Assembly (NCBI GenBank): GCA_036676985.1
Contig: JAKFBU010000038.1
Coordinates: forward strand, 96,001 to 160,000
Direction: 5' to 3'
DNA length: 64,000 nt
Source: Candidatus Sericytochromatia bacterium
GTDB taxonomy: Bacteria; Cyanobacteriota; Sericytochromatia; S15B-MN24; UBA4093
Shown: piece by piece, positions 1-64,000 of the stretch
Numbering within the stretch: the first letter of the stretch is position 1
Layout of the letters: each line of letters begins with the position of its first letter
Notes under the pieces: generated by a model
Databases searched by the model: none
What the model was told of the DNA's origin: nothing
The model's input: only the letters and a program-made list of their open reading frames with translations
Made by a program: the position numbers and the translations under genes

Positions 1-748
1 AGGGCTCGTCGTTTGGGCCCTGGTCGACCAAGATGCGGGTCGGCCAGCTGCGCGGCGTCAGCTGCACGTAGTGATCTCGGACCCAGGCCGTGTCTCCGGC
101 CAACAGGACGCGCCGCCCCGAGGGCAGGCGCACGAGGACGCCCATGTGGCCCGGCGTGTGGCCGTGCGTGTCCAGGAGCACCAGCGCGCCGTCCCCGGCG
201 AGATCCTGGGCGTGCCGAAAGATGCCGAACGGGCCGCTGCGCTCGAGATCTACCCACCGCAGTCTCGGCCGGACGCTCTCTACGAGGAACGGGGGGGCCG
301 ATCCGAGAAATGCCTCGCCCTCCGGGCGGCTCATGACCACCTCGGCCCGGGGAAAGTCCGCCACCCCGCCCACATGGTCCATGTGGGCATGCGTGACGAG
401 GATGCGGCGCACCCGATCCGGGTCGAGCCCCCAAGTCGCGAGCTGCTGGGGCAGGGTCTGCCGGGGCGGCCCCCAGGCGATGCGCGCAACAGCGTAGAAG
501 AGGTTGGCCGGAAAGCGCCCGCGGTACTCGCCGAAGCGCGACCCGTAGCCCGCGTCCACCAGGGTCAGGCCCGCCGGGTGCTCGAGGACAAAGACCAGGT
601 TGGGCAAGGAGACGCGCTGCTGCCATGAGCCCCCCGCGACCACCAAGGCCCACGGGGTGTCCACCGTGGGGCTGTCTCGAAAGGCGTAGAGCTTGCAGGG
701 CGCCTGCAGCTGGGTGCCGAGTGCCAGCGCAAGGAGGGTCGTGCCCAT
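1..748 (-). CDS. MBL-fold metallo-hydrolase (AHL-lactonase-like), 3' end runs off the window
   Basis: Manual translation from ATG at 748 (absent from the ORF track because no stop falls in the window): LVDAG, THAHMDHVGG (HxHxDH), GHTPGH and LLAGD motifs. Confidence 0.85.
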   Translation of the reverse strand, partial: MGTTLLALALGTQLQAPCKLYAFRDSPTVDTPWALVVAGGSWQQRVSLPNLVFVLEHPAGLTLVDAGYGSRFGEYRGRFPANLFYAVARIAWGPPRQTLPQQLATWGLDPDRVRRILVTHAHMDHVGGVADFPRAEVVMSRPEGEAFLGSAPPFLVESVRPRLRWVDLERSGPFGIFRHAQDLAGDGALVLLDTHGHTPGHMGVLVRLPSGRRVLLAGDTAWVRDHYVQLTPRSWPTRILVDQGPNDEP

Positions 749-846
749 CGTGTCCCGCCCCCTTTCGTGTCCTCCCGGTTGTACACTCTCGCTCGGCGGT
801 AGGGGAATCGGCGTCCCTCCCATAAACTTTGGGCAGGAGGGAGAGC

Positions 847-1845
847 ATGCCGGAGACGACGCCACCACCGCGCGACGCGATCATCGTGGGCGGGGGGCTC
901 GCGGGCCTTTCCGCGGCCATCTACCTGGGGCGGGCCATGCGCGACACGCTCGTCCTCGATGCGGGCCGCTCCATGGCCGGCTGGGAGCCCCACGTGGAGA
1001 ATTTTCTGGGCTTTCCCGAGGGCATCTCCGGCGAGTCCCTTTTGGAGCGCGGCCGGGTGCAGGCCGCGCGCTACGGGGTGGAGGTCGTGCGCGATGAGAT
1101 CCTGGCGGTCGAACGCGGCGCGGCGGGCTTCGTCCTGCGGTCGGAGGGCGCGACCTACCTTGCTAGGCGCCTGTTGCTCGCGACGGGCCTCTACCACATT
1201 CCGCCGGACATCCCCGGCGTCCCGGAGTGCCTGGGCCAGAGCCTGTTCTTCTGCAAGGACTGCGACGGGTACCGGGTCCAGGGCAAGCGGGTGGCCATCA
1301 TCGGCTGCAACGACGACACGGTGGAGTACGCCCTCGGCATGCTCGCCTACTCCCCGCGGGTGGTGATCGCGACCAACCGGCAGGCGGGTTTCTGGAGCCC
1401 GCGCCACGCCGCGTGGCTGGAAGAGTACGACGTGCCGGTCGTGCACGGCCGGATCCGGGCCCTCGAACACGAGGGCGGCCGGATCAGGGCCCTGCGGCTG
1501 GAGGACGGCCAGGCGCTCGCCGCCGAGACCGTCTTCTCGACCCGCGGCGACCTGTACTTCAACCGGCTAGCCAAAAGTCTCGGCGCCGAGGTCGATGCGG
1601 AGGGGCAGGTCGTGGTCGACGCCCGGCTGCAGACCACGGTGCCGGGCCTCTACGCGGCGGGTTGCCTGACGCCCGCCAACTGCCAGATGATCATCGCGGC
1701 GGGACAGGGGGCGATCGCCGCCCAGGCCATCAACCGGGACCTGTTCGAGGAGAGCCTGGAGACCCATGCCCTGCGGCGGTGCCGCGCGCTTCAGCTATCG
1801 ACCGAGCAGACAGAGCCTTTCTGGGTGGGAGAGGAGGAGGCATGA
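847..1845 (+). CDS. Thioredoxin reductase-like NAD(P)/FAD oxidoreductase
   Basis: GGGLAG FAD motif, LLLATG, CKDC redox motif, TTVPGLYAAG; GGAGGGAG RBS before ATG 847. Confidence 0.88.
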   Translation: MPETTPPPRDAIIVGGGLAGLSAAIYLGRAMRDTLVLDAGRSMAGWEPHVENFLGFPEGISGESLLERGRVQAARYGVEVVRDEILAVERGAAGFVLRSEGATYLARRLLLATGLYHIPPDIPGVPECLGQSLFFCKDCDGYRVQGKRVAIIGCNDDTVEYALGMLAYSPRVVIATNRQAGFWSPRHAAWLEEYDVPVVHGRIRALEHEGGRIRALRLEDGQALAAETVFSTRGDLYFNRLAKSLGAEVDAEGQVVVDARLQTTVPGLYAAGCLTPANCQMIIAAGQGAIAAQAINRDLFEESLETHALRRCRALQLSTEQTEPFWVGEEEA

Positions 1846-2501
1846 GCCTGCGCGTCGTCATCCTGGACGTGGACGGGACCCTCGTGGACAGCAACGCGGC
1901 GCATGCCGAGAGCTGGGCGGACGTGTTCCGGGCCTTCGGTTACGCCGTGACCTCGGACCAGGTCCGGCCGCTCATCGGCATGGGCGGCGACGAGCTGATT
2001 CCCCGGGCCGTGGGCGTCTCGAAGGAGAGCCCCCTCGGCAAGGCCATGAACGAGCGCCGCAAGCAGATCTTCCATGATCAGTACCTACCGCGCCTCAAGC
2101 CCGTGCCCGGCTCCAGGCCCCTGCTGGAGCGCATGCGCCAAGCGGGCCTGCGCCTGGTGGTCGCCACCAGTGCCGAGGCCGAGGAGCTCGTGCCGCTGCT
2201 CGAGGTGGCCCAGGTCTCGGACCTCATCGACGAGACCACCGATGCCCAGGCCGTCGCCCACTCCAAGCCGGCACCGGACCTGGTGGAGGCGGCGCTCAAG
2301 CAGGCGGGAGTCGCGCCCGACGAGGCGGTCTTCCTGGGCGACACGCCCTACGACCTCGCGGCCGCCCGTAAGGCCGGCGTACCCATGATCGGCGTGCGTT
2401 CGGGCGGATGGGACGAATCGGCCCTGAAGGGCGCGCTCGCCGTCTACGCCGATCCCCTCGACCTGCTGGAGCACTACGAGCTGTCGCCCCTGGCCAAATG
2501 A
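1842..2501 (+). CDS. HAD-family hydrolase/phosphatase
   Basis: ILDVDGTLVDS motif I, SKPAPD, GDTPYD; ATGA overlap with upstream gene. Confidence 0.92.
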   Translation: MSLRVVILDVDGTLVDSNAAHAESWADVFRAFGYAVTSDQVRPLIGMGGDELIPRAVGVSKESPLGKAMNERRKQIFHDQYLPRLKPVPGSRPLLERMRQAGLRLVVATSAEAEELVPLLEVAQVSDLIDETTDAQAVAHSKPAPDLVEAALKQAGVAPDEAVFLGDTPYDLAAARKAGVPMIGVRSGGWDESALKGALAVYADPLDLLEHYELSPLAK

Positions 2502-2644
2502 CGGGCCTATCGCTTGTGCAACTTGCCCAAAGCGCGGGGCTGTGGCAGCGGCTAGCATGAGCGTGAGTATCGACGCCGCGCCGCTGCCTGTCGGGAGCTG
2601 CCAAGGGCGTCGGCATCGTTTCATGGCGCGGTGAGGAGGTGGCG

Positions 2645-3463
2645 ATGGGCATGGCACGGCTCCTGCTGGCGGCTGGCATCGCGGTGCTGTGGGCCTGCTC
2701 GCGCCCCGTCAACCCCGTCGATCCGGCGGGGGCCGCCGCCAAGACCAAGGCCAAGGCGGGGGGCCAGGCCCGCTACGTGGCCGACTGGGGCCGCATGCCC
2801 AGCGGCCTGCCTCCGGCCGACTGGATCGACGTCGTCGAGGACGGCCACAGCTACCCCTGGCTCTACGACGGGGGCTGGCAGGTCCGGCGCGTGGGCAATT
2901 CAGCGAGCCTGGTGGTCCCGCTCGCCAATGTCCGCATGGCCGAGCCCCTCTCGTTTCGCCGCTACGACGGGGACGCCTTCGGCGCGGAAGGCAGCTTGCC
3001 CGAGCGCTACCGGGTGGTGCTCGAGGGGCGCAGCATGGGCGGCGCCCAGCGCTTCAACGGGTACGGCGAGCTCGCAAGCCAGGTCTTTTACCTGACGCCC
3101 AAGAGCTACGTGGAGGTCCTCCAGACCGACACGGACTTCTTCATCTGGCAGGCGGACAACGCGGCGCCCATGCAGGGATCGGGCTGGAAGCAGCTCGCCA
3201 AGGTTCCGAACGCCGTCAAGATCGGGGACTGGGTGCGCTTCGGCGCCGAGGTCGACACCGTGGCCGGGACCGTCGTGGCCCTATTGAACGACCGGCCCGT
3301 GGCCACCGCGAGCCCGAGCCTCATGGCCTTGGGCTACAAGCCCCGGCTCACGCTGCGCGCCACCGGAAACCGCGAGGAGTGGCGAGTGGTCGAGATCCAC
3401 GAGCTGCCCCCCGGCCCGGCGTCTATTCCAGGGGCAGCAGCTTCCACGTCGGCTGCACCGTAA
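2645..3463 (+). CDS. Hypothetical lipoprotein, beta-rich (possibly ConA/LamG-like)
   Basis: GAGGAGG RBS, hydrophobic N-terminus with lipobox LWAC, GC3-biased codons; fold is a guess. Confidence 0.65.
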   Translation: MGMARLLLAAGIAVLWACSRPVNPVDPAGAAAKTKAKAGGQARYVADWGRMPSGLPPADWIDVVEDGHSYPWLYDGGWQVRRVGNSASLVVPLANVRMAEPLSFRRYDGDAFGAEGSLPERYRVVLEGRSMGGAQRFNGYGELASQVFYLTPKSYVEVLQTDTDFFIWQADNAAPMQGSGWKQLAKVPNAVKIGDWVRFGAEVDTVAGTVVALLNDRPVATASPSLMALGYKPRLTLRATGNREEWRVVEIHELPPGPASIPGAAASTSAAP

Positions 3464-3923
3464 CCCTCGCAATCCGCGGATCCGGCGGCCAGATGAGCCC
3501 GTAGTGCCCCTGCTTGCCGGGTAGGAGGGCCTGGGGGCCAACCACGGCCGCGCGGGTGTCGAGGAGGAGGCCCGCGGCGTCGTAGAAGCGCACGACGACC
3601 GCCACGTCCCGGGCGGGGGCCTGACCCACGTTGGCGAGCTGCCCATCCAGGCGCCACCAGCCGGCGATGTCGGCCTCCAAGGAGCGGGATAGCAGCACGA
3701 TCAGGGGGATCTCGGGGGCCAGCTCCGGATCGGAGGCCATCCCGGGCAGGGGCACCAGCTCGGGCGGCGCAGCGCTCGGGACGGGGCTCGGCGAGCTGAG
3801 GGCCGTGGGCGCTGGAGGCGTGGCGGCCGGGCCACCGGCACAAGAGGCCATGAGGCCGATGCTCAGGACCAGGGCCAGGGACGCCAGGGCGCCCGACGAG
3901 ACGGACACCGTGAGCCGCCGCAT
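3423..3923 (-). CDS. FxLYD-domain lipoprotein
   Basis: Lipobox MASC, Pro-rich linker, GQLANVG...VVVRFYDAAG typical of FxLYD domains; start uncertain (3923 or 3977). Confidence 0.7.
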   Translation of the reverse strand: MRRLTVSVSSGALASLALVLSIGLMASCAGGPAATPPAPTALSSPSPVPSAAPPELVPLPGMASDPELAPEIPLIVLLSRSLEADIAGWWRLDGQLANVGQAPARDVAVVVRFYDAAGLLLDTRAAVVGPQALLPGKQGHYGLIWPPDPRIARVTVQPTWKLLPLE

Positions 3924-4041
3924 GGCGGTCGAGGGGATCCCCTCTTTGGTCGCTTCATCCGTCGTCTGGCCGCCCATGCGACCAGCCTAGCCTTCCCAAC
4001 GGCCGCTTGCCTCGGCCGAATCGGCCAAGGTTCATGGGTGC

Positions 4042-4626
4042 CTACTCGGCCAGGGAGCCTCGCTGGATGGGGAGCGATCGCCCGCTCTGGAGGTACGCCC
4101 ATGCGCGGGCGAGCCCGATGACGGCCAGGCTGTCGGTGATCTCCCCGGCCATGGCCATGCGGTAGGCCTCCGCGAGCGGGAGCCGCCGGACCTCCAGGCG
4201 CTCGGTGCCTTCGGGCCGGCTCTCTCCGAAGCTCAGCCCCTCGGCCAGGTAGACGGCCCCGACCTCGTTGGTCACGGAGTTGGATGTGTGCAGGTCGCCC
4301 AGGTAGGTCCAGCGCGCGGCCGTCAGTCCCGTCTCCTCTGCGAGTTCGCGCTTGGCCGACTCGAGCGGGGACTCGCCCAGCGGCCCGCCGCCCTCGGGGA
4401 TCTCCCAGGAGTAGGCGTGCAGCGGGTAGCGGTACTGCCCCACCAGGAAGGTATCGAGCTCGGCTGTGACCGGGACGACCCCGATGGCGCGGTTCTTGAA
4501 CTCGACCACCCCGTACACCCCCGGCTGGCCGTCGGGGCGCAGGACCCGGTCCTCCCGGACGCGGATCCAGGCATTCTCGTACTGGGGCACGCTCTCGAGC
4601 GTACGCCACGGGTTCTCGTGGTTCAC
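4042..4626 (-). CDS. NUDIX hydrolase (ADP-ribose pyrophosphatase-like)
   Basis: QYRYP...WEIPEGG...ESAKRELAEETG Nudix box. Confidence 0.92.
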   Translation of the reverse strand: MNHENPWRTLESVPQYENAWIRVREDRVLRPDGQPGVYGVVEFKNRAIGVVPVTAELDTFLVGQYRYPLHAYSWEIPEGGGPLGESPLESAKRELAEETGLTAARWTYLGDLHTSNSVTNEVGAVYLAEGLSFGESRPEGTERLEVRRLPLAEAYRMAMAGEITDSLAVIGLARAWAYLQSGRSLPIQRGSLAE

Positions 4627-4743
4627 GGGGCTCCTCGGGGTCGTCCTGGGCCCTTGGCGGGGCGAGTGGGCCGGACCATGTTACACCGAACGGCGCCCAA
4701 CGGCCGCGCGAGGCGGTACAATGGGGATGGAAAGGGACTCAGC

Positions 4744-5427
4744 ATGCGATTGGTACTGTTCGACATCGACGGCACGCTCATTCGGACCAAGGGTTCAGGT
4801 CGAAAGGCCCTAGGGCAGGCCTTGCAAGAGGTCTACGGGGCGACCGGTCCGGTCGCGACCTGGGACTTCGGCGGCAAGACCGACCCCTTGCTTTGCTACG
4901 AGCTCTTGGGGGCTGCGGGCCTCTCGCGGGAGGCCATCGACGCCCGGATGGACGCCGCCCTCGAGCGCTATCTTCATTACTTGCGGGGCCTGCTCACCCC
5001 CGAGACCTGTCGCGTGATGCCGGGCGTCGAGCCCCTGCTCGAGGCCCTCGCCCGAGACGAGCGCGTGACCCTCGGCCTGCTCACGGGCAACGTGCAGGAG
5101 GGGGCGCAGGCCAAGCTCGCGGTCCATGGGCTCGATCGCTACTTCGATTTCGGGGCCTACGGCTGCGACTCCGGAGTGCGCAGCGAGTTGCCGGCAGTGG
5201 CGGTACGCCGGGCCCTGGAGCGGACCGGCCGCGAGCACCGGGGCAAGGAGGTCGTGATCATCGGGGACACGCCCGCGGACGTCGCCTGCGGCCGCCACCT
5301 CGACGTCCGCTCGATCGCGGTCGCGACCGGGACCTACTCGCTCGACGCCCTCCTGGCCCACGAGCCGGATGCCGCCTTCGAGACGCTCGAGCCGTTCGAG
5401 CGCGTCTGGTCGGCCATCTTCGACTAG
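4744..5427 (+). CDS. HAD-family hydrolase
   Basis: LFDIDGTL, GKTD, LLTGN, IIGDTPADV motifs. Confidence 0.92.
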   Translation: MRLVLFDIDGTLIRTKGSGRKALGQALQEVYGATGPVATWDFGGKTDPLLCYELLGAAGLSREAIDARMDAALERYLHYLRGLLTPETCRVMPGVEPLLEALARDERVTLGLLTGNVQEGAQAKLAVHGLDRYFDFGAYGCDSGVRSELPAVAVRRALERTGREHRGKEVVIIGDTPADVACGRHLDVRSIAVATGTYSLDALLAHEPDAAFETLEPFERVWSAIFD

Positions 5428-5493
5428 CCCGCGCCGGGGCTCCCCAGATCGGGCCTCCCATGGAAGAATGGACGTCACCGTTCAGGAGGACCT

Positions 5494-6267
5494 TTGACCC
5501 GCACGCACCATCCCACCGGCCGCCTGCACCAGACGAAGCCCTTCCACATCAAGGGCATCGAGGGGACGCGCCGGCTGACCATCTACCTGCCGCCCGGCTA
5601 CGACCAGTCCAAGGATCGTTACCCGGTCGCGTACATGTTCGACGGCCAGAACCTCTTCGGCGACGAAGGGTCCTACTCCGGCGGCTGGCACATGCACAAG
5701 GCGCTCGACGCCCGGGCGGCCAAGGGCCTGACGGTTCCCATCGTGGTGGGCATCCATCATGGGGGCGTCTCGCGGGCCGAGGAGCTCGCGCCCTGGCCCG
5801 TGGCCGAGGGTCAGCGGGCCCTCGGGGATCTGTTGCTCGACTGGGTCGTGGGGCCGCTCGCGCAGATGGTGCGCGAGGACCTGCGCGTCCTCGAGGGGCC
5901 GGAGCACACGCTGATCGGGGGCTCGTCCCTGGGCGGGCTCATGTCCCTCTACGGCTTCTTTCGGCACAACGACTTCTTCGGCAAGGCCCTGTGCATGTCT
6001 CCGTCCCTCTGGGTGAAGGAGGGGGAGATCTTCTATTACGTCTCGAAGGCCGCATGCGGGGGCTTCCCGCGCATCTACCTGGACTGCGGGGCGCGCGAGG
6101 CCCAGGGCATCGTCATCGAGCACGCCAAGTGGATGGCGGACCTCTTGGAGCGCAAGGGCTTCATCCGCAACGTCCACTTCCTGTGGCGCCCGGATTCCCG
6201 GGGCTCGCACAACGAGCGCAACTGGCGCCGCCGCCTGCCCCGGGCGCTGAAGTACCTGTACGTGTAA
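5494..6267 (+). CDS. Alpha/beta-hydrolase esterase (Fes/IroE-like)
   Basis: IYLPPGY, YMFDGQNLF, GSSLGG nucleophile elbow, HNE..W; AGGAGG RBS before TTG. Confidence 0.88.
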   Translation: MTRTHHPTGRLHQTKPFHIKGIEGTRRLTIYLPPGYDQSKDRYPVAYMFDGQNLFGDEGSYSGGWHMHKALDARAAKGLTVPIVVGIHHGGVSRAEELAPWPVAEGQRALGDLLLDWVVGPLAQMVREDLRVLEGPEHTLIGGSSLGGLMSLYGFFRHNDFFGKALCMSPSLWVKEGEIFYYVSKAACGGFPRIYLDCGAREAQGIVIEHAKWMADLLERKGFIRNVHFLWRPDSRGSHNERNWRRRLPRALKYLYV

Positions 6268-6429
6268 GCCGCTCCGCGCTTGATCACTTCGATCGGGCGT
6301 TTCCGTCACCCTGACCCCGGGGCTCACTAGCCAAGATCGCCAACGGATGGCGCCAAACTCGGCGGCGGGTGCGATGCGTGCTGTCCCGCCTTGCGGTGCA
6401 ATCGATGCATGCAGAGGGGAGGCGAGGCC

Positions 6430-6606
6430 ATGAGACGAATGATCGGCTTGCTGCTGGTGCTGCTCGCCGGCTGCGGTCCGGCGCCCTCGGGCGGCGGGGG
6501 CGGGCCGGAGCCCAGCCCTACGCCGACGTACTACCCGCCGCCGGGTGGCGCGGGGACCCTGCCGGGTCCGACCCCGGGACCGTCGCCGTCGCCCGTGACG
6601 CGCTAG
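6430..6606 (+). CDS. Small Pro/Gly-rich lipoprotein (58 aa)
   Basis: GGAGG/GAGG RBS, MRRMIGLLLVLLAGC canonical lipobox, then a low-complexity P/G/T tail. Confidence 0.6.
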   Translation: MRRMIGLLLVLLAGCGPAPSGGGGGPEPSPTPTYYPPPGGAGTLPGPTPGPSPSPVTR

Positions 6607-6620
6607 CCTACGGGGCCGAA

Positions 6621-6710
6621 TAGGGGTGTGACCCAGTGGGACAGGCCTCCGCGCCTGTCTCTGGAGGGCTCACCTGGACCAAGTCCTAGAGGCTGTCCGC
6701 ACACCCTTTA
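6621..6710. repeat. Degenerate inverted-repeat element between convergent genes
   Basis: GGGTGTG..GGACAGGCCTC (6624-6649) pairs with GAGGCTGTCCGCACACCC (6689-6706); inner hairpin GACAGGC/GCCTGTC. Confidence 0.4.
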
Positions 6711-8648
6711 GGGCTGGACGAGCGCGTCCGTGAGCACCCGGCCCGTCGCCTGTGCCGGCATGGGGATGCCGAGCAGGCGACAGAGCGTGGGGGCCACGTC
6801 GATGCTGCGCGCCGGCGGCAGGACGAGGCCCTTCTTCACGCCCGGGCCCTCCAGGTAGAAGACCGCATGCATGGTCGCTCGGCTCGGGTTGAAGATGTGC
6901 CCGCCGCTCGCGAACGGATGGCGCGCCTTGAAGAGCTCGTTGCCCTCGGCCGCGGCGTTGAAGTAAAGCCCCGACTGCAGGTCGAGGTAGAGGTCGCCGC
7001 CCGCCGGACCGCCGATGCCGAGCTTGGGGTCCGCCTGCTTGGCGTGGAAGACGCTCGTGACCACCCGCGCCTGGGTCTTGGGATCGCGCACGGCCCGCAG
7101 GGCCTGCACGACCTGCTCGGTGACGCGGGCCACCTGATGGGGTGGCACGATGCCGCCCTTGTGGTCCGTCGCGTTGATGACGACGTAGGCGCCGTCGTTG
7201 GGGGAATAGAAAGCCTTGGTGCGCGAGAGGTCGATCTTGCCCTTGTCGTCGACGGCCAGGAGCCCCGCCCGGCGCAGCACGACGTTCGGGAAGAAGTCGC
7301 GGGCCACGCCCTCCATGCCATGGTCGCTCGCGATCGCGACCACCGCCCGATCGCCCGCGACCCGCTGCGCCTCGCCGATGAACTCGTCGACGATCCCGGC
7401 CACGGCCTCGAGATAGGGCCAGAGCTTGGGGCCGATGTCCGCCCGGTAGGCCTGGCTACGGTCGTCCACCAGTCCGTACCAGAGGTGCTCGACGCCGTCC
7501 GGGTACGGCAGGTAGTAGACGATGAGGTCCCACGGGTAGGCCTTGGCCGCATGACGCAGCTTCTCGGTGCGGCTCGCCATCGCAAGCCGCACGGTCTCGA
7601 CGAGCCGGTCTTCCGCCTGGCCTTCTCCGCCCTGCAAGAGCGTCGGGCCGAGCTTGCCCCGGGCGTACTGGTCCTCGGCGCCCTTGATGACCAGGCCGCC
7701 GGTGCGCGCGATGTAGTCGCCCACCAGGTCGGGGCGGTTGGAGAGCTCCGGGGCGATCGCCGTCCGGTAGAGCCGCAGGGAGCTCAAGTCCGGCGCCAGG
7801 TCGAAGAGGCGGAACACCACGCTGCTGGTGGCGCCCTTGATGGTCACGGGCACCGGAAAGCTGAACTTGTCGATCTTGCCGGGCTCGCAGGGACCGGCCT
7901 TGAGGACCACCGCCCCGGAGATCGACTCCTTGCGGGGCCGGATCTCGAGCGTGTCGTAGCCCGCCACCGGATCGGCCGGGTCGTCGTAGAACACGCCCTT
8001 GAAGGCGCTGTCGCCCGCCTTGAGATCCACCTCCTGGGGGACCTCCCGGCCCATGGGCAAGGAGGCCCAGCCCGCGGCCGGCCGGAGCGAGGCCGTCGAG
8101 TCCAGGACCCAGTCGTGCTCCAAGAGGCCGCTGTAGCTGTCGAAGAGGGTCATCTTGCCGGCGCTGGCTCCCCCGAAGCGACCGGTGGGACCGTACTCGC
8201 TCAAGGGCGAAAGCTGGGTGCCCTGCAGGACGAGGGCTTGCTTTCCCGCGCGCGCCACCGTCGCCCAGATGGGCTCCGCCCTCAAAGCCGCGCTGTCGAA
8301 GCCCGACCGGCTCTCCAGGAGCGTGTGCTCGCTCGCGGGCAGCATGGGCACGGCGTTCGCGGTGACGCCGTTGACGTTGCCGTAGGCGCCCGTCCAGATG
8401 GAGGCATGCCCGGCGGCCGTCTTGCTCGGGAAGTTGGTGAGCGCGTAGTCCGCCTGGACGCCGTTCTTGCGCATGGCCGCCAGGTTGGGCATCAGTCCCG
8501 AGACGACCATCCGCTCGAGGAAGCGCTCTCCTCCCCCGTCCAGGGAGATGAGGATGGCCTTGGGAGCGTCGGCCGCGATCGTCGGCGGGGCCGGAACGGC
8601 GACCACCGAGAGGCAGCAGAGGGTGCAAAGGGCAGCAAGACGGCGCAT
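6708..8648 (-). CDS. Secreted alkaline-phosphatase-superfamily nucleotide pyrophosphatase/phosphodiesterase
   Basis: Signal peptide, ILISLDG, PSKTAAGHASIWTG, DGVEH, IASDHG, GGH, IDVAPT motifs. Confidence 0.88.
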   Translation of the reverse strand: MRRLAALCTLCCLSVVAVPAPPTIAADAPKAILISLDGGGERFLERMVVSGLMPNLAAMRKNGVQADYALTNFPSKTAAGHASIWTGAYGNVNGVTANAVPMLPASEHTLLESRSGFDSAALRAEPIWATVARAGKQALVLQGTQLSPLSEYGPTGRFGGASAGKMTLFDSYSGLLEHDWVLDSTASLRPAAGWASLPMGREVPQEVDLKAGDSAFKGVFYDDPADPVAGYDTLEIRPRKESISGAVVLKAGPCEPGKIDKFSFPVPVTIKGATSSVVFRLFDLAPDLSSLRLYRTAIAPELSNRPDLVGDYIARTGGLVIKGAEDQYARGKLGPTLLQGGEGQAEDRLVETVRLAMASRTEKLRHAAKAYPWDLIVYYLPYPDGVEHLWYGLVDDRSQAYRADIGPKLWPYLEAVAGIVDEFIGEAQRVAGDRAVVAIASDHGMEGVARDFFPNVVLRRAGLLAVDDKGKIDLSRTKAFYSPNDGAYVVINATDHKGGIVPPHQVARVTEQVVQALRAVRDPKTQARVVTSVFHAKQADPKLGIGGPAGGDLYLDLQSGLYFNAAAEGNELFKARHPFASGGHIFNPSRATMHAVFYLEGPGVKKGLVLPPARSIDVAPTLCRLLGIPMPAQATGRVLTDALVQP

Positions 8649-8795
8649 GAAATCCTCCAGGGATGGACGCAAGCGATTCTATCACCTTATTTGGCGCCCG
8701 GGGAGCATTCCGGATGTCGGCCCGGGGATGACCTATGCAAAGGGTGCCGGTCCCTGTAAAGTCATGGCCTGCTTCGTTTCGTGTGGGGAGGTGGC

Positions 8796-9191
8796 ATGCG
8801 GTCCATAGAGGTCGTCGGAGCGGTCATCCGGCGCGGAGACGAGGTGCTCATCGCGCAGCGGCCTCCGGGCAAGCACGAGGCGCTCCTCTGGGAGTTCCCC
8901 GGCGGCAAGGTCGAGCCGGGAGAATCCCCCGAGGCCTGCCTCGCGCGCGAGATCCGCGAGGAGCTCGGCGTGCCCATCCGGGTCGGAGCGCGGCTCGGCG
9001 ACGTCACCCACGACTACGGGGAGCGGCGCATCCATCTCACCTGTTACTGGGCCGAGCTGGTCGCGGGCGAGCCGCGGCCGCTGGAATGCCACGCGGTGCG
9101 CTGGGTCCGGCGCGATCAGCTGGACGACTTCCGCTACGCGCCCGCGGACGTGCCCCTGGTGGAGCGGTTGAAGGCGGAATGGGGCGCTTGA
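8796..9191 (+). CDS. MutT/NudG-like (d)NTP pyrophosphohydrolase
   Basis: [27 protein letters not shown] Nudix box; GGAGG RBS. Confidence 0.93.
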
Positions 9192-9282
9192 CGAATCGTC
9201 ATTAAAAGTCTGGCAACCACCAGTCGGGTGGTATGATGAGGCACCATCGTGCGCCGACGCACCTAGTCCAAGGGAGGATGCC

Positions 9283-11235
<1,953 letters not shown>

Positions 11236-11245
11236 CCCCAAGGCA

Positions 11246-11278
11246 AGAGGCGCGGCCGGAACATCCGGCCGCGCCTCT
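11246..11278. terminator. Bidirectional hairpin terminator between acs and transaldolase
   Basis: AGAGGCGCGGCCGGA-ACA-TCCGGCCGCGCCTCT, 15-bp perfect stem. Confidence 0.8.
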
Positions 11279-11298
11279 GTTGTGGTGGCGATCGCGGG

Positions 11299-11952
11299 TT
11301 ACGCGACGGGCTGCTTGGTCTTCTCCCAGTCCTTGAGGAACTTCTCGATGCCCACGTCCGTCAGGGGGTGGTGGTACATCTGCTTGAGGATCTTGTAGGG
11401 CATGGTGACGACGTCGGCGCCGAGCTTGGCGGCCGCCGAGACGTGGATCGGGTGGCGCACCGAGGCGACCAGGATCTGGGTCTCGAAGTCGTAGTTCGAG
11501 AAGATCTCCACGATCTCCGCGATCAGCGTCATGCCGTCCTGGCCCTCGTCATCGAGCCGGCCCACGAACGGGGAGATGTAGGTCGCGCCGGCGCGAGCGG
11601 CCAGGAGCGCCTGGTTGGCCGAGAAGACCAGCGTCACGTTGGTCTTGATGCCCTCGGCGGAGAAGACCTTGGCGGCCTTGAGGCCCTCGATGGTCATGGG
11701 GAGCTTGATGATGATGTTCGGGTGCCACTTGGCGAACTCGCGGCCCTCGCGGAGCATGCCCTCGGCATCGAGGCTGATGACCTCGGCGCTGATCGGGCCG
11801 TCGACGATGGAGCAGATCTCGTTGATGACCTGCTTGAAGTCGCGGCCTTCCTTGGCGATGAGGCTGGGGTTGGTGGTCACGCCATCGATCTGGCCCCAGC
11901 TGGCGGCCTCGCGGATCTCGTCGAGGTTGGCGGTATCGAGAAAGAACTTCAT
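11299..11952 (-). CDS. tal: Transaldolase / fructose-6-phosphate aldolase family (TalC type)
   Basis: [34 protein letters not shown]; 217 aa. Confidence 0.93.
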
Positions 11953-12077
11953 TGGTCCTCCTAAGGTGAAGGGGTGAAGGGATAGGTGCTATGAGCATTG
12001 TACCGGATCGATCGGCCGTTTGCGCGCCCGGGACCAAACTTCATGCGCTACCATGGGGGGTGAGGGAAGGAGGAGCG

Positions 12078-12302
12078 ATGAACCTCGAAGCCATGGGAAG
12101 GCTGATCCTGCTGGTGGGCGCGGTCCTGGTGGTCGCGGGCGGGGCCTTCATGCTGTTCGGGAAGCTGGGGCTCGGCAAGCTGCCGGGCGACCTCACCTTC
12201 GGCGGCGAGCACTGGAAGGTGTACGTGCCGTTCGCCTCGTCCATCCTCCTGAGCCTCTTGCTGACGCTCATCCTCAACGTGATCGCGCGCTGGTTCCGGT
12301 AA
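12078..12302 (+). CDS. DUF2905-type small membrane protein
   Basis: LGKLPGD...YVPFASSILLSLLLT signature; AAGGAG RBS. Confidence 0.85.
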   Translation: MNLEAMGRLILLVGAVLVVAGGAFMLFGKLGLGKLPGDLTFGGEHWKVYVPFASSILLSLLLTLILNVIARWFR

Positions 12303-12314
12303 CGGCAAAACGCC

Positions 12315-12348
12315 CGCGGGCCCGGTGGTCGAAACCACCGGGCCCGCG
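12315..12348. terminator. Bidirectional hairpin terminator
   Basis: CGCGGGCCCGGTGGT-CGAA-ACCACCGGGCCCGCG between convergent genes. Confidence 0.8.
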
Positions 12349-12360
12349 TCGGTTGAAAGC

Positions 12361-12852
12361 TTAGTAGCTGCCGGTCAGCTGGCCGCCGTGGGGGTCGTAG
12401 CCGCCGTTCTCCATCTCGATGACGGCCTGCACGTTGTCCATGAACCACGAGGTCGAGGTGACGTTCAGCGTCTGCGTCTGCTGCGGGGGCACCGAGACGG
12501 TCTTGGTCTGGACGTCCTCGGTGGGCTGCCCCTTCTTCATGAAGGTGATCTTGAGGTTGCCCGTCAGGAGGATGGGCGAGGGGTTCACGATCTCGAGGGT
12601 CGCCTTGAGCTTGCCGAGGCCGAGGGTGGCCTTGTCGACGTCCTTGACCGTGACCGTGAGCCGGGCGTTGACCTGGGGGGCCGGGGTGGGCGTCGGCGTG
12701 GGCGCCACGACGACGGGCGTGGGCGTCGCGTTCTTGAGCTGCTTGGCCTGATCCTGAGCCGTCGGGTCGACGAGGGTGGCGGTCCCGCCGCAGCCGGCGA
12801 GCACCAGCATTCCTGCGACCAAGGCCAGGGAACAAAAGTGAGCGACCCGCAT
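12361..12852 (-). CDS. Hypothetical lipoprotein with PT linker and small beta domain
   Basis: Lipobox LAGC, PTPTPTP linker, AGGAGG RBS. Confidence 0.8.
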   Translation of the reverse strand: MRVAHFCSLALVAGMLVLAGCGGTATLVDPTAQDQAKQLKNATPTPVVVAPTPTPTPAPQVNARLTVTVKDVDKATLGLGKLKATLEIVNPSPILLTGNLKITFMKKGQPTEDVQTKTVSVPPQQTQTLNVTSTSWFMDNVQAVIEMENGGYDPHGGQLTGSY

Positions 12853-12954
12853 ACCAAACCCTCCTGTGCGTCTTAGGAGAGATATCGGCGGGCGGGTCGC
12901 GTAAACGGTAAACGTCGGTTTAAGTTTGCCAGGGAGTCTCGTTTAAGAGTTGGC

Positions 12955-12993
12955 TCAGATCTTGAGGTTGACCTTGCGCAGGGCCTCGCGCAT
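12955..12993 (-). other. 12-codon mini-ORF duplicating the PhnD C-terminus (MREALRKVNLKI)
   Basis: 41-bp direct repeat 12955-12995 vs 13008-13048 with 4 mismatches, all synonymous; GGGAGGG precedes its ATG. Confidence 0.6.
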
Positions 12994-13007
12994 GGTCAAG
13001 CCCTCCC

Positions 13008-13967
13008 TCAGATCTTCAAATTGACCTTACGCAGGGCCTCGCGCATGGAGTCGTAGTCGCTGGACTGGGCGGGGACGAAGCCGTCGACCTGGTAGATGGC
13101 CCGGATCTTGGCCCGCCCCTCGGCGGTAGCGGACAGGTCCAGGAAGGCCTTCTTGATCTTGGCGACGATGGCGGGGTCGAGGCCCTTGCGCACGGCCATG
13201 TTGTCGGCCGGGATGGGCTTGGAGACGGCGAGGACCCGGACCTGTGCCCGGTCCTTGGGGTCCTTGAGCATGGTCGACCAGGCGCTCCGCTTGCCCTCGG
13301 GGTCGTTGCAGTAGGCGGCCCCGGCATCCACCTTGCCGCGCACCACGGCGAGCACGACGGCGTCATGCCCGTTGGCGTAGAGCATGCGCTTGAGGTCGCG
13401 CTCGGGCGTGATGCCCGCGTCCATCAGCATGGCCTTGGGGTAGATGGCCCCCGAGGCGGACGTCGGGTCCACGAAGGCGAAGGTCCGGCCCTTGAGGTCC
13501 TTGAGGGACGTGATGCCCGAGTCCTTGCGGGTGATGATGGCGCCGTAGTACTGGGCCTTGCCGTTGAACTGGCTCTTGAGGAGCACCTGGGCCCCGGCCT
13601 TCTTCTCGGCCATCACGAAGGCCGCGGGCGGAAAGAAGGCCACGTCCACCTTGCCCACCTGCATCGCGCTGATGACGCCCGAGTAGTCCGTCGACAGGAA
13701 GGGTTGCACCTTCATGCCCGTGGCCTTCGAGAGGATCTCGACCATCGGGGCCGCCGTCTTGGCCATGTCGCTGGGGTTCTCCCAGGGCGTGAAGCCCACC
13801 TTCAAGACCTTCGGCGCGTAGGCCTGCGCCGGCAGGGCCGTCGCGACGAGGGTGAGAGCGCCTAACAAAACGGTTCCACCCAGCCGCCGGTAGGCGGCCA
13901 CAGGCGACCCATGCCTGGTTTTGTTAGGTGCTCTCAGGGCGAAGAGGGCCCGGACGAACTTCTTCAT
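13008..13967 (-). CDS. Phosphate/phosphite/phosphonate ABC substrate-binding protein (PhnD family)
   Basis: VGFTP.E, DYSGVI, AFVDPTSASG, GHDAV, SDYD motifs; signal peptide interrupted by a 27-aa insert. Confidence 0.9.
   Translation of the reverse strand: MKKFVRALFALRAPNKTRHGSPVAAYRRLGGTVLLGALTLVATALPAQAYAPKVLKVGFTPWENPSDMAKTAAPMVEILSKATGMKVQPFLSTDYSGVISAMQVGKVDVAFFPPAAFVMAEKKAGAQVLLKSQFNGKAQYYGAIITRKDSGITSLKDLKGRTFAFVDPTSASGAIYPKAMLMDAGITPERDLKRMLYANGHDAVVLAVVRGKVDAGAAYCNDPEGKRSAWSTMLKDPKDRAQVRVLAVSKPIPADNMAVRKGLDPAIVAKIKKAFLDLSATAEGRAKIRAIYQVDGFVPAQSSDYDSMREALRKVNLKI
13856..13933. mobile_element. 78-bp MITE, copy 1 (in frame inside the phnD-like gene)
   Basis: TIRs GAGCGCCTAACAAAAC / GTTTTGTTAGGTGCTC (15/16), flanked by TGA and TCA; homologous copy at 29940-30017. 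Confidence 0.8.
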
Positions 13968-14030
13968 GGCGCTCCCTTTCGAAGACTGGACGTCGGTATT
14001 TTACCCAGAAGGCGGGCTTTCTCGCGGGGC

Positions 14031-14408
14031 CTATTCGCCAAACGCATTTGGCAGGTGTCGGATGCCGGGCTCGGCGCCCTTGCGCAGCAACACCTCCACC
14101 ACGTCGCAACGCGCCGGGGCCTCGAAGGCCTGGTACCGCGCGAGCAGGATCTTGGCCATGCGGATGATGTGCTGCTGCTTGTGGTAGGTGACGGCCTCGG
14201 CCCCGTGGCCGTAGCGCTCGCTGCGCCGGGTCTTGACCTCGACGAACACCCAGGTCGCCCCGTCCCGGGCCACCAGGTCCACCTCTCCCCACCGGGTGCG
14301 CGCATTGCGTGCTACAATCGCGTATCCCAAGCGCTCGAGGTAGTGCGCTGCCAGGTTTTCCCCCTCTTTTGCCAGCGCAAGCCGGCCGTCGTTGGTGCCC
14401 TTGGCCAT
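14031..14408 (-). CDS. yraN: YraN family protein (UPF0102)
   Basis: GENLAAHYL..GY..VARN.R..GEVDLVA..VFVEVKTR..RCDVV. Confidence 0.92.
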   Translation of the reverse strand: MAKGTNDGRLALAKEGENLAAHYLERLGYAIVARNARTRWGEVDLVARDGATWVFVEVKTRRSERYGHGAEAVTYHKQQHIIRMAKILLARYQAFEAPARCDVVEVLLRKGAEPGIRHLPNAFGE

Positions 14409-15441
14409 GCCGGAGCCCTCATCTCTCGAAATCACCCCGCCGCGCCGCGCGATCCCGTGGTGGGGCCTGGCGCTCGTCCTCGTGGCGGTGCTCGTCGGGG
14501 CCGCCGGTCTGGGGCTTCGCTGGGGGGCGGTTGATATCCCGACGCTCGGATGGATTGATCTTATCACCATGCGCGGGCGCGAGGAGAGCTGGGGCACCAT
14601 TCTCTACGACGTGCGGCTTCCCCGCGTGCTCCTGGCCATCGTGGCGGGCGTCGGCCTCGCCTCGGCGGGGGCCACGTGGCAGGCCCTCCTGCGCAACCCG
14701 CTCGCCGACCCCTACCTCATCGGCGTCTCCTCGGGCGGTGCGCTCGGGGCGGCCGTCGCGATGTTCTTCGGCGACAGCCTCCCCGGCGGAGCCAACCTCG
14801 TGCCGGCCTTCGCCTTCCTCGGATCCCTGGGGGCGGTGGGCCTCATTTACTCCCTGTCGGGCCGCGATCGCACCTTTTCCATCGAGCGGGTGCTGTTGGT
14901 CGGCATGGCCGTGGGCGCCTTCTTCTCGGCGACGCTGAGCCTGCTGACCTACTGGCACGCGGAGTCCGTGACGACCCTCTATTTCTGGATGCTCGGCGGC
15001 TTCTCGGGCCGGGCCTGGGGCGAGCTCCTCCAGATGCTGCCCTATCTCGGCGTGGGGTTGGCGCTCATCCTCTCGCAGGTGCGCCACCTCAACGTCCTGC
15101 AGCTCGGTCCCGACCGGGCCCGCAGCCTCGGGGTGGACGTGGACTGGTGCCAGCGCCTGCTCTTGGCGGGGGCGACGCTCGTGACGGCATCGGTGGTCGC
15201 GAGCTGCGGGATGATCGGCTTCGTCGGCCTCATGGTGCCGCACCTGGCGCGCCTCCTGGTGGGACCGGACCTGCGCCGACTCCTGCCCATCTCGTGCCTG
15301 CTGGGCGCTATTCTGCTCGTGGTCGCCGATCTGGTCGCCCGCACGGCCTGGGCGCCCACCGAGGTGCCGGTCGGCGTGCTCACGGCCCTGCTCGGAGCCC
15401 CGTTCTTCCTGTTCCTGGTGCTCGGGGAGCGACGGTCATGA
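14407..15441 (+). CDS. FecCD/BtuC-family ABC permease (cobalamin/iron-chelate)
   Basis: RLPRVLLA, LRNPLADPYLIGVSSG, IGFVGLMVPH, PVGVLTALLGAPFF. Confidence 0.93.
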   Translation: MPEPSSLEITPPRRAIPWWGLALVLVAVLVGAAGLGLRWGAVDIPTLGWIDLITMRGREESWGTILYDVRLPRVLLAIVAGVGLASAGATWQALLRNPLADPYLIGVSSGGALGAAVAMFFGDSLPGGANLVPAFAFLGSLGAVGLIYSLSGRDRTFSIERVLLVGMAVGAFFSATLSLLTYWHAESVTTLYFWMLGGFSGRAWGELLQMLPYLGVGLALILSQVRHLNVLQLGPDRARSLGVDVDWCQRLLLAGATLVTASVVASCGMIGFVGLMVPHLARLLVGPDLRRLLPISCLLGAILLVVADLVARTAWAPTEVPVGVLTALLGAPFFLFLVLGERRS

Positions 15442-16685
15442 GCGTGCTGTCGGTCCAGGGCTTGGCGGCGGGCTACGGACGCCCGGCCTTCGAGGGCGTG
15501 AGCTTCACGGTGCGGCCGGGCGAGTTCGTGGGCCTGTTGGGCCCGAACGGCACCGGCAAGTCGACCCTCCTCAAGGCCGTCAGCGGCCTCATCAAGCCCA
15601 TGCAGGGGCAAGTCGAGCTCTTCGGAAAGCCCTTCGACCAGTACCGCCCCCAGGAGCTCGCGCGGCGCATGGCCGTACTTCCCCAGCAGCCGCCTTCTGA
15701 CGGGGACTTCTCGGTCCACGAGGTGGTGAGCTTCGGCCGTCATCCTTATCAGCAGGCCTTTGGCTGGGGGCAGGGCGAGGCGGATCGCCGCGTGGTCCTG
15801 GAGGCAATGCAGGCACTCGGCGTGGAGGGTTGGAAGGACCGGCGCATGGGGACGCTGTCGGGCGGCGAGCAGCAGCGGGTGCGTCTGGCGCAGGCGCTCG
15901 CCCAGGAGCCCCAGCTCCTCTTGCTGGACGAGCCCACGGCGTGGGCCGACCTCAGCTATCAACTCGAGCTCATGCGCCAGGTCTCGGATCTCAGCCGCGC
16001 GCGCGGCCTCGCGGTGGTGGCCGTCCTGCACGATCTCAACCAGGCCGCCCAGTTCTGCTCGCGTCTACTCCTGTTGCACCACGGGCGCCTCGAGAAGGAC
16101 GGCTCACCCGCCGAGGTGCTGACGGAGGAGGCGATCGCGCGGGCCTACGGCGTGCCGGTGCACGTCCGCAACCACCCGGAGACGGGAGCGCCTTACATCC
16201 TGCCGCGCATGGCCTTGAACTCGGGGCGCCGCCGGCACCGGACCATTCACGTGGTGGCGGGCGGCTCGTCGGCCCAGACCCTGATTCCCAGGCTCTATGC
16301 CCAGGGCTACGACGTGACGGTGGGCGTGCTCAACGCGCTGGACTCCGACCTGGAGCTCGCCACGAGCCTCGGCATCCCCAGCATCACCGAGGCGCCCTTC
16401 GCCTCGGTGACCCCGGAGAGCGCGCGGCTGTTGCGCGATCGCCTGGCGCAGGCGGACGTGGTGGTAGTGACGGGGGTGGGCTTCGGGCCCGGCAACCTCG
16501 AGAACCTGCGCGCGGTCGCCGAGAGCGGCCGCCCCGTGTACCTCCTGGGCGGGCCCATGGGCGAGCGGGACTTCACGGGTGGCGAGGCGACCCGCCTCTA
16601 CGAGGGTCTCCTGGCCAACGGGGCCGTGCGCACCGACGAGGCCGAGTTCGTCCGCTGGCTGGCCTCGACCGGCGCCCTCTCCTAG
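15438..16685 (+). CDS. BtuD/FecE-family ABC ATPase with C-terminal extension
   Basis: GPNGTGKS, LSGGEQQR, LLLDEPT, LHDLN; extra C-terminal domain starting IHVVAGGSS. Confidence 0.92.
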   Translation: MSVLSVQGLAAGYGRPAFEGVSFTVRPGEFVGLLGPNGTGKSTLLKAVSGLIKPMQGQVELFGKPFDQYRPQELARRMAVLPQQPPSDGDFSVHEVVSFGRHPYQQAFGWGQGEADRRVVLEAMQALGVEGWKDRRMGTLSGGEQQRVRLAQALAQEPQLLLLDEPTAWADLSYQLELMRQVSDLSRARGLAVVAVLHDLNQAAQFCSRLLLLHHGRLEKDGSPAEVLTEEAIARAYGVPVHVRNHPETGAPYILPRMALNSGRRRHRTIHVVAGGSSAQTLIPRLYAQGYDVTVGVLNALDSDLELATSLGIPSITEAPFASVTPESARLLRDRLAQADVVVVTGVGFGPGNLENLRAVAESGRPVYLLGGPMGERDFTGGEATRLYEGLLANGAVRTDEAEFVRWLASTGALS

Positions 16686-17683
16686 ACGCTCGCGACCGCC
16701 GGGACGTCGATGCCGAGCCGGCGGATCTCGTAGGCGAGCGTCTCGGCCATGCCCACCTCCAGCGAGCGCGGAGCGTAGCCGAGCTCGGCCTTCGCCTTCT
16801 CGTAGCTGCCGCCGTAGGTGGTCCCGGCGAGGCTGCGCAGGCTCTCCGAGCGCATGACCAACGGAAGCGGGAGTACCCGCTCGACCAGCCGGGCAATAGC
16901 CGCCAGCCCCTTGACCAGCTCGGGGCTCGCCGTCAGGCGCGGAGCAGGGATGCCCGTGAGCTGCTCGCACAGCTCGAAGGTCTCGACCAGGCTGTGGCGC
17001 GGACCCGTCAGGTTGTAGGCCTCGCCCACCCGGCCGCGCTCCATGGCCAGCAAGTGGCCATCCGCCACGTCCGCCACGTGCGTCCAGCTGAAGCTCGTCT
17101 GACTCGGCACGGCCGGAAGCTGCCGCTTGAGGTAGAGCTCGAAGGCCTGCTGGATGGGGTTACCCTCCACCGGCCCGTACACCAGCCCTGGCTGCACGAT
17201 GACCAGAGGCAGCCCCTCGGCCATCATGGGCAGCGCCACCTGGTAGTGGGCGAGCCACTTGGTGCGATCGTACTCCGTGAGCCACGGGCCGTCATGCCGG
17301 AAGGTCTCGTCGACCAGCTCCCCGTCGGTGTCGGAATAGACCGCCACCGAGCTGGTGTAGACGCCCTTGGGAATGCCCAGGTCGCGCATGGCCGTCAACA
17401 CGTTGCGCGTGCCCTCCACGTTGACGCGGTAGGCGCGGTCGTCGCGTGCCCCCATCTGGACCCACGCCGCGAGGTGGTAGATGCCGTCGGCTCCGCGCAT
17501 GCCCGCGACGACACGCTCGGCGTCCAGGAGGTCGCCGGGCTGGATCCGGGCGCCCATGGCGGCCAAGTGGCTCGCCTTCTCGGGGTTGCGGACGAGCGCG
17601 ATGACCTCATGCCCCTGGGCGAGCAGACGAGCCGCGACCTGGCCGCCGATGAAGCCCGTGGCGCCGGTAACGAAGTAACGCAT
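16682..17683 (-). CDS. NAD-dependent epimerase/dehydratase (HpnA/dihydroflavonol-reductase-like)
   Basis: VTGATGFIG, HLAA, YDRTK catalytic YxxxK. Confidence 0.92.
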   Translation of the reverse strand: MRYFVTGATGFIGGQVAARLLAQGHEVIALVRNPEKASHLAAMGARIQPGDLLDAERVVAGMRGADGIYHLAAWVQMGARDDRAYRVNVEGTRNVLTAMRDLGIPKGVYTSSVAVYSDTDGELVDETFRHDGPWLTEYDRTKWLAHYQVALPMMAEGLPLVIVQPGLVYGPVEGNPIQQAFELYLKRQLPAVPSQTSFSWTHVADVADGHLLAMERGRVGEAYNLTGPRHSLVETFELCEQLTGIPAPRLTASPELVKGLAAIARLVERVLPLPLVMRSESLRSLAGTTYGGSYEKAKAELGYAPRSLEVGMAETLAYEIRRLGIDVPAVASV

Positions 17684-17973
17684 GGCTTGCTTTCTCCTCT
17701 GCAGATCCGCGGATCGGGGTCGGATGGGATCCGGCTGTGCTATTCCGACGATTCATCATTATAGGCTGGGCCTGGCTCCAAAGGCCAGGCTGTCGCGTTA
17801 GCGTCCAGGGTGATCGGGAACACATGGAAGGCGGGGCCATGACCCTTGGCCTCAAAGGCACGATCGCCTATTCTGAACGTGGGAACTTCCCACTGGGCGC
17901 CCTCGTCCATGTTCCAACCGACCACCAGAGGCCGGCGTTCGCTGGCGCCCACCCCGACGAAAGGATCACGTCG

Positions 17974-18651
17974 ATGCCGAAGCTTCGCTACCTGCCCCTG
18001 GTCGCCATTTTGGCGGCGACCTGCATGGCTCCCGCTGCCTGGGCCGTCGACACCCCCAAGGCCGAGATCGAGGCGCTGCAGCGCCGGGTGGATGCCGAAC
18101 CCGCCAATCCGGACGCGCACTTCGACCTGGCCATGGGCCTCGGCCGCACCGTGAAGCTGGAGTCCGGCTACACCGCCCTCAAGAAGGTCCACGACCTCGA
18201 CCCGACCTACGCCGACAAGGTCATCGCGCGCTACAAGCCGATGGTCGAAGAGAACAAGCTAAACATCGAGGCGCAGTTCCGACTCGCCTTCGGGTACTTC
18301 TTCAAGGGCTACGGCTTCCAGCTGGACGCGGACGCCGCCAAGGGCGACCCCGCCAAGGTCGACGCCCTGCGGGCGGAGTCGGCCAAGTACAAGGGCATGG
18401 CCCGCACCTCGTTCGAGAGCATCCTCGAGGTCGATCCCAAGTACGTGTGGGGCTACAACTATCTGGGCTTCCTGTTCGGTGAGGCCAACAACCTCGACCA
18501 GGCGCTGACGGTCCTCAAGAAGGGCCTCGAGGTCGAAGACAATGCCGTCGGGCACTTCCTGATCGGCCAGATCTACATCAAGCAGGGCAACATGGCCGGC
18601 GGCGTGGCCGAAATCTCAACGGCGATGCGGATGCGCGGCCTGAATCCCTAG
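17974..18651 (+). CDS. Secreted TPR-repeat protein
   Basis: Signal peptide ending AWA; helical repeats PANPDAHFDLA, DPKYVWGYNYLG, NAVGHFLIG. Confidence 0.8.
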   Translation: MPKLRYLPLVAILAATCMAPAAWAVDTPKAEIEALQRRVDAEPANPDAHFDLAMGLGRTVKLESGYTALKKVHDLDPTYADKVIARYKPMVEENKLNIEAQFRLAFGYFFKGYGFQLDADAAKGDPAKVDALRAESAKYKGMARTSFESILEVDPKYVWGYNYLGFLFGEANNLDQALTVLKKGLEVEDNAVGHFLIGQIYIKQGNMAGGVAEISTAMRMRGLNP

Positions 18652-18694
18652 GGCAGGTTCGGGCCAGCAGGTCGTTCTCACTGCCAAGCGCTCG

Positions 18695-18722
18695 CGGACC
18701 CCGGTTTAGTGACCGGGGTCCG
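18695..18722 (+). terminator. Hairpin, likely terminator
   Basis: CGGACCCCGGT-N6-ACCGGGGTCCG followed by TCTTGT. Confidence 0.55.
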
Positions 18723-18854
18723 TCTTGTCACGTTTGCGTGAGGCTCCTTGAAACCTCATACGGGACGCTATATCCTTCTTAATGCTTTTCATCGCCGGAC
18801 CGTTTGCCGGAAATAGGGTGCTGCACGTTGGACCAGCTCAGACCGCCACGGGAA

Positions 18855-21479
18855 ATGACCCCCACGCGCTGGCTCAAGCGATTTGGGCCGGTCGTCATGA
18901 CGCTGCTCCTGGGCACCACCGTCACGCTGGGCATCTACTCGGTGGTCGAGCACCACCAGACCGAGAGCCGCGCGCAGCGCTTCCATCAGCAGGCCGAAAA
19001 CGTGGCGGCCGCCGTCCGCGAAAAGCTGGCCGTCAACACCGAGATCCTCTACTCGGTGAGCGACTTCTTCGCTGCGTCGAGCGACGTCACCCGTCGGGAC
19101 TTTCACGTCTTCACCAAGGGCCAGCTTTCTCGCCAGTCGGGCATCCAGGCCATCGAATGGGTGCCTCGCGTGCTCGCGGCCGATCGAGCCCGCTTCGAGG
19201 CGGCGGCCCGCCAGTCGGGGCTCGTGGGCTTCCGCTTCACCGAAAGCGATGCCCGGGGGAACATGGTGCCGGCCCCGCCCCGCGCGGAGTACTATCCCGT
19301 CTACTACATCGAACCGATGGCGGGCAACGAACGTGCCCTCGGCTTCGCTCCCGCCATGGCGGAGCGCGACGCCGCCATCGAGCAGGCCGTTTCGAGCGGT
19401 CAGGCGGTCGTCACGGGGCGCTTTCGGCTCATCCAGGAGCCGGGTCGCCAATACGGCCTCGCCATCTTCGTGCCCGTCTACCGGACCGCGGCGGTGCCCG
19501 CGACCGCCGAGGCGCGTCGGGCGGCCCTCGTGGGCCTGGTCGAGGGCGTCTTCCGGCTGAACGACATGATGCAGGCGGCGGTCGAGGGACTCGACCTGTC
19601 CGGCCTGAGCGTCACGCTCCTCGACCGGAGCGCCCCCGAGGACGCCCAGCTGCTCGCCAGCAGCACCGGCCCCGACGGCCCATCGGAGTCACGGGACGGT
19701 CTCGAGTGGGAGCAGGCCTTCTCGATGGGGGGGCGCGACTGGCTGATCAACTGCCAGAGCACGGACCCGGTGACCGATCCGCTGGCCGCGCCGTGGCTCT
19801 TTCTGCTCGGGGGCTTCGTCTGGACGGGCCTCGCGGCGGCCTACCAGTACAACCTCATGGACCGCAGGGCCCAAATCGAGCAGCAGGTCGAACTCCGGAC
19901 GGCCGAGCTCTCTCATGCCACCCAGGAGCTGCGGCGCAGCGAGTCCACCCTGAGCGCCATCATCACCCACGCCACGGACGCCATCTTCATCAAGGACCTG
20001 GCGGGCCGCTACCTGCTGGTCAATCCCGAGGTCGTCCGGCTCCTGGAGCGTCCGATGGACGCGATCATCGGGGCGACGGACGACGACCTGTTCCCGCCGG
20101 AGATCGCCGCGTTCAACCGCGAGAAGGACCAGCACGTCCTCGAGCAGGGTCAGGCGCAAACCCATCTCGAAACCATCTGGACTCCCGGGGACGGGCGGCG
20201 CGATTACCTCACGACCAAGTTCCCCTACCTGTCGGCCACCGGCGAGACGATCGGCATCATCGGCATGGCCCGCGACATCACTCCGCTGCAGCAGGCCGAG
20301 ACCGCCCTGCGCGAGGAACGGGACCGGGCGCAGCGTTACCTGGACGTCGCCGGGGCCATGATCGTCCTCATCGACCCCAAAGGTCGGCTGGCGCTCGCCA
20401 ACCGCATGGCCGGCGAGATCCTGGGCCGGGACCCGGCCGAGCTGGTCGGGATGGACTGGTTCGCGTCGGTCCTGCCCGACCGTGAGCGCGAGGCGACCCG
20501 CGCGGAGTTTGCCAGGCTGCTGGCGCGCGACGCGGAGACCATCAGCCGGGCGGAGCACCCGATCCGGACGCTGTCCGGCGAGGAGCGGCGCATCGTGTGG
20601 CACAACGTGACGCTCCACGACCCGCAGGGCCGACTCGTCGGGCTCCTGTGCTCGGGCACGGACGTGACGGACTACAAGCACGCCATCGAAGAGGTGGCGC
20701 ACCGCGAGGCGGAGCTTGCCCAGGCGCGGGAGATCGACCGCCTCAAGAGCAACTTCGTCAGCTCCATCTCGCACGACCTGCGCACGCCGCTCACGAGCAT
20801 CAAGGGCTACGCCGAGTTCCTGGAGGACGGCATCGGAGGGGAACTGTCCGACGAGCAGCGGGAGTTCGTCGCGCAGATCGAGCGTGGTGCCCGGCGCCTC
20901 GAGAACCTGGTGGACGACCTCCTGGACTTCGCGCGCTTCGACGCGGGGACCTTCACGCTGCGTTGCGAGCCCACGGACCTCGGCTCCATGCTGAGCGAGG
21001 TGGCCCAGAGCATGCAGCCGCAATGCGAGGAGAACCGCCTCCAGCTGAAGGTGAGCCTGCCGCCCGAGCCGCTCGTGGGCTCCTTCGACCAGAAGCGCAT
21101 CGAACGCGTGCTGGCCAACCTGGTTTCCAACGCCGTCAAGTTCACGCCGGCCGGCGGGTCGATCTGCCTCGAGGCCGAGCGAGTGGGCCAAGAGCTCCGC
21201 TGCGCGGTCATCGACTCGGGCCCCGGCATCGAGCCCGACGATCAGCCCAGGCTCTTCCAGCGCTTCAGTCAGCTGGCCACGGGCCTGCACAAGGGCGGCA
21301 CCGGCCTCGGGCTCTCCATCAGCAAGTCGATCATCGAGGCCCATGGGGGGCAGATCGGCGTGTCGAGCCGCCCGGGCGAAGGCGCCACCTTCTGGTTCAC
21401 CTTGCCCGCCGAGCCATCGCCCCTAGTGGGCGTGGAAGAGACGCAGGACGCCCCAGACCACACCCACGCCGGCCAGTAG
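18855..21479 (+). CDS. CHASE-PAS-PAS sensor histidine kinase
   Basis: TM, CHASE-like (AIEWVPRV, YYPVYYIEP..GNERALG), two PAS, SHDLRTPL H-box, NAVKFT, DSGPGI, GTGLGL. Confidence 0.93.
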   Translation: MTPTRWLKRFGPVVMTLLLGTTVTLGIYSVVEHHQTESRAQRFHQQAENVAAAVREKLAVNTEILYSVSDFFAASSDVTRRDFHVFTKGQLSRQSGIQAIEWVPRVLAADRARFEAAARQSGLVGFRFTESDARGNMVPAPPRAEYYPVYYIEPMAGNERALGFAPAMAERDAAIEQAVSSGQAVVTGRFRLIQEPGRQYGLAIFVPVYRTAAVPATAEARRAALVGLVEGVFRLNDMMQAAVEGLDLSGLSVTLLDRSAPEDAQLLASSTGPDGPSESRDGLEWEQAFSMGGRDWLINCQSTDPVTDPLAAPWLFLLGGFVWTGLAAAYQYNLMDRRAQIEQQVELRTAELSHATQELRRSESTLSAIITHATDAIFIKDLAGRYLLVNPEVVRLLERPMDAIIGATDDDLFPPEIAAFNREKDQHVLEQGQAQTHLETIWTPGDGRRDYLTTKFPYLSATGETIGIIGMARDITPLQQAETALREERDRAQRYLDVAGAMIVLIDPKGRLALANRMAGEILGRDPAELVGMDWFASVLPDREREATRAEFARLLARDAETISRAEHPIRTLSGEERRIVWHNVTLHDPQGRLVGLLCSGTDVTDYKHAIEEVAHREAELAQAREIDRLKSNFVSSISHDLRTPLTSIKGYAEFLEDGIGGELSDEQREFVAQIERGARRLENLVDDLLDFARFDAGTFTLRCEPTDLGSMLSEVAQSMQPQCEENRLQLKVSLPPEPLVGSFDQKRIERVLANLVSNAVKFTPAGGSICLEAERVGQELRCAVIDSGPGIEPDDQPRLFQRFSQLATGLHKGGTGLGLSISKSIIEAHGGQIGVSSRPGEGATFWFTLPAEPSPLVGVEETQDAPDHTHAGQ

Positions 21480-22160
21480 GAGCACCCCCGTCAGGGCATG
21501 CTTGGCGGCATGCGTCTCGGGGATGAGGTCGCTCGCGGCCACGTAGAGGAAGCTCCCCGAGGCCACGGCCAGCAAGAGGCCCACGGTCTGCTCGGTCATG
21601 CCGCGCAGGACAAGGGAGGTCGCCACCGCACCCACCGGGGTCGCGAGCGCGACCAGGCCCGCGTGGCCGAAGGCCTTGCGCTTGGAGTAGCCCGCATGCA
21701 GCAAGATGGAGGTGATGGCGATGCCCGAGGGCACCTGGTGCGCCAGGAGGCCGAGCGTGGTCACGAGCCCCAGGGTGTGGCTCACCTCGAAGCCCACGCC
21801 GATGATGATGCCGTCGATGAGGGAGTGGAAGGCCATGCCGATGAAGGCCACCAGCCCGATGGGGTGATGATGGCCGACGTGGTGGTGGCTGTGGTAGTGG
21901 AGCAGGTTCTCGAGGAAGTAGAACGCGATGAAGCTCGCGAGCACCCACGGGAAGATGTTGAGGCCTTCCGCCATGTGGTGGGCCTCGGGCAGGAGGTCGA
22001 AGAAGGCCACGCCCAGGAGCGTGCCTGCTGCGAAGCTGATGGCCAGGGGCAAGAACTGCTTGACCCAGGCCTCCCCCTTGACGATGAGCAGGGCCCCCAC
22101 CATGAGGCCGATGGCGGCAAGGGTGCTGTAAAGCGAGGCGTCACGCAGAACTTGGGGCAT
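21423..22160 (-). CDS. ZIP-family zinc/metal transporter
   Basis: LLPEA, His-rich loop HYHSHHHVGHHH, HSLIDG, HQVP, FLYVAASDLIPE. Confidence 0.92.
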   Translation of the reverse strand: MPQVLRDASLYSTLAAIGLMVGALLIVKGEAWVKQFLPLAISFAAGTLLGVAFFDLLPEAHHMAEGLNIFPWVLASFIAFYFLENLLHYHSHHHVGHHHPIGLVAFIGMAFHSLIDGIIIGVGFEVSHTLGLVTTLGLLAHQVPSGIAITSILLHAGYSKRKAFGHAGLVALATPVGAVATSLVLRGMTEQTVGLLLAVASGSFLYVAASDLIPETHAAKHALTGVLLLAGVGVVWGVLRLFHAH

Positions 22161-22225
22161 GAGGTCGGTTTCTTTCTAAGGCATAGTTGTCTAGAGCGGC
22201 GAATCGTGGTATCTTAACATTCATT

Positions 22226-22299
22226 CGGGACGTAGCGCAGCTTGGTAGCGCACCTCGTTCGGGACGAGGGGGCCGCAGGTTCGAATCCTGTCGTCCCGA
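22226..22299 (+). tRNA. tRNA-Pro(CGG), CCA not encoded
   Basis: CGGGACG/CGTCCCG acceptor stem, D-arm GCGCAGCTTGGTAGCGC, anticodon arm CCTCG-TTCGGGA-CGAGG, T-loop GTTCGAATC. Confidence 0.97.
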
Positions 22300-22311
22300 C
22301 TTTTCAACTCT

Positions 22312-22335
22312 GGGGGGCTTCGGCCCCCCTTTTTC
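22312..22335 (+). terminator. Intrinsic terminator after tRNA-Pro
   Basis: GGGGGGC-TTCG-GCCCCCC then a T-run. Confidence 0.85.
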
Positions 22336-22347
22336 GGGAGTGTACCG

Positions 22348-22491
22348 GTGAAGCTCGCGCTGGCCTTTGCTTGTCTGATGCTCATCTGGCTGGGCCTGTT
22401 CGACCTGGCTCCCTACCGCTTCCGTCGCGAGGGCCGCATCCAGCCCATGCGCCGGCGCACGGCCCCGACCCGCAAGGTCGCCCGCCGCTAG
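22348..22491 (+). CDS. Putative 47-aa single-TM protein with basic tail
   Basis: GGGAG RBS, GTG start, KLALAFACLMLIWLGLFDL then Arg-rich tail; ends 7 nt before the GNAT gene. Confidence 0.45.
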   Translation: MKLALAFACLMLIWLGLFDLAPYRFRREGRIQPMRRRTAPTRKVARR

Positions 22492-22498
22492 ACCTTCC

Positions 22499-23071
22499 AT
22501 GCCGAAACCTACCGACTTTCCCTATCGCCTGGAGAGCGATCGCCTCGTCTTGCGCTGCTACGAGCCGGGTGACGAGGTCGCCCTGGTCGAGGCCATCTCC
22601 GAGAGCCTCGACTCCCTGCGGCCGTGGATGCCGTGGGCCCAGGCCGAGCCCACCCTCGAGCAGTTCCGGGCCTGGGTGCGCCGGTCGCGCGGCGACTACG
22701 ACCTGATGACCAACTTCAACCTGGCCATGATCGACCGTGCATCGGGCCGCTTTCTGGGCTCGTCGGGCCTGCACCGCTTCGACTGGGAGGCGGGCCGCTT
22801 CGAGATCGGCTACTGGCTGCGCGACTCGGCGGTGGGACAGGGCTACGTGACGGAGGCGGCCCGGCGGCTCACCCGGTTCTGCTTCGAGGACCTCGCGGCC
22901 TACCGGGTCGAGATCCGGGCCGAGGCCGACAACACCCGGAGCCGCGCGGTGGCCGAGCGCCTCGGCTACGTGCTCGAGGGCATCCTGCGGGCCCAGTCCG
23001 TCTGGGGTGGCCGGGCGCGCGACATGGCCCTCTACTCCTTGATCCGGTCCGACGAGGCCGGACGCGCCTAG
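22499..23071 (+). CDS. GNAT N-acetyltransferase, RimJ/RimL family
   Basis: LRPWMPWA, EIGYWL, GQGYVTEA, NTRSRAVAERLGY. Confidence 0.93.
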   Translation: MPKPTDFPYRLESDRLVLRCYEPGDEVALVEAISESLDSLRPWMPWAQAEPTLEQFRAWVRRSRGDYDLMTNFNLAMIDRASGRFLGSSGLHRFDWEAGRFEIGYWLRDSAVGQGYVTEAARRLTRFCFEDLAAYRVEIRAEADNTRSRAVAERLGYVLEGILRAQSVWGGRARDMALYSLIRSDEAGRA

Positions 23072-23487
23072 TCCTTCGGGGCCCCCTTCTCGATCCACTG
23101 CGTCACCGCCGTGATGTCGGCATCCGTGAGGCGGCCGCCCAGAGGCATGCGGGAGCCGTAGGCGGGAGTGGTGATCGGGTGCAGCTTGGTCAAGAGGAAA
23201 CTCTTGCTCGGGTTGCCGGCCGTGACGCGCAGGAGCCCATCCGCACGGGCCTGCTCGTTGTCGGGCGCGACGCCGACCAGGGCCGCATGGGCCTTGTCCG
23301 CCGTGAGGCTCAGGTTGGCGGCGGGCGAAGCGCCCCCGTGGCAGCCCGACGTCGAGCAGCCGACAAAGACGTTCTGGGACAGCGACGTGTAGGTGGGTTG
23401 CACGCCCGTCTGCGGCGTGGTGCTGGCAGGGCAGCCGCCCAGGACGGCGGCCAGGAGAACGGGCAAGAGGGCCAGGGCGCGTTGCAT
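23068..23487 (-). CDS. Lipoprotein with cytochrome-c-like domain (CxxxxCH)
   Basis: Lipobox LGGC, CSTSGCH, GNPSKS.L, RMP, WIEKGA; AAGGAG RBS. Confidence 0.75.
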   Translation of the reverse strand: MQRALALLPVLLAAVLGGCPASTTPQTGVQPTYTSLSQNVFVGCSTSGCHGGASPAANLSLTADKAHAALVGVAPDNEQARADGLLRVTAGNPSKSFLLTKLHPITTPAYGSRMPLGGRLTDADITAVTQWIEKGAPKD

Positions 23488-23623
23488 GGTCGTACCGCTC
23501 CTTAGTTGAATGCTTGCTTGATTGTACCCGATGCTCGAAAGGCCTCCGCGAATCCTGGCCAACCCGGCGATGCCCGCGCCGCACGGGGCCCGTCATGATG
23601 GGTGGGTCGAGAGGGAGGATCAG

Positions 23624-24307
23624 ATGAACAGGGCACTCAAGGGTGTTTTGTGGACGCTCGGGGCCTATGCGGGCCTGCAGCTGGCAGCGCGAATCATCCG
23701 CCGCCGCTGGCCGGAGGCGATGCCCGCCTCCTTGGCCTGGCTGCGCGCGCGCCCCATCGGCATGCAGCTCGCGGACGTGCCCGCGATCATGCATGCGCTC
23801 GAGCTCGAGCGGGGGCAGCATGTCCTCGAGATGGGAGCGGGCCTTGCGCCCCTCACAGGGGCGATCGCCGAGGCGATCCACGCGGACGGCCGGATCGTGG
23901 CCATCGACGCCGAGCCCGAGATGCTCCGGCGGCTGGCCGAGCAGGTGGGAGACCTCTCCAACCTCACGACCCAGGCGGCCGACCCACGCCGCCTGCCGTG
24001 CCCGGACGGCGGGTTCGACCGGGTCCTGATGGGCTCCGGGCTCGGCACGATCCCCCAGCCGGACAGGGTGATCCACGAGGCCTTCCGGGTCCTGAAGCCC
24101 CACGGCCGCCTGGTGGTGGCGGAGGACGCCCTCGATCTGGATTTCCTTCCCGAGCGCTCGGTGGTGGACATGGCGCTCCGCGCGGGCTTCGTGCTCTGCA
24201 CCCGCCAGGGCGGGGCATGGCGCTACGTGCTCGTGTTCGAGCGGCCCGCGGCTCCCAACTTCCTGCATGCGCCGCACGAGGAGCACCGGATCGAGACCTA
24301 CGGTTAG
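23624..24307 (+). CDS. Class I SAM-dependent methyltransferase (UbiE-like), divergent motif I
   Basis: VLEMGAG, AIDAEPEML, FDRV, EAFRVLKPHGRL. Confidence 0.8.
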   Translation: MNRALKGVLWTLGAYAGLQLAARIIRRRWPEAMPASLAWLRARPIGMQLADVPAIMHALELERGQHVLEMGAGLAPLTGAIAEAIHADGRIVAIDAEPEMLRRLAEQVGDLSNLTTQAADPRRLPCPDGGFDRVLMGSGLGTIPQPDRVIHEAFRVLKPHGRLVVAEDALDLDFLPERSVVDMALRAGFVLCTRQGGAWRYVLVFERPAAPNFLHAPHEEHRIETYG

Positions 24308-24322
24308 GTGTACAATGGTGGC

Positions 24323-25477
24323 GTGCTGTACTTAGACTATGCCGCCACCACGCCTGTCCGCCCCGAGGCCATCCAGGCCATGCAAGCGGCCCTCGAACAC
24401 GCCTGGGGCAACCCCAGCAGCGCCCACGGCCCGGGCCAGGCGGCGCGCGACGCCTTGGAGCTGGCCCGCGCCCAGGTCGCTGGGCTGGTAGGCGCTGCCC
24501 CCGAGGAGGTCCTCTTCACGTCGGGCGGCACCGAGGCCAACAACCTCGCCCTACGCGGGGTCATGCGAGCCATGCGGGGGCGGGGCCGCCACATGATCAC
24601 GACGGCCATCGAGCACTCGGCGGTGCTGGCAACCGCGCGCGACCTCGCCCAGTCCGGCTACGAGCTGACGGTGGTCGGCGTGGGCCCCTCGGGGGTGGTC
24701 GATCCCGAGGACGTCCGCCGGGCCCTGCGGCCGGACACGGTGCTCGTGAGCGTCATGCACGCCAACAACGAGATCGGCACCCTGCAGCCCCTCGCGGAGA
24801 TCGGGCACCTGGTCCGGGAGCACGGCGCTTACTTCCACAGCGACGCGGTCCAGACCGCGGGCAAGCTGCCTTTGAGCTTCCGGGACCTGCCGGTGGACCT
24901 GCTCTCTTTGGCCTCGCACAAGATCTATGGCCCCAAGGGGGTGGGGGCCCTGGTGGTCGCCGCCGACGTGCCCATGCATGCGGTCCTGACGGGCGGCTCG
25001 CACGAGCGCGGGCTCCGGGCGGGCACCGAGAACGTGCCCGGCATCGTCGGCTTCGGGGCGGCCTGCGCATGGGCCGCCCGCGAGCTCGATACCGAAGCGG
25101 CGCGCCTGGCAGCGCTCGGCCGCCGTCTGCGCGAGGGCCTGCTCGCGGCCATCCCGGGGGCTCGCCTCAACGGCGATCCGGAGCGGCGCGTGCCGACCAA
25201 CGTGAACCTGACGATCCCGGGGGTCGTGGGTTCCGACCTGCTCTCGAGCCTGGACCGCGCGGGCATCGCCGCGAGCGCGGGGTCTGCCTGCCGCGCCCAG
25301 AGCAAGGCCCCCTCGCACGTGCTCGAGGCCATCGGGGCCACCGCGGAGGCCGCGGCGGGCTCCCTGCGCCTGACCGTCGGGCGCTCGACCACCGCCGAGT
25401 CGGTCGAGGAGGCGATCGCCGGCATCGCGGCCGTCGCCACGCAACTGCAAGGGGAGCGTGAAGTTCGTCAAGCTTGA
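24323..25477 (+). CDS. iscS: Cysteine desulfurase (IscS/NifS family)
   Basis: YLDYAATTP, GNPSS, FTSGGTEANN, SHKIYGPKG (PLP Lys), SAGSAC. Confidence 0.9.
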   Translation: MLYLDYAATTPVRPEAIQAMQAALEHAWGNPSSAHGPGQAARDALELARAQVAGLVGAAPEEVLFTSGGTEANNLALRGVMRAMRGRGRHMITTAIEHSAVLATARDLAQSGYELTVVGVGPSGVVDPEDVRRALRPDTVLVSVMHANNEIGTLQPLAEIGHLVREHGAYFHSDAVQTAGKLPLSFRDLPVDLLSLASHKIYGPKGVGALVVAADVPMHAVLTGGSHERGLRAGTENVPGIVGFGAACAWAARELDTEAARLAALGRRLREGLLAAIPGARLNGDPERRVPTNVNLTIPGVVGSDLLSSLDRAGIAASAGSACRAQSKAPSHVLEAIGATAEAAAGSLRLTVGRSTTAESVEEAIAGIAAVATQLQGEREVRQA

Positions 25478-25593
25478 GCGTCCATCAGCTTTACAGTCGC
25501 CCCCTGCCTGCCTATAATCACGGTTGAGGCGATCGGCCCATGGCCGCAACGCTCGCCCGCTTCTCCAAGGGATTGTGATCGAGGAGGATCTCA

Positions 25594-25929
25594 ATGGAAC
25601 GCAGATCGGCATCGGGACTGGAAGTGCTCGGCGGCCTGTTGATCGGAGCCCTGGGCGGATTCGCGCTCGGCATGCTGCTCGCGCCGCAGTCCGGCCGCAA
25701 CACCCGCTCGCAGCTGGGTGAGAATCTCGGCGACATGGGCTTGCGCGCCAGCGAGCTCGCCGAGAACGTACGCGGCAACACCGAGAGCCTCCTCAACACC
25801 ACCCGCACCACCATCGAAGAGAAGCTCGCCCTCCTGAACGAGGCCGTCGAGGCGGGCCGCAAGGCCGCCGCCTACAAGCGCGAAGAGCTCATCGAGGGCG
25901 AAGGCAACCTGGGCAGCCCGGAGGCATAG
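25594..25929 (+). CDS. YtxH-domain protein
   Basis: GLLIGALGGFALGMLLAPQSGRNTR signature. Confidence 0.88.
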   Translation: MERRSASGLEVLGGLLIGALGGFALGMLLAPQSGRNTRSQLGENLGDMGLRASELAENVRGNTESLLNTTRTTIEEKLALLNEAVEAGRKAAAYKREELIEGEGNLGSPEA

Positions 25930-25937
25930 GAGGCACC

Positions 25938-26207
25938 ATGAGCGCGAAGCGCAACCTGACATTCTACGCCACGGCCCTCATCGGCACGGCGCTCGGCACG
26001 GCGGCGGGCATCCTCTTGGCCCCCAAGAGTGGCGAGGCCACCCGCAAGGACATCAAGCGCATGGCCGGCGAGCTCAGCGAGCAGTTCCCGTCGGTTCAGG
26101 ACATCAAGCTCAAGGGCCGCCAGGCCCTCAAGAAGGCGCCGACCATCCTGTCGCGGGCCAAGCGTCCTTCCAACGTGATCCAGCTCTACCGCGAAAAGGA
26201 ACAGTAA
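25938..26207 (+). CDS. YtxH-domain protein (second paralog)
   Basis: IGTALGTAAGILLAPKSGEATR signature; AGGAGG RBS. Confidence 0.85.
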   Translation: MSAKRNLTFYATALIGTALGTAAGILLAPKSGEATRKDIKRMAGELSEQFPSVQDIKLKGRQALKKAPTILSRAKRPSNVIQLYREKEQ

Positions 26208-26236
26208 AGCGCCTGAAGAGGCGGTTTTGTCCAGCC

Positions 26237-26268
26237 GCCGCCCCGGGGATCGCCCCGGGGCGGCTTTT
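26237..26268 (+). terminator. Intrinsic terminator
   Basis: GCCGCCCCGGGG-ATCG-CCCCGGGGCGGC-TTTT. Confidence 0.8.
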
Positions 26269-26329
26269 CCATTCATGAGGTAAAATGGGGCGTTGCTTGC
26301 CATGCCCCCTACGAGAGAGGAACCACGTC

Positions 26330-28918
26330 GTGTCGCTCACGGGAAACGAGATTCGAGACAAGTTCATCCAGTTCTTCAAGGACAAGGGCCACGCCCACCT
26401 GCCCAGCTCCAGCCTGGTGCCGAAGAACGACCCCACGGTCCTCTTGACCACCGCGGGCATGCTGCAGTTCAAGCCCATCTTCATGGGCACCGAGCCCGCG
26501 CCCACTCCCCCGCGCGCGGTCACGGTCCAGAAGTGCTTCCGCACGACCGACCTCGACAACGTGGGCAAGACGGCCCGCCACCACACCTTCTTCCAGATGC
26601 TCGGCAACTTCTCGTTCGGCGACTACTTCAAGGCGGGCGCCATCGCCCATGCCTGGGAGTTCCTGACGGGCGTGCTCGCCCTGCCCAAGGAGAAGCTGTG
26701 GGTCTCGGTGTTCGAGACCGATGAGGAGGCGATCGCCATCTGGCGCGACCAGATCGGCGTGCCCGCCGACCGCATCGTGCGCATGGGCGAGGACTCCAAC
26801 TTCTGGGCGGCGGGTCCCACCGGCCCCTGCGGCCCCTGCTCGGAGATCTACTACGACATGGGCGTCGAGCGCGGCAACGGCAACGCGGACGCCATCCTGG
26901 GCGAGGACGACGATCGCTACCTCGAGGTCTGGAACCTGGTCTTCATGGAGTTCAACCGGGACGAGGCGGGCCAGCTGACGCCCTTGCCCAAGAAGAACAT
27001 CGACACGGGCATGGGCCTCGAGCGCATCGCCTCGGTCATCCAGGGCGTGCCCTCCAACTACGACACGGACCTCCTGATGCCCATCATGGAGCAGGCGGCG
27101 CAGCTTGCCGGCATCCGCTACGGCCAGGACGCCCAGAAGGACGTCTCCCTCAAGCTCATCGCCGACCACGTGCGCGGGGCGGTCTTCCTCATCGGCGACG
27201 GCGTGGTGCCCTCCAACGAGGGCCGCGGCTACGTGCTGCGCCGCATCATGCGCCGGGCCATCCGCCACGGCAAGCTGATCGGCGTGCAGCAGACCTTCCT
27301 GCATGAGCTGGGCGAGGTCATCATCCGCCACTACTCCTACTACCCCGAGCTGCCTGCCCAGCGCGAGTTCATCCTCGAGAGCCTCAAGGCCGAAGAGGGT
27401 CGCTTCAACCAGACCATCGACCGCGGCACCCAGCTGCTCCAGAACGCCTTCGACACCTTCGGGGCGGACAACAAGGTCGTGCCCGGCGAGACCGCCTTCG
27501 AGCTCTACGACACCTACGGCTTCCCGTTCGAGCTGACGGTCGAGCTTGCGGCCGAGAAGGGCTTCACGGTGGACGAGACCGGCTTCCATGCGGCCATGGA
27601 CGTCCAGCGCGAGCGGGCCCGCGCGGCCCGCGGCGAGGTCAGCTACCAGGCGCTCGAGATCCAGACCAAGGAGGCCACCCCCTTCAAGGGCTACACCTCG
27701 TGCGAGGAGTCGGCCGTGGTCAAGGAGGTCTTCACGGACAAGGGCGGCCGCACGGGCGTGGTGCTCGATCACACCCCCTTCTACGCCGAATCGGGCGGTC
27801 AGGTGGGTGACCAGGGCACGATCGGCTCGGCGCGGGTCGTGGACACCCAGAAGATGGGCGCCACCATCGTCCACTTCCTGGAGGCGGGCACGCCCGCTCC
27901 CCAGGTGGGCGACACCGTCGCGGCCCGGGTGGACCTCGAGCTGCGCCAGAGCACCATGCGCCACCACACGGCGACCCACCTCCTGCACGCGGCCCTCAAG
28001 CAGGTGCTGGGCCCCCAGGTCAACCAGGCGGGCTCCTTGGTGGGCCCCGCGGAGCTGCGCTTCGACTTCACGTTCGCGCGGGCCGTGACGCCCGAGGAGC
28101 TCACGAAGGTCGAGGATCTGGTCAACGCCCAGATCTTCGCGAACCGGACGGTGGCGCACGTCGAGATGGCGCTCGCCGACGCTCAGGCCTCGGGGGCCAT
28201 GGCCCTCTTCGGTGAGAAGTACGGCGACACCGTGCGCGTGATCGACGTGCCGGGCTTCAGCAAGGAGCTGTGCGGCGGCACGCACGTGACGGCGACGGGC
28301 ACCATCGGGACCTTCAAGGTGGTCCGCGAGGAGGGCATCGCCGCGGGCATCCGCCGCATCACGGGCGTTGCGGGCAAGGCGGCCCTCGACTACTTCCGCA
28401 TGCAGGCCGAGGCGGTGGCCCAGGCGGGCAGCCTCCTCAAGGCCTCGGCCGAAGAGCTGCCCGAGCGCATCGAGAAGCTGCAGGAGAAGATCAAGGCGAG
28501 CGACAACGAGATCAAGGAGCTGCGCACCCGCCTGGCGGTGGCGCAGACCGAGAGCCTCCTGGAGCACGCCATGGCGCTCGGCGCCCACAAGCTCATCGCG
28601 GCGGTGGTGACCAACATGGGCCCCGAGGCCCTCAAGGGTGCTTCCGAGCACCTCAAGAACAAGCTGAAGTCGGGCGTGGTGGTGCTCGCGAGCGTCGAGG
28701 AGGGCAAGGTCTCGGTGGTGGCGACCGCCTCGGACGACCTCGTCAAGGAAGGCGCGCACGCCGGCAAGCTGATCGGCTCGATCATGGGTCTGGTGGGCGG
28801 CAAGGGCGGCGGCAAGCCGCAGGTCGCCCAGGGCGGTGGCGGTGAGCCCGGCAAGCTGGGCGAGGCGATCGCCCAGGTGCCCGACCTGGTCAAGCAGCAG
28901 CTGCCCGTCAAGGCGTAG
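26330..28918 (+). CDS. alaS: Alanine--tRNA ligase
   Basis: AGMLQFKP, HHTFFQMLGNFSFGDYFK, DTGMGLER, HTATHLLH, ELCGGTH, GGKGGG. Confidence 0.98.
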   Translation: MSLTGNEIRDKFIQFFKDKGHAHLPSSSLVPKNDPTVLLTTAGMLQFKPIFMGTEPAPTPPRAVTVQKCFRTTDLDNVGKTARHHTFFQMLGNFSFGDYFKAGAIAHAWEFLTGVLALPKEKLWVSVFETDEEAIAIWRDQIGVPADRIVRMGEDSNFWAAGPTGPCGPCSEIYYDMGVERGNGNADAILGEDDDRYLEVWNLVFMEFNRDEAGQLTPLPKKNIDTGMGLERIASVIQGVPSNYDTDLLMPIMEQAAQLAGIRYGQDAQKDVSLKLIADHVRGAVFLIGDGVVPSNEGRGYVLRRIMRRAIRHGKLIGVQQTFLHELGEVIIRHYSYYPELPAQREFILESLKAEEGRFNQTIDRGTQLLQNAFDTFGADNKVVPGETAFELYDTYGFPFELTVELAAEKGFTVDETGFHAAMDVQRERARAARGEVSYQALEIQTKEATPFKGYTSCEESAVVKEVFTDKGGRTGVVLDHTPFYAESGGQVGDQGTIGSARVVDTQKMGATIVHFLEAGTPAPQVGDTVAARVDLELRQSTMRHHTATHLLHAALKQVLGPQVNQAGSLVGPAELRFDFTFARAVTPEELTKVEDLVNAQIFANRTVAHVEMALADAQASGAMALFGEKYGDTVRVIDVPGFSKELCGGTHVTATGTIGTFKVVREEGIAAGIRRITGVAGKAALDYFRMQAEAVAQAGSLLKASAEELPERIEKLQEKIKASDNEIKELRTRLAVAQTESLLEHAMALGAHKLIAAVVTNMGPEALKGASEHLKNKLKSGVVVLASVEEGKVSVVATASDDLVKEGAHAGKLIGSIMGLVGGKGGGKPQVAQGGGGEPGKLGEAIAQVPDLVKQQLPVKA

Positions 28919-28927
28919 CTTGAACCA

Positions 28928-28960
28928 GAAGGCCCGGTACCGATTCGGTACCGGGCCTTC
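28928..28960. terminator. Bidirectional hairpin terminator between alaS and murI
   Basis: GAAGGCCCGGTACCG-ATT-CGGTACCGGGCCTTC. Confidence 0.8.
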
Positions 28961-28979
28961 GTCTTGCTTGGAAGAGGGG

Positions 28980-29795
28980 TTAGAGGGCGATGGGCAGGGC
29001 GTTCGCCACCGGCACGTGCTCGACGGCGGGCACCACGTCGCCCAACAGCAGGTGCGCCTGCTGATAGAACGTGATGGGATCGCCGCTCACGAGCATGCGG
29101 TGCCGCGGGATGGCCTGATCGGCCAGCAGGTCGTGGGCGGCGAGGATATCGCCCAGGACGCGCACGGCCTCCTCGGCCGGATCCACCAAGCGCACGCTCG
29201 GCCCCAGGATGTCGGAGATGACCTGGCGGACGAACGGGTAGTGCGTGCACCCCAGGATCAGCGTGTCCAGCTTGGCATCCAGCAGGGGGGCCAGGCTCTC
29301 GAAGACGATGGCCTCGGCCTTGGGGCCCTCCCAGAGGCCCGACTCGATCATGGGCACCAGCTGCGGACAGGCCGTGGGGAAGACCTGGCAGGCCACGTCC
29401 AGGTCCTCGATGGCGCGCACGTGGGCGCGGCTGCGGATGGTGGCCTCGGTGGCGATGACGCCGATGCGCTGGCCGCCCTCGACCGCCGCGCGGGCGCCGG
29501 CCTCGATGAGCCCGATGATGGGCACGGGACACTCGGCGTCGAGCACGGGCAGCGCCACGGCGCTACTGGTGTTGCAGGCGACGACCACGGCCTTGACGCC
29601 GGATTGCAGGAGCAGATCGAGGATCTCGCGGTTGAAGGCGAGCAGCTCCTCGGGGCTGCGGCCTCCGTAGGGAACGCGCGCGGTGTCCCCGATGTAGGTG
29701 TGCGACTCATGCGGAAGCTGGCGCAGGACTTCGCGTACGACGCTCAGTCCGCCCAGTCCCGAGTCATAGAGTCCAATCGGCGCATTGGAAGGCAA
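28980..29795 (-). CDS. murI: Glutamate racemase
   Basis: DSGLGGLSV, VACNTSS, ILGCTHYP; start uncertain (TTG at 29795 chosen). Confidence 0.95.
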   Translation of the reverse strand: MPSNAPIGLYDSGLGGLSVVREVLRQLPHESHTYIGDTARVPYGGRSPEELLAFNREILDLLLQSGVKAVVVACNTSSAVALPVLDAECPVPIIGLIEAGARAAVEGGQRIGVIATEATIRSRAHVRAIEDLDVACQVFPTACPQLVPMIESGLWEGPKAEAIVFESLAPLLDAKLDTLILGCTHYPFVRQVISDILGPSVRLVDPAEEAVRVLGDILAAHDLLADQAIPRHRMLVSGDPITFYQQAHLLLGDVVPAVEHVPVANALPIAL

Positions 29796-29939
29796 TCCGG
29801 TCGTGACCTCGTGTTTGATGTCGTGTGCCCGGCGAGAAGGCGACCTCGGTGTCCTCGACTCACTCAGCCGAACGCCAGGCACTATAAGGCAGATACGTCC
29901 ATCTTAACATCCCCGACCGTACCGTGCCACCGGGCTTAA

Positions 29940-30017
29940 GAGCCCCTGACAAAACCAAGCATGTGTCGACTTTTGCCGCCATTCGGCGGCTGTTAGGAAC
30001 CGTTTCGTGAGGCGCTC
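29940..30017. mobile_element. 78-bp MITE, copy 2 (intergenic)
   Basis: Ungapped match (about 63/78 by hand) to the reverse complement of 13856-13933; flanked by TAA and TTA. Confidence 0.8.
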
Positions 30018-30189
30018 TTACGACGCTACATTGCTTGAAACAAAGCGCAAAGTGGGTTAAGATTCTGGAAACTCGGGCAGCCTATCGTTTTTAGGTGGCT
30101 TACTCGTCCCAAAGCCGATGGTGGCCTGTTCATAGCCGAAATCGTACTAGATGCGACCCCTTAATCGCGGCCGCCAGTTGGAGGAGTCG

Positions 30190-31143
30190 ATGGAAACGCT
30201 GACCACGCTATCGCAAGAGGATCTGCAACGCCTCGTGGCCGTCGCGAGCAAGATCCCCCCGGCCACCAACTGGGAGTACGTCCACACGGGGCTGCGCGAG
30301 GCCCTGGCCCAGAACGCGCCCGGCGTGGAGCTCGCCCTCTGGTGGCCGGCCCCCGAAGGCCTCGTCGCCCTCACGCCCAAGGCGCAGGACGTGTTCGAGG
30401 CCTACACCTCCCAGCATGAGGTCGAGGACATCGCGCAGGAGGCCAACGAGTTCACGGCGATTCCTCCCGGTTACCGCCAGGCCATCGTCGCCAACCGTCA
30501 GGTCTTCGGTCAGCTCCTCATCGCCGGCGACAAGAGCCGCGAGGACTTCCTGAAGAGCCTCGCCGGTCTCATCGCCTCGCCCGTCGGCCTGATGGCCCTC
30601 GGCGTGCAACTGGGTGAAGAGGTCTCCAAGCGCACCTCCACCGACAAGCTCACGGGCCTCTGGAACCGCCAGTACTTCAACGAGCGCTTCCGCGAAGAGT
30701 GCGAGCGTCTCGTCCGCTCCAAGGAGACGGGGTCGGTGGCGATCGCGAGCCTCGACAACTTCGCGGCCCTCGCCCGCACCATGGCCCCCGAGGAGCAGAA
30801 CGCCCTCTTCGCCCAGGTCGGCCAGGCCGTTCGCCAGGTCATCCGTCAGACGGACTGGGGCGTGCGCTGGGACAACTACGACCTGCTCTTCTACTTCCCG
30901 TCCACCTCGGCCGAGGCCGCGGTCGAGGTCCTCAAGCGCTTCGCGCGCAAGATGGTCTCCATCTCGCCCATCCTCGAGCCGCTGGCGGGCGTGAGCTCCA
31001 CGGTGGAGACCACGAGCCCCCGTGCCCTCATCCAGCTCGCCACCCGGCGCCTGGATCTGGCCCGCAAGGACGGCGGCCGGCGGGTCATCTGCTTCGCGAC
31101 CCCGGGCGGCGGCCTCCAGTTCTTCCGCGAGACGGAAGCCTAG
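30190..31143 (+). CDS. Degenerate GGDEF-domain protein with GAF-like N-terminus
   Basis: TDKLTGLWNRQYF, LDNF, IRQTD..VRWDNYDL in place of RxGGDEF. Confidence 0.8.
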   Translation: METLTTLSQEDLQRLVAVASKIPPATNWEYVHTGLREALAQNAPGVELALWWPAPEGLVALTPKAQDVFEAYTSQHEVEDIAQEANEFTAIPPGYRQAIVANRQVFGQLLIAGDKSREDFLKSLAGLIASPVGLMALGVQLGEEVSKRTSTDKLTGLWNRQYFNERFREECERLVRSKETGSVAIASLDNFAALARTMAPEEQNALFAQVGQAVRQVIRQTDWGVRWDNYDLLFYFPSTSAEAAVEVLKRFARKMVSISPILEPLAGVSSTVETTSPRALIQLATRRLDLARKDGGRRVICFATPGGGLQFFRETEA

Positions 31144-31185
31144 CCCCCGAGCCGGCCCTGGCCGGCCGATCCTGAAGGACCCAAC

Positions 31186-32211
31186 GTGTCTGGCGTCTTG
31201 AACCGAATCGTTGGTCAACCGAGGGCCGTGCGCTTCTTGCGCGCGGCCCTCGCGCAGCCTTCCCATGCCTACCTGTTCGTGGGGCCGCCGCACGTGGGCA
31301 AGACCGCCACGGCCCTCGCGTTCGCCCAGGCCCTCAACTGCGAGCGTCGCACGCCGCCCCAGGCGGGTGCCTCGCTCTTCGGCGACATGACCGCTCCCGC
31401 GGAGCCGGACGGCTGCGGCGAGTGCCTGGAGTGCCGCTCCATCGAGCACTCCAACCACCCGGACGTGCGCTTCGTCGAGCCGAGCGAGGGCAAGAAGGTC
31501 TTCTCGGTCGAGGACGTCCGCAAGCTCGTCGAGGAGGTCGGCTGGAAGGCCTACCGCGCCCGCCACAAGGTCTACGTCATCCCCAACGAGCTCCTGAACC
31601 TCCAGGGCGCCAACACCTTGCTCAAGACCATCGAGGAGCCGCAAGCGGGCACCACGCTCATCCTGACGGCCAACAGTCTCGACCATGTCCTGCCGACCCT
31701 CGTCTCGCGCTGTCAGCCCGTCTCCTTCGGGCCGGTGACCAGCGAGAACATCGCCGGGTGGCTTCAGTCCGAGCACGGAGCGGATGCCGAGCGCGCCCGC
31801 GTCCTCGCCCGGGTCTCCGATGGCCGCATCGGCTGGGCGGCGAAATTCGCCCAGGAAGGGGAGCTGCCCGAGCCGCAGCTCCTTTCGGTGGAGTCCTATG
31901 CCGACACCCTCAAGGAGGCCGAGCGCCTCGCGGCGGAGGATGCCGACACCCAGCAGGTGGCCCTCGAATCGCTGATCGCCCAGGTTCGTGATATCATGGT
32001 TTGGCTGCAGACAGGGCGTGGTGACTGGATCGCGCGCCCCGAGCAGGTCGAGCGAGCCGCCCGCAAGCCGGTCTCCCTCGGCTACTGGTTGCGCGTCATG
32101 ACCCGGCTCGAGCTGGCGCGCAAGCAGCTCTTGGGCCATGCCAACGGCAAGCTGCTGTGGACCGTGCTCGCCGGCGACGTACAGCCGACGGCGCGCGAAC
32201 GGCGCGCTTAG
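31186..32211 (+). CDS. holB: DNA polymerase III subunit delta'
   Basis: HAYLFVGP..VGK, Zn motif C..CGECLEC, HPD, ANTLLKTIEEP, LPTLVSRC. Confidence 0.93.
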   Translation: MSGVLNRIVGQPRAVRFLRAALAQPSHAYLFVGPPHVGKTATALAFAQALNCERRTPPQAGASLFGDMTAPAEPDGCGECLECRSIEHSNHPDVRFVEPSEGKKVFSVEDVRKLVEEVGWKAYRARHKVYVIPNELLNLQGANTLLKTIEEPQAGTTLILTANSLDHVLPTLVSRCQPVSFGPVTSENIAGWLQSEHGADAERARVLARVSDGRIGWAAKFAQEGELPEPQLLSVESYADTLKEAERLAAEDADTQQVALESLIAQVRDIMVWLQTGRGDWIARPEQVERAARKPVSLGYWLRVMTRLELARKQLLGHANGKLLWTVLAGDVQPTARERRA

Positions 32212-32223
32212 AAAGGACCCGTC

Positions 32224-33048
32224 TTGATCGCGGCGATCCGGACCCGTACCGGCGACCTCCACGTCTTGGACCCCCAGGATGACGCGCTCACCCGGGGGCA
32301 GTTCGTCGTCTACGAGACGGAGCGGGGCCTCGACTGCTCGCCCGTCATCTCGCTGGCGACGTCCATGATGACGGAGTACGCCAAGACGCCCACGGTGCGC
32401 TTCATCCGCCCGGCCACCGATCAGGACATGCTGCAGCTCGACAGCAAGTGGCGCGAGGAGGCCCGCGCCCACACGCTCGGAGCCGAGAAGATCGCAGCCC
32501 ACGGACTGCCCATGAAGCTGGTCGAGACCGTCTACACGCTCGACTTCAGCCGTCTCACCTTCTTCTACACCGCGGACAACCGTGTGGATTTCCGCCAGCT
32601 CCTCAAGGACCTCACGGCCACGTTCCGCCGGACCCGCATCGAGCTGCGCCAGATCGGCGTGCGCGACGCCGCCGGCATGATGGGCGGGGTGGGCCCTTGC
32701 GGCCGCGAGCTCTGCTGCTCGACCTTCCTCAAGGAGTTCGCGCCCATCACCATCAAGCTCGCCAAGGACCAGAACCTGCCGCTCAATCCCAGCAAGATCA
32801 GCGGCCTGTGCGGGCGACTCATGTGCTGCCTCTCCTACGAGCATGAGATGTACCTCGAGATCAAGCACGAGCTGCCCGTGGTCGGCAGCCGCGTCAAGGT
32901 CGACGAGGGCGTGGGCTTGGTCATCGAGCAGGTGGTCATGAAGGAGGCCGTTAAGGTGGAGATCAACGACGACCTGGTGGTCGAGGTGCCCGTGTCGCGC
33001 CTGCACGACTACCAGAAGCCTTCAGGAGCCGCGGCCGATGACGCTTAG
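32224..33048 (+). CDS. ricT: PSP1-domain protein (RicT/YaaT)
   Basis: RVDFRQLLKDL, RIELRQIGVRD, GPCGRELCC, KISGLCGRLMCCL; follows holB as in Firmicutes. Confidence 0.92.
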   Translation: MIAAIRTRTGDLHVLDPQDDALTRGQFVVYETERGLDCSPVISLATSMMTEYAKTPTVRFIRPATDQDMLQLDSKWREEARAHTLGAEKIAAHGLPMKLVETVYTLDFSRLTFFYTADNRVDFRQLLKDLTATFRRTRIELRQIGVRDAAGMMGGVGPCGRELCCSTFLKEFAPITIKLAKDQNLPLNPSKISGLCGRLMCCLSYEHEMYLEIKHELPVVGSRVKVDEGVGLVIEQVVMKEAVKVEINDDLVVEVPVSRLHDYQKPSGAAADDA

Positions 33049-33847
33049 CGAGAGACTCGGCATCCGCGGCGCCTGGCCGCTCATCGGCGTCGTACACCTG
33101 GAGCCCTTGCCGGGCAGCCCCCGCTGGGGGGGGGACCTCGGCGCGGTTCGGGATGCCGCCCGCAGGGCCGCCGAGGCCTACAAGGCGGGGGGCCTGGACG
33201 CCCTCATCATCGAGAACTACGGCGACGTGCCCTTCACGGGCGGGTCGGTTCCCGCTGCGACCGTGGCCGCCATGGCCGTGCTCGTCGAGGCCGTGAAAGC
33301 CGAGTTCGGCCCGGCGGTGGGCGTGAACGTCCTGCGCAACGACGGCGTTTCGGCCCTGTCCGTCGCGGCGGCGACCGGGGCGCGCTTCGTGCGGGTCAAC
33401 GTGCTCGTGGGGGCCATGGTCACGGACCAGGGCCTCCTGGAGGGCGATGCCTGGACCGTGCAGCGCGCGCGCCGCGAGCTGGCACCCGGCTGCCGCATCT
33501 GGGCGGACGTGATGGTCAAGCACGCCGTGCCCGTCGGCGCGCCCCGCCTCGAGGACCTGGCGGACGACACCTACCATCGGGCCCTGGCCGACGCCCTCAT
33601 CCTGTCGGGCCGGGCCACCGGAGCGCCCTCGGACCCCGAGGACTTCCGGCACGTCGCCCAAAAGGTCCCGGACGCGCCGCTCATCGTGGGTAGCGGCCTG
33701 ACCATCGAGACCCTGGCCACGACCATGAAGGTGGCCCACGGCGCCATCGTCGCCACCAGCCTCAAGACGGCCGGCCGGGTCGATGCCGAGAAGGTCCGGC
33801 GCCTCGTGGACCATCGCGATGAAGTCCTCGCCACTCTAAGGAGCTAG
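33038..33847 (+). CDS. btpA: BtpA/SgcQ family protein
   Basis: IGVVHLEPLPGSP, IIENYGDVPF, GVNVLRND, ADVMVKHA. Confidence 0.92.
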   Translation: MTLSERLGIRGAWPLIGVVHLEPLPGSPRWGGDLGAVRDAARRAAEAYKAGGLDALIIENYGDVPFTGGSVPAATVAAMAVLVEAVKAEFGPAVGVNVLRNDGVSALSVAAATGARFVRVNVLVGAMVTDQGLLEGDAWTVQRARRELAPGCRIWADVMVKHAVPVGAPRLEDLADDTYHRALADALILSGRATGAPSDPEDFRHVAQKVPDAPLIVGSGLTIETLATTMKVAHGAIVATSLKTAGRVDAEKVRRLVDHRDEVLATLRS

Positions 33848-33851
33848 CCAC

Positions 33852-35120
33852 ATGTCGCATCTTCGCAGCCGTACGGCGCTCGCCCTCGCCCTGACCCTCG
33901 CCCTTTCCGCGTGCTCCGGCGGCGGAGACAAGGATTCCGAGCGCAAGGTCGAGTTCTGGACCATGGCCCTCAAGCCGACGTTCACGGCCTACATCCAGGA
34001 GACGCTCGACCAGTTCCAGCAGGAGAACCCCGAGATCCTGGTGGAGTGGGTCGACGTGCCCGGCAGCGCCATCGAGGACAAGACCCTCTCGGCCGTGAGC
34101 GGCGGTACGCCGCCGGATCTGGTCAACCTCAACCCGGACTTCGCCCAGCGGCTCGCCAGCAAGGGCGCCCTGCAGGACCTGTCCGCCAAGGTGCCCCAGG
34201 ACGTCCAGGACTCCTACTTCCCCTCGTCGCTCGACGCCAACCGGGTCGACGGCAAGCTCATCGGCCTGCCCTGGTACCTTTCGACCCAGGTGGCCATCTA
34301 CAACCGGGCGATCCTGGACAAGGCGGGCCTCAAGACGCTGCCCGGGACCTATCGTGACCTCGCCTCCCAGGCTCCGGCCTTCGAGCAGGCGGGAGCGGTG
34401 CCCTTCTTGCCCAACCTGGGGGACACCAACCGCATTCTCGAGCTGTTGGCCCTGGACGGTGTGACGTTGCTGTCGGCCGATCGCAAGAAGGCGGCATTCT
34501 ACACCCCGGAAGGCCGCGAGTCCTTCGCCTTCTGGGCCAACTTGTTCCGGGACGGCGTCCTGCCCAAGGAGGCGCTCAGCCTCGACAACCGCGAGATCGT
34601 GGACCGCTTCCAGGCGGGCCAGTCGGCCGTGTTGCCGGCGGGGCCGCAGTTCCTCAAGCAGGTCAAGGAGAACGCGCCCGAGCTCTACAAGACGGTGGAC
34701 GTAGCGCCGCAGATCGCGGGCAAGAGCGGCAAGGTGGGCGTGGGCGTCATGAACCTGGTGGTGCCGACCACGAGCAAGCGCCAGGACGATGCCATCAAGC
34801 TCGCGACCTATATCACCAACGCCGAGAACCAGCTCGCCTTCTGCAAGCTCGCGGGCATCCTGCCCTCGGCCAAGGCCGCCGCGGCCGATCCCTTCTTCAC
34901 GACCCTGCCGGCCACGGCGTCGGTCGAGGACCGCGCCCGCCAGATCGCCGCCGAGCAGCTCAAGCGGTCGGTCCTACTGGTGCCGCCCATGCCGCATCAG
35001 GCGGACCTCAAGAAGGCGATGAACGCGGCCCTGCAGCGCGCGGCTCTGGGTCAGCAGACGCCTGACGAGGCCCTCAAGCAGGCGGAGGCCGATTGGGAGA
35101 GGATCCTCGCCACGCCATGA
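33852..35120 (+). CDS. Sugar ABC transporter substrate-binding lipoprotein
   Basis: Lipobox LSAC, EFWTMALKP, PDLVNLN, LPWY. Confidence 0.9.
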   Translation: MSHLRSRTALALALTLALSACSGGGDKDSERKVEFWTMALKPTFTAYIQETLDQFQQENPEILVEWVDVPGSAIEDKTLSAVSGGTPPDLVNLNPDFAQRLASKGALQDLSAKVPQDVQDSYFPSSLDANRVDGKLIGLPWYLSTQVAIYNRAILDKAGLKTLPGTYRDLASQAPAFEQAGAVPFLPNLGDTNRILELLALDGVTLLSADRKKAAFYTPEGRESFAFWANLFRDGVLPKEALSLDNREIVDRFQAGQSAVLPAGPQFLKQVKENAPELYKTVDVAPQIAGKSGKVGVGVMNLVVPTTSKRQDDAIKLATYITNAENQLAFCKLAGILPSAKAAAADPFFTTLPATASVEDRARQIAAEQLKRSVLLVPPMPHQADLKKAMNAALQRAALGQQTPDEALKQAEADWERILATP

Positions 35121-36016
35121 TCACCGCGAAGCGCCGATTCAACTGGACGCCCTTCCTCTACCTGGCCCCGGCCGGGCTGATCCTGGGCGTGTTCTGGTTC
35201 CTGCCGGCCCTGATGGCCGTCGTGACCTCGTTCACCCAGGTGAACCTGGGCTCCAGCAACGAGTTCCTGGAGCAGTTCAAGTGGATCGGCTTCGAGAACT
35301 ACGCGGTCATGGCCCGCGATCCGCTCTTCTACAAGGCGCTCGCCAACTCCTGGATCTATTTGCTGGGCGTGGTGCCGCCGCTGGTCATCCTGCCCTTGAT
35401 CCTTGCCATCCTCGTCAACGTGCCCATGCGGGGCATCGGCTTCTTCAGGGCGGCGTATTACCTGCCCGTCATCATCCCGATCGTGGTGGTCGGCCTGACC
35501 TGGAAGTGGCTCTATGCCGAGAACGGGTTGGTGAACTACGTGGGGCAGGCCATGTTCCCGTGGCTCCTGCAGCATCCGCTGCCGTGGCTGAGCCTGCCGG
35601 AGACGGCCCTGGGCGCGGTCATGGCCGTGACGGTCTGGAAGGGCCTCGGCTACTACATGGTCATCTACCTGGCGGGCCTGCAGGCCCTGCCCAAGGAGAT
35701 CTACGAGTCGGCGGACCTGGACGGCGCCAATCGGTTGAAGCAGCACCTGCACCTGACGCTGCCGCTCATGATCCCGCAGATGGGCCTGGTGGCCATCATC
35801 TCGAGCATCAACGCCCTCAAGGTGTTCGCGGAGATCTGGGTGCTGACCAAGGGCGGCCCCCTGGACGCGTCGACGACCATGGTCTACTACCTGTACCAGC
35901 AGGCCTTCGAGAACCTGAACATGGGCTATGCGAGCGCGCTGGGCATGGTGCTGTTCGCCATGACGCTCGCGCTGTCGCTGTTGAACAAGTTCTATAGCGA
36001 TCGCTTCGCGCAATAG
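35117..36016 (+). CDS. Carbohydrate ABC transporter permease
   Basis: GFENY, WKGLGYYMVIYLAGLQ, YESADLDGAN EAA loop. Confidence 0.93.
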   Translation: MITAKRRFNWTPFLYLAPAGLILGVFWFLPALMAVVTSFTQVNLGSSNEFLEQFKWIGFENYAVMARDPLFYKALANSWIYLLGVVPPLVILPLILAILVNVPMRGIGFFRAAYYLPVIIPIVVVGLTWKWLYAENGLVNYVGQAMFPWLLQHPLPWLSLPETALGAVMAVTVWKGLGYYMVIYLAGLQALPKEIYESADLDGANRLKQHLHLTLPLMIPQMGLVAIISSINALKVFAEIWVLTKGGPLDASTTMVYYLYQQAFENLNMGYASALGMVLFAMTLALSLLNKFYSDRFAQ

Positions 36017-36030
36017 CACCAAACGCATGC

Positions 36031-36064
36031 TGAAAGGCCCGCTCCTGAGGGAGCGGGCCTTTCA
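36031..36064. terminator. Bidirectional terminator
   Basis: TGAAAGGCCCGCTCC-TGAG-GGAGCGGGCCTTTCA. Confidence 0.85.
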
Positions 36065-36072
36065 ACGGTCGG

Positions 36073-38385
36073 TTACTTGCCGTACGGCTTGCCGTTGTCG
36101 CGCAGGTGCTCCAGCGCGCGGCGCTGCTTGTCCGTCTCCACGTCCGTGATCCCGTCCTTGCCGGCGTTGTTGATCTTCAGCGTCCGGTTGTCGGTCTGGA
36201 CGTAGTCCGTGAGGTTGTTGCGATCCCCGCTGTCCCGGCGATCCTCGAAGGTGTTGAACTGCACCTTGTCGTAGTACGCCCAGACCTGGTCCAGGCCCGG
36301 ATCCGCCAGCATGCCCTTCAGGGCGTTCAGCTGCGCCATGCGATCCGCGGTGGACGTGCCCTCCTCGAAGTCGATGCTCACCGGATGGCCGGCCTTCTCC
36401 GTGAGGGTCTTCTCCAGCTGCTGCTCGAGGTCCGCCGCACCCGCCGTCGCGTTGTGCTTGTCGCGCAGCTGCTCCATGGCCCGGACCTGCTTGTCGAACT
36501 CGACATCCGTCAGCTCGCTGTTGCCGGGCTGGTTGATCTTCAGGGTCTTGCCCTTCTCCTCGACGTAGCCGTCGAGGTTGTTGGGATCGCCGCTGTCCCG
36601 CTTCGACTCGTAGACGTCGAGCTCCACCTTGTCGTACTGCTTCCAGGTGTTGTCGTAGCTCGGATCGTTCGCCATCTTCTGGAGCATCTCCAGCTGGCGG
36701 AGCTTGTCCTGGTCGCTCATGTCGTCGGCCCACTCGACCTTGACCGGATGGCCCGCCTTCTGGCTGATGGCCGCCTCGACCGCCGCCGTGGTCTGCTCGA
36801 CCTGCTGGGCCACCTCTTGCTTGCCGACGTTCTCGAGGGCCTCCTTGGCCTGTGAGTTACCCGCAGCGAGCTCCTCGGTCACGCCCTGGAGCGTCTTGCC
36901 GCCACCCATGGCCCCGGCGAGGCGATCCACGTCGCCCTTGCTGAGGTTGGTCCACGCGTCCTCGCCCGACTCGATGGTGCCGAACTTGAGCACGTCGAAG
37001 TTCTTGATCAGGGCCTCCTTCGCGGGGCCGTCCGGCATGTTCTTTTCGAGGTCCTCGCGGGAGACCTTGCCGTCGCCGCCCGAGACCTGATCGAAGTTCT
37101 GCTGGAGGTACTGGACGCCTTCGGCCTCCTTGACCTGGTTCTCGAAGCCCTGCTTGAAGTCCTCGACCTTCTTGGCAAAGGACTCCCGACCCGGGGTGCC
37201 CTCGGGGATCTGGGCGAGCGCAGCGTCGAGCTGCTTCGCCGTCTCCTCGTTGGCCTTGCGATCGGTGGCGCTCGGCGGGTTCTCGGTGAGGGCGTTGATC
37301 TGCTGCTCGGCCTGGGTCGCGACCTGGCCCACGGCGTCGGTCATCCACTTCTTGCCGACGGTGGCCTCGAGATCCTGGACCTTCTGCTCGTACGCGGCGC
37401 GCTGCGGATCGTCCGCGGGGATCTTGCCGAGGGCCTCCTTGGCGTCCGCGACCGTCTTCTGGTCACGCTGCTTCTGCTCGTCGATGCGGTCGGGCGAGCC
37501 GCCCGTGGGCCGATCGGGCGAGACGCCCTTGGCTGCGGCGTCGATGGCCTCCTTGGCCTGCTTGGCCTCGGGGGTCTCGGCGGGCGTCTTGCCGGGGATC
37601 TTGATCTGGTCGCCCGGGTAGATGAGGTCGCCGCCCGTCGTGCGCCGCCGGCCCGCGGAGTCCTTGCCGTTCTGGAAGAGCTCGGGGTTCGCCTTCTTGA
37701 GTTCGTCAAGCGTGACGTTGTTCTCGCGGGCGATGCGGCCCAGGGTGTCGCCCGCCGCGACCGCGTGGGTCTTGGCCTCGGGCGTCGTCGCAGCCTCCTG
37801 CTGCTCCTGGACGGGGGCTTCGCGATCGCCGTAATTCGCCTTGAAGTCCGCCTGGAGCTGCTTGACCTTGGTTTCGTACGAGGCGCGCTGCGGGTCGTTG
37901 GCGGGCAGGTTGGCGAGGGCTGCCTCGGCCTTGAGCAGCTCGCGCTCGTTAGAGCTCTTGCTCCGCTCGTACGTCTGCGGACTGGTGTCGTCCGGCTTGG
38001 AGATGCTGGCGTTGTCGAGCGTCTGGCGGGCGTCTGCGTCGACCTTGTGCTCGGCGAGGCCCGCCACCAGGGCGTTGAACTCGCTCGTGTCGATCTTGCC
38101 GTCGGCGCTCTTGTCGGCCTGATCGTAGATCTTCTCCAGTTCGGTGCGCTCCTGGGTCTGACGCTCCGCGTTCAGGTTCTTGTACTGCCCCATTTGCTGA
38201 TCGACGAACTGGTCCTTGTTGGTGACTGGAGCATCCGGAACGTCGACCGTGACCTCCTGGGTCTGTTCCTTCATCTCGGTGATGGTCTTCTGGACCTGGG
38301 TCTCCTGGCCTTTTTCGCCCTTGACCGTCTCGTTCACCGTCCGGGTGACGGGAACCTGCACCGTGACCGATTGCTTGACTTGCAT
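36073..38385 (-). CDS. 770-aa LysM + EF-hand + repeat protein, no signal peptide
   Basis: LysM HAVAAGDTLGRIA..LKKANP..IYPGDQIKIP; EF-hand-like DKSADGKIDTSEF and DQVSGGDGKVSREDL; two C-terminal repeats with 121-aa period; GGAGGAG RBS. Confidence 0.85.
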   Translation of the reverse strand: MQVKQSVTVQVPVTRTVNETVKGEKGQETQVQKTITEMKEQTQEVTVDVPDAPVTNKDQFVDQQMGQYKNLNAERQTQERTELEKIYDQADKSADGKIDTSEFNALVAGLAEHKVDADARQTLDNASISKPDDTSPQTYERSKSSNERELLKAEAALANLPANDPQRASYETKVKQLQADFKANYGDREAPVQEQQEAATTPEAKTHAVAAGDTLGRIARENNVTLDELKKANPELFQNGKDSAGRRRTTGGDLIYPGDQIKIPGKTPAETPEAKQAKEAIDAAAKGVSPDRPTGGSPDRIDEQKQRDQKTVADAKEALGKIPADDPQRAAYEQKVQDLEATVGKKWMTDAVGQVATQAEQQINALTENPPSATDRKANEETAKQLDAALAQIPEGTPGRESFAKKVEDFKQGFENQVKEAEGVQYLQQNFDQVSGGDGKVSREDLEKNMPDGPAKEALIKNFDVLKFGTIESGEDAWTNLSKGDVDRLAGAMGGGKTLQGVTEELAAGNSQAKEALENVGKQEVAQQVEQTTAAVEAAISQKAGHPVKVEWADDMSDQDKLRQLEMLQKMANDPSYDNTWKQYDKVELDVYESKRDSGDPNNLDGYVEEKGKTLKINQPGNSELTDVEFDKQVRAMEQLRDKHNATAGAADLEQQLEKTLTEKAGHPVSIDFEEGTSTADRMAQLNALKGMLADPGLDQVWAYYDKVQFNTFEDRRDSGDRNNLTDYVQTDNRTLKINNAGKDGITDVETDKQRRALEHLRDNGKPYGK

Positions 38386-38544
38386 GCCGCTGCTCCTCCG
38401 TCGCTCGCTCTACGGTGATGTCGTGACGTCCGGCGCGAGTCTGACGTCTCCAATGAACTCTTAATGAATCAGTCAGAAGACCGAGGGTTCTATACCCGAT
38501 ACCGGTCTCTTGCTCGCATGTCACAGCGGATGCGCGGGGGCGCC

Positions 38545-39525
38545 TTAGCGGTTGGCGAAGGCCTCGAAGCCGCCCCAGAGGAAGTCGACGCCGCCCGGGA
38601 AGAGGCGGTGATAGCGCCCGACCACCGGCGAGAGATAGTCGGGAGGATTCTGCTTCAGGACGACCGTCACCTTGGGCGTATACGAAAAGAAGCCCCGGAA
38701 GAGCAAGTAGCGGATGTTGGCGTCGGCATCGCTCAGCGAGTAGCCGATGAAGACGATCTCCTTGGCCTTCGTCAGCTCCCACTCCGCCTTTTTCCACAGG
38801 GAGGATAAAAAGGGCGACGGCGGGACCTTCATGGGCGTCGGCGGCACGATGAGGGCAGTGAGCAGGGCGTTGCACGTCGGGCAGGCCTGCCCGCGGCCGA
38901 CCTTCCGGTCGCCGGTGAAGACGGTGGTGTAGCAGGACGGGCAGTAGCCCCAGTTGATGGATCCGTGCAGCTTGAAGAGCTTGATGTCGCCTCGGGAGGG
39001 GTGTGGGCCCAGCACCGTCTCGTGCCCGGCGGCGTCCCCGAGGTCGAGGAAGTCCAGGCTGTAGTTCGGCGTGAAGCCGCATTTGTGCAAGGCGGAGTCC
39101 AGGAGCAGGTCGTAGTTCAGGGAGATGAGGCTCGTGTCCTCATCCGGCAGACCCTCCAGGAGCTGCTGATACAGGCCCTGGTCGCCGTTGCCGTTGGTCT
39201 GCGTGTCGAGCGTGTCGCCGATGACGTCGTAGATGCAGGTGACCAGCTCCTCGCGGCAGCGCGTGAGGTCCGAGATGCTCCAGCACTGGCCGATGGGTTC
39301 CCCCTTGCCGAGGCACATGTCCAGGATGGACAGAAGCTCCTCGATGGACGGGAGGAGCTTGAAGTCCGTGAAGCCCCAGTCCGAGAGGAAGCGCTCGAGG
39401 GTTTCGTACTGGCCCTTGCGCCGCGACAGACCGCCGCGCAGGAGGTTGGTGTTGGTGGGCGCCACGGGGGATTCCGCGGCGCTCGCTCCGGCCCCAAAGA
39501 AGTAGATGGTCTTCCGGCGCTCCAT
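38545..39525 (-). CDS. SIR2-family (SIR2_2-like) protein with zinc-ribbon insert
   Basis: FFGAGAS, ISLNYD, KLHGSINW, CPSC..CPTC, VFIGYSL..D. Confidence 0.88.
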   Translation of the reverse strand: MERRKTIYFFGAGASAAESPVAPTNTNLLRGGLSRRKGQYETLERFLSDWGFTDFKLLPSIEELLSILDMCLGKGEPIGQCWSISDLTRCREELVTCIYDVIGDTLDTQTNGNGDQGLYQQLLEGLPDEDTSLISLNYDLLLDSALHKCGFTPNYSLDFLDLGDAAGHETVLGPHPSRGDIKLFKLHGSINWGYCPSCYTTVFTGDRKVGRGQACPTCNALLTALIVPPTPMKVPPSPFLSSLWKKAEWELTKAKEIVFIGYSLSDADANIRYLLFRGFFSYTPKVTVVLKQNPPDYLSPVVGRYHRLFPGGVDFLWGGFEAFANR

Positions 39526-39538
39526 GCGCGCCTCCTAT

Positions 39539-41767
39539 CTAGCGATCCAGGGGGAGCGTGAACCAGAATGTGCTGCCCTCGCCCGGCGCGCTGTCGACGC
39601 CGATGCGCCCGCCGTGGGCCTCCACGAGGGCCTTGGCGATCGAGAGGCCGAGACCGGTGCCGCCGACCCGGCGGGTGCTGCTCATGTCGATCTGCGTGAA
39701 GGGCTGGAACAACTTGGGGAGGTGCTCCGTCGCGATGCCGACTCCGTCGTCGGCTACCTCGCAGCGCAGCTGGTCGCCGTCCGAGCATGCGCGGATGCGG
39801 ATCCGGCCCCCCTCGGGCGTGAACTTGATGGCGTTGGTGGCGAGGTTGGTGAGGATCTGGGTCACCCGCTGCTCGTCCGCAACGAGCGGGGGCAGGTCGT
39901 GGGGGACCTCGACCTCGAGGACATGCCCGCGCAGCTCGGCCAGGGCGGCCAGGTGCGCCGCCACGTCCGCCGCCACTGGCGGGAAGGCCATGGGGCGCGG
40001 CTCAAGCGCGAACTTGCCGGCCTGGATCCGGCTCATGTCCAAGAGGTCGTTGATGAGGTTGAGCAGGAGGTCGGCGCCCCTCAGCATCTTGGCGAGGTAC
40101 TCGCGCTGGACGTCGCTCAAGGGACCGACCACCTCGTCCGCGAGGATGCTGCCAAAGCCCATGATGGCGTTGACGGGCGTGCGCAGCTCATGGGAGAGGA
40201 TGCTGAGGAACTGGTCCTTGAGGGCGTCGACCTGGCGCAGGTGCTCGATCTGCTCCCTCTGCAGGCGTTCGCGCTCCACCCGCTCGGAGACCTCGATGCC
40301 CAGGAACAGGATACCGTCGACCCCGTCGCCCGCTTCCCGCATAGGAACGTACGTGAAGTCCCAATAGGTCATCACGTTCGCTTCGGGCTGCTTCAGCATG
40401 AGCGGGAAGCCCTGGGCGCTCCAGGGTTCGCCCGTCTCGAGGACGTGCCGGAAGATGCGGCCGACCTGCTCGTCTCCGACGAAGGCGTCGAGGAAGGAAC
40501 GGTTGAGGAGCTGGTCGGCGGATCGGCGGACGATCCGGCAGTACTCCGCGTTCACCTGGCGGGTGATCATGTCCCGGTCGAGGACCGAAATGGCCGCCGG
40601 GGCATGATCGAGGATGTTCTCGGCGAAGTGCTTTTGCTGGCTGAGCTCCCGTGTGCGCTCCTGGACCTGGACCTCGAGGGTCTTGCGGGCCCGATCGAGG
40701 TCCTCTAGCAGCGCGGCCACCCGGATGGCGACCGCCATCTGGTCCGAGAAGGATCGCAAGAGCTGCCGCTCATTCTCGGGGAAGGTGCGCACGTCCTCCC
40801 AGTACAGCGACAGGACGCCCCACGCGTCGCCCTGGTAGACCAGGGGCAGGTAGATGGTGGCGCGGAAGCCGAGCTCCTCGGAGGTGCCCGGGAGCGGCGC
40901 GAACCCCTCGTAGGAGCGCGCGTCCGAGATGGCGACCGTCTCGCGGGCGAAGTACGAGGTCAAGACGGGGCTGCCCTCGCGCTTTCCAGGATAGCGGGCG
41001 TTGGCGATCGCCCGGGCCGCGTCGTCGAGCTGGTAGCCCGCCCGGATCTGCAGGCCGTCGAGCGCGTCATCCCACAGCCAGACGGCTCCCAGCTTGACGC
41101 CGATCAGGCTGCAGAGCGTCCCCAGGCCCTCTGCGAGCACGTCGTCCAGCGTGCCCGTGATCGTCAACGCGCGGCTCACGTCCGCGATGAGCTTCAGTTC
41201 GTCGTTGCGCCGGGACAGCTCCTCCGCCTTGTGCGCTAGCTCGGTGTTGAGCTCGAGGATATTGCTGTTCTCGGTCGACAGGCGCAGGTACTCGGCCTGC
41301 AACGCTGCGTAGGTCACGGCGTAGCCGCTCGTGATGTCGATGTAGAGGTGTTCGATCTCGGTGACGAGGGCGATGAGCGCCGAGGGATCGAGCGGCTGCG
41401 TCTCGAGCCACTGGATGAGGGCCAGCTTCTGCGCCGCGAGCGTCTGGACGAAGTCCGATAGGCTGATGCCCAGCTTGCCGAGCTCTTGCTGACCGGACGT
41501 GTCTCCCGCGCGGAAGCGGCCGATCACCAGCCGGACGTAGCCGTCCCGATCGCCCCTGGCCAGGTGTTCCAGCAGCTCCTGAATCCGGGCGTAAGCCACG
41601 GCCTCCAACCGCTCGCGCGGGGCCTGGATGCGGCTGAGGGCGTCCACAGGGCGGCTGAGGGTGTTCGCGATGAAGCGCTCCGCGATGTCCGGGACGGTTT
41701 CAAGCGCGGTACGGGCGATCGCCCGCAGCCCCTCGGAAACCGTCGCCAATCGGATCTCCGGGGTCAT
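39539..41767 (-). CDS. Cytoplasmic GAF-PAS sensor histidine kinase
   Basis: Helical N-terminal domain, GAF (LPLVYQGDAWGVL), PAS, SHELRTP, NAIKFT, DDGVGI, GTGLGL; no TM segment seen. Confidence 0.92.
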   Translation of the reverse strand: MTPEIRLATVSEGLRAIARTALETVPDIAERFIANTLSRPVDALSRIQAPRERLEAVAYARIQELLEHLARGDRDGYVRLVIGRFRAGDTSGQQELGKLGISLSDFVQTLAAQKLALIQWLETQPLDPSALIALVTEIEHLYIDITSGYAVTYAALQAEYLRLSTENSNILELNTELAHKAEELSRRNDELKLIADVSRALTITGTLDDVLAEGLGTLCSLIGVKLGAVWLWDDALDGLQIRAGYQLDDAARAIANARYPGKREGSPVLTSYFARETVAISDARSYEGFAPLPGTSEELGFRATIYLPLVYQGDAWGVLSLYWEDVRTFPENERQLLRSFSDQMAVAIRVAALLEDLDRARKTLEVQVQERTRELSQQKHFAENILDHAPAAISVLDRDMITRQVNAEYCRIVRRSADQLLNRSFLDAFVGDEQVGRIFRHVLETGEPWSAQGFPLMLKQPEANVMTYWDFTYVPMREAGDGVDGILFLGIEVSERVERERLQREQIEHLRQVDALKDQFLSILSHELRTPVNAIMGFGSILADEVVGPLSDVQREYLAKMLRGADLLLNLINDLLDMSRIQAGKFALEPRPMAFPPVAADVAAHLAALAELRGHVLEVEVPHDLPPLVADEQRVTQILTNLATNAIKFTPEGGRIRIRACSDGDQLRCEVADDGVGIATEHLPKLFQPFTQIDMSSTRRVGGTGLGLSIAKALVEAHGGRIGVDSAPGEGSTFWFTLPLDR

Positions 41768-43449
41768 GCCGTGACCTCGGCGGGCAGCCCGTTGGAGATG
41801 ACGTACCGGTAGCCCTGCTCCGTGAGGAACATCTGTCGGTTGGCCGCGAACTCCTGGTCGACCGTGTCCCGGCTGACGAGCGTGTAGAAGGTGGCGCCGC
41901 GCCCGTCGCTCTTGGGCCGGAGCAGGCGGCCCAGGCGCTGGGCCTCCTCCTGGCGGGAGCCGAAGGTCCCCGAGACCTGGATGGCGACCGAGGCGTCCGG
42001 CAGGTCGATGGCGAAGTTCGCGACCTTGGAGACGACGAGGAGCGTGATCTCGCCGGTACGGAACCGGTCGTAGAGGCGCTCGCGCTCGGCGTTCGGCGTC
42101 TTGCCCGTGATGAGGGGGGCCTGGAAGGCCTTGGCGATTTCCTCGAGCTGGTCCAGGTACTGCCCGATGACGAGGATGCGCTCGCCCCGGTGGCGCTCGA
42201 TGAGGTCGCCGCAGACGGCCGTCTTGGCGGGGTTGGTGGCGGCGATCCGGTAGCGGTTGCGCTTGTCGGCCACCGAGTACTGGCGCCGCGTGACCTCGTC
42301 GAGGGGGATCCGGATCTCGTGGCAGGTGGCCTCGGCGATGAAGCCGCGGTCCTCCAGCTCCTTCCAGGGGACGTCGTACTTCTTGGGGCCGATCAGGCTG
42401 AAGACGTCCTCTTCGCGCCCGTCCTCGCGGATGAGGGTGGCCGTGAGGCCCAGGCGGCGCTTGGCCTGGATCTCGGTGGTGATCCGGAAGACGGGCGCGG
42501 GCAACAGGTGCACCTCGTCGTAGATGATGAGCCCCCAGTCCCGCATGCCGAAGATCGCCAGGTGCGGGAAGTCGTCACTGTGCGCCGCCCGGTGCGTGAG
42601 CACCTGGTAGGTCGTGACCGTGACGGGCCGGATGTCCTTGACCTCGCCCGAGTACTCGCCCACCTCCGACGGATCGAGGCTGGTCTTGTCGAGGATCTCG
42701 CGGATCCACTGCCGGACGGCCACGATGTTGGGCACGATGACGAGCGTCTGGGCGCGCGCCCGGCCCATGGCGCCGATGCCGACCACGGTCTTGCCGGCGC
42801 CGCACGGCAGGCAGATGACACCCGAGCCCCCGCGCACGCTGCCGCCCGCCCAGAAGGCGTCGACGGCCTCGGCCTGGTAGGGGCGCAGCCCGAACGGCCG
42901 ACCGTCGGTCGTCAGATCCCGCACGTCGAGCGCGAGGGCGGCGCCGTCGCTGTAGCCCGCCAGGTCCTCGACGGGGTAGCCGAACTTGAGGAGGGCCTGC
43001 TTCAAGAGGCCGCGCTGGCCGGGCGGAACCCGCAGGTGGGTCGCCTCGCGCGCCGCGAGGAAGGGGCGGATCTGCTTGGAATGCCAGATCTCGTCCAGGA
43101 GGGCCGCGTCGGTGCTCTCGAGCCGCAGACCGTCCTCGCCCTTGACGAGCTTGACCCGGCCGAAGCGGGCCACCTGGTCCTCCAGCTCGATCTCGAGGGA
43201 GCTCGGCATGGGGAACTTGGAGTAGGTGCGGAGCGTCTCCAGCATCTCCTGGGCGGACATGCCCGTGGCGGCGGCGTTCCAGAGGGAGAGCGGCGTGATC
43301 CGGTAGGTGTGGATGTGCTCGGGGCTCTTGACGAGCTCGGCGAACCGCGCGAGGCGATCGCGGATCGCGGCGTACTCGGGGTGGTGCACCTCGAGCAGGA
43401 TGGAGCGATCGCTCTGGACGATGAGCGGGTTCTGGGGATTGTACGACAT
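41764..43449 (-). CDS. Bacterial XPB/Ssl2-like SF2 DNA helicase
   Basis: PLIVQSD, KSPEHIHTYRITPLSLWNA, LPCGAGKT, DEVH, LGLTAT, QEEAQRLGRLLR. Confidence 0.95.
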   Translation of the reverse strand: MSYNPQNPLIVQSDRSILLEVHHPEYAAIRDRLARFAELVKSPEHIHTYRITPLSLWNAAATGMSAQEMLETLRTYSKFPMPSSLEIELEDQVARFGRVKLVKGEDGLRLESTDAALLDEIWHSKQIRPFLAAREATHLRVPPGQRGLLKQALLKFGYPVEDLAGYSDGAALALDVRDLTTDGRPFGLRPYQAEAVDAFWAGGSVRGGSGVICLPCGAGKTVVGIGAMGRARAQTLVIVPNIVAVRQWIREILDKTSLDPSEVGEYSGEVKDIRPVTVTTYQVLTHRAAHSDDFPHLAIFGMRDWGLIIYDEVHLLPAPVFRITTEIQAKRRLGLTATLIREDGREEDVFSLIGPKKYDVPWKELEDRGFIAEATCHEIRIPLDEVTRRQYSVADKRNRYRIAATNPAKTAVCGDLIERHRGERILVIGQYLDQLEEIAKAFQAPLITGKTPNAERERLYDRFRTGEITLLVVSKVANFAIDLPDASVAIQVSGTFGSRQEEAQRLGRLLRPKSDGRGATFYTLVSRDTVDQEFAANRQMFLTEQGYRYVISNGLPAEVTA

Positions 43450-43591
43450 GGCCGTGAGCCTCCGTCCCGCACGCACGGGTAGTCCCACATGATAGCACCG
43501 TTCGAGGGCCGTCACATGGCCTGTCTGGCTCAAGATCCGGGGTGGGGGGAGGGCAGAACGACCGGGGTGGGGGTGGGGTGTCGGGGAACGA

Positions 43592-44572
43592 CTAGCGGGC
43601 CATCAGCATGCCGGGGGGAAGCTGCTTGCCGGAGGCCTTGGCCTGGGGCTGGGCCGAGGCGGCCTGGGCGATGGCGGCGACGAGGGCCTGGGCCTCGGCA
43701 GCGGGGGCGCCGTTCTCGACCATGGTCTTCTGGAAGTGCTGCTTGGCGACCTGGAGGGCCTGGTCGCGGGTCGCGCCCTTGGCCTCGAGCTTGCCGACGA
43801 CGGTCTGGAAGGCTTCCACCCACTTGGGGTCGAGGCCCTCGGCCTCCTCGGCGGCTTCCTTCTCGAAGGGGATGTGGTTGGGGCCCATCAGGGGGTTGAG
43901 GACGCCCAGGCTGATGCCCATGCCGGCCGCCATGCCGCCGCCCATCGTGAGGGCCTCGCGGCCGATGGCCTTGGCGGCGCCGGGGAACTTGAGGGCGAGC
44001 GCACCGGCCACGCCGGCCGCGAGCAGCTTGTGCTCCTTGACGGTGTCGACCACCGGGCGCCAGACGTAGTCGTTCAGGGGGTTGGCGATGTACTTGGTGA
44101 AGCCGTCGGCGAGGCCCTTCACGTCCTTCTCGGGGAGGGCGGCCGCGATCTTCTCGGCGAGCTTGTTGCCGAGGAGGCGATCGAAGAGCTCCTGACCGGT
44201 CATACCGGCCGCGAAGCCCAGGATGCCGACGGCGAGGGCGGGGAGGCCCAGGGGGGCGAGGGCGATGCCGGCGATGGCGCCGCCGAGGGTCCAGATGCCG
44301 CCACCGATCGAGCTGGTGACGACGCGGGCGACGTACTCGTTGGCCTTGAGCTCGCCGCGGCGATAGGCCTGGCTGCTGAAGAGGCCGTCGAAGGGGATGT
44401 TCGAGACGCCGCCGAGGGTGATGTCCTTGGCGAGGGCGGAGGCCTTGAAGCTGTCGCGAGCGTGGGTGCCGAGCACCCGGCCCACCGTCGACGTCACCTC
44501 GGAGGCGACCTTGCCGGCCGGCGCCTTGCCGATCCGGTGGATGCCCTGCGACTGCGAAGTGGTGACGTTCAT
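43592..44572 (-). CDS. Hypothetical protein with glycine-zipper hydrophobic segments
   Basis: GGAGG RBS, strongly biased codons, GGGIWTLGGAIAGIALAPLG..GILGFAAG and GGGMAAGMG; no signal peptide. Confidence 0.8.
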   Translation of the reverse strand: MNVTTSQSQGIHRIGKAPAGKVASEVTSTVGRVLGTHARDSFKASALAKDITLGGVSNIPFDGLFSSQAYRRGELKANEYVARVVTSSIGGGIWTLGGAIAGIALAPLGLPALAVGILGFAAGMTGQELFDRLLGNKLAEKIAAALPEKDVKGLADGFTKYIANPLNDYVWRPVVDTVKEHKLLAAGVAGALALKFPGAAKAIGREALTMGGGMAAGMGISLGVLNPLMGPNHIPFEKEAAEEAEGLDPKWVEAFQTVVGKLEAKGATRDQALQVAKQHFQKTMVENGAPAAEAQALVAAIAQAASAQPQAKASGKQLPPGMLMAR

Positions 44573-44658
44573 TGGTAGCCTCCCCTGATTAACACCCCAC
44601 TAACGATATAGAGTTCCGGCGGGGGGGCTTGCGGGAATCAGGCAACCTTAAACGAAAC

Positions 44659-45921
44659 TTAGCCGTAGGCGCGGTCGAGCAGCTCCATGGTGTGCAGGAG
44701 CTCGATGGGCTCGCCGCTCTGGCGGAGCCCGAGGCCGATCTGCATCAGGCACGAGGGGTTGCCCGTCACGATGACGTCGGGGGCCGCCTGGCGGATGTGG
44801 CCGAGCTTTCGATCGAGCAGCTGCTGCGAGTTTTCGGGCTGCAGGACGGCATAGGAGCCGGCCCCACCGCAGCACCAGTCGGATTCTGCCAGCGGCACGA
44901 GCGTGAGCCCAGGAATCTGGCGCAGGAGCGCCCGGGGGGCTTCGCGGATCTTCTGGCCATGGGCCAGGTGGCACGGATCGTGGTAGGCGGCCTTCAGCGC
45001 CAAGGTGCGATCGGGCACAGGAAGGCCCACCTCCATGAGGAACTCGGAGGCGTCCTTCACCTTGGCGGCAAGGGCGACGGCGGCCGCGTGATCCGGGTCG
45101 GCGGGTGCCAGCCAGGAGCCGTATTCCTTCATGGCCGCCCCGCATCCCGCCGAGTTGGCGACGAGCGCCACGAGCTCCGGCCGATCGAAGGCGCGCAGGT
45201 TCGTCCGGAGCATGGCCACGGCCCGGGCGCGATCGCCCTCATGCGCATGCAGCGCCCCACAGCAGCCCTGCGCTCGGGGCATCCAGACGTCGTAGCCCGC
45301 CCGGGCGAGCATCCGAACCGTCGCGTGGTTCACGGGCCGGTAGAGGGCGTCCATCGCACACCCCGTGAGGAATGCCACCGTGCCGCGGCTCGCTCCCTTG
45401 GCCGGAACCCATTCGGGCAAAGGTGGGGTCGGCTCGCTGGGGGCGACCATCTCCACCGACCGCCCGAGCACGGGCGGCAACCATCGTGCCACGGCCCGCT
45501 GGAGGTCGGGAGCATGGCGTGCCATGAGGCGCACGGGGGCAGTGGCGAGGCGCATGCGCCCGGCGTGGGAGACCACGTGGTCGAGCATGGCCTTCCAGAC
45601 GGCGCTCGCGCCCTGGCGCGGCCGGGAGGGGACCACGAACTCGGCCCGCACCTCCTCGAGCAGGTGGCCGTACCGGACGCTCGACGGGCATGCCGTCTCG
45701 CAGGCGCGGCAGCCGAGGCAGCGGTCGAAAGGCCCGAACACCTCGGCGCTGGGCTTGAGGCGGCCGTCCAGAAGGGCCTTCATGAGGTGCAGGCGCCCGC
45801 GCGGCGAGTCGGGTTCGGCGCCTGTCAGGGCGTAGGTCGGGCAGGACTCCAGGCAGAGCCCGCAGTGGATGCATTCGTCCGTGAGCGCGGTGAGGTGCGC
45901 CTGGAGCTCGTGGCGCTCCAT
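44659..45921 (-). CDS. glcF: Glycolate oxidase iron-sulfur subunit
   Basis: CIHCGLCLESCP, CLGCRACETACP, CCG motifs, YHDPCHL. Confidence 0.93.
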   Translation of the reverse strand: MERHELQAHLTALTDECIHCGLCLESCPTYALTGAEPDSPRGRLHLMKALLDGRLKPSAEVFGPFDRCLGCRACETACPSSVRYGHLLEEVRAEFVVPSRPRQGASAVWKAMLDHVVSHAGRMRLATAPVRLMARHAPDLQRAVARWLPPVLGRSVEMVAPSEPTPPLPEWVPAKGASRGTVAFLTGCAMDALYRPVNHATVRMLARAGYDVWMPRAQGCCGALHAHEGDRARAVAMLRTNLRAFDRPELVALVANSAGCGAAMKEYGSWLAPADPDHAAAVALAAKVKDASEFLMEVGLPVPDRTLALKAAYHDPCHLAHGQKIREAPRALLRQIPGLTLVPLAESDWCCGGAGSYAVLQPENSQQLLDRKLGHIRQAAPDVIVTGNPSCLMQIGLGLRQSGEPIELLHTMELLDRAYG

Positions 45922-47162
45922 TACGAGCCTCCTTCCAGCCGGAAGCGACCGGGGGCCATGATCCCGTGCGGGTCGAGGCCCGCTTGCAGGCGGCCCATGA
46001 GCTCTCGCGTCGTCGCGTCGAGGGCGAAGGAGTCGACCTCCATGGGCCAGCCGTCACGACCCTCCAGCACGACGTGGCCCCCGAGTGCGGCGGCGATCGC
46101 CCGCACCTCCTCGAGCCATGCGGCGGGCTCGGAGCGTTCCGTGCGCAGCCACCAGGCGCCGTGTTCCACCAGGCCGACGGCCGCGACCGCCCCGGAATCC
46201 GGTAGGGCCCGCACCCGGTCGAGGAAGCCCAGCATGTCCGCGGGCAGCACCGAGGCGCGCACGCCGACGCCACGGTCGGGGACGCCATGCAGCTGCCGGG
46301 CCAGGTCGGCACGCGCCTGCCGGGCGTCGGCGTCCCGGCGGACGTCGAGATGGCGGCCCCCCAGCGTGGTGAGCCGCGTCGTCGCCTCCTGGACTTGCCA
46401 CGCGACCGTCTCGGCGAAGCCGTCGAAGCCGAGCGTGACGCGCACGGCACCGTCTCGCAGCTCCACGGCGTTCACGGCCGGCATCAGGGTCGTGGTCTGC
46501 AGGGCCCCAAGGGCCTCCTCGGCGTTGGCGGCCGGGACCTCCGCGCTCACCAGGGCCGTGGCCTCCCAGCTCGGGCGCACGCGGAAGGTGACGGTCGCGA
46601 TCGCCCCCAGCGTCCCGAGGCTGCCGGCATAGAGCTTGCAGAGGTCGTAGCCCGCCACGTTCTTGACGACCTTGCCGCCGCCATGGACGAGCGCGCCTTC
46701 GGGAGAGGCCACCGAGAGCCCGATGAGCCAGTCCTTGACCTCGCCGTAGCCCGTGCGCGCGAGCGACGAGGGGGCGGCCGCCACCAGGCCGCCGAGCGTC
46801 GTGCGCTCGGGCTGCGCGACCTCGAGCGGCAGCACCTGGAAGCGGGTCGCCAAGAGCGCGTTGAGGTCCGCGAGCGTCATGCCGGCCTCGGCCGTGACGA
46901 CCATGTCGTCCGGGGCGTAGTCGAGGACCCGCGTCAGGCCCGCGGTGGAGACGACCAGATCGGTTGCGACCGGGTTGCCCCAGTCCAGCCGCAGGCCGTG
47001 GCCCCGCACCAGCACCGACAGGCCGGCGTCCGCGGCGATCGCCATGGTCTCGACCAGCGCCGGCACGTCGGACGGGGTGGCGACGAGGCCGCCTTCGGTC
47101 GCAAGGGCCGCGCCGAGGCGCTCCTGCAGGCGGGCGGCACCCGCTTCGAGGGCGGTGGTCAT
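45921..47162 (-). CDS. glcE: Glycolate oxidase FAD-binding subunit
   Basis: GGKVVKNVAGYDLCKL, GSLGTLG, DPHGIMAPG; coupled to glcD and glcF. Confidence 0.9.
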   Translation of the reverse strand: MTTALEAGAARLQERLGAALATEGGLVATPSDVPALVETMAIAADAGLSVLVRGHGLRLDWGNPVATDLVVSTAGLTRVLDYAPDDMVVTAEAGMTLADLNALLATRFQVLPLEVAQPERTTLGGLVAAAPSSLARTGYGEVKDWLIGLSVASPEGALVHGGGKVVKNVAGYDLCKLYAGSLGTLGAIATVTFRVRPSWEATALVSAEVPAANAEEALGALQTTTLMPAVNAVELRDGAVRVTLGFDGFAETVAWQVQEATTRLTTLGGRHLDVRRDADARQARADLARQLHGVPDRGVGVRASVLPADMLGFLDRVRALPDSGAVAAVGLVEHGAWWLRTERSEPAAWLEEVRAIAAALGGHVVLEGRDGWPMEVDSFALDATTRELMGRLQAGLDPHGIMAPGRFRLEGGS

Positions 47163-48577
47163 GGGCGCCGCCTCGACTCCACGCAGGTGCGGGAGGTGGG
47201 CAGGAGCTTGCCCGGGTTGCAGAGCCCCTCCGGGTTGAAGGCGTCGCGCACCCGCTCCATGACCGCGAGGTCCGCGGGCGCGAACATGCGGTCCATCATG
47301 CCGACCTTCTCGACGCCGATGCCGTGCTCGCCCGTGATGGATCCGCCGACGGCGAGGCAGGCCTCCAGGATCTCCTGGCCCGCCTGGACCACCCGGCGCA
47401 CCTGCTCGGGATCGCGCTCGTCGAAAAGGACGATGGGGTGCAGGTTGCCGTCGCCCGCATGGAAGACGTTGGCGATGCGCAGGCCGTGCCGGGCGCCGAT
47501 GCCGGCGATTTGCTTCAAGACGGCGGGCAGCTGCGAGCGCGGAATGACCCCGTCCTGGGTGACCTTGCTCGGGGCGAGCCGCCCCACGCAGCCCACGGCC
47601 TTCTTGCGGGCCATCCAGAGGCGCGATCGCTCGTCGTCGTCCTTGGCGAGGCGCACCTCGCGCGCTCCCTGGGCCTGCAGGATGGCGACCGTCTGGGCGG
47701 CCTGCCGATCGAGTCCCGCCTCCAGACCGTCGAGCTCCACGATGAGGACGGCCTCGGCATCCGTCGGGAAGCCGAACCGGAAGGAGGCCTCCACGGCCGC
47801 GATGATCATGCGGTCCATCATCTCGAGGGCCGCGGGCAGCACGCCCGCCGCGATGAGGGCGCTGACGGCGCTGGAGGCCGCCTCCACCGACTCGAAGACG
47901 GCGAGCATCGTCTTGACGCCCTGCGGCAAGGGAACGAGGCGTACCCACGCCTTCGTCACGATCCCGAAGGTCCCCTCCGCGCCCACGGCCAGGCCGCGCA
48001 GGTCGTAGCCCGGCGCGTCGTCGGTCTTGCCGCCGAGCCAGGCGATCCGGCCGTCCGGCAAGACCACCTCGAGGCCGAGCACGTGGTTCGTCGTGACGCC
48101 GTACTTGAGGGTGTGCGGGCCACCGGCGTTCTCGGCCACGTTGCCGCCGATGGTGCAGGCCATCTGGCTGCTCGGGTCGGGGGCGTAGTGGAGCCCATGC
48201 GGGCTGGCCGCATGCGTGAGCCGGAGGTTGACGAGCCCCGCCTCGACCAGGGCCCTGCGGTTGCGCGGGTCCAGCTCGACGACCCGGGTCATGCGCGTCA
48301 GCGCGATCATGACGCCGCCCGTCTCCGGCGCGAGGCAGCCGCCTGACAGGCCCGTGCCGGCCCCGCGCGGCACGAAGGGGATGCCGCGCTCGTGACAGTA
48401 GCGCACGACGTCCGCGACCGCCTCGGTCGAGCGCGGCAGGACGACCACGAGCGGCAAGGCGCGCTCGAGGGTGTAGGCGTCACAGTCGTAGGCGAGGACC
48501 TCCTCGGGACGGTGCAGGACGGCGTCCGTCCCGAGCAGCGCCTGCAGGTCCGCGACCAGCCTGGCGCGGTCGATCAT
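47159..48577 (-). CDS. glcD: Glycolate oxidase subunit GlcD
   Basis: PRGAGTGLSGG, YAPDPSSQ, HAGDGNLHP, ITGEHGIG. Confidence 0.93.
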   Translation of the reverse strand: MIDRARLVADLQALLGTDAVLHRPEEVLAYDCDAYTLERALPLVVVLPRSTEAVADVVRYCHERGIPFVPRGAGTGLSGGCLAPETGGVMIALTRMTRVVELDPRNRRALVEAGLVNLRLTHAASPHGLHYAPDPSSQMACTIGGNVAENAGGPHTLKYGVTTNHVLGLEVVLPDGRIAWLGGKTDDAPGYDLRGLAVGAEGTFGIVTKAWVRLVPLPQGVKTMLAVFESVEAASSAVSALIAAGVLPAALEMMDRMIIAAVEASFRFGFPTDAEAVLIVELDGLEAGLDRQAAQTVAILQAQGAREVRLAKDDDERSRLWMARKKAVGCVGRLAPSKVTQDGVIPRSQLPAVLKQIAGIGARHGLRIANVFHAGDGNLHPIVLFDERDPEQVRRVVQAGQEILEACLAVGGSITGEHGIGVEKVGMMDRMFAPADLAVMERVRDAFNPEGLCNPGKLLPTSRTCVESRRRP

Positions 48578-48699
48578 GTGGGCTCCCGACGGCTACGCCA
48601 CAGCCCGATCAAGAGGATGACGGCGGCGATCCCGCCCAGGGGAGCGACCACGAAGGAGGCGCCGAGCAGCGCGTTGAACAGGGTGTCGAAGATTGCCAT
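48574..48699 (-). CDS. Putative 41-aa membrane peptide heading the glcDEF operon
   Basis: MAIFDTLFNALLGASFVVAPLGGIAAVILLIGLWRSRREPT; TGA overlaps glcD ATG; TAGAAT 6 nt upstream of its ATG. Confidence 0.55.
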   Translation of the reverse strand: MAIFDTLFNALLGASFVVAPLGGIAAVILLIGLWRSRREPT

Positions 48700-48739
48700 G
48701 GCCCCATTCTAGCGCATGATGGGGCGCTGTAGAGGCGCG

Positions 48740-49927
48740 TTAGATCGTGACCGTGTCCGGAGGCAGGGTCGGGGTCGGCGTCGGGCTAGGCGTCGTCGTG
48801 GGACGCGGCGTCGGTGTCGGCGTGGCCCCGGGTTTCGGAGAAGCGTTCGGCTTGGTTCCATGAATCAGCTGGAACGAGTACCACTGCGACGCTCCGAAGT
48901 AGTTGGTGACGAAGTTCTGGCCCTGTCCGGTGATGTTCCGGAAGACGCCGTTCGGAGCACGGCCGTAGGTCGGGTAGAACTCGATGCAGTAGAAGTAATG
49001 GCCTCCATCCAGCCGATTGTTCGGATCGTCCTCCGGCGGAGCGTCGTTCGGGCCGGACGATCGGCTGCTGTACCCGTTCCAGGCCACTGAGACGAAGTCC
49101 TCTCCGTCCGGGAGCGTATGCCACTGGGATTGCCAGACGACGTCGCCCAGCCCGCCCGCGGTCTTGCTGACGACGAAGCGATAGGCGCACTCCCGCTGGT
49201 GAGCAGGCAGCGAGTTGATGAAGACGCCCCGAAACGGCTTGGTCCGGAACTTGTCCTTGTACGTCGTGTATTCGCCGTTGGCGTGGGTGGGATCGTTGGC
49301 GCGCGAGTCCGACGACGTCGGCTCGGCCTCGGTGTCCCAGAAGAGGTCGATGTCGACCGATCGGCTGGAGTTGAGGCTCCCGTCGAAGATCATGGGGTTG
49401 GAGACGAAGAAGCCCAAGAGGTCGAGGCGCTTGTAGCCCTGATCGTTCGTCAACGGGTTGCTGGGCCGGTCCTCGTCGCTGTAAACGACATGATAGGTCC
49501 CGCGGCGCAGGGTCGTGAACTCGATCAGGCTGTTGTGGGTCACGAACTGGGAAACGGGAAGCTGCCCTTCGAGGAACAGCTCGGGAACCAGGTAGATGTT
49601 CTTGCCGATCATCGACTGGTCGTGCCACTCGCCCGGAGGATTTCCCTTGATCGTCAGGTTGACGGTCGTCCGGTAGACCGGAGGCGCCGTCGGGTTGGCC
49701 GTCGCCGTGTTGCGGCTGATGGTCACGCCCGAGACGCCGCCGCGCACGACGCCCGAGCCGAAGGAGGTGTCGACCGTGTTGCGGGTGACGACGACGTTGC
49801 TCTTGGTGCCACGCTGTGCGAGGGTCACCACGCCCTTGGCGCCGGTGCCCGTCGGATCGGCGCAGGCGGCGATCGCCAGCGCGATGGGTGTTAGGACGGC
49901 TGCCAGCCGCCAGTGGAACGCCCGCAT
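48740..49927 (-). CDS. Hypothetical lipoprotein with C-terminal PT-rich tail
   Basis: Lipobox IAAC; beta-rich body with WNG...GHYFY (FlgD-Ig-like, tentative); TPTPTP tail. Confidence 0.75.
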   Translation of the reverse strand: MRAFHWRLAAVLTPIALAIAACADPTGTGAKGVVTLAQRGTKSNVVVTRNTVDTSFGSGVVRGGVSGVTISRNTATANPTAPPVYRTTVNLTIKGNPPGEWHDQSMIGKNIYLVPELFLEGQLPVSQFVTHNSLIEFTTLRRGTYHVVYSDEDRPSNPLTNDQGYKRLDLLGFFVSNPMIFDGSLNSSRSVDIDLFWDTEAEPTSSDSRANDPTHANGEYTTYKDKFRTKPFRGVFINSLPAHQRECAYRFVVSKTAGGLGDVVWQSQWHTLPDGEDFVSVAWNGYSSRSSGPNDAPPEDDPNNRLDGGHYFYCIEFYPTYGRAPNGVFRNITGQGQNFVTNYFGASQWYSFQLIHGTKPNASPKPGATPTPTPRPTTTPSPTPTPTLPPDTVTI

Positions 49928-50003
49928 GAGCAACCCTCGGTCGACGTACTAGGGAGTATATGCCCGCTCGGCGCCCCGTTTGAAACCCCTACGCCCCATG
50001 GAA

Positions 50004-50033
50004 GACGGCCGCCTCTTGGAGGAGGCGGCCGTC
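50004..50033 (-). terminator. Hairpin downstream of the PTY-repeat gene
   Basis: GACGGCCGCCTC-N6-GAGGCGGCCGTC. Confidence 0.55.
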
Positions 50034-50048
50034 ATGGAGGCTTTGGCG

Positions 50049-50762
50049 CTAGAGCATCTGGATCGACTGAGCCTGGAAGGGCTGGATGGATTGGCTTTGC
50101 GTCGGGTTGATGGTGCGCGGGTTATAGGTGGGCCAGGTCGGCAGGCCGGGGAACCCGGGGAAGCCCGTCGGCTGGGTCGGATACTGGGTGGGGAAGCCCG
50201 GGATGCTCGGGAAGCCCGTCGGCTGGGTCGGATACTGCGTGGGGTATCCCGGGTAGCCCGCCGGCTGGGTCGGATACTGCTGCGGGTAGCCGGGATAGGT
50301 GGGCTGCGTCGGGTACTGGGGGGGATAGCCAGGCAAGGTCGTCGGCGTGGGATAGGGCTGCTGCGTGCCCGTCGGATAGCCCGGATAGGTCGGCTGAGTG
50401 GGGTAGGTGGGCTGGGGATAGGTGGGGTAAGTGGGCTGGGGGAAAGCCGGCTGGCCTGCCGTCGGCATGGGATACGTGGGGTAGCTCGGCTGGGGAGTCG
50501 TCGGCTGGGGATAGGTCGGCTGAGTAGGGTAGGTCGGCTGCGGATACGTCGGCTGCGCGGCCTGACCGGGATAGCTCGGATTGGTCCAGGGCGTCGGGGA
50601 TGCGGGCTGCTGTGCTGTCTGCGCGGCCTGGCTCAGCGTCAGGATGTCGCCCAGCATGGTCGGCGTGCCGCCGCCGGCTGCCACGGGCTCGCGCGCCTTG
50701 ACAGGAGCGGACTCACGCGGACGCATCAGGCGGTTGAGCGCGGTTCCGAGTTCGACGGCCAT
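50049..50762 (-). CDS. Low-complexity P/T/Q/Y/G repeat protein (237 aa)
   Basis: AAAGGAGG RBS, ATG 50762; many PTYP/QPTYP/PGYP/PTQYP units. Confidence 0.75.
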   Translation of the reverse strand: MAVELGTALNRLMRPRESAPVKAREPVAAGGGTPTMLGDILTLSQAAQTAQQPASPTPWTNPSYPGQAAQPTYPQPTYPTQPTYPQPTTPQPSYPTYPMPTAGQPAFPQPTYPTYPQPTYPTQPTYPGYPTGTQQPYPTPTTLPGYPPQYPTQPTYPGYPQQYPTQPAGYPGYPTQYPTQPTGFPSIPGFPTQYPTQPTGFPGFPGLPTWPTYNPRTINPTQSQSIQPFQAQSIQML

Positions 50763-50876
50763 GGGCGAGCCTCCTTTGGAGAGCGTACTGACAAAGGGAT
50801 TATCCAACGGCAAAGGGAGGGGCTTGCGCCCCTCCCCCGTAACTTACCCGTGATTTAACGCCCTCTTTACGGGGCC

Positions 50877-52259
50877 CTACATGTGGATGGGCTGGCCGAT
50901 GGCGGCGAGGGCCGCTTCCTTGATAGCCTCCGACAGGGTCGGGTGGGCGTGGATCGTCAGGTCGATCTCGGTGGCCGTGGTCTCGAGCGTCATGCCGAGG
51001 CCCACTTCGCTCAAGAGCTCCGTCACCTCGGGCCCGACCATGTGCGCGCCGATGATCTCGCCGTACTTGGTGTCGACCACGAGCTTCACAAAACCGTCGG
51101 TCTCGCCGAGGGCCTGGGCCTTGCCGTTCGGGGCGAACGGGAACTTGCCGACCTTCACGTCGAGGCCGCGCTTCTTGGCCTCTTCCTCGGTGAGGCCGAT
51201 GGAGGCCACCTGGGGCTCGCAGTAGGTGCAGCTCGGGATGCGATCGTAGTTGATGGGCGTGGGGTGGTGGCCCGCGATGTGCTCGACGCAGATGACGCCC
51301 ATGGCCGACGCCACGTGGGCGAGCATGGCCTTGCCCGTCACGTCGCCGATGGCGTAGAGGCCCTCGACGTTGGTCTTGCCGAAGTCGTCGGCCACGATGA
51401 AGCCGCGATCGGTCTTGACGCCCAGGGTCTCGAGGCCCAGGTTCTCGGTGTTGGGCGAGAAGCCGATGCCGACCAGCAGCTTGGGGGCTTCGAGCTCCTT
51501 GGTTCCCTTGGCGCTCGAGAGCGAAACCTTGACGCCGTCGGCGCGCTGCTCGACCTTCTCGACCTTGTGGCCCGTGAGGACCTCGATTCCGAGCTTCTTG
51601 TAGGCGCGCTCGAGCACGGCGGCCACCTCGGCGTCCTCGCGGGGCAGCAGGTGGTCGGCCATCTCGACGATGGTCACCTGGACGCCGTAGTTGGCGAAGA
51701 CGAAGGCGAACTCGACGCCGATGGCGCCGCCGCCGAGCACGATGAGCTTGGAGGGCAGGTCGCGCATGTGGACGGCTTCCTTGGCGGTGTAGACCACCTT
51801 GGCGTCCGCCGTGAGGCCCGGCAGGAGGCGCGGACGGGCGCCGGTCGCAATCACGATGTGCTTGGCCGTGATTTCCTGGCCGTTGTCGACGGCGATCTTG
51901 CCCTTGCCGACGAGGCGGCCGCGGCCCTTGACCACGTCGATCTTGTTCTTCTTCATCAGGAAGCCGAGACCCGTGGTCTGCTTCTTGACCACCGCCTCGG
52001 AGCGATCGACGGCCTTGGTGTAGTCGGGCTTGATGCCGTCCACGGCGATGCCGAAGGTGTCGGAGTGCTTGATGGTGTGCAGCACCGAGGCGTTCTTCAA
52101 GAGGGCCTTGGTCGGGATGCAGCCCCAGTTGAGGCACACGCCGCCCAGCTCCTCGGCCTCGACGATGGCCGTCTTGAGACCGAGCTGGGCCGCGCGGATG
52201 GCGGCGACGTAGCCGCCCGGGCCCGAGCCGATGACTGCGAGATCGTAGGTGGTTGCCAT
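50877..52259 (-). CDS. lpdA: Dihydrolipoyl dehydrogenase (E3)
   Basis: GSGPGGYVAA, GGVCLNWGCIPTK, HAHPTLSE. Confidence 0.97.
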   Translation of the reverse strand: MATTYDLAVIGSGPGGYVAAIRAAQLGLKTAIVEAEELGGVCLNWGCIPTKALLKNASVLHTIKHSDTFGIAVDGIKPDYTKAVDRSEAVVKKQTTGLGFLMKKNKIDVVKGRGRLVGKGKIAVDNGQEITAKHIVIATGARPRLLPGLTADAKVVYTAKEAVHMRDLPSKLIVLGGGAIGVEFAFVFANYGVQVTIVEMADHLLPREDAEVAAVLERAYKKLGIEVLTGHKVEKVEQRADGVKVSLSSAKGTKELEAPKLLVGIGFSPNTENLGLETLGVKTDRGFIVADDFGKTNVEGLYAIGDVTGKAMLAHVASAMGVICVEHIAGHHPTPINYDRIPSCTYCEPQVASIGLTEEEAKKRGLDVKVGKFPFAPNGKAQALGETDGFVKLVVDTKYGEIIGAHMVGPEVTELLSEVGLGMTLETTATEIDLTIHAHPTLSEAIKEAALAAIGQPIHM

Positions 52260-52375
52260 GATGAAGCTTCCTTTTTTACTGAGAGGAGCCGTCCGCTCTG
52301 GGAGCGGAGGCTCGGATGGTCTGGGGTTCAAGATCGGGCAGGCCGGGGGACGCCAAGCATCCCCCGGCCAGCAGG

Positions 52376-53632
52376 TTAGAGCAGGAGCAGCATCGGGGTC
52401 TGCAGGATGCGCTTGACCTCCGCGAGGAACTGCGCGGCCGTGGCCCCGTCGATGACCCGGTGATCGCTCGACATGGTGACGCGCATGATCGAGCGGACGA
52501 CGATCTGGTCCTTGTCGCCCACCACGGGCTCCTTCTTGATGGAGCCGATGGCGAGGATCGCCGACTCGGGCGGGTTGATGATGGCCGTGAAGCTCTCCAC
52601 GTCGAAGGAGCCCAGGTTGCTCACCGTGATGGTGCCGCCGCCCATCTCGTCCGGCCGCAGCTTGTTGGCCTTGGCGCGGGCGACGATCTCCTTGGTCTCC
52701 CGGGCGATCTCCGGCAGCGACTTGCCGAGGGCGTTGTGGAGCACCGGCACCACCAGGCCCTCGGGCAGGGCGACGGCGATGCCGACGTTCACCTGGCCGC
52801 GCTCGATGATGCGGGTCTCGCCCCAGCTCGCGTTGACGGTGGGGAACTTGGCCGCGGCCTTGGCGACGGCCTTGACGATGATGTCGTTGAAGGAGACCTT
52901 CTCCTCCTCGCTCACCGCCTGGTTCAGCTGGCTGCGGAAGGCCATCGCCTCGGTCATGTCGATGGCGTTGGTGACGTAGAAGTGCGGGGCCGTCACCTTG
53001 CTCTCGGAGAGCCGGCGAGCGATCGCCTGGCGCATCCGCGAGATGTCGACCGGACGGTCCGCGCCGCCCACGAGGGGAGCCGCCGCGCGGGCACCCGCGG
53101 CCGGGGCCTTGAAGCCCTCGACGTCGCGGCGCACGATCCGGCCGCCCGGGCCGCTGCCCGGTACCTGGCCAAGATCGATGTGCCGCTCGGCCGCCACGCG
53201 GCGAGCGAGGGGCGACGCCTTGACGCGACCGCCGGCGAGCGGCTGGGCCGTCGGGTAGGGCGCGCTCGGAGCCGAGGGGTACTCGGTGGGCGCTTCTTCG
53301 GACTCGGCGGCGGCGGGCGCCTGCGAGACCGGGGTCATGCCGGCCGCGGCCGCAGGGGCCGGGGCGCTGGGCTCGCCGACTTCCACCTTCTCGCCGGGCT
53401 GGGCGATGATGGCGATGGGCTGGCCGACGGGCACGTCCTCACCCGCCTGGTGCAGGATCTTGGCGAGGACGCCCGAGTCGAAGGCCTCGATCTCGATGTT
53501 GACCTTCTCGGTTTGGATCTCGGCGACGGGCTCGCCCTTGTTGACGGCGTCGCCCTCGTTCTTGATCCAGCGAAGGATCTTGCCCTCGGTCATGTCGTAG
53601 CCCATCTTGGGCATCAGTACGTTGGTGGCCAT
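52376..53632 (-). CDS. pdhC: Pyruvate dehydrogenase E2 acetyltransferase
   Basis: Lipoyl domain (QTEKVN), KASPLARR binding domain, SDHRVIDG. Confidence 0.95.
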   Translation of the reverse strand: MATNVLMPKMGYDMTEGKILRWIKNEGDAVNKGEPVAEIQTEKVNIEIEAFDSGVLAKILHQAGEDVPVGQPIAIIAQPGEKVEVGEPSAPAPAAAAGMTPVSQAPAAAESEEAPTEYPSAPSAPYPTAQPLAGGRVKASPLARRVAAERHIDLGQVPGSGPGGRIVRRDVEGFKAPAAGARAAAPLVGGADRPVDISRMRQAIARRLSESKVTAPHFYVTNAIDMTEAMAFRSQLNQAVSEEEKVSFNDIIVKAVAKAAAKFPTVNASWGETRIIERGQVNVGIAVALPEGLVVPVLHNALGKSLPEIARETKEIVARAKANKLRPDEMGGGTITVSNLGSFDVESFTAIINPPESAILAIGSIKKEPVVGDKDQIVVRSIMRVTMSSDHRVIDGATAAQFLAEVKRILQTPMLLLL

Positions 53633-53658
53633 GTTGAAACCTCCAGGCTGCTTACAGG

Positions 53659-54630
53659 CTACTTGAGGACGTCGCGGATGGCCTCGACGACGTTGGCCTT
53701 GTGGGGGTAGGCCGCCATTTCGAGGTGCTTGTTGTAGGGGGCGGGCACCTCGACGCCGGCGACGCGGCGGACGGGCGCATCGAGGTAGTCGAAGGCCTCC
53801 TCGGAGACGCGCGCGGCGATCTCGGCGCCGATGCCGAAGGTCTTCCAACCCTCCTCGGCGACGACCAGGCGGTTGGTCTTCTTGACCGACTCGAGCACGG
53901 GCTCGAGGTCCAGCGGACGCAGCGTGCGCAGGTCGATCACCTCGACGTCGATGCCCTCCTTGGCGAGGTCGTTGGCGGCCTCCATGGCGGCGATCGCCAT
54001 GCGCGAGTAGCTCACGACCGTCACGTCCTTGCCGGGGCGGCGCACCACGGACTTGCCGATGGGCACCAGGTACTCCTCCTCGGGGACCTCGCCCTTCACT
54101 CCGTAGATGAGCGCGTGCTCGATGAAGATGACGGGGTCGTCGTCGCGGATGGCGCTCTTGAGGAGGCCCTTGTGGTCGTAGGGGGTGCTCGGCATGACCA
54201 CCTTGAGCCCCGGCACGTAGGCGAAGAACAGCTCGAGGGTCTGCGAGTGGGTCGCCGACAGCTGGCTCCAGCCCGACGGGGTGCGCATGACCATGGGCAC
54301 CTTCATCTGCCCGCCGAACATGTAGCTCAGCTTGGCCGCGTGGTTGACGACCTGGTCGACGGCCTGGAGGGCGAAGTTGATGCTCATGATCTCGGGCACC
54401 GGGCGCAGGCCGCCCAGGGCGGCACCCGTGGCGGCCCCGATGATGGCGGTCTCCGAGATGGGCGTGTCCTTGACGCGCTTTTCGCCGAACTCGTCGACGA
54501 AGCCCTTGGTGACGCCGTAGGCGCTGCCGTAATAGGCGATGTCCTCGCCCATCAGGAAGACGTTCTCGTCCCGGCGCATCTCCTCCCGCAGGGCTTCCTG
54601 GATGGCCTGGCGAACGGTAAGAATCGGCAT
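53659..54630 (-). CDS. pdhB: Pyruvate dehydrogenase E1 beta
   Basis: MGEDI, DTPISE, ATHSQ, IDLRTLRPLD. Confidence 0.95.
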   Translation of the reverse strand: MPILTVRQAIQEALREEMRRDENVFLMGEDIAYYGSAYGVTKGFVDEFGEKRVKDTPISETAIIGAATGAALGGLRPVPEIMSINFALQAVDQVVNHAAKLSYMFGGQMKVPMVMRTPSGWSQLSATHSQTLELFFAYVPGLKVVMPSTPYDHKGLLKSAIRDDDPVIFIEHALIYGVKGEVPEEEYLVPIGKSVVRRPGKDVTVVSYSRMAIAAMEAANDLAKEGIDVEVIDLRTLRPLDLEPVLESVKKTNRLVVAEEGWKTFGIGAEIAARVSEEAFDYLDAPVRRVAGVEVPAPYNKHLEMAAYPHKANVVEAIRDVLK

Positions 54631-54649
54631 GAGTGTGTGTCTCCTAGTG

Positions 54650-55633
54650 CTAGCGCGCCAACTCGGGCTGGATGGGGTTGGCGTAGATGAAGTCGGTCAA
54701 GGTCGAGAGCTCGGGCTCCGGGCTCTCGTCGGCGAAGCGGACGGAGGCTTCGGCCTCGTCGGCTGCCGACTTCTCGAGGGCGTCGAGCTCGGCCTCGGTG
54801 GCGACGCCATCCTGGATCAGGCGCTGGCGCCAGGTGAGGATGGGGTCGCGCTGGCGCCAGAGCTCGACTTCTTCCTTGGAACGGTACATCTCGGGGTCCG
54901 CCATGGAGTGGCCGCGGAAGCGGTAGGTCTTGGCCTCCAGGAGGACCGGGCCCTTGCCCGCGCGGACATGGTCGACGGCCTTCTTGGTGGCCTCGTAGGA
55001 GGCGAGCACGTCCATGCCATCGAAGGACCAGCCCGGCATGCCGTAGCTGTCGGCGCGCTTGTACAGGTCGGAGATCGACGAGTCCATGTGGGTCGCAAGG
55101 CCCATGGAGTAGAGGTTGTTCTCGATCAGGAAGATGACGGGCAGCTTGAAGACGGCCGCCATGTTGAGCGACTCGTGGAAGCCGCCGTTGTTGGAGCTGC
55201 CGTCGCCGAAGATGGCCATGGCGAGCTGGTCACGGCCCTTGTACTGGTGCGAGAGCGCCAGGCCCACGGCCAGGGGGATGTGGGCGCCGACGATGGCGTA
55301 GCCGCCCCAGAAGTGCTTGCTGACGTCCGCGAAGTGCATGGAGCCGCCGCGGCCCTTGCTGCAGCCGGTCGCCTTGCCGTAGAGTTCGGCCATCAGGGAG
55401 TTGGTGTCCAGGCCCCGGGCGATGGCATGCCCGTGATCGCGGTAGTGCGTGACGATGTCGTCGTCATCGTTGAGGGCGGCGATGGAGCCGACCGCCACGG
55501 CCTCCTGGCCGATATACAGGTGCAGGAACCCCCCGATCTTGGCATACGCATAGCCCTCGGCACACTTCTCTTCGAAGCGGCGGATCAGGACCATCTTGCG
55601 ATACCACTCCAGGGCTTGCTGCTTATCCACCAT
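54650..55633 (-). CDS. pdhA: Pyruvate dehydrogenase E1 alpha
   Basis: GGFLHLYIGQEA, GRGGSMH, FGDG..N TPP motif, YRFRGHSMADP. Confidence 0.96.
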   Translation of the reverse strand: MVDKQQALEWYRKMVLIRRFEEKCAEGYAYAKIGGFLHLYIGQEAVAVGSIAALNDDDDIVTHYRDHGHAIARGLDTNSLMAELYGKATGCSKGRGGSMHFADVSKHFWGGYAIVGAHIPLAVGLALSHQYKGRDQLAMAIFGDGSSNNGGFHESLNMAAVFKLPVIFLIENNLYSMGLATHMDSSISDLYKRADSYGMPGWSFDGMDVLASYEATKKAVDHVRAGKGPVLLEAKTYRFRGHSMADPEMYRSKEEVELWRQRDPILTWRQRLIQDGVATEAELDALEKSAADEAEASVRFADESPEPELSTLTDFIYANPIQPELAR

Positions 55634-55927
55634 CTGGAAAGCTCCTTACTCTACAAAGGCGAAGGGCGACGTTCGTGGGTACCCCTGGCGACCAACCGAT
55701 CGTAACACACCTTCGTGAATCCTCACGAAGGCCCATGTAAGCAAATCAGGGCGCGGGTTTTGACCCGACGCCCTCGTCACGGTACCAAGAGCAGCGGCCT
55801 CGTTGCCGGCTCTCTGAGCATAACAATACCAGGTATCGGGCGACAAGGCATTCTTTACGAACCGTAAACCTCGCCTTGACCTCTGCCAGGCGCTATACTG
55901 CCGGGAGGCCCTGCAAAGGAGGACTTC

Positions 55928-56455
55928 ATGGCACGGATTGAACCCTTACCCATCGACGCCGCACCGCCCGGCGTGCGGGAGGTCTTCGACGGCTTCATGC
56001 GCGCGCGCGGCAACGTCCCCAACATGTTCCGGACCATGGCCCTGGTGCCCGAGCTCGCGACCACCCTGTCCGCGCACTTCAAGGCCGTGCTCAACGCCGG
56101 TACCGTCGAGCTGCGGCTCAAGGAGCTCCTGGCCGTCCGGGTGTCCCAGGTCAACAGCTGCAACTACTGACTGGCCTCCCACACTGCTTTGTTAAAGCAG
56201 CTCGGAGCCACGGACGAGACGATCGACGCCCTGACGCGCTGGGCCGAGGCCGGCGCCTTCACGCCCCGCGAGAAGGCCGCCCTGGAGCTCGCCGAGCGCA
56301 TGACGCGCGACGCGCACACGGTGGACGACGCCCTCATGAGCGAGCTCAGGCGCTGGTTCGCGGACTCCGAGATCGTGGAGCTTGCGGCCGTCATCGGGAT
56401 CTTCAACTACTTCAACCGCTTCAACGACGCGCTGGACGTGGACATCACCCGCTGA
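55928..56455 (+). CDS. AhpD/carboxymuconolactone-decarboxylase-family protein, probable selenoprotein (TGA 56168-56170 = Sec; 175 aa)
   Basis: The two ORF-track pieces are in one frame; joined they read KELLAVRVSQVNSCNY*LASH...REKAALELAE..T...EIVELAAVIGIFNYFNRFN, a full AhpD-like protein with TGA at the second Cys of CxxC. Confidence 0.85.
56171..56210 (+). promoter_or_regulatory. Bacterial SECIS-like hairpin
   Basis: Upper stem CTGCTTT-GTT-AAAGCAG (56184-56200), lower stem TGGC(C)TCC/GGAGCCA; apical loop starts with G, 20 nt after the TGA. Confidence 0.75.
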
Positions 56456-56549
56456 TCCGATCGCTTGACTGTTTACAAAAATTCACTAACATCGGTGTAG
56501 CAGACGTTCCGGGTGCGGGGGTGACTCCGCGTTACTAGAGGAGGTACTG

Positions 56550-57104
56550 ATGCGCCGTCCCATGCTTCCCGTCGCCGCCCTCATCCTCGCCCTGTCGGGC
56601 GGAGCGGCCCTCGCTGCGGCCGAAAAGCCCGCCCAGCCCACCCAACCGACCCAGGCCAAGAGCCCCGCCAAGGCAGCCCCCAAGGCGACCGCGGGCAAGC
56701 CCGGGTCGGCCGACGCCAAGCAGCCCAAGTCCGAGATCAAGTCCATCGGCATCCCAACCGTCAAGGAGACGCAGCAGACGCCCGAGCAGATCAAGGCCCA
56801 GCAGGCCGAGTGGAAGAAGATCGACGACCAGCAGGCCTCCGAGCGCAAGGAGCGGCGGGAGCGCTACAAGGCCGTTCGGGCCGAGTTCGCCAAGGAGGGC
56901 ATCAAGTTCAAGAAGGCCTCGAAGCCTGACACCTACCGCGTGTATGCCCCGGCGGTCGCCCAGACGACCGACCCAGCTCAGCGCAAGGCGGCGGCCAAGG
57001 CCCTGGTCACGCGTCTCAAGGGCCAGTTGGAGCCCATCTTCAAGAAGAAGCTCACCTTCGAGATCTACACCGACGACAAGGTGACCCAGCGCGTCACCTT
57101 CTGA
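56550..57104 (+). CDS. Secreted hypothetical protein, Lys/Ala/Pro-rich N-terminal part
   Basis: GAGGAGG RBS, signal peptide ending ALA, biased codons. Confidence 0.8.
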   Translation: MRRPMLPVAALILALSGGAALAAAEKPAQPTQPTQAKSPAKAAPKATAGKPGSADAKQPKSEIKSIGIPTVKETQQTPEQIKAQQAEWKKIDDQQASERKERRERYKAVRAEFAKEGIKFKKASKPDTYRVYAPAVAQTTDPAQRKAAAKALVTRLKGQLEPIFKKKLTFEIYTDDKVTQRVTF

Positions 57105-57110
57105 CGCCAA

Positions 57111-57136
57111 AAGGCCTGCCCCTCGGGGCAGGCCTT
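57111..57136. terminator. Bidirectional terminator
   Basis: AAGGCCTGCCCC-TC-GGGGCAGGCCTT between convergent genes. Confidence 0.75.
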
Positions 57137-57141
57137 CATGT

Positions 57142-58566
57142 TTAGCCGCCGTTGAGCGAGTAGTGCCAGGGCTCGGGTGGATAGTTGTGGAAGCCGAACC
57201 GGGTGGCGTTGCGCTTGAGCCAATCGTAGGCGCCCGGGGTGTTCCGGAAGTCGATGGCGTCGCCCTTCTCGTGGTTGCTGGTGCCAGGCCGCGCGACGTA
57301 CTTGGGGTTGGGGTTCGCCCGCCACAGTTCTTCCTGCTCGGCACGGCTCCGGTAGCCGGAGCTGATCTGGAGATTGATGCCGTCGCGGGCCGCGGCCGCC
57401 ACCATGGCGTCGAACTGGCCGGCCAGGTGCGCGCCGATGTAGTGCCCCTGTCGGCGGACAGCCGGCTTGGGGCCGCCGATGTTGATCACTTCGTCGCTGT
57501 TGCCGCCCGGAGTCTGGTGGACTTGACCTTCGACCCTGATGCCGAGCTCGGTCCAGGTCTTGGGGCCCACGATGCCGTCGGCCTGGAGCCCCTTGGACTG
57601 CTGGAAGCCCTTGACGGCGGCGACGGTCCTGGGGCCCATGGCGCCGTCGGAGGCACCCGGATCGAAGCCCAGCTCCCGCAGTCGATCCTGCAGCTTGCGC
57701 ACCGGGTCGCCGTTCGCGCCCTGCTTGAGCAGCGGGCCGGAGCCGCCGGGCTTGGGCATGGAGACCTGACCTTCGACCTTGATGCCGAGCTCGGTCCAGG
57801 TCTTGGGGCCCACGATGCCGTCGACCTGGAGCCCCTTGGACTGCTGGAAGCCCTTGACGGCCGCGACGGTCTTGGGGCCCATGGCGCCGTCGGTGGCACC
57901 CGGATCGAAGCCTAGCTCACGGAGCCGATCCTGCAGCCTGCGCACGGGGTCGCCGTTGGCGCCCTGCTTGAGCAGCGGGCCGGATCCCTCGGGCTTGGGC
58001 GCGGAAGCCTGGCCATCGACCTTGATGCCGAGCGCGGTCCAGGTCTGGGGGCCGACGATGCCGTCGACCTGGAGCCCCTTGGCCTGCTGGAAGCCCTTGA
58101 CGGCCGCGACGGTCTTGGGGCCCATGGCGCCGTCGGTGGCACCCGGATCGAAGCCCAGCTCACGGAGCCGATCTTGCAGCCTGCGCACGGGGTCGCCGTT
58201 CGCGCCCTGCCTGAGCAGCGGGCCGGACCCCTCGGGCTTAGGTTCGGGCTTGGGCTCAGGCTGCGCGGGGCTGGCCGGTGCCTTGGGCTGCTCCTGTTTG
58301 GCGGGCTGGCCCATCAGGAGCTTGTGCAGCATCTCTGTGAGCCGAGAGATCGTGCCGTTCTGGATGTAGGGCGTGAGCGCCGGGTTGACGGCTGACGCCG
58401 GGGCAGCGCTTTGCGAGAGGGTGAGCGTGTCGACGGGCGGGGCCGGCGGCGCGGTCGGAACGGTAGGAGCGCATTGCATTTGACGCAGCGCACCGAGCAG
58501 TTGCTGGTACTGGGGGACGCTCGTAGGGGGAGCGTAGGAAGTTGCTGCCAAATTGCGAGGATCCAC
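57142..58566 (-). CDS. 3x peptidoglycan-binding domain + M15-family D,D-peptidase
   Basis: Three LxQG.NGDPVR.LQ..L..LGF..DG..GP.T..AVKGFQ..GL..DGIVGP.TW repeats; SGYRS, SNHEKGDAID, EPWH; GTG start after GGAGGG. Confidence 0.9.
   Translation of the reverse strand: MDPRNLAATSYAPPTSVPQYQQLLGALRQMQCAPTVPTAPPAPPVDTLTLSQSAAPASAVNPALTPYIQNGTISRLTEMLHKLLMGQPAKQEQPKAPASPAQPEPKPEPKPEGSGPLLRQGANGDPVRRLQDRLRELGFDPGATDGAMGPKTVAAVKGFQQAKGLQVDGIVGPQTWTALGIKVDGQASAPKPEGSGPLLKQGANGDPVRRLQDRLRELGFDPGATDGAMGPKTVAAVKGFQQSKGLQVDGIVGPKTWTELGIKVEGQVSMPKPGGSGPLLKQGANGDPVRKLQDRLRELGFDPGASDGAMGPRTVAAVKGFQQSKGLQADGIVGPKTWTELGIRVEGQVHQTPGGNSDEVINIGGPKPAVRRQGHYIGAHLAGQFDAMVAAAARDGINLQISSGYRSRAEQEELWRANPNPKYVARPGTSNHEKGDAIDFRNTPGAYDWLKRNATRFGFHNYPPEPWHYSLNGG
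57520..58235. repeat. Three tandem 243-bp coding repeats (PG-binding domains)
   Basis: GCCGAGC..GGTCCAGGTC recurs at 57541, 57784 and 58027. Confidence 0.9.
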
Positions 58567-58691
58567 GGGCAATCCCTCCATCACGAGATACATGTTGCTT
58601 GTGGTCGTCGGGGTGGCAATCCTGAGTAAAATCGCTTCCAAGTTTCGTTAAAGTTTGGCTTAACCGTCGGGAAGTCTGATTTAATGGGGGC

Positions 58692-59906
58692 ATGTCGACC
58701 GCCTCCACGCCCGCTTCTCTTTCGCGCCGCATCAAGCAGCACGTCCATGCACCGCTGCATGACTGGTTCGCGCCGTGTGCGCCGGGCTTCGAGCCCGTAG
58801 TGGCAGGCGAGCTCGCGCCCCTGGAGGCCGAGGACATTCGGACCGAGGCGGGGGGCGTCTCCTTTCGGGGCAAGCTGGAAGTGGGCTATCGGGCGAACCT
58901 GTGGCTGCGCGCAGCCAACCGGGTACTCTTGCGCCTGGCCGAGTTCAAGGCGAAGCGTCCCGAAGAGCTGTTCCGCCATGCCAACGGCCTGTACTGGGAG
59001 GCGTTCCTCGCCCCCGACCTTCCCTTGCGCTTCCAGATCACGCGCGTCCGCTCTTGGATCAAGCACGACGGGCTCATCGAGTCGACGCTCCGCGACGCCA
59101 TCCGGCGCCGCCTGCTGGAGCAGGGGCTCGACGCCACCGTGGCCGACAGGCCGATCTCCCCGGCGGAGGACGGCGCGGAGCCCCTGGTGCAGCGCCTCAT
59201 GGTGCGCCTCGAGGACGACCGGCTCACGCTGTCCCTGGACTCGAGCGGCGAGCACCTCCACCGGCGCGGCTACCGCCAGGCGACGGCAAAGGCTCCCTTG
59301 CGGGAGACGCTCGCGGCGGGGATGCTGCTGGCAGCGGGCTATGACGGGCAGCGTCCGCTCCTGGATCCCATGTGCGGGTCCGGGACGCTCGCCATCGAGG
59401 CGGCCCTCATCGCCCGGCGCCTGCCGCCCGGCGCGCACCGCTCGTTCGTGTTCGAGCACTGGCCGTCCTACCGGGAGGCCACCTGGGGGCACTTGAAGAA
59501 GCGCGCGGCGGCCGAGGCCCTTCCGTCCGCTCCGGCGCCCATCGTGGGACGTGACAGCCATGGGGGAGCCATCCGTGCGGCCGAGACGAACGCGGAGCGG
59601 GCAGGTGTTTTGGGGGATCTGGTCCTGGAGCAAGGGGATTTCTTCCGAGCCGAGCCGCCCGCGGGGCCGGGCTGGGTGATCACGAACCCGCCCTACGGCA
59701 TGCGGGTCTCGGAAGGCGAGGACCTCCGGTCGCTGTACCGGCGCATCGGCGGACGGCTGCGGAGTGCCTACGCGGGCTGGGACTACGCCCTACTCGTCCC
59801 CGAGGCGCGGCTCATCGATGTCTTGGGTCTACCCGCCGAGCCCCCCCTCTGGATCCCCCACGGCGGCCTGAAGGTGGCCGTGGTCAGGGGGAAGCTGCCC
59901 CATTAG
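58692..59906 (+). CDS. THUMP-domain RNA methyltransferase (RlmL/UPF0020)
   Basis: LHRRGYR, APLRETLAA, LDPMCGSGTL, TNPPYG. Confidence 0.92.
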   Translation: MSTASTPASLSRRIKQHVHAPLHDWFAPCAPGFEPVVAGELAPLEAEDIRTEAGGVSFRGKLEVGYRANLWLRAANRVLLRLAEFKAKRPEELFRHANGLYWEAFLAPDLPLRFQITRVRSWIKHDGLIESTLRDAIRRRLLEQGLDATVADRPISPAEDGAEPLVQRLMVRLEDDRLTLSLDSSGEHLHRRGYRQATAKAPLRETLAAGMLLAAGYDGQRPLLDPMCGSGTLAIEAALIARRLPPGAHRSFVFEHWPSYREATWGHLKKRAAAEALPSAPAPIVGRDSHGGAIRAAETNAERAGVLGDLVLEQGDFFRAEPPAGPGWVITNPPYGMRVSEGEDLRSLYRRIGGRLRSAYAGWDYALLVPEARLIDVLGLPAEPPLWIPHGGLKVAVVRGKLPH

Positions 59907-59934
59907 GGCGACATCGAGCCAGTCTTCATGCACG

Positions 59935-60085
59935 TAAGGAACCGTTCGTTCCTTCGAGAGCTTCAGGACGAACGGGATTGTTGTGGGTAGCTCGAGTCTT
60001 AGCCCCCTTGAGCTGTTAGCGCTCCCTTGAGGTCAACGACAATTCCGTTCACCCTGAGGCCCTCGAAGGGCGAACGGACTCCTTA
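59935..60085. repeat. REP doublet / REPIN-like long inverted repeat
   Basis: About 50-bp arms 59935-59984 and 60036-60085 are imperfect reverse complements; each arm is itself a hairpin CCGTTC...GAACGG. Confidence 0.8.
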
Positions 60086-61066
60086 TGCCTTCAGGGGCTC
60101 CGCCACGCACGCGAGCAGCCCCCGCTCGATCTTCTCGCGATCCAGGTCCCGCCCGATGAACACCGCCCGCGTCTCCCGCCGCTCGCCTGGCGCCCATGCC
60201 CGGCCGCTCGTGGTCGCGAACAGGCTCGACACCCCCTGGAACAACAGGGGCTCGTCCATCTGCTGGACGTTCACGACGCCCTTGCACCGGTAGATCGACT
60301 CCCCGTAGTCCCTCAAGAGATTGCAGAAGAAGGTGTTGAGCTTCACCTGGTCGAAGGCCTGCTCGAAGCGGAACGAGATCGACCCGATGTCCGACGCGTG
60401 GTGGTGGTCCTCCACCTCCAGCGCGAAGCGCCCGGTGAATTCGAAGGCCTCCAGGTTCAGCACGGCATCGATCGTCACCACGCCCTGCACCGTCCGATGA
60501 ATCCTCGCCGTCTGGTTGAGACCCCGCAGCAGTCCTTCGACTTCCGAGGTCTCAGCCTCCGAGAGCAGGTCCGTCTTGTTGAGCAGGAGCACATCGGCGT
60601 ACCCGATCTGCGCCCGCAACAGCTCCCGATCCTCCTCGGGCGCGGTCGCAAGCCGGGTGCGCAGGTGGTAGCCGTCCACCAGCGTCACGATGGCGTCCAG
60701 GCGCGTGGCCTCGCACAGGTACGGGTCCGCGTAGAAGGCCGTCGCGATGGGGCCGGGGTTGGCGAGCCCCGTCGTCTCGATGACCAGTCCGTCGATCGCG
60801 CGGCCCGTGGCGAGGATGTCCGCGATGACCTGCTTCATGTCGCCCTGGACGGTGCAGCACAGGCAGCCGTTGTTCATCTCCACCAGCTGGCCCTGGGTGT
60901 TGACCACCAGGTCTCGGTCGATCCCCACCTCGTCGAACTCGTTGATGATCACCGCAAGGCGAGCCCCGTGCTCGGAGCTCAGGAGGTGGTTGAGGAAGGT
61001 GGTCTTGCCGGCGCCCAGGAAGCCCGTGACGATCGTGACCGGGACGCGCGGATCGTCGTGTCGCAT
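60083..61066 (-). CDS. CobW/COG0523 GTPase metallochaperone
   Basis: TGFLGAGKTT, NGCLCC, IETTGLA, NKTD, EDHHH, RCKG. Confidence 0.94.
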   Translation of the reverse strand: MRHDDPRVPVTIVTGFLGAGKTTFLNHLLSSEHGARLAVIINEFDEVGIDRDLVVNTQGQLVEMNNGCLCCTVQGDMKQVIADILATGRAIDGLVIETTGLANPGPIATAFYADPYLCEATRLDAIVTLVDGYHLRTRLATAPEEDRELLRAQIGYADVLLLNKTDLLSEAETSEVEGLLRGLNQTARIHRTVQGVVTIDAVLNLEAFEFTGRFALEVEDHHHASDIGSISFRFEQAFDQVKLNTFFCNLLRDYGESIYRCKGVVNVQQMDEPLLFQGVSSLFATTSGRAWAPGERRETRAVFIGRDLDREKIERGLLACVAEPLKA

Positions 61067-61222
61067 GCCACCAGTCTACCGCATCGCACGGGGCCGCGCG
61101 ACCGGCTCGCTTGCCGCCTTGGTGGACAGGAAATCCTCCGCAAATCACCCTTGGGTCGATCGGCCGGCGACGCTAGGATGACGGCTGCGGAGGGTGAGGG
61201 TCGCATGTCATGGAGGCACCTC

Positions 61223-62302
61223 ATGCCTTACCGGATGACCCCTCGTGGGCTCGCCCTCAGACTAACCCTCGGCACGTTGCTCGCGACGGCCTGCCAGGCC
61301 GCCCCGTTGCCGCATCCGCCCGACGACCCGCACGGAGACCACCCCCACGGATCCGCGCCCCCAGTCCGGGCCCCGGGATTTCCCCGGGCCACGCCCGGCT
61401 CGGTCAAGGTCGTCGACGAGGGGCCGGGGCGCGTGCGGCCGCCTTGGAATGGCTCGCGCAAGACGCCCATCTCCACCCAGGTCCTCTCCTATCCCACGAC
61501 CTATCAGGGACCGCTCACGGTGCGGGACCTCGCGATGGTCGAGTCGACCCTGTACACGATCGACCGCACGCTGCAGGCCGTGCCCGTCTCCGGCGGTCAG
61601 TGGGCGCCCGTGTCCGTGGCCGGCCTCTCTGCCCCCACGCGCCTCGCCTCCGACGGCCAGCGCCTCTTCGCCGGCACCTCGGGAGGCCAGGTGATGGGGC
61701 TGGACCCGGCGAACGGCCAGTCGGCGACGCTGGCGACCCTGCCTTCCGCCGTGACGGGGCTGCAGGTCGGCCAGAACGTCTTGTGGGTCGGCACGGAGCG
61801 CGACGGCGTCTACCGGGTGCCCGTCAACGGCGGCACGCCCGAGGCCCTCGTCACCAACGAGTCGGCGGCGCGGCGGGTCCAGGATCTGACCCTCGGCAAC
61901 CAGGTCGTCTTCACCCTGGGCGATCGCCTCTGGGCCTGGCCCATGGACGGCGCTCCGGCTCGGCCGGTACCCGGCTCCGAGGGGGCCACGGCCCTCACGT
62001 CCCACCGGGGCGTCTTGTATGCGGGGACCGCGGACGGCTGGCTCTTGCGCAGCCGCGACCAGGGCGTCACCACCCAGGCCCTCGGGCAGATGGTCGACAC
62101 CCCCCTCGAGACCCTGGGCACCGACGGGGCGTGGCTCTACTCCAGCAGCGGCAACACGGCCTACATGCTCGATCTCAAGCGCTACACCTATTCGCTTTGC
62201 CACGCGGGTTTCCCGGCGGCGGTCACCAACCTCACGGTCAAGGACGGAGCGACGGTGCTGGTGGGCACCCGGACCAGAGGGCTGACCACCATGCCGCGCT
62301 AG
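61223..62302 (+). CDS. Lipoprotein with beta-propeller repeats
   Basis: GGAGG RBS, lipobox ATAC, His/Pro linker, blade-like repeats LFAGT, LWVGT, LYAGT, VLVGT. Confidence 0.75.
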   Translation: MPYRMTPRGLALRLTLGTLLATACQAAPLPHPPDDPHGDHPHGSAPPVRAPGFPRATPGSVKVVDEGPGRVRPPWNGSRKTPISTQVLSYPTTYQGPLTVRDLAMVESTLYTIDRTLQAVPVSGGQWAPVSVAGLSAPTRLASDGQRLFAGTSGGQVMGLDPANGQSATLATLPSAVTGLQVGQNVLWVGTERDGVYRVPVNGGTPEALVTNESAARRVQDLTLGNQVVFTLGDRLWAWPMDGAPARPVPGSEGATALTSHRGVLYAGTADGWLLRSRDQGVTTQALGQMVDTPLETLGTDGAWLYSSSGNTAYMLDLKRYTYSLCHAGFPAAVTNLTVKDGATVLVGTRTRGLTTMPR

Positions 62303-62329
62303 CGCCCCTTATGGTACGATCCAGGGGCT

Positions 62330-62911
62330 ATGAACTTCTTCAGTTGCCGTGTTGAGACCCCGCTGCCCGACTCCGACCGCATCCGCGAGGAGACCTTGAT
62401 GGTCGACTCCCGCGGGGAGGTCTTCCTCGTCACCCGCCAGGCCGTGCGCTGCGCCCGGGGCCGTCACCTCGTGACGTCCGCCGCGCCGTGTGCGGCCTGT
62501 GAGCGTGAGTGGTGGTGGTCCGAGGGCTTCGTCACCGACGTGGACGGCTGGGTCAACGATGCCCTCAAGGTGGCCAACGAGGAGCGCTCCGTCCTCCTGG
62601 AGCAGGGCTGGACGGTGCAGAAGACCACGGCGCACTACACCCACATGCTGCCGCCCGCGGACGAAGCGGAGGTCCTCCTGCCGCTCGCGGACCCGTCCGA
62701 GATGCCCGCCGAGGTGCGGCGCGGCTTCATGCTCGCGCGTGAGCCGGAGCTTGCGCCGGTCGAGCGGCAAAGCATCACCCGCCTCAACCGCAAGGACCTC
62801 ATGGCCTACAAGCGTGTGGCGGCGGGCCTTGCCACCATGGCCGAACACCTGGACTACTTGAAGTCCCTGGCCCAGCCCCAGCCCAAGCGCCGCCGGGCGT
62901 CAGACGACTAG
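62330..62911 (+). CDS. Hypothetical protein (possible C-H-CxxC metal site)
   Basis: 193-aa ORF with biased codons, CARGRH...CAAC; TGGTACGAT extended -10 upstream. Confidence 0.65.
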   Translation: MNFFSCRVETPLPDSDRIREETLMVDSRGEVFLVTRQAVRCARGRHLVTSAAPCAACEREWWWSEGFVTDVDGWVNDALKVANEERSVLLEQGWTVQKTTAHYTHMLPPADEAEVLLPLADPSEMPAEVRRGFMLAREPELAPVERQSITRLNRKDLMAYKRVAAGLATMAEHLDYLKSLAQPQPKRRRASDD

Positions 62912-62916
62912 GTGCT

Positions 62917-63351
62917 CTAAAGCGAGGCCAGCGGGTCGAGCGTGGTCTCACCCGGATCGAAGTACTCGAGCAGGTCCTCTTCCGGCGCCTCCGCCACCAC
63001 GGCGGTGGCGGGGTCGACCGCGGCCACCGTCGCCGCCGGGCCGGGCACCATCTGCTGCAGCCGGGGCCCCAGCCCCGTGACGATGAGCAGCGCGGCCGCG
63101 ACGACCCCCATGGGCAGCCAGCGGCGGCCGGCCTGGCGCGCGCGCGGCGTCGCGAGCCCCAGGCGCTCCATCAGGACCGAAGGGGCGGCCTCCTGGGACA
63201 GAGAATTCAGGTCCCGCGCGACGCGGCGCATGCCCTCCTCGTAGGAGCGGCAGGCCCCGCAGGTGGCGAGGTGCGCCTCGAGCGCCGGCTGAGGGGCGCC
63301 CGGCAAGTCCAGGGCTTCTTGGATGAGCTGGTGGGCCGTCGTGCACGTCAT
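62917..63351 (-). CDS. Anti-sigma factor (zf-HC2 + TM)
   Basis: HLATCGAC HxxxCxxC, single TM; ATGA overlap with the sigma gene. Confidence 0.88.
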   Translation of the reverse strand: MTCTTAHQLIQEALDLPGAPQPALEAHLATCGACRSYEEGMRRVARDLNSLSQEAAPSVLMERLGLATPRARQAGRRWLPMGVVAAALLIVTGLGPRLQQMVPGPAATVAAVDPATAVVAEAPEEDLLEYFDPGETTLDPLASL

Positions 63352-63929
63352 GGCCGGTCTCCTTCGGTAGCGAGCAGTTCCTTGAGCTTTTCCCGTCCCC
63401 GAAAGAGCCACGTCTTGACGGTGCCGAGGGGGACATCGAGCACCTGGGCCATTTCCTCGTAGGTCATGTCCTCCACGTGTCGCAGCACGATCGCCTGCCG
63501 CCATGGGATGGGCAGCTGGGCGAGGGCCGCGGCGACGTCGCTTTCGACCACGATCCGGGCGAACGCCGGGTCCTCGGCGCCGGGCTCCCAGGGCTCCTCG
63601 CCGCCCAGGGCGTCGAAGGACTCCGGCCGGCGCGCCCGGACATGATCGAGGAAGCAGTTGTTCGCGATCTTCAACAGCCAGGGGGCGAACGCCGCCCCCT
63701 CGCGAAAGCGCCCGAGCGCGCCGAAGGCCTTGAGGAAGGTCTCCTGCGTCAGGTCGAGCGCCGTCTCCCGGTTGCCGGAGAGCCTGAAGAGGACGCCGTA
63801 GACGCGGTCCTGGTAGGTCCGCACGATGGCGGCCAGGGCCGTTCGATCCCCCGCGGCCCCCTTGCGGGCCCAGGTGGTCTCGAGGGAGGCGGGGCCTCGC
63901 GCGGACACGGCAACCGGGAAGCGGATCAT
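63348..63929 (-). CDS. ECF RNA polymerase sigma factor (SigW-like)
   Basis: DLTQETFLKA, WLLKIANN, YEEMAQVLDVPLGTVKTWLFRGR. Confidence 0.93.
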   Translation of the reverse strand: MIRFPVAVSARGPASLETTWARKGAAGDRTALAAIVRTYQDRVYGVLFRLSGNRETALDLTQETFLKAFGALGRFREGAAFAPWLLKIANNCFLDHVRARRPESFDALGGEEPWEPGAEDPAFARIVVESDVAAALAQLPIPWRQAIVLRHVEDMTYEEMAQVLDVPLGTVKTWLFRGREKLKELLATEGDRP

Positions 63930-63930
63930 G

Positions 63931-64000
63931 CTACTGCTTCTGCTCGTGGCGCCGCATCTTGCGGGGCTGCAGCGTCTCGAGCTTCTTCAGCTGGTCGGGC
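63931..64000 (-). CDS. 3' end of an upstream gene (possibly Spy/CpxP-like)
   Basis: Reads PDQLKKLETLQPRKMRRHEQKQ* ending 1 nt before the sigma start; only 22 codons visible. Confidence 0.45.
   Translation of the reverse strand, partial: PDQLKKLETLQPRKMRRHEQKQ

Follow-up and report, generated by a model that had tools for sequence, protein, structure and literature searches.

We report that positions 55928-56455 (forward strand) of the window, i.e. the whole 64,000-nucleotide stretch of Candidatus Sericytochromatia DNA that was analysed, constitute one functional gene for a 175-residue AhpD-like (TIGR01926/COG2128) selenoprotein, in which an internal UGA is read as selenocysteine (Sec); we put the probability of this reading at roughly 0.93. 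The selenoprotein reading is strongly supported. Specifically, an initial annotation of this DNA had proposed Sec at the second Cys of a CxxC motif together with a SECIS hairpin, and this proposal is backed by the homologs, by the hairpin itself and by the complete Sec machinery (selA, selB, selD and tRNA-Sec) of the genome. Moreover, Zhang et al. 2006 described Sec/Cys turnover in general terms, and the gene and its relatives provide a clean example of it inside one bacterial family: genomes with the machinery carry Sec and a SECIS, and those in which no machinery was found have Cys and a hairpin that has decayed.

Reading frame, redox motif and predicted fold

The coding sequence comprises 175 codons and a terminal TGA stop, and a Shine-Dalgarno-like AAGGAGG (55916-55922, forward strand), read off the sequence, lies 5 nt 5' of the ATG. 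The sole break in the frame 55928-56455 is the TGA at 56168-56170, i.e. codon 81, in the context S-C-N-Y-TGA-L-A-S-H; the two ORFs noticed initially, 55928-56170 and 56189-56455, do share one frame, with the TGA falling on the second Cys of CxxC. Judged from the sequence, Sec would thus be inserted at residue 81, and the redox motif reads C78-x-x-U81-x3-H85 (C78-N-Y-TGA-L-A-S-H85). The codons of its other members, also on the forward strand, are TGC at 56159-56161 for Cys78, the first residue of CxxU and putative resolving Cys, and CAC at 56180-56182 for His85, while the codon of Glu66, a putative proton-relay residue 12 residues N-terminal of Cys78, is at 56123-56125. Glu66 is unchanged in 160 of 160 aligned homologs among the matches listed, and we take it to have a catalytic role by reference to AhpD. 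Of the same 160 homologs, among the matches listed, 92 have Cys at the Cys78 column and 68 have Thr. All 33 rows of alignment A4 keep His85, whose invariance in the 160-row set is forced by the peptide search pattern.

The TTG at 56189, inside the hairpin, has no Shine-Dalgarno-like site comparable to AAGGAGG upstream, and a promoter/terminator scan of 55600-56600 gave no terminator and a single promoter-like site, downstream of the gene. The initial expectation that standard pipelines would split the gene holds for at least one public gene-call collection, which records 80-aa and 88-aa pieces as separate proteins; for annotation, the present reading corrects a gene held there as two fragments.

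The assignment to the AhpD/CMD family also holds, with a Pfam CMD match of 8.4e-23 to the 55928-56455 protein and a TIGR01926 score of 97 bits over residues 5-171, above the curated cut-off of 81.8. Scores for neighbouring families were below their cut-offs: 89.1 versus 310 for NF053654 (YciW-related (seleno)protein), and 59.9 versus 175 and 25.5 versus 110 for NF041238 and NF041047 (AhpD-related (seleno)proteins), respectively. The predicted structure (pLDDT 95.8) is all-alpha with nine helices, and the model matches 6k40, 2oyo, 2prr and 6ohi at TM 0.85-0.89 (0.89 for the first three), which makes it an all-helical AhpD/CMD fold. With TIGR00777, the model of Mycobacterium tuberculosis-type AhpD, the protein reached 25.9 bits where 191.95 are required, and M. 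tuberculosis AhpD (1gu9) ranked 46th among the structural matches (TM 0.59, E 0.15) and is not close. The predicted fold fits the "peroxidase-related" AhpD/CMD proteins and not M. tuberculosis AhpD.

The SECIS hairpin, Sec/Cys alternation and the Sec machinery

Directly downstream of the TGA, the upper stem-loop CTGCTTT-GTT-AAAGCAG occupies 56184-56200 (forward strand) and consists of a 7-bp stem, with its 5' arm at 56184-56190 and its 3' arm at 56194-56200, and a GTT loop at 56191-56193. The loop G (56191) lies 20 nt past the last TGA base, as had been claimed; in SECIS elements of the fdhF type the apical loop begins with G about 20 nt past the UGA. The hairpin had also been described as built from rare codons, which is borne out: ACT, GCT, TTG and TTA make up 0.020, 0.043, 0.062 and 0.003 of the codons of their amino acids in 1248 long genome ORFs filtered for GC3 ≥0.75, a filter that exaggerates the rarity somewhat. 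The gene has 11 A/T-ending sense codons, four of which are within or beside the hairpin. The proposed lower stem is part of the minimum-energy fold of the window; in the homologs it is unconserved (55% of cells paired) and it was rejected as a family feature.

The homologs were drawn by peptide patterns and are those among the matches listed, such that some "invariant" residues are forced by the patterns and proportions are therefore not population frequencies. The 160 loci come from Chloroflexota, Acidobacteriota, one Bacillota genome and metagenomes. At the codon-81 column their alignment, suggested earlier as a check of TGA/Cys alternation, shows 73 loci with TGA, 84 with Cys and three unparsed, among the matches listed. 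Of 74 TGA forms, 72 have all seven stem pairs at an identical offset, compared with one of 88 Cys forms, and the upper helix is paired in 99.4% of cells, again among the matches listed. Four of the seven stem pairs have compensatory changes, with both sides changed in 23, 12, 22 and 4 sequences among the matches listed, and the stem of the window agrees in position and sequence with that of 22 Chloroflexota-type TGA forms in this set. The two forms cannot be separated by the overall fold energy 3' of the codon (Sec -17.7 versus Cys -17.2 kcal/mol, p 0.26); they are told apart only by the position-specific pair count.

A family SECIS covariance model, trained on the 73 other TGA forms with the window left out, matches 56168-56218 (forward strand) with 57.5 bits (E 1.8e-12), which answers the call for a covariance-model check of the site. 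This is the only site that the model finds on the 64 kb (the runner-up scores 9.5 bits), and the scores of Cys orthologs from the same clade are 27.4-37.7 bits. At the codon-81 column the four closest orthologs carry TGC (Cys), and they lack the hairpin. Two Cys orthologs encode the same peptide LASHTALLKQLGAT as the window, using the codons ACC/ACG GCC TTG CTC/CTG where the window has ACT GCT TTG TTA; each of the three synonymous differences adds a stem pair. Recognition of the GTT loop variant by SelB is an assumption on our part, because all 73 other TGA forms listed have GGC.

The initial annotation would have been contradicted by a genome lacking Sec machinery, and the search for selA, selB, selC and selD found all four. 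In the profile search of the contigs of the genome, selA (627.4 bits) and selB (380.6 bits) are adjacent on contig C62, which also carries tRNA-Sec (75.2 bits; SeC with anticodon tca according to ARAGORN), and selD (387 bits) has a TGA of its own; selA, selB, selD and tRNA-Sec are all above curated cut-offs. Other selenoprotein genes of the genome have similar short stems and 3-nt loops starting with G. As separate observations, a Prx-like selenoprotein gene is present on another contig of the same genome, and elsewhere in the genome there is a possible uncharacterised selenoprotein family, represented by a C73 ORF whose homologs were sought in 41 genomes.

None of selA, selB, selD and tRNA-Sec was found in the four Cys-ortholog genomes (96, 85, 100 and 91% complete), and all four Sec genes are present in a congener (G001). 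In a 401-genome sample of the phylum, selA was found only in families grouped with the class of the window, which bears on where Sec decoding occurs. The available text of a 2006 survey (PMC1794560) gives no Sec decoding in Cyanobacteria, and we found no literature on Sericytochromatia together with selenocysteine.

The assembly of the genome consists of 79 contigs and has an estimated contamination of 5.09%; the organism occurs in soils and groundwater. The TGA was compared with contigs of other studies. This comparison was made on assembled contigs, with 46 of the 86 differences not itemised. The contig from run X1 spans the gene with three differences and a contig from X4 (record 4) covers 56017-56206 with 16, all itemised, 10 of which fall on third positions of codons; in neither contig is there a difference in the TGA or the hairpin. 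The contigs of the other studies have no listed difference at 56168-56170, with X1 and X4 record 4 fully accounted for, which speaks against the assembly error that the initial annotation had considered.

Proposed mechanism, gene neighbourhood and alternative readings

By analogy with the standard bacterial mechanism, the 7-bp stem and 3-nt loop, starting 13 nt past the UGA, would recruit SelB, which would deliver Sec-tRNA(Sec) to decode the UGA at 56168-56170 as selenocysteine. Sec81 may then be the reactive nucleophile of the C78-x-x-U81 centre, where helix 79-91 begins, helped by His85 and Glu66. The substrate that oxidises Sec81 could be peroxide or an oxidised protein thiol, e.g. of peroxiredoxin, and the oxidised Sec81 would form a selenenylsulfide with Cys78 and be re-reduced by a cellular dithiol; for both substrate and reductant these are the candidates that we infer. 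With respect to history, the gene in the window most likely represents a retained ancestral Sec form, and sister lineages would have lost the Sec machinery, replaced Sec by Cys and left the hairpin to decay, the direction from Sec to Cys, with two replacements and not a single gain, resting on parsimony on an unrooted quick tree.

On the reverse strand, and given here as context only, a divergent 2-oxoacid (pyruvate) dehydrogenase (pdh) operon at 50877-55633 was identified with Pfam, comprising E1 alpha (54650-55633), E1 beta (53659-54630), E2 (52376-53848) and E3 (50877-52331). This pairing led to the suggestion of a seleno-AhpD that is tied to the pdh genes and regenerated by lipoyl-E2 and E3 in the way known from M. 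tuberculosis, providing a lipoamide-fuelled peroxide defence. The divergent pairing is real: the start codons are 294 nt apart, and the adjacency recurs in each of the four same-family orthologs, all Cys-type. Also, the mycobacterial electron path (NADH -> Lpd -> DlaT -> AhpD -> AhpC) is documented in the available text of PMC12028322. However, the synteny is limited to this one family-level clade, for Cys and Sec forms alike, and one distant acidobacterial locus; in total, pdh pairing was seen at seven of 165 loci (five without two duplicates) among the matches listed. Among the other 158 listed loci, L066 is the only further one with any pdh-like gene (about 5 kb off, E1 alpha 33% identical), the 157 loci parsed outside L020-L024 (L035 and L036 included) having at least 2.5 kb upstream in 84 cases and downstream in 102. 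Elsewhere the neighbours are others, a HAD hydrolase or STAS plus RsbW-like kinase, and are lineage-specific, with no family-wide conserved neighbour found among the listed loci. Moreover, a scan of 16 ORFs in 47-64 kb showed no AhpC/Prx gene, and the TIGR00777 score and the distance to 1gu9 given above also argue against a mycobacterial type of coupling. The "lipoamide-fuelled selenium antioxidant module" of the initial annotation is thus unsupported, gene order being what speaks for it, and we consider the coupling unlikely.

The related notion that the AhpD-like protein of the Sericytochromatia-like family forms one functional unit with the divergent pdh operon, lipoyl-E2/E3 re-reducing CxxU or CxxC, is likewise doubtful, by a shade more. 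If true, the organism of the window would keep a selenium-boosted, lipoamide-driven peroxide/disulfide reductase, which its relatives would have downgraded to Cys on losing the whole Sec system, and the Lpd-DlaT-AhpD logic would extend to a structurally different AhpD subfamily in non-photosynthetic relatives of cyanobacteria.

Somewhat less probable again is that the same selenoprotein uses its CxxU for other thiol/selenol chemistry and has no part in peroxide defence, e.g. reductive dehalogenation as in Bmp8 or reaction with another small electrophile. Bmp8 (6ohi, 6ohj) ranks with the best matches in structure (TM 0.85-0.86, E 2e-9) and matches in sequence at 6e-14, most of the closest solved relatives come from structural genomics and have no proven function, and among the listed loci no conserved partner gene indicates peroxide metabolism. 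However, Deinococcus radiodurans AhpD (6k40) is an equal or better match (TM 0.89), and no halogenation genes were seen near the gene.

That a nonsense change from TGC to TGA killed a Cys-type AhpD-like gene, with the hairpin there by coincidence, is very improbable. The TGC of the four closest orthologs would agree with such a pseudogene, and by itself the hairpin is no more than suggestive: of 40000 random in-frame sites, 730 (1.8%) have a perfect hairpin of at least 7 bp in the SECIS zone and 387 have one with G early in the loop, a hairpin of this class turning up at 1-2% of such sites. Furthermore, the single-sequence fold z-score of -1.26 is not significant and uninformative, and an Rfam scan of 55800-56600 (E up to 10) returned no SECIS family and four chance-level matches only. 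It is the comparison with homologs that takes the hairpin beyond chance: against a pseudogene stand the stem shared in position and sequence with the 22 Chloroflexota-type TGA forms among the matches listed, its construction from three rare synonymous codons and the 57.5 bits of the covariance model. Identity to close orthologs is 58-69 of 94 residues after the TGA versus 47-60 of 80 before it; the part 3' of the TGA shows no decay and is as conserved as the preceding one. In addition, variant strains of other studies keep the TGA amid mostly third-position differences, and the Sec machinery is intact.

Least probable of all is an assembly or sequencing error, or a UGA read by something other than Sec-tRNA (near-cognate Trp/Cys read-through), for which the contig number, the estimated contamination and the use of assembled contigs could be cited, but the separately assembled contigs of other studies have no listed difference at the TGA, the same codon and hairpin recur in 73 other loci among the matches listed, and given that a SelB/SECIS system is present, Sec is the simplest reading of the UGA.

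Comparison with known systems

Like the canonical bacterial SECIS (Escherichia coli fdhF type), the element in the window is a stem-loop inside the coding sequence right after the UGA; no bacterial SECIS of Rfam matches it, and it is set apart by its simple build, 7 bp of stem capped by a 3-nt loop, and by a lower stem that is not conserved. M. tuberculosis AhpD, which is reduced by DlaT and Lpd and reduces AhpC, shares with the encoded protein the superfamily and a redox centre of the CxxC-x3-H type, and is set apart by the TIGR00777 score, the TM of 0.59 and the lack of an ahpC near the gene in the window. The debrominase Bmp8 has the AhpD fold and belongs to the same length class, whereas its identity is 26-27%, its gene context is different and there is no sign of halogenated substrates in the window. 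The nearest solved relatives are the "peroxidase-related" AhpD/CMD proteins, i.e. D. radiodurans AhpD (6k40), 2oyo, 2prr, 2pfx and Pseudomonas aeruginosa PA0269 (2ijc, 7xw1), with a shared full-length all-helical fold (TM 0.84-0.89; sequence E 7e-20 to 2e-13) and CxxC-x3-H at the same place; all of these have Cys and none Sec, and most are without demonstrated function.

Finally, the novelty implied by the initial annotation was overstated, because TIGR01926 is already a listed selenoprotein family: "AhpD-like, CxxU" is named in the available part of a 2026 review (PMC13188914), and the family was first reported in 2005 from Sargasso Sea data, according to the accessible text of that report (PMC1088965). 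The portion of PMC2398784 at hand gives "AhpD-like 1, COG2128, CxxU" with 299 Sec and 902 Cys forms in GOS data, where the family is abundant, and the family (TIGR01926/COG2128) is also in BSepDB. With this family the gene shares CxxU, widespread Cys homologs, a SECIS right after the UGA and the apical-loop G. It differs in its host lineage (a family of Candidatus Sericytochromatia MAGs), in having GTT in the loop where the 73 other listed TGA forms have GGC, and in that its closest orthologs have Cys. The gene itself brings no new principle; it is a real and ordinary member of a selenoprotein family known since 2005.

Reading frame and hairpin of the interrupted gene

The ORFs at 55928-56170 (+) and 56189-56455 (+) share one frame and, as proposed in the initial annotation, are separated solely by an in-frame TGA (56168-56170) at the second Cys of an AhpD-like motif. 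Read-through generates a product of 175 residues with the motif S-C78-N-Y-U81-L-A-S-H85, where U is selenocysteine (Sec), and the terminal stop (56453-56455) is likewise TGA. An AAGGAGG sequence is positioned 5 nt ahead of the ATG at 55928; the second ORF begins at TTG 56189, within the predicted hairpin, and no AAGGAGG-like site precedes this codon. One public gene-call collection lists the 80-aa and 88-aa pieces as two distinct proteins, so the gene is indeed hidden there.

The hairpin CTGCTTT-GTT-AAAGCAG (56184-56200, +) forms, along with a lower stem, in the minimum-energy fold. It is built, as first noted, from codons that are rare among 1248 long ORFs of the genome (ACT, 0.020 of Thr; GCT, 0.043 of Ala; TTG and TTA, 0.062 and 0.003 of Leu), a rarity somewhat inflated since these ORFs were filtered for GC3 of at least 0.75. 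In the gene itself the third base is A or T in just 13 of 176 codons, among them the two TGAs, five of codons 2-12 and four within or next to the hairpin. By itself the hairpin is not beyond chance, because the fold z-score of the single sequence is -1.26, an Rfam scan of the region gave no family match, and a perfect Watson-Crick hairpin of at least 7 bp occurs in the corresponding zone at 730 of 40000 random in-frame sites of the genome (1.8%; 387 sites with a G early in the loop).

The hairpin follows the TGA among homologs

Homologs were collected by scanning genome and metagenome contigs with patterns, and the best 80 loci per scan (160 in total, 49-70% identical to the window's protein) were aligned. 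Sec/Cys alternation at the motif column is evident: 73 loci have C-x-x-TGA (Sec forms), 68 T-x-x-C and 16 C-x-x-C (Cys forms), while three were unparsed. All seven stem pairs are present at a fixed offset in 72 of 74 TGA forms, the window counted (6 and 5 pairs in the remaining two), vs one of 88 Cys forms, a set that counts two loci twice (L022 = L035, L024 = L036) and in which most have 1-4 pairs. The stem varies by compensatory changes (CTGCTTT/AAAGCAG, CCGCCTT/AAGGCGG, CCGTCTT/AAGACGG and CTGCCTG/CAGGCAG); among 69 distinct sequences, pairing of the upper helix is 99.4%, with two-sided changes at four of the seven pairs (23, 12, 22 and 4 sequences) and three pairs invariant, and neither any of 500 shuffles nor any slid register reached its covariation score. 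As for the lower stem, part of the structure first proposed, it does form in the window's own fold, but its pairing across the homologs is only 55%.

A covariance model of the Sec-insertion hairpin (SECIS), built from the 73 other TGA forms with the window left out, matched 56168-56218 with 57.5 bits (E about 2e-12), and the second-best match in the 64-kb window scored 9.5 bits. Cys orthologs of the same clade reach 27.4-37.7 bits, which is the share owed to coding similarity. Among 41 related genomes, four close orthologs (67-70% identity) were detected; they belong to the window's family, and each has TGC. The peptide LASHTALLKQLGAT is identical in the window and two of these, which use common codons, and each of the three synonymous differences makes a stem pair in the window. 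One Terriglobia locus (L105:3515-3565) with TGT at the Sec column has kept all 7 bp of the hairpin and a GGC loop (43.4 bits), as if Sec had been replaced by Cys very recently.

That the TGA stems from an assembly error was considered by comparing contigs (not reads) from four sequencing runs of four studies over 55850-56520, of which the best-matching run may be the source sample itself. One contig (run X1) covers the whole region with three differences, and one of run X4 (56017-56206) has 16, each of which is listed, ten at third codon positions and three more making up two synonymous changes; none affects the TGA or the hairpin. Among the 40 of 86 differences listed for the four runs, none is at 56168-56170 or 56184-56200. 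By these listed differences, contigs of other studies keep both elements, and we reject this explanation. A decayed gene is likewise rejected, as the part after the TGA (58-69 of 94 residues identical to the close orthologs) is as well conserved as the part before (47-60 of 80).

Sec machinery and its history

The genome assembly (79 contigs, estimated completeness 100%, contamination 5.09%) has the full Sec machinery: selB (380.6 bits) adjoins selA (627.4 bits) on contig C62, which also carries tRNA-Sec (75.2 bits; confirmed by ARAGORN as SeC, anticodon tca), and selD (387 bits) has an in-frame TGA of its own. Together with the difference in pairing between TGA and Cys forms, we conclude that the window gene truly encodes a selenoprotein and has a SECIS typical of its family, from which we infer Sec insertion at codon 81.

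A simple scan of the same genome for TGA codons flanked on both sides by strong coding signal gave 23 candidates. Among them are four likely further selenoprotein genes (C7:53243-53878, -; C19:1137-1487, -; C23:185213-185746, +; C23:238009-238602, -): two rhodanese-like (Y-C-T-TGA-P; best NCBIfam match NF041203, under cut-off), one peroxiredoxin-like (F-T-P-G-TGA) and one ResA/TlpA-like gene (W-TGA-G-A-C), the last two with family matches under the curated cut-offs. A second AhpD-like gene (C41:73908-74345, -; TIGR01926, 92 bits, above cut-off) encodes C-P-F-TGA-V-D-S-H followed by a hairpin, and its product is 26% identical to the window's protein. Where a perfect-stem search found hairpins in the candidate genes, they have a short stem and a 3-4-nt loop with G first. 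Outside the window, a 458-aa ORF with an in-frame TGA (C73:127057-128433, +) had no Pfam or NCBIfam match. Its TGA context, G-P-x-x-D-P-TGA-[VL]-E-[FM]-C-G, recurs with TGA at the same column in homologs (L202-L205; 34-39% identity) from four related genomes, all with selA, and 13-15 nt past each TGA there is an 8-9-bp stem with a 3-nt loop, varying by compensatory changes; a fifth homolog, in the congener genome G001, ends at a contig edge ahead of that column. Judged by sequence, these ORFs are a candidate uncharacterised selenoprotein family (U-x-x-x-C).

In a quick maximum-likelihood tree (160 rows, LG+G4, SH-aLRT only, Sec/Cys column masked) the window groups with the four Cys orthologs (support 90), as sister to two of them (97), and a mostly Sec Ktedonobacterales clade adjoins this group. 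The backbone consists of Sec forms with C-x-x-C scattered at the tips, and the Sec label needs nine changes. T-x-x-C forms make up a single clade (support 100); it is acidobacterial (68 loci, L058-L114 and others) and keeps the second redox residue alone. Of 401 genomes sampled across the phylum, 23 were found to carry selA, all in families f1, f3, f4, f5 and f7, which group with the window's class; no selA was found in the remaining families of the sample (e.g. 0/170, 0/45, 0/29 and 0/25). Searches for selA, selB, selD and tRNA-Sec found none in the four Cys-ortholog genomes (96, 85, 100 and 91% complete), and selA was not found in two genera of the window's family (five genomes searched). 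The congener G001 (87% complete) does encode all four, but no ortholog of the window gene was found in it. The selA distribution and the losses within the family suggest that Sec decoding is characteristic of the Sericytochromatia-like class and was lost repeatedly. On the simplest reading, with a probability of about 0.8, the clade ancestor was a Sec form with the Chloroflexota stem, and two lineages lost the Sec system, replaced Sec by Cys and retained at most 4-5 of the seven pairs.

Fold, gene neighbourhood and relation to known AhpD-like proteins

The read-through protein matched Pfam CMD (8.4e-23) and passed NCBIfam TIGR01926, 'peroxidase-related enzyme' (97 bits, cut-off 81.8); it was far under the cut-offs of other AhpD-type selenoprotein models. 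Among solved structures, PA0269 (7e-20) and 2oyo (1e-19, full length) are closest in sequence, followed by D. radiodurans AhpD 6k40 (4e-16) and the debrominase Bmp8 (6e-14). An AlphaFold model from a 33-row alignment (pLDDT 95.8) contains nine helices; residue 81 sits in the opening turn of the one spanning 79-91, and Foldseek gave TM 0.84-0.89 against 6k40, 2oyo, 2prr, 2pfx and Bmp8.

Glu66, Lys65, Arg71, Asn76 and Tyr80 are invariant in all 160 homologs; the invariance of His85 and of the PNMF and FNxFNR blocks was imposed by the patterns that picked the homologs. Because the first motif Cys is replaced by Thr in 68 of 160 homologs and only Sec or Cys occurs at the second position, sequence conservation marks residue 81 as the probable essential nucleophile. 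In M. tuberculosis AhpD the nucleophile is the second Cys of CxxC, and the proton relay comprises His and a Glu 12 residues ahead of the first Cys. An essential residue 81 and the conserved residues lead us to propose a selenol/thiol redox cycle, which would proceed via a Cys78-Sec81 selenenylsulfide.

The divergent operon beside the gene (E1 alpha, E1 beta, E2, E3) is real, and the four same-family orthologs share this adjacency, but elsewhere a pdh-like gene was present at one of 158 loci. The lipoamide-fuelled module first suggested is therefore unsupported past inherited gene order, on which a possible pdh coupling in the window's clade is based. Flanks were parsed for 157 loci (at least 2.5 kb upstream in 84 and downstream in 102). 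A HAD-family hydrolase gene is usually downstream in the T-x-x-C clade. Same-strand genes upstream encode a STAS-domain protein and an RsbW-like kinase (HATPase_c_2) in clusters of 25 and 22 loci (e.g. L176:1325-1696, L187:531-1061), nearly all of them Sec forms, many on metagenome contigs and in the acidobacterial part of the tree, which hints at a link to a partner-switching stress module at these loci. Two genes downstream of the window gene, 57142-58641 (-) encodes a protein of 499 aa that has three peptidoglycan-binding repeats in tandem and, at its C-terminus, a D-Ala-D-Ala carboxypeptidase domain of the VanY type.

The chain NADH -> Lpd -> DlaT -> AhpD -> AhpC is documented for mycobacteria (PMC12028322). 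The window protein is not of this AhpD type: it missed the TIGR00777 (AhpD proper) cut-off (25.9 vs 191.95 bits), and its model matched M. tuberculosis AhpD (1gu9) with only TM 0.59 and E 0.15.

Our literature search joining Sericytochromatia with selenocysteine found no publication. In two surveys, Sec decoding was undetected in Cyanobacteria (2006; PMC1794560), and Cyanobacteria are mentioned only for an orphan selD (2016; PMC5029168). The gene belongs to an already known family, and its biology is ordinary for specialists: an 'AhpD-like protein' (COG2128, CxxU, 27 sequences) was described as a new selenoprotein family from the Sargasso Sea in 2005, with SECIS elements having conserved apical-loop guanosines (PMC1088965), 'AhpD-like 1' had 299 Sec and 902 Cys members in the count of the GOS study (PMC2398784), BSepDB carries the AhpD-like family as a browsable entry (PMC13326102), and a 2026 review lists 'AhpD-like protein, TIGR01926, CxxU' (PMC13188914).
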